A DNA stretch of 32,000 bases from Acholeplasma laidlawii PG-8A. Lineage in GTDB: Bacteria; Bacillota_I; Bacilli_A; Acholeplasmatales; Acholeplasmataceae. Positions 1 to 32,000 of this stretch are shown piece by piece (position 1 is the first letter of the stretch; each line of letters begins with the position of its first letter). The notes beneath the pieces were generated by a model. It saw only the letters and a program-made list of their open reading frames with translations. It was not told where the DNA came from and searched no databases. The stretch lies in NCBI RefSeq assembly GCF_000018785.1, contig NC_010163.1, positions 1,410,001-1,442,000 of the forward strand, given 5' to 3'. Made by a program: the position numbers and the translations under genes.

Positions 1-1108
1 TTGTTTTCATAGTTGAAAACATAAATAAGTAGTCCATAGCACGTGTCATACCAACAAACAATAACCTTCTTTCTTCTTCTGTATTTTTATAAATATTTAT
101 TTTATCATAAGGAAGGTCTTCTATTCCAACAATAAATACAGCCCTAAATTCAAGACCTTTAGATTCATGGAAGCTTAAAAATCTAACACTAAATAAATAA
201 TGTCTTTTAAGTAGTTGTTTTAAGTAAGCTATTTGATAATGATTTCTAAATAAAATAACTGCATCAAATAATTTATATTTTTTAATTAAATTGATAATCT
301 CTTCATACAGTCTATCCTTGTTACCAACATAAGTTATAGGTACATGACTCTTATCTTTAATACCAATTAATCGCTTTTTATAGCGATTCATGTTTTTCTT
401 GATGAGTTTGTTAGATACTTCTAGAATCCATGGATTTGACCGGTAATTCATTTCTAACTTCAGTAATTTTGCAGCGTAATCTTTGATATATTTACCGATA
501 AGTTCTACTCTCGCACCCCTAAATGCATAAATAGATTGGTCAGGGTCTCCTACTGCAAATATATGTACACCTTCTTTAAACATCCTCTTTAGGAGTTCAT
601 ATTGTAGTAGATTGGTATCTTGAAACTCATCTATAAATATATGTTTAAATGGATGATTACCCATATACGGAAATGCTTCAATCATTAGGTCATCAAAATC
701 TAGTAAGTTACGTGTATTTAAGTACGCCTCATATGTATCATATATTTTGGGTTTCTTACTTGTTTTTAAACTATTTTTATAAGTTGCAACCTTAAGTACC
801 TCATCCGGACTAAATTCATTATTATACTCAAATACTTGAAATATTTTATGACTACTTAAGACCTGGTAACAATACCCATGAAAGGTGTGCGTTGCTACAT
901 CATAGCCTTTAAGTCTTTCTTTCATCTCATCGGTTGCTTTATTGGTAAATGTAATACATAAGATTTCATTTGGATCCACTCCATTTAAAATCAACCGCTT
1001 AATTCTTTCCACAATAACTCTAGTTTTTCCACTACCAGCACCTGCAATTAAAAATATACATCTTTCATTAGATGTTACTGCAAGTTCTTGTTCTTTATTT
1101 AATAACAC
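1..1108 (-). CDS. Compact UvrD/Rep/PcrA-like SF1 DNA helicase (N-terminal ~369 aa; C-terminus lies beyond position 1)
   Basis: Absent from the ORF track because it runs off the window edge. Manual minus-strand translation from GTG at 1108 (AGGAGG 7 nt upstream) stays open to position 1: VLLNKEQELAVTSNERCIFLIAGAGSGKTRVIVERIKRL... SF1 motifs are present in order: AGAGSGKT, TFTNKA, DEFQD, GDPDQSIY, NYRS, HESKGLEF, VGMTRA. The + strand ORF 942..1133 is its antisense shadow. Confidence 0.8.
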   Translation of the reverse strand, partial: MLLNKEQELAVTSNERCIFLIAGAGSGKTRVIVERIKRLILNGVDPNEILCITFTNKATDEMKERLKGYDVATHTFHGYCYQVLSSHKIFQVFEYNNEFSPDEVLKVATYKNSLKTSKKPKIYDTYEAYLNTRNLLDFDDLMIEAFPYMGNHPFKHIFIDEFQDTNLLQYELLKRMFKEGVHIFAVGDPDQSIYAFRGARVELIGKYIKDYAAKLLKLEMNYRSNPWILEVSNKLIKKNMNRYKKRLIGIKDKSHVPITYVGNKDRLYEEIINLIKKYKLFDAVILFRNHYQIAYLKQLLKRHYLFSVRFLSFHESKGLEFRAVFIVGIEDLPYDKINIYKNTEEERRLLFVGMTRAMDYLFMFSTMKT

Positions 1109-1164
1109 GTTTATACCTCCTTTAATTTTATAGTAGATATAACATGCTAAAAATACTTTTATAA

Positions 1165-1200
1165 AGTAAAAACCACAATCAAAATTAAAGATTGTGGCTT
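1165..1200 (-). terminator. Rho-independent terminator downstream of the lipoprotein gene
   Basis: Minus-strand hairpin CCACAATC-N9-GATTGTGG (1173..1197) followed by a run of 5 T. It lies 13 nt after the stop at 1213. Confidence 0.7.
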
Positions 1201-1212
1201 ATGTTTAAATAT

Positions 1213-4200
1213 TTATGCGACTGAAACTGTTAGAGTAACATTTTCAGAACTATTATTAAATAAGGATGCAACTGTTAAAGAAACGTTGATTTTACCACCT
1301 TGATTCCATGAGTAAGTATTTAAGTTTAATGTACCACTTGTAAGTAGGTCACTTTGCTTAATGGAACCATTACCTGGAATTGAGTTGTTTTTATCTGCTT
1401 CTAAGATTTGATTGATGAAACTTGAAGCACCTTCGTTATTATTTCTAAAGTATTCTCCCCAAAATACCGGGTTAGATGTAAGTCTTGCATCAATATGATA
1501 CACTACAATACCCGCATTACTTGGAATATATTCTAATCCCGAATGTGCACTATATAATCCGTTTGGTGTATAGAACATAACAAGTAAATATTCGTCAAAT
1601 GCATTACCATCATTTAAATCACTTGAGTTAAACGGAATTAATAATGTACTGTTTAAACCATCTGTATCTGTTGAGTAACTATCAAGTGTTACTTGATAAG
1701 TTCCTTTTTGAGCTACAAGTGGTTGTAACCAACCAAATACTAATTTATTAAATGGACCATGATCACCTGCATTATAATCCATCATGTCAAATCCACCCAT
1801 TGGTCCATATTGGTTGTTGCCTTCATATGGATAGAAATCTACTATACCCATTAAGTGACCAAGTTCATGAATGTATGTTTCACTGTTTAATATGAGATCA
1901 CTATTTCCTGGTAATGCATCATTCATGAAATCATAACTTGCCCAGAAATAGTATTCAAAGTTTTTACCATCTAATTCACTAACGCTACCAACGATATCTG
2001 GGTTAGATACATATACCCAAGCCCACCATGGATCCACATCATAATTGTAATCAGTTGAATAAATAAAGATGATTGAATCAATGACACCGTCATTATTAGA
2101 GTCATATTTACTAAAATCAATTGTACTATCAAGTGCTGTTAATGCATCTAAAATAGCATACTGATCACCATCTTGACCTTTACCTTCATAGAAGGCTTTC
2201 ACATTGCTTGTTACGTGTTTATCTAAGATATCAAAATTTAAATCAAGTAAACCAAAACTACTCTTATAGTAATAACTTGAAACACTTTCCCAACCTGTAT
2301 CTAGACTTGTACCATTAAATACTTTATCTAGTTTGGTTTTATAACTTGCTTCAAATGGTACATTTTGAATTTCAACTGGTACAACTAGCACATCATATGT
2401 ACCAGTTGAAGGTAAACCTGACATACCAAATTGAGAAACTTCGTATTCATTAATGGATTGACGTTTTGAAAGTGTTTCTAAAACAACATCGTCCATTACC
2501 GCATCAAATTGGTAGATATACACTTCTAAACTTTCAGTACCTTTAATGATGTACATTGCATATGCTAAATCATCATTGACAACATATACATAAACATCAT
2601 GTCCTCTTACTAAGGATAAGTCATCATTTTTTTCAAATGATTTGTTTAATATGAGGTTGATGTAGGATGTGTATAAAGTGTTTACATCTAAAGTTGTTGA
2701 ACCAACAACTTTAAAGGATTTGTCACTTACTTTAGTTACTTTTAAATTAGTTAGATCTGCAAAATCAGGCATATAAGTATTGAAATCTAAATCATCAAAC
2801 TTAGCTTCTAAATCAGTTACCACGTCACTCCATAATTCATAAACTGGAGCTGGTGCATTTCCCGTTAATAAATTCACATTAAAGATCATGAATTGACCAC
2901 CGTTAGATGTAGCACCTGTACCTTGGAATAACAATCTAAACTTAGATGCATTAATACCAGAAATAGTAATTAGTGTTTTACTTGAAGCAATTTGGCTGTA
3001 GAAATTTCCACCAGCTAAATCTGTCCAAACACCATTATTAAATACTTGTAGTTTAGCACCTGCTAAGTTTGGACTAAAGCCTGTTCTTCCTTGTATTTCA
3101 AAACTCATTGTATCAATTAAGTTACCTAGTGCATCTATTTCTAGATATACTGTTGGGTTTGCATTTCCACTTACATTAGCTGCAAAAATCTTACCCAATG
3201 ATAAACCACCTGGTGCGGTTTGAGTAATATTTGCTATATGACTTGCTTTTACGATTACCTTATTTGTGTTGTTAGCAAAATTTAGTGTAACATCAATATT
3301 ATTTCTATAACTTCCGTCTAAAGTACTTGTTGTATCTTGAACATTAAAGCTATAATACTCACCTATTTCAGGTTCAACTGGATCTACCGGTGTAGTACCT
3401 GCTTTATCCCCATAAATAGCTAAACCAAATACGGTTAGACCAGGATATGTTTCTTCATCAATGAAGATATATGCAAAATAGTCACCTAGTTTATACGCGT
3501 CTTCTGTTGCATCATATGCTAAACTACCGCTAAGTAGTGCATCATATGCATCAGCATCTGCATCTAACCATGTAAAGATATCCACATAGACTTCAACATA
3601 TGTTTCATCACTTAAGTCAGTAATTAGTACATCTTCTGAAACAATTGCCGGTAATAATGCGTAAATATCAAATCCAAAAATGCCATTTAATTCATCTTTA
3701 TCAAAAGGAGCTCCAACCGGATCGACTGGATCAACCGGTGTAGTACCTGCTTTATCCCCATAAATAGCTAAACCAAATACGGTTAGACCAGGATATGTTT
3801 CTTCATCAATGAAGATATATGCAAAATAGTCACCTAGTTTATACGCGTCTTCTGTTGCATCATATGCTAAACTACCGCTAAGTAGTGCATCATATGCATC
3901 AGCATCTGCATCTAACCATGTAAAGATATCCACATAGACTTCAATATATGTTTCATCACTTAAGTCAGTAATTAGTACATCCTCTGAAATAATTGCCGGT
4001 AATAAAGCGTAAATATCAAATCCAAAAATACCGTTTAATTCATCTTTATCAAAAGGAGCTCCAACCGGATCCACTGGATCAACTGGTGTTTCATCTTCTA
4101 AATATTGATATATTCCAATACCATAAATAATTGAACCAGGAACAATCTCATCATCTGCATAAAGATAAATAAATAGTTCTCCTAATATATATGCATCTTC

Positions 4201-5136
4201 TAAGGCATCATAAGTTAATAAATTTTCTAATAAGGCATCATAAGCCATTAAATCAGATTCTGTCCAATCAAAAACATCGATATAGACATCATTAAATAAG
4301 TCGTTTGAGTTATCAATCACTTCATAATCGCTTGTTACAATTTCAGGAATTAATGCATATACATCAAGTCCAAAAATACTGTTAAGTAATGCTGGATTAA
4401 AAGTTGTTCCAGAAGTAATTGGAACTTCTTTAAATTGTGCAACATAAACTATATCTGCTGTGGCTGCTACAACTGCCTTATCCCAACCAGTAAACTCAAA
4501 TGTATGTGTAAGTGTTGCTTCCTTTGTTGGTGTTTGACCAGTATATGCAGGTACTACCCCTGATGCAACTTCTACCGTTTGTAAAACCGCGTTATCATGG
4601 TTTTTAAAGCTAATTTCGAAAGTTTCTACTTCCCCTAAATTTTCCCACTTAGCGTAAAAACTCTTATGTTCTGTAGAACCGACTTCTACTTTATCTACAA
4701 AACTTGCTTCAGTATTTGATATAGACCATCCTAAGAATTTAAATCCCTCTTTAGTAGGCGTTAATAAATTGACTTCATCTAGTATTGTAAACTTGGATAC
4801 TTGTTCAGGATGAATCACACCACCATCTAGGTGTAATGTAATTGTATATTCAGTGATTGTCCATTTTGCATATAATGTCACTGAACTTGTAATATCAGTT
4901 GATAATTTAGAACCTTCATTTAAATCACTTTCTAAATACCAACTATTAAAAGTATATCCTGATTTTTCAGGTACTACTTTTTCAATCTCTGCTAAAGCAT
5001 AACTTTTTTCAAACTCAATGGCTTGAATATCATTTCCACCATTGGTTTCAAAAACAATTTTATAAGCAGTTAATTCTGTACACGCTATTAACACGAGTGT
5101 CATCAATAACGTAAAGATGATGCTAATTTTCTTCAT
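1213..5136 (-). CDS. Large surface lipoprotein: Listeria-Bacteroides repeats, three ~116-aa acidic repeats, a beta-sandwich-like region and a C-terminal M6 (immune inhibitor A-like) zinc metalloprotease domain
   Basis: 1307-aa ORF. Signal peptide with lipobox LVLIAC (Cys19). YKIVFETNGG...GYTFNSWY...VTLYAKW and a second copy match the Listeria-Bacteroides (Flg_new) repeat. HELGH zinc motif at 1855..1869, within ...DSNNDGVIDSIIFIYS...YIHELGHLMGIVDFY...GGFDMMD...FGWLQP, which is typical of the M6 peptidase domain. Confidence 0.85.
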   Translation of the reverse strand: MKKISIIFTLLMTLVLIACTELTAYKIVFETNGGNDIQAIEFEKSYALAEIEKVVPEKSGYTFNSWYLESDLNEGSKLSTDITSSVTLYAKWTITEYTITLHLDGGVIHPEQVSKFTILDEVNLLTPTKEGFKFLGWSISNTEASFVDKVEVGSTEHKSFYAKWENLGEVETFEISFKNHDNAVLQTVEVASGVVPAYTGQTPTKEATLTHTFEFTGWDKAVVAATADIVYVAQFKEVPITSGTTFNPALLNSIFGLDVYALIPEIVTSDYEVIDNSNDLFNDVYIDVFDWTESDLMAYDALLENLLTYDALEDAYILGELFIYLYADDEIVPGSIIYGIGIYQYLEDETPVDPVDPVGAPFDKDELNGIFGFDIYALLPAIISEDVLITDLSDETYIEVYVDIFTWLDADADAYDALLSGSLAYDATEDAYKLGDYFAYIFIDEETYPGLTVFGLAIYGDKAGTTPVDPVDPVGAPFDKDELNGIFGFDIYALLPAIVSEDVLITDLSDETYVEVYVDIFTWLDADADAYDALLSGSLAYDATEDAYKLGDYFAYIFIDEETYPGLTVFGLAIYGDKAGTTPVDPVEPEIGEYYSFNVQDTTSTLDGSYRNNIDVTLNFANNTNKVIVKASHIANITQTAPGGLSLGKIFAANVSGNANPTVYLEIDALGNLIDTMSFEIQGRTGFSPNLAGAKLQVFNNGVWTDLAGGNFYSQIASSKTLITISGINASKFRLLFQGTGATSNGGQFMIFNVNLLTGNAPAPVYELWSDVVTDLEAKFDDLDFNTYMPDFADLTNLKVTKVSDKSFKVVGSTTLDVNTLYTSYINLILNKSFEKNDDLSLVRGHDVYVYVVNDDLAYAMYIIKGTESLEVYIYQFDAVMDDVVLETLSKRQSINEYEVSQFGMSGLPSTGTYDVLVVPVEIQNVPFEASYKTKLDKVFNGTSLDTGWESVSSYYYKSSFGLLDLNFDILDKHVTSNVKAFYEGKGQDGDQYAILDALTALDSTIDFSKYDSNNDGVIDSIIFIYSTDYNYDVDPWWAWVYVSNPDIVGSVSELDGKNFEYYFWASYDFMNDALPGNSDLILNSETYIHELGHLMGIVDFYPYEGNNQYGPMGGFDMMDYNAGDHGPFNKLVFGWLQPLVAQKGTYQVTLDSYSTDTDGLNSTLLIPFNSSDLNDGNAFDEYLLVMFYTPNGLYSAHSGLEYIPSNAGIVVYHIDARLTSNPVFWGEYFRNNNEGASSFINQILEADKNNSIPGNGSIKQSDLLTSGTLNLNTYSWNQGGKINVSLTVASLFNNSSENVTLTVSVA
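3370..4090. repeat. Two near-identical tandem 348-bp copies (116 codons each) inside the lipoprotein CDS
   Basis: The unit starting tgtagtacctgctttatcccc occurs at 3391 and again at 3739 (period 348 bp). I count about 8 mismatches by eye. It encodes GAPFDKDELNGIFGFDIYALLPAI...GLAIYGDKAGTTPVDPVDPV twice. Confidence 0.9.
4087..4416. repeat. Third, diverged copy of the same ~116-aa module (similar at protein level only)
   Basis: TFNPALLNSIFGLDVYALIPEIV...AYDALLENLLTYDALEDAYILGELFIYLYADDE...PVDPVDPV aligns with the two downstream repeats. Confidence 0.7.
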
Positions 5137-5179
5137 AAAATTCTCTCTTTCTTATGTAAATAATTTATGCGTAACAGTT

Positions 5180-5208
5180 ATAATAGCATGTTTAATCGAA
5201 CTTGTAAA
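5180..5208 (-). promoter_or_regulatory. Sigma-A type promoter for the lipoprotein gene
   Basis: Minus strand reads TTTACA (5208..5203), 17-nt spacer, TATTAT (5185..5180), with TG at the extended -10 position. It lies about 45 nt upstream of the ATG. Confidence 0.5.
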
Positions 5209-5247
5209 CGAAACTAATTTCAAACATACTTAAAAAGATAAAAATTC

Positions 5248-5285
5248 ATAAAAATAAGCATGCGATTTTTTCTAATCGCATGCTT
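5248..5285 (-). terminator. Rho-independent terminator downstream of pcrA
   Basis: Perfect 12-bp hairpin AAGCATGCGATT / AATCGCATGCTT (5256..5285) followed by a T-run on the minus strand. Confidence 0.75.
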
Positions 5286-5289
5286 AATT

Positions 5290-7401
5290 TCAGTTTTTCT
5301 TAATACTTGGATGTGACTCTAATAATTGTTTAATACCATGAGGCATACTAAATGCGATTGTTGCAATATCTTTATCTACACTCACTACAATACCTTTACC
5401 AAATACTTGGTGTGTGACACTATCACCAGGTTTTAGGTAGTTACTACTTGTTGATTGTTGTGGTGTGTAGTTACCCTTTTTAGTAAAGACTTCTTGTTCA
5501 GGCATCATTTCTTTTAAGAACCTAGATGGTCTTGGATAAATTAATGCGCCATATAATAATCTTTTCTCACTACGGGTTAAGTAAAGTCTTTCTTTAGCTC
5601 TTGTAACACCTACATAGGCGATACGTCTTTCTTCTTCTAGTTCATTTAAGTCCATAAAGGATTGACTTGAAGGGAAAATTTGTTCTTCCATAACCGTCAT
5701 AAATACCACTTTAAATTCTAAGCCTTTAACTTGGTGGAAGGTTGAGAGTACTACTGCATCACTGACCTTATTTCTATCAAGGTCACTATAAAGTGCAATT
5801 TGATCTAAAAGCTGCATGAGCTTTTCAAGGAAGGTTCCCTCATAATAGGCTTCAGCTTGAACAAATGGGTTCTTTAATTCTTTAATGTATTCAATACGTT
5901 CTTCTGAGTATTCATCTTTATCCGTTTCAAGCATTTGATTATAGCCTGTTTTATAGGCTACATAATCCACTACTTTGCCTAACTCAGTAAAGTTTTGAAA
6001 GTCAAATTTCATTTCTAAAATTAGGGTTTTAAACTCAAGTAGGGACTGTTTTGTTTTACCGGATATATCAAATGAATCAATGGCATCAAACATCGACATG
6101 TTATGTTCTTTCGCATAACTTTGAAGTTTGTTTAATGTAGTTGGTCCAATAGCTCTTCTTGGTGTATTAATAATACGCATTAAATAAAAGTCTAAGTTAG
6201 GATCTACAACTAATCTAATGTAGGCTAGAATATCTTTAATTTCTTTTCTTTGATAAAAAGATATACCACCATATAACACATAAGGAATATTGTATTTCAT
6301 GAAGACGTCTTCAAAACTTCTACTTAAGGCATTATTTCTATATAAAATAGCAATATCAGAATATTTATAACCACCATCTTTGATAAGTGTTTCAATTTCA
6401 TTGGCAATCATTTGAGCTTCGTTTAAATCGCTTTGTGCTGACCAGATAAATGGTTTTAAACCATTTCCCAAATCTGTTTCAAGTGATTTTGAAAAGGGTC
6501 TATTTTTATTGCTAGTAATTAACTTATTAGCAAACTTTAATATTTCTTTAGTTGATCTATAGTTTAAGTCTAGAACAATCTCTGCTTTACTACCGTCTTC
6601 ATTTTTAAAGTCATTTAAAAAGAATTTGGCATTATCATAGTTTGCACCACGAAAGGCGTAGATTGATTGATCAGGGTCCCCTACCACAAATAGATTTTTT
6701 TGCTTTCCCGCAAGTAGTTTCATCATTTTATACTGTAGATGGTCTGTATCTTGGAACTCATCGACTAAAATAAAGTTAAATTTGTTTTGATAGTACTCTA
6801 ATATATGTTGATGTTCATCAAATAACTTATAGGTAAGTATTTGAAGATCATCAAAATCTAGTAAATTATTGGTGATGAGCTCATGTGTATATTTTTCTAA
6901 TACCAATCTTTCATTCGCATTATCAAAATAATCGATATTTAGATGCTTAAATAAAGATATTTTATGTCTTATAGCGTTTGCTTTATAAGATTTAGTGTCT
7001 AGGTTTAAATCTTTAATAATCTTTCTAACCATCGCTTTAGCATCATCTTCATCGATGATGTTAAAGTTAACGGTATAACCCATTTTTAGATGTTCAATAT
7101 CTCTTCTTAAGACTTTGACGCCAAACGCGTGGAATGTATATATCCATGTATTTGTCGCATAAGGTCCAGCCATTTCAACGATACGTTCTTTCATTTCTCT
7201 GGCTGCTTTATTGGTAAATGTTACCGCTAAGATACTATCTGGGGCTACGCCTAGTTCTTCAATTAAATATGCAATTCTAGTGGTTAGTGTTCTAGTTTTA
7301 CCGGTACCGGCACCTGCAACGACAAAAAGAGGGCCACTTATATGGGTGGCCGCCTTCTTTTGTTGTGGGTTTAATTGTTCTAACCAATTAGTCATCTTCA
7401 T
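5290..7401 (-). CDS. pcrA: ATP-dependent DNA helicase PcrA (UvrD family)
   Basis: 703 aa with the full SF1 motif set (AGAGTGKT, TFTNKAAREM, DEFQDT, GDPDQSIYAFRGA, LNYRST, TFHQVKGLEF, VGVTRAK) and a C-terminal Tudor-like tail (GDSVTHQVFGKGIVV). Confidence 0.95.
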   Translation of the reverse strand: MKMTNWLEQLNPQQKKAATHISGPLFVVAGAGTGKTRTLTTRIAYLIEELGVAPDSILAVTFTNKAAREMKERIVEMAGPYATNTWIYTFHAFGVKVLRRDIEHLKMGYTVNFNIIDEDDAKAMVRKIIKDLNLDTKSYKANAIRHKISLFKHLNIDYFDNANERLVLEKYTHELITNNLLDFDDLQILTYKLFDEHQHILEYYQNKFNFILVDEFQDTDHLQYKMMKLLAGKQKNLFVVGDPDQSIYAFRGANYDNAKFFLNDFKNEDGSKAEIVLDLNYRSTKEILKFANKLITSNKNRPFSKSLETDLGNGLKPFIWSAQSDLNEAQMIANEIETLIKDGGYKYSDIAILYRNNALSRSFEDVFMKYNIPYVLYGGISFYQRKEIKDILAYIRLVVDPNLDFYLMRIINTPRRAIGPTTLNKLQSYAKEHNMSMFDAIDSFDISGKTKQSLLEFKTLILEMKFDFQNFTELGKVVDYVAYKTGYNQMLETDKDEYSEERIEYIKELKNPFVQAEAYYEGTFLEKLMQLLDQIALYSDLDRNKVSDAVVLSTFHQVKGLEFKVVFMTVMEEQIFPSSQSFMDLNELEEERRIAYVGVTRAKERLYLTRSEKRLLYGALIYPRPSRFLKEMMPEQEVFTKKGNYTPQQSTSSNYLKPGDSVTHQVFGKGIVVSVDKDIATIAFSMPHGIKQLLESHPSIKKN

Positions 7402-7402
7402 A

Positions 7403-9031
7403 TTATTTATAACTTTTCTTAAGCGCTACAATTTCATTAAATATGTATTTATTATCGTTATTGTAGTAACAGTTGAAATATCCATTTCTAATGAATTGGA
7501 ATTTTTCTTCATGTAATACATCTTTTAAGCTACCTTCAATAAAACCTTGTTTTACTGCTAAGGATTCTGTGTTAAATCTTTCTTCTAATGGTAGTGAACT
7601 ATCATTTTTAAGTAGTTGACCAAAGAAGTTAAAAGTTGCAGGAATTGCTGTTGTTGCTTCTACAAAATGAATGGTCCCATCAGGTTTTCTTTCACTAAAA
7701 CCAGAACCTGATAATGTCGCTACATCATAAGTTGCAAGTATTTCTGTAATATTACCTTCACTATCTTTAACTACATCATTTGCTTGAATAAAGTATGTAT
7801 GGAATAATCTAACTTCTCTACCTAAAGATAGACGTTTGTACTTCTTATCAGGTCTTTCTTCTAAGAAGTCTTCTCTATCAATATAGATGTGTTTAGAAAA
7901 TGCTATTTTTCTGCTACCTAGTGATTCATTTTCACTGTGGAACGGTACATCAAAATATTCAATTTTGTCTTCTGGATAGTTTGTAATTGTAACTTTAATC
8001 GGATCAATGACTGCAAATGCACGTTTAGCACGCATATTCAAATCATCTCTAACAAATGATTCAAGCATGTCCAGTTCGACTTCACTATTTACTTTACCTA
8101 ATCCAGTTGCCAAAATAAACGCTCTAATAGCTTCTTTGGTATAACCTTTTTTACGTAAACCAGAAAGTGTTGGCATTCTAGGATCATCCCAACCAGTTAC
8201 TAGTTTAGAATCTACAAGTTGTTTTAAATATCTTTTTGACATGACTGTATTTTCAATACCTAAACGTCCAAACTCGATTTGTCTAGGAACTAAAGGCATT
8301 TCAGTTTCTTTAACAACCCAGTCATATAATGGTCTATGGTCTTCAAACTCTAAAGAACATAAAGAGTGTGTAATACCCTCAATGGCATCCTCAATCGGAT
8401 GAGCATAGTCATACATAGGATAAATCTTCCATTTATCTTTAGTATTATGATGTGTTGCAAAATTGATTCTGTATAAAACAGGATCACGCATATTCATGTT
8501 TGAACTTGTCATATCAATTTTTGCACGAAGTACTTTGGAACCTTCTGGATATTTTCCTTCTTCCATTTCTTCAAATAATTTCAAGTTTTCTTCAACAGTT
8601 CTATTTCTATAAGGAGACTCAATACCCGGTGTGACAACATCGCCTCTTGTTTTAGATATTTCTTCAGCAGTTTGATCATCTACGTAAGCTAAACCTTTTT
8701 TAATTAGTAACTTAGCACGTTCAAACATTTCTGTAAAATAATCACTTGCAAAATAAATAGCTGAAGGTTCATAACCTAACCATCTAACATCACGTTCGAT
8801 TGCTTCTACATATATCGAATCTTCCTTAGATGGATTCGTATCATCATATCTAAGATTTGTTTTTCCGTTAAACACTTTAGCGAGTTCAAAGTTAGTAATA
8901 ATTGCTCTAGCATGACCAATATGTAAAAAACCATTTGGTTCTGGCGGAAAGCGTGTGATAATCTCTTTATGTTTGCCCGTTTCTAAATCATTTTCCATAA
9001 TTGTTTTTATAAAATTTGATTGATTTTCCAT
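7403..9031 (-). CDS. glnS: Glutaminyl-tRNA synthetase
   Basis: Class I signatures FLHIGHARA (HIGH) and VMSKR (KMSKS). The N-terminus MENQSNFIKTIMENDLETGKH...RFPPEPNG is collinear with the GlnRS family. I prefer the ATG at 9031 (GAGGTG 6 nt upstream) to the track's 9070. The stop TAA at 7405..7403 is 1 nt from the pcrA ATG. Confidence 0.92.
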   Translation of the reverse strand: MENQSNFIKTIMENDLETGKHKEIITRFPPEPNGFLHIGHARAIITNFELAKVFNGKTNLRYDDTNPSKEDSIYVEAIERDVRWLGYEPSAIYFASDYFTEMFERAKLLIKKGLAYVDDQTAEEISKTRGDVVTPGIESPYRNRTVEENLKLFEEMEEGKYPEGSKVLRAKIDMTSSNMNMRDPVLYRINFATHHNTKDKWKIYPMYDYAHPIEDAIEGITHSLCSLEFEDHRPLYDWVVKETEMPLVPRQIEFGRLGIENTVMSKRYLKQLVDSKLVTGWDDPRMPTLSGLRKKGYTKEAIRAFILATGLGKVNSEVELDMLESFVRDDLNMRAKRAFAVIDPIKVTITNYPEDKIEYFDVPFHSENESLGSRKIAFSKHIYIDREDFLEERPDKKYKRLSLGREVRLFHTYFIQANDVVKDSEGNITEILATYDVATLSGSGFSERKPDGTIHFVEATTAIPATFNFFGQLLKNDSSLPLEERFNTESLAVKQGFIEGSLKDVLHEEKFQFIRNGYFNCYYNNDNKYIFNEIVALKKSYK

Positions 9032-9240
9032 ATATTTCACCTCTTCATAATCTTCAAGTTCATGCATCATTCTAAATCTTTTAATTTATTAATTTTGTTA
9101 ATTTAAATCGTCATTTAATACATCATCATTTATATCTATTCTAAATAGAATATTTACAACATGATTATACTTATTATATCATATCAAATGGTATAAATTA
9201 GTATGTTATCAAGGAAATATTTGAATATTTTAAAGCCTTT

Positions 9241-9283
9241 ATAAATAAAGTGAAGGAACATGTTTTAAAGTCATGTCCCTTCA
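9241..9283 (-). terminator. Rho-independent terminator downstream of the 551-aa gene
   Basis: 12-bp stem TGAAGGGACATG / CATGTTCCTTCA (one G-U pair) with a 9-nt loop and T-rich flanks on both strands. Confidence 0.7.
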
Positions 9284-9311
9284 TTTTTTAAATTATTTAT
9301 TATGGTAGTAA

Positions 9312-10967
9312 TTATGGTAGTAAACTATCTACATCAACTGAAGTGCCTAGTGTTAAATAAAGTGAATTATAGAATGCTTGTTGTTCTTGTGGTGTTAGTG
9401 TATTTAATGCATCTAGTAAACCTTCTGTATCGGTTGGATCATTTGTATAAACATCTTCTAATGCAGCATAATCAGGATTTAATAATATTGTAGTTAATGC
9501 TGCATCAATTGCATCTTGTAGTTCTGCTAGGATAGCTGCATTAGCGCCTGTAGGCGTTACAACAAATCTTAAGTATTTACCAGAAACAGCTACACTATCC
9601 ACTGTAGTGGATTGTCCTGCAAAGTTACCCATAAAATCTTTAAGAATAATTTGATTACCAACAATCATTTCGTTTTCACCAACTAGATTTAGTATGGTTG
9701 CTACTTTATTGTTTGTAACGGTTGTATCATCGCCAATATGAATCACATCAATTGTAAATACTAAATCTTGTTTATCATCAGATATTGAAGGTATAGATAC
9801 TAATGTGAAATCTGTTTGGAATACTTTAGATGGATCAGTTTGATTGTAAAGTTTCATAATAATTGTAAAGTGTACTCTATTATCAATAAATCTAGCATAT
9901 AAAGGTAGTGTTTCTAATACATAGATATTTTCATCAAATTCAAAAGTTTGTGACATATCCATGGATTCACCCACATAGTACTCAATTAATTGATTAAATG
10001 TTTCTTCATGCATATCATAATTTAATGAAGATCCACCTGTAATAGATGACAACAACAATGTAGTAAGCTGAGACTCAAACATATTATTTAATTCTGTTTC
10101 ATCACTGATTTGGTTTGTTGTTTGATAAGGTGTTTCAGTTGAACGCATCTTACCGAGTGCGATACCAATACCACCGACATCTTCACCAAATCCTGAAACT
10201 AATAATTCTTCTTCATCTACAAAACCAAGTAGTGCTTCTATCATGAGTCTGTTGGGATCATCTTCTTTGGATATTAAGTTAATTAAGTCTTTTGTGTTGA
10301 CCCAAATAGATTTTGTTTTTAAATCATAGTTACCAAAACCAGATACTGCGTTTTGAATTAAACCGTTAAGCCCATCTTCTGTAAAACGGCTTACTATAAA
10401 GTCAGCTGCATCATACATCCATAAAATTGGCATGTTACCAAACTTAATTTCTTTGATAGTTAATTTATATTGTGTAATCAGTTCGTTATCAACTTCAACT
10501 TGTTCGATATTAATATCTAAGTCTAAATAAAGTGTTGTTTGATAATAGATATTAGAAAAACCTGCATCAAGTCCGGCTTCTATTGTAAGACCAGTTTCAT
10601 TAAACGCTAAGGTTACACCTTTAAAACCACCATTGTTGTTACCAAAGGCAATTGCATATTTTCTAGCATTTAAATCAATGGTTTCATCTGTTTTACCAAA
10701 GTCAGGATTTTCAGCTGCATAGATATCTTTTAATGCTGCATTCGCCTCACTACTTGTTAAAACAAAGTCAAATGATAAGGCATTTTCATCAGCAATGAAC
10801 TCATCTAGTTTGTTGCTGGCAATATCATTAAATGATAAGCCTTCATTTGCACTAAAATCATCTACTGGTGCACTGTATCCTTTGTACATAACTACAAGTA
10901 CAATCACTGGTGTTAAGACTATGAGTAACAATGCTAACTTAATAACTCTTTTAATCCATTTAAACAT
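9312..10967 (-). CDS. Hypothetical membrane-anchored extracytoplasmic protein (551 aa)
   Basis: Strong RBS (AAGGGGGGA) before the ATG. One N-terminal TM helix (VIKLALLLIVLTPVIVLVVMY). The rest is acidic and soluble-looking, and I recognise no catalytic motif. Confidence 0.75.
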   Translation of the reverse strand: MFKWIKRVIKLALLLIVLTPVIVLVVMYKGYSAPVDDFSANEGLSFNDIASNKLDEFIADENALSFDFVLTSSEANAALKDIYAAENPDFGKTDETIDLNARKYAIAFGNNNGGFKGVTLAFNETGLTIEAGLDAGFSNIYYQTTLYLDLDINIEQVEVDNELITQYKLTIKEIKFGNMPILWMYDAADFIVSRFTEDGLNGLIQNAVSGFGNYDLKTKSIWVNTKDLINLISKEDDPNRLMIEALLGFVDEEELLVSGFGEDVGGIGIALGKMRSTETPYQTTNQISDETELNNMFESQLTTLLLSSITGGSSLNYDMHEETFNQLIEYYVGESMDMSQTFEFDENIYVLETLPLYARFIDNRVHFTIIMKLYNQTDPSKVFQTDFTLVSIPSISDDKQDLVFTIDVIHIGDDTTVTNNKVATILNLVGENEMIVGNQIILKDFMGNFAGQSTTVDSVAVSGKYLRFVVTPTGANAAILAELQDAIDAALTTILLNPDYAALEDVYTNDPTDTEGLLDALNTLTPQEQQAFYNSLYLTLGTSVDVDSLLP

Positions 10968-11037
10968 ATAAATCCCCCCTTAGGTGATTCTATTATATGC
11001 GTTTTTTACGTAAATAATATATATATTGCTTATATAT

Positions 11038-12033
11038 TTAGATAAAATTGATTGCAGAACTTCCCTTTAAATAATAATCTTTTAATGCACCCTGTTTCTT
11101 AAATTGATAATAGGCTGCAATACCAATCATTGCAGCTTGATCTGTACAATATTTAATACTTGGAGTAAGTATTTCTAAGTCTGTAATACGTTCTTTCATT
11201 TTAGTTCTTAAACCCTTATTTGCTGCAACACCGCCTGCAACAACTATTTGTTTAACACCTAAATTATTAGCTGCGTCTTTTGTTTTTTGAACTAATACTT
11301 CAGTAACAGATTCTTGGAAAGATGCACAAACATCTTCCACTTTAAAAGGCTCATTTCTTTGTTTCATATTATGTACTAAATTAAGTACAGAACTCTTTAA
11401 ACCTGAAAATGAGAAATTAAATGGTTCGTTTTTTAAGAAAGGTTTCGGTAAATTATAGATTGCCTCACCTTGATGCGCTAATCTATCAACAACCGGTCCG
11501 CCTGGATAACCTAGACCTAACATACGTGCTACCTTATCATAGGCCTCACCTACTGCATCATCTAAAGTTGTACCAAGTAGTTCAATCTCTAAATGATCTT
11601 TAACTAATAAAAGTTCTGTATGCCCACCACTAACAAGTAGTGTTAATAAAGGAAACTTCATTTCGCCTTCAATTTGTGCCGCATATATATGTCCTAATAA
11701 GTGGTTTACACCCATTAAAGGAATTTGATTAGCATAAGCAAAAGTGGTTGCTGCATTTATTCCAACAAGTAGAGAACCAATTAATCCAGGGCCTTGTGTC
11801 ACAGCAACTAAATCAATGTCTGATACTTTAATACCTGCATCTTTTATTGCTTTATCAAACATATATAACATAGACTCAATATGCGCACGTGAAGCGATTT
11901 CAGGTACTACACCACCGTATGGTTGGTGTATTTTTATTTGTGATAAAACTGCATTAGATAAAACAGTCTTACCGTCTTTTGTAATTGCAACACTTGTTTC
12001 ATCACAAGATGTTTCAACAGATAAAATTATCAT
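11038..12033 (-). CDS. tsaD: tRNA N6-adenosine threonylcarbamoyltransferase TsaD
   Basis: [17 protein letters not shown]..., [17 protein letters not shown]: Kae1/TsaD family hallmarks. The start overlaps the rimI stop (TAATG). Confidence 0.95.
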
Positions 12034-12464
12034 TATTTAACCTCCATGTGCATCATATAGCCATCTTCTTTATCATAATAATTTGGTATAACAGTCACTA
12101 TTACAGCACCATATTTTTCATAGAAAGCAATTGCTTTTTGGTTACTTACTCTAACCTCTAAGACAAGTGAGTTAACACCACTTGACTTCATTTCTAGTAA
12201 AGCATGTTCAAACAGTTGACTACCTATACCTTGTCCTTGATACGGAATATCCACCAAGAAATTTAGGATATCCGCATTTGTATCTATCTGTCTAAAGCTT
12301 AAATAACCAATAACTTCGTTGTTTAATGTATAGACATAGATATGTGAAAATTCATTTTCTAATAATTCACTTTTTAGAAAAGAATAACCTAAAGAAGCAC
12401 CAAATACTTTTTCTTCTAACTGAACTATCTTTTCTAAATCATGAATGACTGCGGTTCTTATCAA
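12033..12464 (-). CDS. rimI: Ribosomal-protein-alanine N-acetyltransferase RimI (GNAT)
   Basis: 143-aa GNAT with [10 protein letters not shown], located between tsaB and tsaD as in the conserved operon. The apparent start is TTG at 12464, so the exact start is uncertain. Confidence 0.8.
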
Positions 12465-13032
12465 GATTCTTCTCCGCTTCTGTTTGTCTTAAGTAATTTG
12501 GGATAAGTGAAAATATATCTTCTACTTCTTCTTTTTTATCAATAACAACTCTACCATCAAGCTTAATAGTATCAGGACTTAAAAGAATAAGCATTTCTTT
12601 TTCTTCATCAGATAATTCATCTAAATGTCTTACTTTTTCTTCATCTAAAATGATACCTTTTTCAATCGTAGCACTAAAGCCTTGATCATTTCTTGCATCA
12701 TGCCAAATAAGTGCTTTTTGTTGGTACCCTGAGCTTAAAAATACTAGACTACTTACCTTATAAAGTTTAACACCAGTTGCATAACTTAGCATTTTAGCAG
12801 TCATTACACCTACTCTTAAACCTGTATAAGAACCAGGTCCAACACCTACAATAATGCCAGATAAATCTTGCACCTTTAAGTTGTGTGCGTGAAGCACGTG
12901 TTCAATCATTGGTACGATATGTGCTTGATGATCTTGTTTACCAAATCTAATATGTTCATCTAGCTTTACTTGGTTATCATAAAGCATAATAATTAAAGCA
13001 TTTGTTGATGTATCTATAAGTAAGTATTTCAT
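12439..13032 (-). CDS. tsaB: tRNA threonylcarbamoyladenosine biosynthesis protein TsaB
   Basis: MKYLLIDTSTNAL... GVGPGSYTGLRVG. I prefer the ATG at 13032, which forms an ATGA overlap with the tsaE stop, to the TTG at 13047. Confidence 0.9.
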   Translation of the reverse strand: MKYLLIDTSTNALIIMLYDNQVKLDEHIRFGKQDHQAHIVPMIEHVLHAHNLKVQDLSGIIVGVGPGSYTGLRVGVMTAKMLSYATGVKLYKVSSLVFLSSGYQQKALIWHDARNDQGFSATIEKGIILDEEKVRHLDELSDEEKEMLILLSPDTIKLDGRVVIDKKEEVEDIFSLIPNYLRQTEAEKNLDKNRSHS

Positions 13033-13475
13033 ATCTTTTTTATCCAATCTGAGTTTCCATCACTAGTTGATATCTTAATTTCTCTGTCTGTTTCATTTAA
13101 CCATTTAAGTTCCACTAAGACATGCTTTTGTGGTATTAACTCTTCTACTTGACTCGGCCATTCAATCACTGAAATAGCATCCTCATCTAATATATAATCT
13201 TCAAGATCAAAATCTAAACCTATACCGTCCATACGGTATAGGTCTAGATGATTTAGAGTTTTAGTACCTTGATACGTTTTTAAAATCGTAAACGTTGGTG
13301 AATTAATGACACTTGTAATACCTAGTGCTTTACCAATACCTTTTGTAAAGGTTGTCTTACCACTAGATAAGTCACCGTTTAAAAGGATTACGTGATACGA
13401 TTTTGGTAAGTTATCTATTAATTTCTTACCTAATTGAATTGTTTCATTTGCAGATTTGCTTATAAATTGTCTCAT
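13029..13475 (-). CDS. tsaE: tRNA threonylcarbamoyladenosine biosynthesis ATPase TsaE
   Basis: 148 aa, Walker A GDLSSGKTTFTKG, SPTFT motif, ATGA overlap with the pgi stop. Confidence 0.9.
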   Translation of the reverse strand: MRQFISKSANETIQLGKKLIDNLPKSYHVILLNGDLSSGKTTFTKGIGKALGITSVINSPTFTILKTYQGTKTLNHLDLYRMDGIGLDFDLEDYILDEDAISVIEWPSQVEELIPQKHVLVELKWLNETDREIKISTSDGNSDWIKKI

Positions 13476-14743
13476 TTTTTCCCTAATAATCTAAACATAT
13501 TTTTCTTGTAAGCTTCAACACCTGGTTGGTCAAATGGGTTTACCTCTAAAAGGTAAGCACTCATAGCACATGCAATTTCAAAGAAATATACTAAATAACC
13601 AAAGTGATATGCATCCATTTTATCGATCGTGATAACAATATTTGGTACGCCGCCATCAATATGAGCTTCCTTAGTACCTAAGAATGCTTGTTCATTCACA
13701 TAAGATATTTCTTTTCCAGCAATGTAATTTAATTTATCTAAATCTTCTTCTACAAAAGGAATAGATAGTTTATCTGTCTTTTTAACATTTAAAACTGTTT
13801 CAAAAATGATACGATTACCATCTTGAATTTGTTGACCTAAAGAGTGTAGGTCTGTAGTAAAGGATGCAGAGTGTACTAATAAACCTTTTCCACCTTTACC
13901 TTCGGATTCACCAAATAATTGTTTCCACCATTCAGCAAAAAATGCTAAACGTGGTTCATAGTTAATTAAATACTCCACATCTTTACCAGATTGATTTAAT
14001 AAAAATCTAGTCACTGCATAAAGATATGCTTTGTTTTTCTTTAAACTTGGATCTTGAGCATCATGATATGCATCCTGTGCACCCTTGATCATTTTTTCAA
14101 CATCTATACCTACAAAAACAAAAGGTAGTAAACCAACAGCGGATAATACAGAAAAACGTCCACCCACATTATCTTCAATCACAAATCTTTCATAACCCTC
14201 ATTGATTGCTAATTGGTATAAAGAACCACGTGCCTTATCTGTTGTTGCAAAAATTCTTTTTCTAGCTTCTTTGACACCATATTTATTTTCAATATGTGCC
14301 TTTAGTAATCTAAATGCTACTGCTGGTTCTGTTGTTGTACCTGATTTTGAAATCACGTTAATGACATAGTTTTTCTTGTTTAAGTATTTAAGTAAATGTT
14401 TTAAGTAATTTGCAGATAAATGATGTCCTGCAAAAATGAGTTCTGGTTTTTGTTTTTTAAATGGTGTCTTTAAAAATTCATATCCAGCTTTAGCGCCTAA
14501 ATAAGAACCACCAATCCCAATAACAACAATCGCGTCAACATTTTTATGTTGTTCTTTTAACTTATAAATACGATCTAATTCTTCTTTATCATACGTTAAA
14601 GGTAAATCTAACCATCCTAAAAAATCATTACCTAACCCAGACTTATTTTGAATGACATCATGTAATTCATTCACTTGATCTTGTAAACTAAAAACATTCG
14701 TTTTAAGAAATTTCTTAGCATCTTTTATATCTAATTTAATCAT
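13472..14743 (-). CDS. pgi: Glucose-6-phosphate isomerase (short Firmicutes-type)
   Basis: 423 aa with GIGGSYLG, ISKSGTTTEP, GGRFSVLSAVG and FGESEGK motifs typical of PGI. Confidence 0.93.
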   Translation of the reverse strand: MIKLDIKDAKKFLKTNVFSLQDQVNELHDVIQNKSGLGNDFLGWLDLPLTYDKEELDRIYKLKEQHKNVDAIVVIGIGGSYLGAKAGYEFLKTPFKKQKPELIFAGHHLSANYLKHLLKYLNKKNYVINVISKSGTTTEPAVAFRLLKAHIENKYGVKEARKRIFATTDKARGSLYQLAINEGYERFVIEDNVGGRFSVLSAVGLLPFVFVGIDVEKMIKGAQDAYHDAQDPSLKKNKAYLYAVTRFLLNQSGKDVEYLINYEPRLAFFAEWWKQLFGESEGKGGKGLLVHSASFTTDLHSLGQQIQDGNRIIFETVLNVKKTDKLSIPFVEEDLDKLNYIAGKEISYVNEQAFLGTKEAHIDGGVPNIVITIDKMDAYHFGYLVYFFEIACAMSAYLLEVNPFDQPGVEAYKKNMFRLLGKK

Positions 14744-15074
14744 TTTTTAACGCCTCTTTCTTTGCTTTAACCCATTCATCTAATTTTTCTTCTATTGATC
14801 TAAATCCAATTTTAATATCTACTTTTTCCATCACTTTAGAGTTCACTAAAAGTGCACGCTTATACGACAGTTGTAACTTTTGATTTTTATCATCAAAATC
14901 TAAAATAACTGCATATATTTCATCACCGATATTAAATAGTTTAGTTATATCTTGAACAAACCTGTCTGATATCTCAGAGATGTGTATAAGTCCTTGATAG
15001 TTCTCATATTCTACAAAGACACCATAGGGTTGTATTCCAGTAACTTTACATAAGATACGTTCATTTTTTTGCAT
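14736..15074 (-). CDS. S1 RNA-binding domain protein (YabR/GSP13-like)
   Basis: 112 aa. ILCKVTGIQPYGVFVEYENYQGLIHISEISDRFV matches the S1 OB-fold pattern. Confidence 0.85.
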   Translation of the reverse strand: MQKNERILCKVTGIQPYGVFVEYENYQGLIHISEISDRFVQDITKLFNIGDEIYAVILDFDDKNQKLQLSYKRALLVNSKVMEKVDIKIGFRSIEEKLDEWVKAKKEALKND

Positions 15075-15175
15075 AAAATAACCCCTAATATTTTCAGTTT
15101 ATTATATCATTATTATGCTTTTACATAAAGTAATGATGATGTGAAAACGTATGATTATTTCAATTATGTTAATTT

Positions 15176-15224
15176 TTAAAGAAAAAGGTAGAAGATAACG
15201 CCCTTTATGGTTTATCTTCTACCT
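15176..15224 (-). terminator. Rho-independent terminator ending the long cdaA operon
   Basis: Perfect 12-bp stem AGGTAGAAGATA / TATCTTCTACCT (15186..15224) followed by a T-run on the minus strand. Confidence 0.75.
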
Positions 15225-15251
15225 TTATTATATTTAAATATAAATACTGAG

Positions 15252-15803
15252 TTATTCTATATTTTTATGTCGTAACCATGTATAGGTTAGAATCGCTAAC
15301 GGAATAATCATTTTGGATATAAATCCAATGAAAACATAAGTAATCTCAAGTGGATTTCCAATTAACGGTAACTTTAAATATAAATAGAGTTGATAACCAA
15401 CCATTAAGATCGTTGGAATCACTAATATAGATACTAATATATTTTCATTTCTTCTATAAAAATTACCTTGGTAATACATCATTGAAAACTTATATATACC
15501 TACATAAAGTAAGATAACAACAGCCACATCAAACATTAAGTCTGTATTAAAATTAGAAATTAATACAGGAAAGACCTGAATCATCGAAAATATCATATTT
15601 ACAATAAGCCAAACCCCTGCAAGTAACAACATACGCTTTGAGTTGTAGTTATGTTCTAAATAAAGTGCACCTAAAAATAAAAGTGTTGATAAACTACTAG
15701 AAATAACTAAGAGACTTCCTACAAGTGCTGATGTAAAAAGTACATAAGAAAGTTCTATGATAAATAATGTAAACATTATCCATTGTCTTTTAGTAAGTGT
15801 CAT
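15252..15803 (-). CDS. Hypothetical polytopic membrane protein (183 aa, about 5-6 TM helices)
   Basis: Hydrophobic throughout. ATGA overlap with the upstream DegV-like gene. No motif recognised. Confidence 0.7.
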   Translation of the reverse strand: MTLTKRQWIMFTLFIIELSYVLFTSALVGSLLVISSSLSTLLFLGALYLEHNYNSKRMLLLAGVWLIVNMIFSMIQVFPVLISNFNTDLMFDVAVVILLYVGIYKFSMMYYQGNFYRRNENILVSILVIPTILMVGYQLYLYLKLPLIGNPLEITYVFIGFISKMIIPLAILTYTWLRHKNIE

Positions 15804-16612
15804 AAATCCATCTCCTCATAATAACCTAAATATACACCATACATATCATCACCAAAATAAGTCGTCACCTGAGAACTTACCTCTCCATATAAAGTGATAT
15901 TTAAATCTTTGTTTTTTGTATAGAGTTCATGTTGTAAAAGCTTTGCTTTTGCACCGTATTTACCACTATATACAAATATATTGATTTTATCTTTAAAACC
16001 TTTAAATCCTAATATTTGATGATATAAAATATCGATGATATGTTTTTGCTTATACATTACTTGTTTAACTTCATAGTTGTTTGATGATACAACAAGGTAG
16101 CCTACTACCCACGGGCTCAGTAAATTTTGAAACCAGGATCTAGTTTCTTTGTATCTAGGGTTTGTTGTTACTACTATGGTCATACCTTTATCTACTTGTA
16201 CTTTAAGTAGTTCTTTAATTTTTTGGTATGTATAATTTTTACTGATCCAAATTTTAATACACATCGATAAATAATAGATACCTGGACCAAAGGTATGTGC
16301 ATCGATAATATCTACTTTAATATCTTTAAGTATATCTTTGGCAAGTATGGCATTTTCATAACTTCTAGTCATCTTCTTACTAGAAGTTATAATGAGTATA
16401 TTATAAATACCTGAATCATTCAATGCTTTTATTTTATCAATGTAATCTTTAGGGTTTGCTAACTTTTGAATACCCATATTGGATATATTTAGGTCAATTT
16501 TAATCACTTCGGTCTCAATAAAAGATAAAGACACGTCAGACGCATCTTTAAAAATGTTTTGTATTTTTTGCTTATCTAAAATTGAGTCTAAAATTATCCC
16601 TATTTTGCTCAT
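15800..16612 (-). CDS. Divergent DegV-family (fatty-acid-binding) protein
   Basis: The length and layout resemble DegV: N-terminal IGIILDS, central ILIITSSKKMTRSYENA, VDIIDAHTFGPGIYYL. I prefer the ATG at 16612, 1 nt after the upstream stop, to the TTG at 16636. The family assignment is tentative. Confidence 0.55.
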   Translation of the reverse strand: MSKIGIILDSILDKQKIQNIFKDASDVSLSFIETEVIKIDLNISNMGIQKLANPKDYIDKIKALNDSGIYNILIITSSKKMTRSYENAILAKDILKDIKVDIIDAHTFGPGIYYLSMCIKIWISKNYTYQKIKELLKVQVDKGMTIVVTTNPRYKETRSWFQNLLSPWVVGYLVVSSNNYEVKQVMYKQKHIIDILYHQILGFKGFKDKINIFVYSGKYGAKAKLLQHELYTKNKDLNITLYGEVSSQVTTYFGDDMYGVYLGYYEEMDL

Positions 16613-16613
16613 A

Positions 16614-17075
16614 TTACTTAAATATAAAGAAGCCAATCACACCAATAAATGCACCTAGTAAGATGCCCACTAAAACTTCTTTTGGTTTGTGACCAAGTTT
16701 TTCTTTTAGCTTCTTTTCTTCAATATCGATATTTTCAATCATGTTTAATCTATATTTAATAATATTTAACTCCATAGCGTGTTTACTTGCTTCTAGTCTG
16801 ATACCCATGGAATCATGAATAACAACTAATGCTATGACAAATGAAATAGCAAAGCCAATACTTAATGTACCTTGGTTATGATAATCAAACATACCAATCG
16901 ATACAAATAAAGCTGTAACAAGTGCGCTATGACTAGATGGCATACCGCCAGTAGAAATTAAAATACTTTCATTTAATTTTCTATTTATTAAGCCATCAAT
17001 AAAAAACTTACTCACCTGAGCAATTAACATGGCTGATATGGATATAATTAGAACTGCTTCAGGTACTGTAAACAT
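16614..17075 (-). CDS. Divergent PAP2 family membrane protein (YuiD-like)
   Basis: 153 aa with GGMPSSHSALVTAL and HDSMGIR motifs typical of the divergent PAP2 / DUF212 family. Confidence 0.85.
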   Translation of the reverse strand: MFTVPEAVLIISISAMLIAQVSKFFIDGLINRKLNESILISTGGMPSSHSALVTALFVSIGMFDYHNQGTLSIGFAISFVIALVVIHDSMGIRLEASKHAMELNIIKYRLNMIENIDIEEKKLKEKLGHKPKEVLVGILLGAFIGVIGFFIFK

Positions 17076-17076
17076 A

Positions 17077-17310
17077 TTATACTGTCACCACTGCAATAAT
17101 ACCGGGAACATTTTCCAGCATCATTGTTTCTATACCTTGTTTCAAGGTAATATCAATTGCAGCACATCCGTCGCATGCGCCACCCATTTTAACGTAGACG
17201 ATACCATCTTCTATATTGACGAGTTCAATATCGCCGCCGTCTCTTTGAATATATGGTCTTACTCTTTTAATAATTTGACCTACTTGTTCAGTCATTACTT
17301 CTATACTCAT
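17077..17310 (-). CDS. NifU-like Fe-S cluster scaffold/carrier domain protein (YutI/Nfu-like)
   Basis: 77 aa. RPYIQRDGGDIELVNIEDGIVYVKMGGACDGC...TLKQGIE is the NifU C-terminal domain with its CxxC. AGGAG RBS. Confidence 0.85.
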   Translation of the reverse strand: MSIEVMTEQVGQIIKRVRPYIQRDGGDIELVNIEDGIVYVKMGGACDGCAAIDITLKQGIETMMLENVPGIIAVVTV

Positions 17311-17344
17311 TCTACAATGCTCCTTTTTTTAAACTACACAACTA

Positions 17345-17629
17345 TTATACTTTAGTTTCAACCGGTTTTACTCTTTTAAGAACGAAAAAAGGGCAATTAT
17401 GGTTACAAGATTCATTAATATAGTCTGGGATTTTTTTATAACCATTTGTTCCTTTAGGATCTTGGCTAAAACCTCTAAGTCTTAATTTATCACTTGCAAT
17501 ATCTCCAACGATATATGTATAACGATCAAATGCGACATCTACATAACGTTCTTGAAATTTAACGATGTCAAATGCATCTCTGTAATTTTTAAGTAGTTCG
17601 AAATTTCCTACTTCTGTTTCAATCATCAT
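17345..17629 (-). CDS. YutD-like protein (DUF1027)
   Basis: 94 aa. DRYTYIVGDIASDKLRLRGF...CNHNCPFFVLKRV resembles B. subtilis YutD as I recall it. Confidence 0.65.
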   Translation of the reverse strand: MMIETEVGNFELLKNYRDAFDIVKFQERYVDVAFDRYTYIVGDIASDKLRLRGFSQDPKGTNGYKKIPDYINESCNHNCPFFVLKRVKPVETKV

Positions 17630-17642
17630 TTTTATTTTCTTC

Positions 17643-18161
17643 CTAACCCTTAAAGTAGGTATCTAATGGCACATCATGAGCTTGTGGTTCAAAAGATACT
17701 TCTTCTTGTTCATAAATTATACCAATTTTATATGGATTTTGATAAACTTTGAAAAATTTATCATAATATCCTTTTCCATAACCTAATCTGTAATTGGTTT
17801 TAGTCATACCAAGTGCAGGAACGATGATCACTTCAAGTTTTGAAGTGATATCAAATCCATAACTTGGTTCTGATACACCAAAGTGTGATTTTTTGAGTTC
17901 TATTGTTTTGTCTACTTGTAAAAACTGTATTTTATCATTTACTATTTTTGGATAGGCAAATATTTTGTCAGGATATTTTTCTATTAACGGTGTTAAATCC
18001 ATTTCATTTTGAGTTGGATAAAAAATACCTACAAAATCAGCCTTTAAGAAGTGTTCTTCTTCGCTTAGCATATCCATTACTTTTTTACTTGATTGTAATC
18101 TTTGTTCTTGACTTATCCCAAGTCGTGCTTCAATGATTTGTTTTCTTAGTACTTTTTTCAT
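17643..18161 (-). CDS. 5-formyltetrahydrofolate cyclo-ligase
   Basis: 172 aa. IIVPALGMTKTNYRLGYGKGYYDKF is the family signature. Confidence 0.85.
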   Translation of the reverse strand: MKKVLRKQIIEARLGISQEQRLQSSKKVMDMLSEEEHFLKADFVGIFYPTQNEMDLTPLIEKYPDKIFAYPKIVNDKIQFLQVDKTIELKKSHFGVSEPSYGFDITSKLEVIIVPALGMTKTNYRLGYGKGYYDKFFKVYQNPYKIGIIYEQEEVSFEPQAHDVPLDTYFKG

Positions 18162-18166
18162 ATACG

Positions 18167-19750
18167 CTACTTGATGTCATTAAAATAACATCCTTGCCCC
18201 CTATACTGTGGTAATTGAGCAGTTTTTAATGCTAAAGATGCATTTTGGAATAGATCCTGTGCATTAACTGCATCATCATACATCTGTGCTACACCTACAA
18301 ATACTTCAAGCTCTGCAGTAATTGAACCATATTCAATGGTCATGTTTAAATGGTTTTCTTCTGCCTTGATACCTTTATAAAGTGAAGCCATTTTTCTTTG
18401 GTCTGTAATGGTTAAAACAAATTCTAATCCGGATAATCTGTAAAGATCTGAACTTTCTGTAACAAAGGTTTGTTTAAGTTTAGAGATATATTGTCCCATC
18501 AACATATTTCCCACTTCTCTGCCATACATCTCATTGATTTTAGGTATATTTTTTAGGTTAATAATTGCTAGTTGGAAAGGTCTTGTTGTTTTAATTAATG
18601 CTTTTAGATCGGGTAGTATATAGTTTTCATCTTTTATGGTATCAAGTATTTCAATACCGGTTTTTCTAAAGTGTTTAGAATGCATCGGTGTCATAATACC
18701 CATGATCACTGCATTTTGTTTATCTTCAAATAAACGTTTACCTTTTTCTTTAATCCACATAGATTGACCATCTACTAATAATCTATAGCTTACGGAGTAG
18801 CTTGCTTTATTAGGTGTAAGGTCATTTGTAACTTGTAGGTATTTTTTGATATCATCTGCATCAATTAAAGCTCTATAGTCATCTACATTTAAAATGTTAG
18901 ATGGTAGTTTCAATTGATCTCTTACGATATCATTAACCCAAATTGTTTTTTCATCTAAATCTATATAGAATAGACCATCTTCTGATAACTCTAGCGTTGC
19001 TATAAATTTATGTCTAATACTTTCAAGTTCGTAGTCTACTTTTTTAAGCTCTCTTTCAACAACCATTAATGCTTCATCGGTTTTCTTTTCACCCACACAC
19101 ATACGTCCTCTATATTTACCGAGTGCAAAGAGTGGTTGCATATTTAAATGAAGTATGACGGTTTCTCCGTTGAAGTTTAAGAAGTGTAGTTCTTGATCTT
19201 CACTATCGTTTGCTTTAACAGTTTTTTTGTAATCATTATAATATTTTTCAATGGTTCGATTATTAACATCTTCGCCATTTAGTTTGGTAAAACGGATTTT
19301 TGTACCAAATACGGAAAACAACTTTTTACCAACAACATCTGCTTTATCTAAATTAAGTTCTCTTAGAAGTGATATGGATATATCTTTAATACGTTCTTTA
19401 TGGTCGACTACATAATAGACATTCCATTTGGTATTTTTAACACCCTTTATAAAGAGTTGATATTGACTTGCATTTGTAATTGCATTTCTAAATGTATTGT
19501 AAAGAGAAATTAAAAAGACGAAATACGTAAAGTATAGGTAGATGACATAACCCAATAACCAATCTTCATTGGTAACAATGCGCGTTTCATAAATAAAGAA
19601 TAAAACAATAAAGATTGCAATATTAATAAACGAGAAGGTTAATCTATTTTTTAATACATTTTCTTTTAATATCGATTCAGTTACTACAAATACCACAATG
19701 AAAAATGCGATAATAAGGCCAAATATTGGATGTTGTGCGTATGCTAACAT
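18167..19750 (-). CDS. Membrane sensor protein: N-terminal TM helices, two PAS-like domains and a degenerate GGDEF-like domain (SGLEF)
   Basis: 527 aa with about 3 TM helices in the first 95 aa. PAS-like stretch LSEDGLFYIDLDEKTIWVNDIVRDQL...YRLLVDGQSMWIKEKGKRLFED. The C-terminus FQLAIINLKNIPKINEMYGREVGNMLM...LYRLSGLEFVLTI...VGVAQ...LFQNASLALKTAQ is collinear with GGDEF domains, but the GGDEF and metal-binding Asp positions are replaced. Confidence 0.75.
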   Translation of the reverse strand: MLAYAQHPIFGLIIAFFIVVFVVTESILKENVLKNRLTFSFINIAIFIVLFFIYETRIVTNEDWLLGYVIYLYFTYFVFLISLYNTFRNAITNASQYQLFIKGVKNTKWNVYYVVDHKERIKDISISLLRELNLDKADVVGKKLFSVFGTKIRFTKLNGEDVNNRTIEKYYNDYKKTVKANDSEDQELHFLNFNGETVILHLNMQPLFALGKYRGRMCVGEKKTDEALMVVERELKKVDYELESIRHKFIATLELSEDGLFYIDLDEKTIWVNDIVRDQLKLPSNILNVDDYRALIDADDIKKYLQVTNDLTPNKASYSVSYRLLVDGQSMWIKEKGKRLFEDKQNAVIMGIMTPMHSKHFRKTGIEILDTIKDENYILPDLKALIKTTRPFQLAIINLKNIPKINEMYGREVGNMLMGQYISKLKQTFVTESSDLYRLSGLEFVLTITDQRKMASLYKGIKAEENHLNMTIEYGSITAELEVFVGVAQMYDDAVNAQDLFQNASLALKTAQLPQYRGQGCYFNDIK

Positions 19751-19759
19751 AATCTTTAC

Positions 19760-19930
19760 CTATAATACTGGTTGAACATATATCATGAACATAATAAAGA
19801 CTGTTACGATAAATGCTACAACGTAAATTAGCCACTCATGGCGGTCAAAGAATTTAACAACTGTTTCTGCAAATCCTCTAGATCCTAGATATCTAATTGG
19901 TTCTACTAAGAATTTTAAAAATGATTTCAT
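19760..19930 (-). CDS. Small membrane protein (56 aa) between cdaA and the PAS/GGDEF-like gene
   Basis: Below the ORF-track size cutoff. ATG at 19930 with GGGGGA 7 nt upstream, 12 nt after the cdaA stop. Translation: MKSFLKFLVEPIRYLGSRGFAETVVKFFDRHEWLIYVVAFIVTVFIMFMIYVQPVL, with a C-terminal TM helix. TAG at 19762..19760 lies 9 nt before the next ATG. Confidence 0.55.
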   Translation of the reverse strand: MKSFLKFLVEPIRYLGSRGFAETVVKFFDRHEWLIYVVAFIVTVFIMFMIYVQPVL

Positions 19931-19942
19931 TAGATCATCCCC

Positions 19943-20695
19943 CTACTTCATGAATAATGATAAGTATTCATTTAAAGTACTTTCATCTTTCATTTTTGTC
20001 ATGACACCGTTAATCGCTAAAGAAATAGAGCCGGTTTCCTCTGATACTACAACTGTAAGTGAGTCCGTAATTTCTGATATGCCTAATGCTGCACGGTGTC
20101 TTGAACCTGTGGTCTTCTCAAAATTTTCATTACTAGATAAAATAAAGTAAGCACCCGCACAGACAATTTTATCTCCACGTACGATCACTGCACCATCATG
20201 TAGTGGTGTGTTTGGTGTAAATACATTGATCAGTAGTTCATGTGAAACTTCAGAGTTTAAGGTAATAGCTCTTTGAGCATATTGGTCTAAGTTATTATGT
20301 TTTTCAATTGTAATTAAACCACCAATACTTTGTTTAGATAATGAAAGTGCTGCTTTAATGATTTCAGATTTGGTGCGCTCACTACCCATAATGACTGCAC
20401 CTTGTCTTATTGTCTCTTTCCATAAGGATTCAAGTGTTAATCTAAAGTCTGGCGCACCTACAACAATAATAAATATTAGTAATAATACCGGTAATTGATC
20501 ATATGCACCGCTTGCCATTTTTAGTCCTAAGAAATCTGCTAAACCAAATAGAAGCCAAATAATAATATAAAGCAGGAACATCGAAAAAACACGTTTATTA
20601 TATAAAACGAATTTAAGTATTAATACAATTAATATATAGATTAAATAGAAGTCTAATATACTCCACCAATCTAAATTTACAGCCCAATCTGGCAT
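19943..20695 (-). CDS. cdaA: Diadenylate cyclase CdaA (membrane-bound, DisA_N/DAC domain)
   Basis: 250 aa with three N-terminal TM helices, then LHDGAVIVRGDKIVCAGAYF...TGSRHRAALGISEITDSLTVVVSEETGSISLA (DGA and RHR motifs of DAC domains). GAAGGTGA RBS. Confidence 0.92.
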   Translation of the reverse strand: MPDWAVNLDWWSILDFYLIYILIVLILKFVLYNKRVFSMFLLYIIIWLLFGLADFLGLKMASGAYDQLPVLLLIFIIVVGAPDFRLTLESLWKETIRQGAVIMGSERTKSEIIKAALSLSKQSIGGLITIEKHNNLDQYAQRAITLNSEVSHELLINVFTPNTPLHDGAVIVRGDKIVCAGAYFILSSNENFEKTTGSRHRAALGISEITDSLTVVVSEETGSISLAINGVMTKMKDESTLNEYLSLFMK

Positions 20696-20731
20696 ATAAT
20701 CACCTTCTTATTATTGTCAAGTTCAATTATG

Positions 20732-20740
20732 ATTATATCA
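20732..20740 (-). promoter_or_regulatory. Extended -10 element (TGATATAAT), candidate cdaA operon promoter
   Basis: The minus strand reads TGATATAAT about 37 nt upstream of the cdaA ATG. The -35 is weak. Confidence 0.4.
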
Positions 20741-20875
20741 TAATACCTTATGTTTTCTTATATATACTTTGTATTAATGACTGATTTATGCAAGTTAAAA
20801 GATTATCTTCTACTTATCTTGATTCTATATAATGTCACATATTCATTTAGATTACTATGTATTGATAAATGTGCG

Positions 20876-20884
20876 TGATATAAT
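20876..20884 (+). promoter_or_regulatory. Extended -10 element (TGATATAAT), candidate hxlR-hflX promoter
   Basis: The + strand reads TGATATAAT about 50 nt upstream of the hxlR ATG. The -35 is weak. Confidence 0.4.
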
Positions 20885-20896
20885 CAAGGTGTCAAA

Positions 20897-20909
20897 AAGA
20901 TACTATCTT
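20897..20909 (+). promoter_or_regulatory. 13-bp perfect palindrome AAGATAcTATCTT, candidate HxlR autoregulatory operator
   Basis: The inverted repeat sits just downstream of the putative -10 and upstream of the RBS of the HxlR-family gene. Confidence 0.3.
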
Positions 20910-20935
20910 ACTAATGTAAACTATGGAGGTGTCAT

Positions 20936-21238
20936 ATGCAAAGTTGTTCAGTAGAACGTGCAGTCAACTTATTTGGAGATAAATGGAAGTTTTTAATTAT
21001 ACGTGATCTTATGGATGGTAAGATGCGTTTTTCAGAACTTAAAAACTCTATAGGAAATATCTCTCAAAAAGTATTAACTCAAAATTTAAGAGCTCTTGAA
21101 AGTAATGGATTACTTACAAGAACTGTTTACCCAGTTGTACCACCCAAAGTAGAATATGAATTAACTGAATTAGGTTATAGTTTAAAACTTGTGATAGACG
21201 CACTTAGAAAATGGGGAGAATTATATGCAAAAGCTTGA
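20936..21238 (+). CDS. HxlR-family winged-helix transcriptional regulator
   Basis: 100 aa. CSVERAVNLFGDKWKFLIIRDLMDGKMRFSELKNSIGNISQKVLTQNLRALESNGLLTRTVYPVVPPKVEYELTELG matches the HxlR pattern and includes an N-terminal Cys. GGAGGTG RBS. Confidence 0.9.
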   Translation: MQSCSVERAVNLFGDKWKFLIIRDLMDGKMRFSELKNSIGNISQKVLTQNLRALESNGLLTRTVYPVVPPKVEYELTELGYSLKLVIDALRKWGELYAKA

Positions 21239-22475
21239 TAGAGCTATTTTAGTTGCACTTAATTATCAAGGTAATTATGAATCATGTAAGCTGTCACTTG
21301 ATGAATTAGAAGAGTTAGCAAAAGCTGTTCAAATTAAGACTGTAGATAAAGTTATTCAATCCAATGATAAAATTGAACCTAAATTTTTTATTGGTAGTGG
21401 AAAAGTTTTAGAAATCAAACAAATGATAGATATCTTAAATGTTGATATGGTTATTTTTGATGATACCTTATCCCCTGCCCAAATCAGAAACTTAGAAGAG
21501 GCTTTAGATGTTCAAATATTTGACCGTGCCTTTTTAATTTTACAGATTTTTGCATTAAGAGCTCAAACCAAGCAGGCTATGCTTGAAGTTGCACTTGCTC
21601 AAAAACTTTATATGCTACCACGTTTAGCTGGTATGGGTAAATCTCTATCTAGACAAGGTGGTGGTTCATTTAACGCTAAAGGGCCTGGTGAAACCAAATT
21701 GGAAACAGATAGACGTCGATTAAATATGGAAATCACACGTTTAAGAGTATCGCTTGAAGGTATTAAAAAAGAGCGTGGTGAATCTCGAAAACGTCGCTTT
21801 AAAAATAGTATTCCAGTTGTAGCACTTGTTGGTTATACCAATGCCGGTAAGTCTTCTTTAATGAATCATTTATCTAATCTATATGGTACAAATAAAACTG
21901 AAGTATTTGAAAAGGATATGTTATTTGCTACACTAGACACGAAATCTAAACGTATTCAAAAAGACAATCAACCACCTTTTATCTTAATTGATACCGTAGG
22001 TTTTATATCTAAACTACCACCAGAGTTAATTAAATCTTTTGAATCTACTCTAGCAGATATTGCTTCAGCTGATCTTATCTTACATATTGTTGATGGTAAA
22101 AACTATAGTCCGCTACAAATAAACTTCACTAAACAAGTCATTAAAGATCTTGGTTTAGAAGAAACACCTAGATTACTTGTAGTGACTAAGAAAGATTTAT
22201 TAGTACATCAACCAAATATATTAGAAGATTATTTATTAATCTCTAATAAAACTGGTGAAGGCATGAATGACTTATATCAAGCAATTAGTGCACATATCTA
22301 TAAAGACTCAAGAATATTTAAACTACTACTTCCTTTTGATAAGGGTTCTATTTATGAACGTCTAAAATCAGATACAACCATTATTGAAACAAACTACACT
22401 GCTGATGGTATGTTTGTTAAGGTTGTACTCACACCTTATCTTTATAATTTATATAAACCTTATATCATGAATTAA
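21225..22475 (+). CDS. hflX: GTPase HflX
   Basis: 416 aa with the HflX N-terminal domain plus G motifs GYTNAGKSSL, DTVGF and TKKD. The start overlaps hxlR by 14 nt. Confidence 0.93.
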   Translation: MQKLDRAILVALNYQGNYESCKLSLDELEELAKAVQIKTVDKVIQSNDKIEPKFFIGSGKVLEIKQMIDILNVDMVIFDDTLSPAQIRNLEEALDVQIFDRAFLILQIFALRAQTKQAMLEVALAQKLYMLPRLAGMGKSLSRQGGGSFNAKGPGETKLETDRRRLNMEITRLRVSLEGIKKERGESRKRRFKNSIPVVALVGYTNAGKSSLMNHLSNLYGTNKTEVFEKDMLFATLDTKSKRIQKDNQPPFILIDTVGFISKLPPELIKSFESTLADIASADLILHIVDGKNYSPLQINFTKQVIKDLGLEETPRLLVVTKKDLLVHQPNILEDYLLISNKTGEGMNDLYQAISAHIYKDSRIFKLLLPFDKGSIYERLKSDTTIIETNYTADGMFVKVVLTPYLYNLYKPYIMN

Positions 22476-22512
22476 TTTTTACAAAATTTACACATTCTAT
22501 ACAATTGATTTA

Positions 22513-22541
22513 TTGCAAATTTGATCTTCACATGATATACT
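22513..22541 (+). promoter_or_regulatory. Sigma-A promoter driving the riboswitch and permease
   Basis: TTGCAA (22513..22518), 17-nt spacer, TATACT (22536..22541), with TG at the extended -10 position. Confidence 0.6.
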
Positions 22542-22562
22542 TTTTCCATGTTTGATAGTTTT

Positions 22563-22630
22563 GTCGTATAATTGGCTAAATATGGTGGCCAGAGTTTCTA
22601 CCGCAATACCGTAAATATTGCGACTACGAT
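22563..22630 (+). promoter_or_regulatory. Purine riboswitch aptamer, guanine-type (C at the specificity position)
   Basis: GUCGUAUAAUUGGCUAAAUAUGGUGGCCAGAGUUUCUACCGCAAUACCGUAAAUAUUGCGACUACGAU. All hallmark blocks are present (UAUAAU, AUAUGG, GUUUCUACC, CCGUAAAU, GACUA). P2 UGGCU/GGCCA and P3 CGCAAUA/UAUUGCG pair. The J3/1 ACU has C at 22624. Confidence 0.9.
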
Positions 22631-22667
22631 GAGCAACTTTTCTTTTTTAAGTTGTCATGTAGATAGA

Positions 22668-22708
22668 AACCCTTTGTACCTTCAGCAAGTTCAAATGGTT
22701 TTTTTTGT
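22668..22708 (+). terminator. Riboswitch expression-platform terminator
   Basis: Imperfect 12-bp stem AACCCTTTGTAC / GTTCAAATGGTT followed by T8, located between the aptamer and the RBS of the permease. Confidence 0.6.
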
Positions 22709-22751
22709 TTTTGACATCCTTTCAAACAAAAAAGAAAAAGGAGAATCATAA

Positions 22752-24119
22752 ATGAATCAAATTAAAAAGTTCTTCAAGTTTGAAGAACGCGGCGCGTCTT
22801 TCCGTGCAGAAATTATTGGTGGCATTGTCACATTCTTAGCGATGAGCTATATTTTAGTCGTAAATCCTGGTATTGCATCTGGATTATGGTCTGGAGAGGC
22901 TGGTATTCCTTATGGTGGTGTATTCTTTGCAACTGTAGTTGGTGCATTTATCGCAACCATGGTGATGGCTTTACTAGCAAACCTACCCATTGGTTTAGCA
23001 CCTGGTATGGGTGTGAATGCATTCTTTGTAGGTGTCATTATTGGCCAATATGGCTACACATGGCAAGAAGCACTTGCATTGAGTTTTATTGGTGGACTTT
23101 TATTCTTACTTATCTCATTAACACCATTAAGACGTACCCTTATACAAGCAATCCCACAAGATCTTAAAGCTGCAATTGGTGTGGGTATTGGTTTCTTTAT
23201 TGCTTTTGTAGGTTTACGTTTATCCGGTGTTTTTGTTTGGAATGGTCAATTACAGTTAGGTGATCTTACAAGCCCTTCTGTCTTACTTGGACTATTTAGT
23301 GTTGTTTTAATCTTCATTGTACACTCTTTAAAACACGGTATTTCTAAATTCTCATTTATTATATCTATCGTTGTTACAGCACTTGTTGGGTTACTCTTAG
23401 GTCAACTTGGTGTTCAAAATATGCCATCCTTTGGTGAATTCAATTATGATGCATTTGCAGATATTCCCAATGTTGCTTTTGTTGGTGTATTTGAAGGCTT
23501 TAAAACTGTATTTACACAACCAGTATTTACTACACTATTCTTAGTATTTGCTCTCTTATTTGTGGATATTTTCGATACTGCTGGTACTTTAGTAGCTGTT
23601 GGTAAATCTGCTGGTTTAGAAGATAGTGAAGGTAATATTCCTAATTTAGATAAAGCACTACTTGCTGACTCTATTGGTACACTTGTTTCTTCTACACTAG
23701 GTACACCTGAAATTACTTCTTATGTAGAATCTACAACAGGGGTTGAAGCTGGTGCTAAAACAGGATTCTCATCTGTTGTGGTTGCACTATTATTCTTATT
23801 ATCTTTAGCATTATTTCCAATCTTTAATATCTTTACACACTCTTCTGTAACACTAGGTGCACTTGTTTTAGTTGGTGTGTTAATGTCTCAACAATTAAAA
23901 GAAATTGATTGGTCAAACATGACTTCTGCTATTACAGCATTTGTTGTGATTGTTGGTATGATTTTTACATCAAGTATTGCTGATGGTATCGCATTTGGAT
24001 TTATCGTCTATACTTTAATTAAACTTGTTCGTGGTGAGTATAAAGATGTTCACCCAATTATCTATGGATCAAGCGTATTATTTGTTGTATACTTCATCTT
24101 AACTGCAAACCTCATTTAA
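22752..24119 (+). CDS. pbuG: Guanine/hypoxanthine permease (AzgA/NCS2 family, PbuG-like)
   Basis: 455 aa. FKFEERGASFRAEIIGGIVTFLAMSYILVVNP, APGMGVNAFF, FDTAGTLVAVG, TSYVESTTGVEAGAKTG are collinear with B. subtilis PbuG as I recall it. Confidence 0.9.
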   Translation: MNQIKKFFKFEERGASFRAEIIGGIVTFLAMSYILVVNPGIASGLWSGEAGIPYGGVFFATVVGAFIATMVMALLANLPIGLAPGMGVNAFFVGVIIGQYGYTWQEALALSFIGGLLFLLISLTPLRRTLIQAIPQDLKAAIGVGIGFFIAFVGLRLSGVFVWNGQLQLGDLTSPSVLLGLFSVVLIFIVHSLKHGISKFSFIISIVVTALVGLLLGQLGVQNMPSFGEFNYDAFADIPNVAFVGVFEGFKTVFTQPVFTTLFLVFALLFVDIFDTAGTLVAVGKSAGLEDSEGNIPNLDKALLADSIGTLVSSTLGTPEITSYVESTTGVEAGAKTGFSSVVVALLFLLSLALFPIFNIFTHSSVTLGALVLVGVLMSQQLKEIDWSNMTSAITAFVVIVGMIFTSSIADGIAFGFIVYTLIKLVRGEYKDVHPIIYGSSVLFVVYFILTANLI

Positions 24120-24145
24120 TACATAAATTATTTAATTAATTAAAC

Positions 24146-24181
24146 AAAAGAGTTCACTTAGCTGGAAGTGAACTCTTTTTG
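24146..24181 (+). terminator. Rho-independent terminator after the purine permease
   Basis: GAGTTCACTT / AAGTGAACTC stem (24150..24175) followed by T5. Confidence 0.85.
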
Positions 24182-24274
24182 TATGTTAGTAAGATGTTTG
24201 AATCATCTAAGAATATGAATTAAATATCGTTTCATGTTGTTTTTTACATAATCATCCATTAGATTTCTATCCGT

Positions 24275-24314
24275 AATAAAAATGACTCTAAGTTTTATGC
24301 ACACTTAGAGTCAT
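24275..24314 (-). terminator. Rho-independent terminator after the nucleoside operon
   Basis: 12-bp perfect stem ATGACTCTAAGT / ACTTAGAGTCAT followed by a T-run on the minus strand. Confidence 0.75.
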
Positions 24315-24342
24315 TTTATTTAAGTTTTTATGAAATATTATT

Positions 24343-25728
24343 TTATAAGAAGAATAACATTGATAATAAGAACATAAATATGACACCGGCAACCATTGGG
24401 ACCCAAGTACGTTTTACGATACTAAATGGTGTTTGTTTCGTTGAACCAGCGACAATAACTATCACTGCTGAAACCGGTGAAACAGCTCTTAGTAAGTTAC
24501 CTGCTAAGCCCATTGGGACTGTAATAGCAAAAGCACTAATACCTGCTGCAAGTGCTAATGGTGCCATTAATGGTACCATCGCATAGAATAAAGCTGTACC
24601 TGAACCAGATAGAATAACAATAACTGCTGTTAAGATTACTAAAATTAGTGGCAATGTGAAGCCCGGAACATTAGTTGTGGTCATAACTTCTTGAAGATGT
24701 GAAATAATACCTACTGATTTTAAACCTTCAACAAAGACACCTGCTGCAACTAATAATGCAACAATACCCATTGCATTACCCATACCCTTGAAGAATGATT
24801 CTGTACCATCTAGTACTTGACGTGGGTTTCTACTTCTAATAATTTCAGCAACGACTGCAATCAAGAAGGATACTAGTGTAACCAATTCAACAGACATAGA
24901 AATATCGGTTGTACCTGGAATTAAGTTATAACCATATAAGGCTAATAATAGCACGATTGGTAATAAAGGCAATAGTGTATAAACTGTTTTATAAAGTGCA
25001 CTACCTTTAACTTCTTTGATTTCTTGTAATTGTAGTTCTTCTACTTGTACAACACCCTTTGTTGTGTCTTTTTTATCTGAATATTTTTGCCAGAAGTAGT
25101 GAACAACCGCCATGAATAATAAGGTTGGTACAGATACAATTGCATGGTAGCTAAACACATAAGTTGCAACATCCATACCTAATTCGGCAGCTATTGCAAC
25201 GTTATCGCCACCAAGTGGTGTTGGCATAACTGTAGCTGTGGTTGCAATTACAGCGGCTGCTGTTAATGTTGACATACCTGATTTCTTTAATACCGGATAT
25301 AAAGTTGCCAACAATATAATAGCTAGGTTTGATGCACTTGGAATAACTAGAGATAATACGTTACCTAGTAAAAAGACAATTGGTACTAAGATCCAAGCAG
25401 ATTTGATCCCTTTTAGTGGTTTGGTCAATGTGTTAACAGTGACTTCATTCGCACCAATTGCGCTCATATAAGCCGTGTAACCACCTTATATTAAAATGAT
25501 GAATCCGGCACGTGGTAGGACAGCTTTAAATTGATCAATAATCAAATTAAATGGTGCCATAAATTCTGAAAACTGTGTGGTTGGTAGATTACCCATAAAC
25601 ATAGCAACTACAACCAATAACATCCCTACAACGAGCAATGTAACCTTGATGTCTAATTTCTTTAACAGCATATAAATAACTGCTGCAACAGCTAATATAC
25701 TAGCCGCATACATTAAGAATAAATTCAT
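24343..25728 (-). pseudogene. DcuC-family anaerobic C4-dicarboxylate-type carrier interrupted by a single in-frame TAA
   Basis: ORFs 25486..25728 and 24343..25467 are in the same frame. The read-through translation is ...AGFIILI*GGYTAYMSAIGANEVTV..., with TAA at 25488..25486. The joined length is 460 sense codons. It is collinear with E. coli DcuC (...CGFAAYMTHIGANDMVV...) as I recall it. Confidence 0.75.
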
Positions 25729-25746
25729 ATTTTATCTCCTGTTTTT

Positions 25747-26667
25747 TTAGTTGCACTTAGAAAGTGCATTTAATAACCATTCACTAAACATACTCGCATT
25801 GATATCTAGACAAACAGTTGCATTTGGTTCTTTCTTCAAATAGCCTTTTAAGTCTACTAAAGTAGTACCTGCTGTATATTCACCTTGAGTTTCTATTGAA
25901 ACATGTGTATAAACTGTTTCATACATTTCTTTTTTAAGTAAGTATGCTATTGCACAAGAATCATACATTTTTAAACCAGTTTTCAAAGAACCACCACGGT
26001 ATTTTTGGAATAATGAATAAATCATTTCACCAGTTTTATTTTGTGCTTTGATTTTAAGTGAGTCTTCATGGAAAACAAGTGCTTTCCACCCAACATCTAA
26101 ACCAGCCATCACAATCTTTACCCCTGATTCAAATACAATCTTGGCTGCTTCGGGATCAAAACCTATATTAAACTCAGAATATACCCCATAATTACCCCTA
26201 ATTGAAGAACCACCCATCAAAACAATCTCTTCTATATGAGGTTTCACTTCTGGGTAGGTTGATAACAATAAAGCAATATTTGTTAATGGTCCAATCGGTA
26301 CTAATGTTATTTTTTCACTAGATGCTAAAATAGTACGTCTCATTGCCTCAACTGCGTGTTCTTCTAGTAAGACACTTGTATCTGGTGCTTCAAAATCATA
26401 ACCATCCATACCAGACTCACCATGAACACCTGAAGCATCTTCGTTTTGTCTAAGCAGTGGTTTCTTAGCACCTTTTGCTACCGGTACACGCTTATTCCAA
26501 AAAGTTAATAACTTGAGTAAATTGTTAGTAACTTTATCTAGACTCACATTACCTGATACAGTGGTCAATAATTTTACATCTAATTCTTCTGAGAATAATG
26601 CAATTGCAATTGCAACAGCATCATCAATACCGGGATCGGTATCAATTATGATTGGTTTTTTACTCAT
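25747..26667 (-). CDS. Inosine-uridine-preferring type nucleoside hydrolase (ribonucleoside hydrolase)
   Basis: 306 aa. The N-terminal IIIDTDPGIDDAVAIAIAL is the IU-nucleoside hydrolase signature. ATGA overlap with the rbsK stop. Confidence 0.92.
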   Translation of the reverse strand: MSKKPIIIDTDPGIDDAVAIAIALFSEELDVKLLTTVSGNVSLDKVTNNLLKLLTFWNKRVPVAKGAKKPLLRQNEDASGVHGESGMDGYDFEAPDTSVLLEEHAVEAMRRTILASSEKITLVPIGPLTNIALLLSTYPEVKPHIEEIVLMGGSSIRGNYGVYSEFNIGFDPEAAKIVFESGVKIVMAGLDVGWKALVFHEDSLKIKAQNKTGEMIYSLFQKYRGGSLKTGLKMYDSCAIAYLLKKEMYETVYTHVSIETQGEYTAGTTLVDLKGYLKKEPNATVCLDINASMFSEWLLNALSKCN

Positions 26668-27584
26668 TTTGATTCCTCCATTAATTTTTCTATATCACTG
26701 TAGGTGCCCATTGCATCTTCGACACCTTCTTTTAAGCAAGCATATGCGCCAGCTGCTGATGCAATCTTTAAGCATGTTGTTATAGGTTCATGCATTGCTA
26801 ATCCATAAGCAAATGCTCCTATGTAAGCATCACCAGCACCAGTTGTATCTACTGTTTTAATCTTATAGGCTTTGGATTCATATAACTCATCTTTAGACAT
26901 GTAGACAGAACCTTTAGAGCCCATTGTAACTATTAATCTTGTGATACCTTTTTTAAATAAATATGATGCTGCTTTTTTAACATCTTGTTCGTGTGTTGGG
27001 TATACACCTGATAAAATCTCACATTCTGTTTGATTTAAAATAATGTAATCCACATAAGGATAAATATCTTCCTCTAAATATCTAGAAGGCGCAGGATTTA
27101 GAATCGTAATCATATTTAATGACTTCGCCTTCTTAAACGCACTCTTTACAATTTCATACGGAATTTCATATTGAGATACCAATATATCACCTGGATTTCC
27201 TTGAACTGCCTCTAGTACTTTATCTTGTTCTATTTTATGGTTTGCACCCTCATGTAATATAATTCGATTATCACGATTAGTTCGTGTAATAAAGGCCATT
27301 CCAGTATGGCTGTCTGCTAATGATACGTATCTAGTATCAACACCATTTTTTTCGATGGATATTAATGCTTCTTTGCCAAAAATATCTTTACCAACAGCAG
27401 CAATCAAATAAGTTTTAGCGCCAAGTTTTGCTGCTGAGACAGCCTGATTTGCTCCCTTATCCCCAATATTTTTGATAAATTCATGACCACTTTTAGTTTC
27501 CCCTTCAAGTGGTATTTTGTCAACTGAAATTGACATATCAACATTAATACTACCTAATACATATACTTTATTTTTTTGGTTCAT
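26664..27584 (-). CDS. rbsK: Ribokinase (PfkB family)
   Basis: 306 aa. VLGSINVDMSI, GDKGANQAV and DTTGAGDAYIGAFAYGL are the PfkB/ribokinase signatures. Confidence 0.9.
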   Translation of the reverse strand: MNQKNKVYVLGSINVDMSISVDKIPLEGETKSGHEFIKNIGDKGANQAVSAAKLGAKTYLIAAVGKDIFGKEALISIEKNGVDTRYVSLADSHTGMAFITRTNRDNRIILHEGANHKIEQDKVLEAVQGNPGDILVSQYEIPYEIVKSAFKKAKSLNMITILNPAPSRYLEEDIYPYVDYIILNQTECEILSGVYPTHEQDVKKAASYLFKKGITRLIVTMGSKGSVYMSKDELYESKAYKIKTVDTTGAGDAYIGAFAYGLAMHEPITTCLKIASAAGAYACLKEGVEDAMGTYSDIEKLMEESK

Positions 27585-27990
27585 AAAACATCACCATTCC
27601 ACTTCCAAAACCTTCACTAGGTCTTTCAATAAAACCATATTTAGTATAAAACTTTTCTTTTCCCGGTGTAGACATCAGACCAACATATGCACCTTTTGCT
27701 GCGTGTTGATCTAGGTACTCAAATATGCTTAACATCAATAAATGACCAATACTCTTATTCTGGTACGCAGGAATTGTTACAACATCTTTGATAAAAAATG
27801 CTATTCTATTATCTCCAACAATACGAGCAATTCCAACTGCCTTTTCTCCATCATATGCAACAACTGTGTACAAGGAGTGCTTAATTGCTTCATCAATATC
27901 CCCATCTTCATAGGATTTGAAACCCACTGTATCTCTAATTTTTTTATACAGTTCTACAGTTAACCCATTTTTTACAATATTTATATTCAT
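27568..27990 (-). CDS. GNAT-family N-acetyltransferase (first gene of the nucleoside operon)
   Basis: 140 aa. The acetyl-CoA binding motif is YQNKSIGHLLM. AAAGGAG RBS. It overlaps rbsK by 17 nt. Confidence 0.85.
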   Translation of the reverse strand: MNINIVKNGLTVELYKKIRDTVGFKSYEDGDIDEAIKHSLYTVVAYDGEKAVGIARIVGDNRIAFFIKDVVTIPAYQNKSIGHLLMLSIFEYLDQHAAKGAYVGLMSTPGKEKFYTKYGFIERPSEGFGSGMVMFYEPKK

Positions 27991-28002
27991 AATTGCTCCT
28001 TT

Positions 28003-28018
28003 GGTAAAACGTTTTACC
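28003..28018. promoter_or_regulatory. Perfect 16-bp palindrome GGTAAAACGTTTTACC, candidate LacI-family operator in the 5' UTR
   Basis: Self-complementary with a central CG, as in LacI/GalR operators. It lies between the -10 box and the RBS of the GNAT gene, next to the LacI-family regulator gene. Confidence 0.55.
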
Positions 28019-28031
28019 TAGTTACACCTAC

Positions 28032-28060
28032 ATCATATCAAAAGATGAAAACGCTGTCAA
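28032..28060 (-). promoter_or_regulatory. Consensus-like sigma-A promoter of the GNAT-rbsK-hydrolase-carrier operon
   Basis: The minus strand reads TTGACA (28060..28055), 17-nt spacer, TATGAT (28037..28032). Confidence 0.65.
28046..28059. promoter_or_regulatory. cre-like site TGAAAACGCTGTCA overlapping the -35 box
   Basis: Matches the Firmicutes CcpA cre consensus TGWAANCGNTNWCA at every specified position. Confidence 0.5.
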
Positions 28061-28070
28061 GTATTTTATT

Positions 28071-28097
28071 AAAAAAAATAAAAGGCACTACGTGCCT
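28071..28097 (-). terminator. Rho-independent terminator after the LacI-family regulator gene
   Basis: AGGCAC-gta-GTGCCT hairpin overlapping the TAG stop, followed by a TTTTATTTTTTTT tail on the minus strand. Confidence 0.7.
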
Positions 28098-29085
28098 AAT
28101 ATTTTTTAAATGTTGGTTTTAATTCTATTACTGTATCTACAGGGTGATTATTTATGATATTCAATAGAAGTTCTACTGATTTCTTGCCAAGATCGGAAAT
28201 ATTCTGTTCAATGGATGGTAATTCCAATCCAAGCATTCTTGAAAACTCCAAATTATCATATCCTACGACTTCAATATCATTAGGTACATTTTTCCCCAGT
28301 TCTCTTAGCCTTTTAATCACACCATAAGCCATTAAGTCATTTCCTGCAAAAAGAGCATCACAATTTTCTAATATCAGTTTATCTGCAATCTCATAACCAC
28401 TTTGAAATCTATAATCACCAGAAAATACAATAGATTGGTCAATGTTATATCCTGCTTGTTCTAATGCTTTAACATAACCTTCATAACGATAAAGTCCATT
28501 TACCGAGATATCCTTAGTCGATAAACACGCTATTTTTTTATAACCTTTTTCAATTAAATATTGAGTTGCCATGTACCCACCTAACTTATTATCAAAAAAT
28601 ACTTGTGGATGATTTGGATTACCTATGTTTCTATCTACCATAACAAATGGTGTGTTCAGTCTTTTTAATAATGATTCATATGAGGATTTGTGTTTAATAC
28701 TATCGTTTGCTACTGTTAATAATAACCCATCTACTCCTCTATTTACTAAGTTTTTCAGAAGAGATAAATCTTGCTTATAGTCATCATTGCTATTAACAAA
28801 AATCAGACTATACCCTTCTTGTCTGAGTTCATCTTCTACTTTTTTAGCTAATGCACTAAAGAATAAGTTTTCTATATCAGGAATTAATAACCCAATGGTT
28901 TTAGATTGCTTCATCACTAAGTTTATAGCACTAAAATTCGGTTCATAATCATGCAATTGTGCTAACTCTTTTATTTCTGATTTTTTTGATTCGGAAATTC
29001 TAGAAGGTTTATTGTTTAATACTAAAGAAACCGTCGTAGCTGATACATTGGCTAGTTTTGCAAGTTTTTTGATCGACATTTTCAT
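28096..29085 (-). CDS. LacI/GalR-family transcriptional regulator
   Basis: 329 aa. N-terminal HTH IKKLAKLANVSATTVSLVLNNK followed by a periplasmic-binding-protein-like sugar-binding core. AGGAGGG RBS. Confidence 0.9.
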   Translation of the reverse strand: MKMSIKKLAKLANVSATTVSLVLNNKPSRISESKKSEIKELAQLHDYEPNFSAINLVMKQSKTIGLLIPDIENLFFSALAKKVEDELRQEGYSLIFVNSNDDYKQDLSLLKNLVNRGVDGLLLTVANDSIKHKSSYESLLKRLNTPFVMVDRNIGNPNHPQVFFDNKLGGYMATQYLIEKGYKKIACLSTKDISVNGLYRYEGYVKALEQAGYNIDQSIVFSGDYRFQSGYEIADKLILENCDALFAGNDLMAYGVIKRLRELGKNVPNDIEVVGYDNLEFSRMLGLELPSIEQNISDLGKKSVELLLNIINNHPVDTVIELKPTFKKY

Positions 29086-29208
29086 TAAGATTCCCTCCTA
29101 TTTATATCCTACAACAAAGTAACACTTTAATCAAATTGTTTTACATATTTAATAAAATAAAGCATTTTAAGCACATCATATATAAGTTATAATCTTATTT
29201 TTATAATA

Positions 29209-29242
29209 TCAAAAAATGTCGCTTCCGTAGAAACGACATTTT
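29209..29242 (-). terminator. Rho-independent terminator after the uracil permease gene
   Basis: AAAATGTCG...CGACATTTT hairpin followed by T6 on the minus strand. Confidence 0.75.
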
Positions 29243-29272
29243 ATATTTATATCTATATGAATATTGTCTATA

Positions 29273-30697
29273 CTATGCTTTAGGTTGATCTTTTGATTTT
29301 GCTTTCTTATCTAATAAATTTAAGCCTATATTTAGTAGGATACCACCTAACGCTGCAACACCAATACCTGGTAAGACAAAGCTTGATGTTACAGGTATAG
29401 AGTCCACACCTAGACCTACAATACCAATAAATGCCATAACTGCAACAACTTTTGAATCAAAGATATCTACCTTCTTTTCAATCATTAATGCAATGCCTTG
29501 AACTGCGATTGCCCCAAATAAGTAAAGTGATACACCTTGAACCACAGGATTTGTTAGTATTAAACTCAAATTACCCAAATTTAACACCTCTAGTAATAGA
29601 CCCACTATGATTGCTAGAATACCAGTTATTAAGAACACATAACTTGAAAAGTTTTTAGTGACTGCGGATGCACTGACGTTTTCACCATAATTGGTTCCAG
29701 CAGGTCCACCACTTAATACAGCTACAATATCACCAATACCATCACCAATAAGATTTGTATCAAGCATCTCTCTAATCTTGTAATCTTTACCATCTTTTTG
29801 GTTTGATAAGTTATTCACATATAAATCTATTTGATTTACGTGCGCTGCAGATTCAGGGATGGTTGCAAATGCAATTGGGAAGATTGCAATAAGCGCTACA
29901 CCAATGAGTTCTGGTAATTGAAATGCTGCTGGAATTGTAACCCATGGCATGACATCTAACATGGATACTGTTTGAGTATTCATGATTCCGTCAAAATATA
30001 CTGATAAGTTATTAAATGACCAGCTACCACCTAAACTTGGTACCCAAACCATGTAAGAAACTACAACACCTACAAGAACACCAATTAAGATTGGGATTTG
30101 TGATACAAATCCTTTCTTTAATATAACTGTCATGATAGCAATTGTTAAGAATGTTACCATAGATACTAATACACTTAACCAATCCACACCATTTGGTCCT
30201 GTATTTAATATACCATTCATAACGTTTTCTGATAAGACAAGGCCGATGATCATAGCAATCATACCTGTGATATGACCAGGTAAAATCTTATCAATCTTGT
30301 CTTTGCCAAAATGCCTAATTAAAAGGCCCGCTCCAATTGACATTAATCCGCTCAAGACGGAAGCAATTAAAACAGACCCTAAAACTGTAGATGATGAAGC
30401 TAGATTGTCAACACCATATGTTACGACAATAGCAACAGCTCCAATATATGAAAATGATGAACCATAATATAATGGGATTTTAAAATTTGTTACCAATAGG
30501 AAGGTAATTGTAGCAATCCCGCTTGCTAATATTGCTGCTGGTATGGAATAGAGTTCTAATCCAAAACCATTCATTATGATTGCCGCTAATACGGTTGCTG
30601 GTAACATAACCAGAAACTGCTGTAGGGCAAATACAATTGATTTACCTAATGTTGGTTTATCATCAGGTAAGTATCCAACGATGTCTCTTTCTTTCAT
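29273..30697 (-). CDS. pyrP: Uracil permease (NCS2 family, UraA/PyrP-like)
   Basis: 474 aa. KIPLYYGSSFSYIGAV, IPILIGVLVGVVVSY, GTNYGENVSASAVTK and VQGVSLYLFGAIAVQGI are collinear with E. coli UraA as I recall it. Confidence 0.88.
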   Translation of the reverse strand: MKERDIVGYLPDDKPTLGKSIVFALQQFLVMLPATVLAAIIMNGFGLELYSIPAAILASGIATITFLLVTNFKIPLYYGSSFSYIGAVAIVVTYGVDNLASSSTVLGSVLIASVLSGLMSIGAGLLIRHFGKDKIDKILPGHITGMIAMIIGLVLSENVMNGILNTGPNGVDWLSVLVSMVTFLTIAIMTVILKKGFVSQIPILIGVLVGVVVSYMVWVPSLGGSWSFNNLSVYFDGIMNTQTVSMLDVMPWVTIPAAFQLPELIGVALIAIFPIAFATIPESAAHVNQIDLYVNNLSNQKDGKDYKIREMLDTNLIGDGIGDIVAVLSGGPAGTNYGENVSASAVTKNFSSYVFLITGILAIIVGLLLEVLNLGNLSLILTNPVVQGVSLYLFGAIAVQGIALMIEKKVDIFDSKVVAVMAFIGIVGLGVDSIPVTSSFVLPGIGVAALGGILLNIGLNLLDKKAKSKDQPKA

Positions 30698-30734
30698 ATG
30701 TATCTTCTCCTTTGTTTAAAATGTAATTTTTCCT

Positions 30735-30761
30735 AAAAAAAAGACACTTTATCAAGTGCCT
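30735..30761 (-). terminator. Leader (attenuator) terminator in the 5' UTR of the uracil permease
   Basis: The minus strand reads AGGCACUU-GAUA-AAGUGUCU followed by U8. It is located about 40 nt upstream of the ATG and downstream of the promoter. Confidence 0.7.
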
Positions 30762-30782
30762 AATTAGAAGGTGTGTTCTGTT

Positions 30783-30810
30783 TCGACCTTAAAGTGCTCT
30801 CTTTAGGACT
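30783..30810 (-). promoter_or_regulatory. Candidate PyrR-binding anti-antiterminator hairpin
   Basis: AGUCCUAAAGAGAGCACUUUAAGGUC resembles the PyrR box (ARUCCAGAGAGGYU ... AAGG). Its 3' half, GCACUUUA, can alternatively pair with UAAAGUGU of the terminator's 3' arm, which would form the antiterminator. Confidence 0.4.
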
Positions 30811-30823
30811 TACATTTCATCCA

Positions 30824-30852
30824 AGTATATCAAAGCTTAAAACCAAATGCAA
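30824..30852 (-). promoter_or_regulatory. Sigma-A promoter for the uracil permease leader
   Basis: The minus strand reads TTGCAT (30852..30847), 17-nt spacer, TATACT (30829..30824). Confidence 0.55.
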
Positions 30853-30898
30853 GTAATTTAATCAAAAGAAATATTTAATTTTAAAATAGAGGATATTT

Positions 30899-31909
30899 TT
30901 ATGACTCAGTTATCTCAATAACGTTACCATGTGTGCTCATTACATCATCAAAATACATTTCTAAGTTTTCCATATACTCTGCTCTATTGGTTGTACGTGC
31001 TAATTTTGCACGTACTTGACTAGCCTTTGGTAAGCCTTTTAAATACCAAGGACCATGTGAACGCATTTCTAAACATGCGGTATGTTCACCTTTGAGTTTT
31101 GCTAGATCATCAAAATGTCTAATCATTAAAGTTTTAACTTCTTCATATGTACGCACAGGTGTTTCTTCACCATTTAAATATGCATTAATTTCTCTAAATA
31201 TCCATGGGTTACCAAGAGATGCTCTACCAATCATCACGGCGTCACAACCTGTATACTCTAACATATGCTTAGCACTTTTACCATCCACAATATTCCCATT
31301 ACCAATAACTGGAATAGATACTGCTTCTTTAACCGCTTTAATAACATCTAAATCAGGTTCACCTGAATAACCTTGTGCACGCGTACGTGCGTGTACAGTA
31401 ATTAATGATGCGCCTGCTTTTTCAATCATTTTAGCAACCTCAACAGCATTAACAGATTCACTATCCCAACCACTTCTGATTTTTACAGTGACAGGTTTAG
31501 ATACTTTTTCTTTAATAGCTTTTACAATATCATATATTTTTTGAGGATCTTTCATTAAAGATGCACCTGCTTGAGCACCAATTGCTACCTTTGGTACAGG
31601 GCATCCCATATTAATATCAATAAAATCACAATTCGAATTTTTATCAATAAACATGGCTGCCTCAACCATTGTTTCTAAATCACTACCAAAGATTTGTTGA
31701 GCTGCTGGTTTTTCTTCAACCGTCATATAAAGCATTTGAAGTGTTTTAGGATTTTGAAAAAAGATAGCCTTATCAGATACCATCTCTGCAAAAACAACCC
31801 CTGCACCTAATTGACGCGCCATTAATCTAAAAGGATGGTTAGATACTCCAGCCATAGGCGCTAAGATTAATTTGTTTTCTACAACATAATTTCCCAATTT
31901 GAAACTCAT
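30899..31909 (-). CDS. dusB: tRNA-dihydrouridine synthase (DusB-like)
   Basis: LILAPMAGVSNHPFR, DINMGCPV and the TIM-barrel FMN pattern. I prefer the ATG at 31909 (GGTGA 5 nt upstream) to the GTG at 31918. Confidence 0.9.
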   Translation of the reverse strand: MSFKLGNYVVENKLILAPMAGVSNHPFRLMARQLGAGVVFAEMVSDKAIFFQNPKTLQMLYMTVEEKPAAQQIFGSDLETMVEAAMFIDKNSNCDFIDINMGCPVPKVAIGAQAGASLMKDPQKIYDIVKAIKEKVSKPVTVKIRSGWDSESVNAVEVAKMIEKAGASLITVHARTRAQGYSGEPDLDVIKAVKEAVSIPVIGNGNIVDGKSAKHMLEYTGCDAVMIGRASLGNPWIFREINAYLNGEETPVRTYEEVKTLMIRHFDDLAKLKGEHTACLEMRSHGPWYLKGLPKASQVRAKLARTTNRAEYMENLEMYFDDVMSTHGNVIEITES

Positions 31910-31971
31910 ATTTATCACCGAGTGTTATTTTAACATACAATATAGGTTATAATAGGATTTGAGGATTATTA

Positions 31972-32000
31972 TATGAAAGATTACACATTAATTGCATTAG
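31972..32000 (+). CDS. Start of an unidentified divergent gene (only 9 codons visible: MKDYTLIAL)
   Basis: ATG at 31972 with GAGGA 7 nt upstream and TATAAT at 31948..31953. The visible stretch is too short to identify. Confidence 0.3.

What the first reader, a model, noticed from the sequence alone, without database searches (positions are those of the whole stretch)
18167..20695. Non-canonical cdaA module: CdaA, a 56-aa membrane peptide and a GdpP-like sensor half without a phosphodiesterase, in place of cdaR-glmM
In Firmicutes the membrane diadenylate cyclase gene cdaA is classically followed by cdaR (YbbR-domain regulator) and glmM. Both gene products bind and regulate CdaA. Here cdaA (19943..20695) is followed 12 nt later by a 56-aa single-TM peptide. 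Nine nt after that comes a 527-aa protein built as TM helices, two PAS-like domains and a degenerate GGDEF domain. That architecture matches the N-terminal sensory part of the c-di-AMP phosphodiesterase GdpP (TM-PAS-degenerate GGDEF), but the catalytic DHH/DHHA1 half is absent. The next gene is 5-formyl-THF cyclo-ligase, so this is not a split GdpP. The tight spacing implies co-translation with CdaA. My inference is that this is an alternative, undescribed membrane sensor/regulator pair that controls c-di-AMP synthesis.
Basis: partly seen in the sequence, partly recalled or inferred. Interest (0 to 1): 0.7.

Follow-up and report, generated by a model that had tools for sequence, protein, structure and literature searches.

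The report
CdaA-linked membrane PAS / dead-GGDEF sensor
In Acholeplasma laidlawii and its wall-less relatives, the gene for the enzyme that makes the signal molecule c-di-AMP is almost always followed by a gene for a membrane sensor protein with a catalytically dead GGDEF domain; this sensor is a plausible but untested new regulator of that enzyme.

Summary
On the minus strand lie cdaA (19943-20695), a 56-aa tail-anchored peptide gene (19760-19930) and a 527-aa gene (18167-19750), with gaps of 12 and 9 nt. The 527-aa protein ("PG") has 3 TM helices, PAS, a linker helix, PAS and a GGDEF fold.

The window is Acholeplasma laidlawii; the three proteins are identical to ABX81960, ABX81959 and ABX81958 of strain PG-8A.

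- **GGDEF domain is dead as a cyclase.** The motif is xG[LIV]xF in 118/118 orthologs. The metal-binding Asp, the phosphate Lys (now Pro) and the I-site Arg are all lost.
- **"GdpP-like" is only a loose resemblance.** No member hits Pfam's GdpP-specific PAS or GGDEF models, and hhalign against GdpP gives 0.4%. The best structural matches are DosP/RbdA-type PAS-PAS-GGDEF proteins.
- **The gene linkage is very strong.** cdaA lies just upstream in 82/83 Acholeplasmataceae loci and upstream in 26/26 Izimaplasma-type loci. cdaA is the most persistent neighbour, ahead of MTHFS and IspDF.
- **The peptide is a clade-specific accessory.** Elsewhere it is absent or replaced by other genes.
- **No cdaR or glmM lies near cdaA** in any locus examined.

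Physical or functional coupling to CdaA is inferred, not shown. The rest of the genome was not searched for cdaR, glmM or phosphodiesterases.

The parts
19943..20695 (-). cdaA: membrane diadenylate cyclase, 250 aa. TM helices are encoded at about 20432-20659 and the DAC domain at about 20003-20356.
   Evidence: Pfam DAC 2.4e-39; TIGR00159 at 189.1 bits against cut-off 188.8. Three hydrophobic segments. DGA and RHR motifs are invariant among orthologs. Identical to ABX81960.1 of A. laidlawii.
19760..19930 (-). 56-aa tail-anchored membrane peptide. It has a basic, amphipathic N-terminal part of about 33 aa and a C-terminal TM helix encoded at about 19775-19831.
   Evidence: Hydropathy. An ORF of the same size and position occurs in other genera. 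A profile built from 7 copies finds it between cdaA and the PG gene in 77 of 83 Acholeplasma-type loci, and in L096 and L097. No Pfam or NCBIfam family. Annotated 'hypothetical protein' ABX81959.1.
18167..19750 (-). PG: 527-aa membrane sensor-like protein (3 TM, PAS, linker helix, PAS, degenerate GGDEF).
   Evidence: Pfam, NCBIfam, AF2 model, Foldseek, PDB profile search. Full-length orthologs at 40-99% identity in about 80 species. Identical to ABX81958.1, 'membrane-anchored GGDEF domain protein'.
19469..19729 (-). PG transmembrane region, residues 8-94: three helices joined by very short loops, so there is no extracytoplasmic domain.
   Evidence: AF2 helices 8-29, 34-58 and 62-94. Hydropathy. 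Nearly invariant polar residues Q6, P8, S26, K34 and N43.
19082..19420 (-). PG PAS domain 1, residues 111-223. It is absent from the Izimaplasma-type short form.
   Evidence: PAS_9 hit. AF2 strands and helices. The short class matches profile positions from about 220 onward only.
18986..19075 (-). PG long linker (signalling) helix, residues 226-255. It leads into the most conserved stretch of the family (KFIATLE..).
   Evidence: AF2 helix 226-255. Conserved block used as a search pattern. Conserved as LR+RFI..L.L in the short class.
18683..18973 (-). PG PAS domain 2, residues 260-356.
   Evidence: PAS_3 hit in 70/70 members. AF2. Invariant W271, D300, Y304, Y318, R323, W332, E335, G337.
18170..18652 (-). 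PG degenerate GGDEF domain, residues 367-527. The signature SGLEF is encoded at 18419-18433.
   Evidence: PF00990 5.9e-10. PDB GGDEF domains down to 5.8e-8. Motif xG[LIV]xF in 118/118 orthologs. Catalytic positions are replaced in all members.
17643..18161 (-). 5-formyltetrahydrofolate cyclo-ligase gene, 5 nt downstream of PG. It is a conserved neighbour but less persistent than cdaA, and is probably not part of the signalling function.
   Evidence: TIGR02727 at 134.6 bits. Within 100 nt downstream in 79/80 Acholeplasma-type loci, 14/35 Izimaplasma-type loci and 1/4 distant long-form loci.

Best explanation
PG is a membrane-embedded, cytoplasm-facing sensor with no enzymatic output of its own. 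It most likely works as a protein partner of the cyclase CdaA and tunes c-di-AMP synthesis in wall-less Bacilli (Acholeplasmatales and Izimaplasma-type lineages). Functionally it would take the place that CdaR and GlmM hold in walled Firmicutes.

**Proposed mechanism (inferred)**
- PG dimerises through its PAS domains and long linker helix.
- It sits next to CdaA in the membrane, since both have three TM helices.
- Membrane state, or a cytoplasmic ligand sensed by the TM or PAS parts, changes the position of the dead GGDEF domain.
- That change either permits or blocks the head-to-head pairing of DAC domains that catalysis needs. GlmM acts on the same step.
- The 56-aa tail-anchored peptide is a clade-specific accessory subunit of this membrane complex.

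**Shown:** anatomy, loss of cyclase residues, and near-universal gene linkage to cdaA.

**Inferred:** any interaction, the direction of regulation and the signal.
For: 1. Linkage is near universal.
   - A DAC gene lies within 300 nt upstream, on the same strand, in 82 of 83 Acholeplasma-type loci. The exception, L012, carries a three-gene cassette between the peptide and PG genes.
   - A DAC gene is upstream in 26 of 26 Izimaplasma-type loci that have enough DNA. Twelve are directly adjacent.
   - The same holds in three of four very distant long-form loci.
2. The linkage survives rearrangement.
   - Upstream neighbours differ: HxlR/HflX, aminotransferase, RNR, ClpC-like, DnaX.
   - Downstream neighbours differ: MTHFS in 79/80, 14/35 and 1/4 loci; IspD in 60/80, 35/35 and 3/4 loci.
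   - cdaA is therefore the most persistent neighbour.
3. PG has sensor modules but a dead output.
   - The motif is xG[LIV]xF in 118/118 orthologs.
   - The metal-binding Asp is variable, the Lys is Pro in 66/70, and the I-site Arg is replaced.
   - The domain is nevertheless under strong constraint: N406, G414, N415, R438, G441, F444 and K453 are invariant.
   - CdaA is the only signalling enzyme in the cluster.
4. The genes appear to form one unit. Gaps are 12 and 9 nt with SD-like sequences, and no terminator is predicted between the genes.
5. No YbbR or GlmM gene lies beside cdaA in any locus. This rests on the Pfam lists, and on the absence of any GlmM-like ORF in the window plus 158 loci (with the query validated).
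6. A. laidlawii lacks a cell wall (PMC2408644). A peptidoglycan-linked regulator pair would therefore have little to sense.
Against: - There is no direct evidence of interaction or of an effect on c-di-AMP.
- The cluster also always carries housekeeping genes (MTHFS and/or IspD-IspF, then YutD and NifU). The gap to MTHFS is shorter than the gap to the peptide gene, so adjacency could be inherited operon structure.
- One distant lineage (L095) keeps PG next to IspDF without cdaA.
- In 14 Izimaplasma-type loci a gene of about 780 aa separates cdaA from PG.
- A mirror-tree test showed no co-evolution signal between CdaA and PG beyond that of control genes.
- No DAC-PG fusion protein was found among 415 retrieved sequences.
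- A. laidlawii has 14 GGDEF/EAL proteins, so a role in c-di-GMP signalling is conceivable.
Confidence: 0.5

Rival explanations
1. The adjacency is inherited operon structure. cdaA, PG, MTHFS, IspD/IspF, YutD and NifU form an old housekeeping cluster of this lineage. PG is a membrane sensor or scaffold whose target is not CdaA, for example membrane, isoprenoid or one-carbon metabolism, or something encoded elsewhere.
For: - IspD follows PG in 35/35 Izimaplasma-type loci, 60/80 Acholeplasma-type loci and 3/4 distant loci. MTHFS follows in 79/80 Acholeplasma-type loci.
- L095 keeps PG-IspD-IspF without cdaA.
- The PG-MTHFS gap is only 5 nt.
- PG's TM and PAS1 distances correlate with MTHFS (partial r 0.52-0.56) more than with CdaA.
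Against: - cdaA is a more constant neighbour than either MTHFS or IspD once both clades are considered.
- A. laidlawii, Haploplasma and A. palmae have lost IspDF from the cluster but keep cdaA-peptide-PG.
- L096 and L097 lack MTHFS but keep the trio.
- None of the housekeeping neighbours is an obvious target for a PAS sensor.
Confidence: 0.3
2. PG belongs to the c-di-GMP network of Acholeplasma as a non-catalytic receptor or adaptor, and is unrelated to c-di-AMP.
For: - A. laidlawii encodes 14 GGDEF/EAL proteins (PMC2408644).
- The best structural matches are c-di-GMP enzymes: DosP, RbdA and LOV-DGC.
- Databases annotate PG as a diguanylate cyclase.
Against: - The canonical RxxD I-site is not intact, with Arg replaced by Thr.
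- Substrate- and metal-binding residues are lost in all members.
- PG is a single, strictly syntenic ortholog tied to cdaA, unlike a lineage-specific expansion of paralogs.
Confidence: 0.08
3. PG is a remnant of GdpP, a c-di-AMP phosphodiesterase that lost its DHH/DHHA1 half.
Against: - The Pfam PAS_GdpP and GGDEF_GdpP models hit a GdpP control at 9e-32 and 7e-43. They are not reported at E <= 1 for the window protein, nor among the 25 most-matched families of the 70 PG members.
- hhalign probability is 0.4%.
- PG has 3 TM helices and 2 PAS domains, against 2 TM and 1 PAS in GdpP.
- No DHH or DHHA1 ORF lies nearby.
Confidence: 0.03

Closest known systems
cdaA-cdaR-glmM operon of Bacillus, Listeria and Staphylococcus
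   Same: A CdaA-type, three-TM diadenylate cyclase gene opens an operon and is followed directly by genes for a membrane-anchored protein. The expectation is that the partners control cyclase activity (own knowledge of Mehne 2013, Gundlach 2015, and PMC8573169, PMC6368335).
   Different: There are no YbbR domains and no phosphoglucosamine mutase. The partner's sensing parts are cytoplasmic or intramembrane (PAS, PAS, dead GGDEF), not extracytoplasmic. The hosts are wall-less.
GdpP (YybT), the c-di-AMP phosphodiesterase
   Same: Membrane anchor, PAS domain and degenerate GGDEF domain in the same order, with a link to c-di-AMP metabolism.
   Different: PG has no DHH/DHHA1 catalytic half. It has 3 TM helices and 2 PAS domains. 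It does not match the GdpP-specific Pfam models, and hhalign gives 0.4%.
DosP and RbdA (PA0861), PAS-(PAS)-GGDEF-EAL proteins
   Same: These are the best Foldseek matches: DosP at 4e-17 and PA0861 at 1e-11. They show the same PAS-PAS-GGDEF arrangement, and DosP likewise has a non-catalytic GGDEF.
   Different: PG has no EAL output domain. It is membrane-anchored and has no conserved His or Cys for haem or flavin.
Non-catalytic GGDEF proteins such as S. aureus GdpS, PopA and PelD (own knowledge)
   Same: A GGDEF fold kept for a non-cyclase role. GdpS is also membrane-anchored. There is a weak NCBIfam GdpS hit for the Izimaplasma-type PG (26 bits against a cut-off of 400).
   Different: PG has no intact I-site for c-di-GMP binding and a different N-terminal architecture. 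The GdpS score is far below cut-off.
CdaM of Mycoplasma pneumoniae (PMC5508000)
   Same: It is the c-di-AMP cyclase of another wall-less lineage that lacks cdaR-glmM.
   Different: CdaM has a single TM helix and no known partner gene. The window enzyme scores as CdaA (189 bits) and not as CdaM (128 bits against a cut-off of 225).

Membership tests
CdaA (TIGR00159 diadenylate cyclase) | DAC domain with DGA and RHR catalytic motifs | tested here: met
   PF02457 2.4e-39. LHDGAV and SRHRAA are invariant in 7 genera.
CdaA (TIGR00159 diadenylate cyclase) | Three N-terminal TM helices, and a score above the equivalog cut-off | tested here: met
   Hydrophobic segments at 13-31, 40-58 and 70-88. The score of 189.1 bits against a cut-off of 188.8 passes only marginally.
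CdaR | N-terminal TM helix followed by YbbR domains, encoded directly after cdaA | tested here: not met
   Neither the 56-aa nor the 527-aa protein has a YbbR hit at E <= 1. No YbbR family appears in the Pfam lists of 12 neighbourhoods.
GlmM | Phosphoglucosamine mutase gene in the cdaA operon | tested here: not met
   phmmer with a GlmM query (validated at 655 bits on TIGR01455) finds nothing in the window or in 158 loci. The rest of the genome was not searched.
GdpP | GdpP-type PAS domain (PF21370) and GdpP-type GGDEF domain (PF24898) | tested here: not met
   The control GdpP sequence hits both models at 9e-32 and 7e-43. Neither model is reported at E <= 1 for the window protein, and neither is among the 25 most-matched families of the 70 PG members. 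hhalign gives 0.4%.
GdpP | DHH/DHHA1 phosphodiesterase domains | tested here: not met
   Absent from PG. The next gene is MTHFS. No DHH family appears in any neighbourhood list (and others).
Active diguanylate cyclase (GGDEF, PF00990) | GGDEF fold | tested here: met
   PF00990 at 39.6 bits, above the gathering score of 23.8. PDB GGDEF domains down to 5.8e-8. AF2 and Foldseek agree.
Active diguanylate cyclase (GGDEF, PF00990) | GG[DE]EF signature, the metal-binding Asp and the phosphate-binding Lys | tested here: not met
   The signature is SGLEF here and xG[LIV]xF in 118/118 orthologs. The Asp position is R/K/E/N and the Lys position is Pro in 66/70.
c-di-GMP receptor of the I-site type | RxxD motif upstream of the signature | tested here: not met
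   The sequence is T-E-S-x-D, with Arg replaced by Thr. Binding itself cannot be tested here.
PAS sensor domains | Two PAS folds | tested here: met
   PAS_9 and PAS_3 are found in 70/70 members, though below the gathering score in the window protein. AF2 shows PAS topology in both regions. Foldseek hits are LOV-PAS and DosP. The ligand is unknown.
CdaA regulator (functional class) | Physical binding to CdaA and an effect on c-di-AMP synthesis | not testable with these tools
   Only gene linkage is available. The co-evolution test was inconclusive.

The most novel reading that the evidence does not exclude
A catalytically dead GGDEF domain, a module borrowed from c-di-GMP signalling, has been recruited as the regulatory arm of a membrane sensor. 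This sensor binds CdaA directly and sets c-di-AMP synthesis in wall-less Bacilli. It would be a third kind of CdaA regulator after CdaR and GlmM, and would report membrane or osmotic state instead of cell-wall precursor supply.
Probability: 0.4. Interest if true: 0.75.

Novelty: new variant of a known kind. Interest (0 to 1): 0.6.

Why it matters
c-di-AMP is essential and also toxic in excess. How CdaA is controlled is understood only through CdaR and GlmM, and both are tied to the cell wall. Wall-less bacteria must regulate osmotic balance without that input, and no CdaA regulator is known for them.

A partner gene linked to cdaA in about 99% of sampled Acholeplasma- and Izimaplasma-type genomes gives a concrete, testable candidate. 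It would also be a clear case of a dead GGDEF domain working outside c-di-GMP signalling.

In practical terms, database entries that call this protein a diguanylate cyclase are very probably wrong.

Tried and rejected
- **GdpP kinship: rejected.** GdpP-specific Pfam models and hhalign are both negative. The GdpP sequence was recalled from memory and then validated by Pfam.
- **Homology between the 3-TM regions of CdaA and PG: rejected.** hhalign probability is 1.2%.
- **Mirror-tree partial-correlation test over 71 species: not discriminating.** The controls NifU and MTHFS correlate as strongly as CdaA does.
- **Rosetta-stone fusion of DAC with PG: none found** among 415 retrieved proteins.
- **L094 as an exception without cdaA: withdrawn.** Its upstream 604-aa fragment belongs to the ~780-aa family that lies between cdaA and PG in Izimaplasma-type loci.
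- **Foldseek against afdb50:** unavailable.
- **Metagenome scans with broad alignments A5 and A6:** The narrower alignment A7 worked.
- **Homolog search with P0203 to name the L093 lineage:** returned only the query itself.
- **Papers:** Galperin 2023 (DAC architectures) and Lazarev 2011 (A. laidlawii genome) are not held. No paper in the library links Acholeplasma with diadenylate cyclase, and the only one pairing Acholeplasma with c-di-AMP is a non-coding RNA survey. No listed paper mentions Izimaplasma together with c-di-AMP or GGDEF.
- **First exact-sequence look-up:** failed because I trimmed the wrong end of the minus-strand genes. It was repeated correctly. The same slip removed the initial Met from the first rows of alignments A2 and A3, which has no effect on the conclusions.
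Full report
**Where the window comes from.** The window has about 31% G+C. Its three proteins are identical to ABX81960.1 (CdaA), ABX81959.1 (hypothetical, 56 aa) and ABX81958.1 ("membrane-anchored GGDEF domain protein") of Acholeplasma laidlawii PG-8A. The 527-aa protein is encoded unchanged on complete A. laidlawii chromosomes of about 1.5 Mb.

The minus strand carries cdaA (19943-20695), a 56-codon ORF (19760-19930), a 527-codon ORF (18167-19750) and a 5-formyl-THF cyclo-ligase gene (17643-18161).
- The gaps are 12, 9 and 5 nt. Shine-Dalgarno-like sequences precede the peptide and 527-aa genes.
- CdaA has a DAC domain (2.4e-39) and just passes the NCBIfam CdaA equivalog cut-off, at 189.1 against 188.8 bits. 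It has three hydrophobic segments and conserved DGA and RHR motifs.
- The peptide has a basic N-terminal part of about 33 aa and one TM segment four residues from its C-terminus. It is therefore tail-anchored, with its bulk in the cytoplasm.

**Anatomy of the 527-aa protein, called PG here.**
- Pfam finds a GGDEF domain above threshold and two weak PAS matches. All 70 aligned relatives hit GGDEF, PAS_3 and PAS_9.
- An AlphaFold2 model built on 70 sequences (mean pLDDT 82.9) shows three TM helices joined by very short loops. These are followed by PAS (111-223), a 30-residue helix, PAS (260-356) and a GGDEF fold (367-527).
- The best PDB matches by Foldseek are E. coli DosP, P. aeruginosa PA0861 (RbdA) and LOV-PAS constructs. 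A profile search of PDB sequences finds ordinary GGDEF domains.

**The GGDEF domain cannot be a cyclase.**
- The signature is SGLEF in the window. In 118 of 118 orthologs that cover the site it reads x-G-[LIVT]-x-F and never GG[DE]EF.
- Alignment to solved cyclases gives three further losses. The metal-binding Asp position is variable (R/K/E/N). The following phosphate-binding Lys is Pro in 66/70 members. The guanine-contacting Asp is an invariant Asn.
- The I-site RxxD reads T-E-S-x-D.
- The domain still keeps many invariant residues, including N406, G414, N415, R438, G441, F444 and K453. It is therefore retained for a non-catalytic purpose.
- Public annotations of this protein as "diguanylate cyclase" are probably wrong.

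**"GdpP-like" is only a loose analogy.**
- Pfam holds GdpP-specific PAS and GGDEF models. A GdpP sequence that I recalled from memory and then validated hits them at 9e-32 and 7e-43, together with DHH and DHHA1.
- Neither model is reported at E <= 1 for the window protein, and neither is among the 25 most-matched families of the 70 family members.
- Profile-profile comparison with GdpP gives a probability of 0.4%.
- PG has three TM helices and two PAS domains, whereas GdpP has two and one.

**Gene order in relatives, Acholeplasma-type clade.**
- PG has full-length orthologs of about 525 aa at 40-99% identity throughout Acholeplasmataceae. Named genera include Acholeplasma, Alteracholeplasma, Haploplasma, Mariniplasma, Peloplasma and Paracholeplasma.
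- In 82 of 83 loci with at least 1 kb of upstream DNA, a DAC gene ends within 300 nt upstream on the same strand. A profile of the peptide finds an ORF between the two genes in 77 of those 83 loci.
- The single exception, metagenome locus L012, has a three-gene bacteriocin-export cassette inserted between the peptide and PG genes.
- The genes upstream of cdaA differ between genera: HxlR/HflX, aminotransferase, ribonucleotide reductase and a ClpC-like gene. The 5' edge of the trio is therefore a synteny breakpoint.

**Gene order beyond that clade.**
- A search of 1.84 billion representative proteins shows the family fading smoothly from 723 to about 190 bits. It also reveals a second, shorter class of about 385 aa that lacks PAS1.
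- The short class belongs to Candidatus Izimaplasma and Candidatus Xianfuyuplasma.
- In 61 metagenomic loci of this class, every one of the 26 with enough upstream DNA has a DAC gene upstream on the same strand. In 12 it is directly adjacent. In 14 it is separated by an uncharacterised membrane-protein gene of about 780 aa.
- Three very distant long-form loci also keep cdaA upstream. L096 and L097 have a recognisable peptide homolog, and L093 has a methylglyoxal-synthase-like gene in its place.
- Only L095 has PG without cdaA.

**Downstream neighbours are less constant.** MTHFS follows PG in 79/80, 14/35 and 1/4 loci. IspD follows in 60/80, 35/35 and 3/4 loci. cdaA is thus the most persistent neighbour of PG. 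The peptide is a clade-specific extra, not half of a universal pair.

**Absence of the classical partners.**
- No YbbR-domain or phosphoglucosamine-mutase gene appears in any annotated neighbourhood.
- A validated GlmM query finds nothing in the window or in 158 loci. The window holds a single DAC gene.
- I could not search the rest of the genome. A cdaR, a glmM, a second cyclase or the phosphodiesterases may therefore exist elsewhere.

**Interpretation.** PG has sensing modules (a TM bundle, PAS domains and a signalling helix) but no working output domain, so it must act through another protein. The only signalling enzyme in its conserved neighbourhood is CdaA, and that neighbour is kept across two orders of wall-less Bacilli.
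- The most likely reading (confidence about 0.5) is that PG is a CdaA-associated sensor that modulates c-di-AMP synthesis. Functionally it would replace the wall-linked regulators CdaR and GlmM, and the peptide would be an accessory membrane subunit in the Acholeplasma-type clade.
- How it acts is inference. It might work through TM contacts, or through the dead GGDEF domain blocking or allowing DAC head-to-head pairing as GlmM does.

**Against this reading.**
- The cluster is a long co-directional run of housekeeping genes with equally tight spacing and no predicted internal terminators.
- IspDF is also a very faithful neighbour.
- A distance-matrix co-evolution test gave no signal above the controls.
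- No DAC-PG fusion exists in the retrieved set.
- A. laidlawii has 14 GGDEF/EAL proteins, so a c-di-GMP role cannot be excluded.

**Novelty.** The searchable library holds no paper linking Acholeplasma with diadenylate cyclase. The only paper pairing Acholeplasma with c-di-AMP is a non-coding RNA survey. None of the listed hits mentions Izimaplasma together with c-di-AMP or GGDEF. To my knowledge a PAS/dead-GGDEF partner of CdaA has not been described. I rate it a new variant of a known kind: an alternative cdaA operon partner. It is well supported as a conserved genomic association and unproven as a mechanism.

Noticed in passing
window 22544-22646 (+): Purine riboswitch (RF00167, 72.8 bits) directly upstream of the xanthine/uracil-family permease gene at 22752-24119.
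   Followed up: partly
window 24343-25467 (-): The DcuC-type carrier is 374 aa here and covers only profile positions 92-457. The same gene is 461 aa in L003 and is split into 80 + 374 aa in L001. This suggests an N-terminal frameshift or truncation in this strain.
   Followed up: no
window 9312-10967 (-): A 551-aa ORF with no Pfam match. It is conserved in A. laidlawii strains but split into 342 + 181 aa in L005.
   Followed up: no
window 1213-5136 (-): A 1307-aa protein whose only Pfam match is the N-terminal Listeria-Bacteroides repeat. It may be a large surface protein.
   Followed up: no
L098:2641-4986, L126:1129-3360, L151:2550-4895 and 14 other Izimaplasma-type loci: An uncharacterised protein of about 740-780 aa sits between cdaA and the PAS-GGDEF gene. 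It has a weak N-terminal FAD/NAD Rossmann motif, a weak SCP2/alkyl-sulfatase-C-like region and C-terminal TM helices. It could be another clade-specific partner.
   Followed up: partly
L093:4639-4998: In one distant lineage a 119-aa methylglyoxal-synthase-like gene occupies the peptide's position between cdaA and the PAS-GGDEF gene.
   Followed up: no
L012:1730-4583: A bacteriocin-type export cassette (C39 peptidase/ABC transporter, ABC ATPase and a 37-aa ORF) is inserted on the opposite strand between the peptide gene and the PAS-GGDEF gene.
   Followed up: no
L011, L095, L093-L097 and Izimaplasma-type loci: The order clpC-like ... DAC gene ... ispD-ispF recalls the Bacillus subtilis cluster clpC-radA-disA-yacL-ispD-ispF (own knowledge). 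Here a CdaA-type cyclase sits where DisA does in Bacillus. This may be coincidence or a trace of an old gene order.
   Followed up: no
L095:4425-5000: The only PG homolog without a neighbouring cdaA has an ankyrin-repeat gene upstream and no Pfam-detectable domains of its own. The contig comes from a very large assembly, possibly of a host-associated organism.
   Followed up: no
window 15800-16636 / 16614-17075 (-): The longest DegV ORF (TTG start, 278 aa) overlaps the preceding DUF212 gene by 23 nt. Other strains are annotated with a 270-aa version, so the start codon is uncertain.
   Followed up: no
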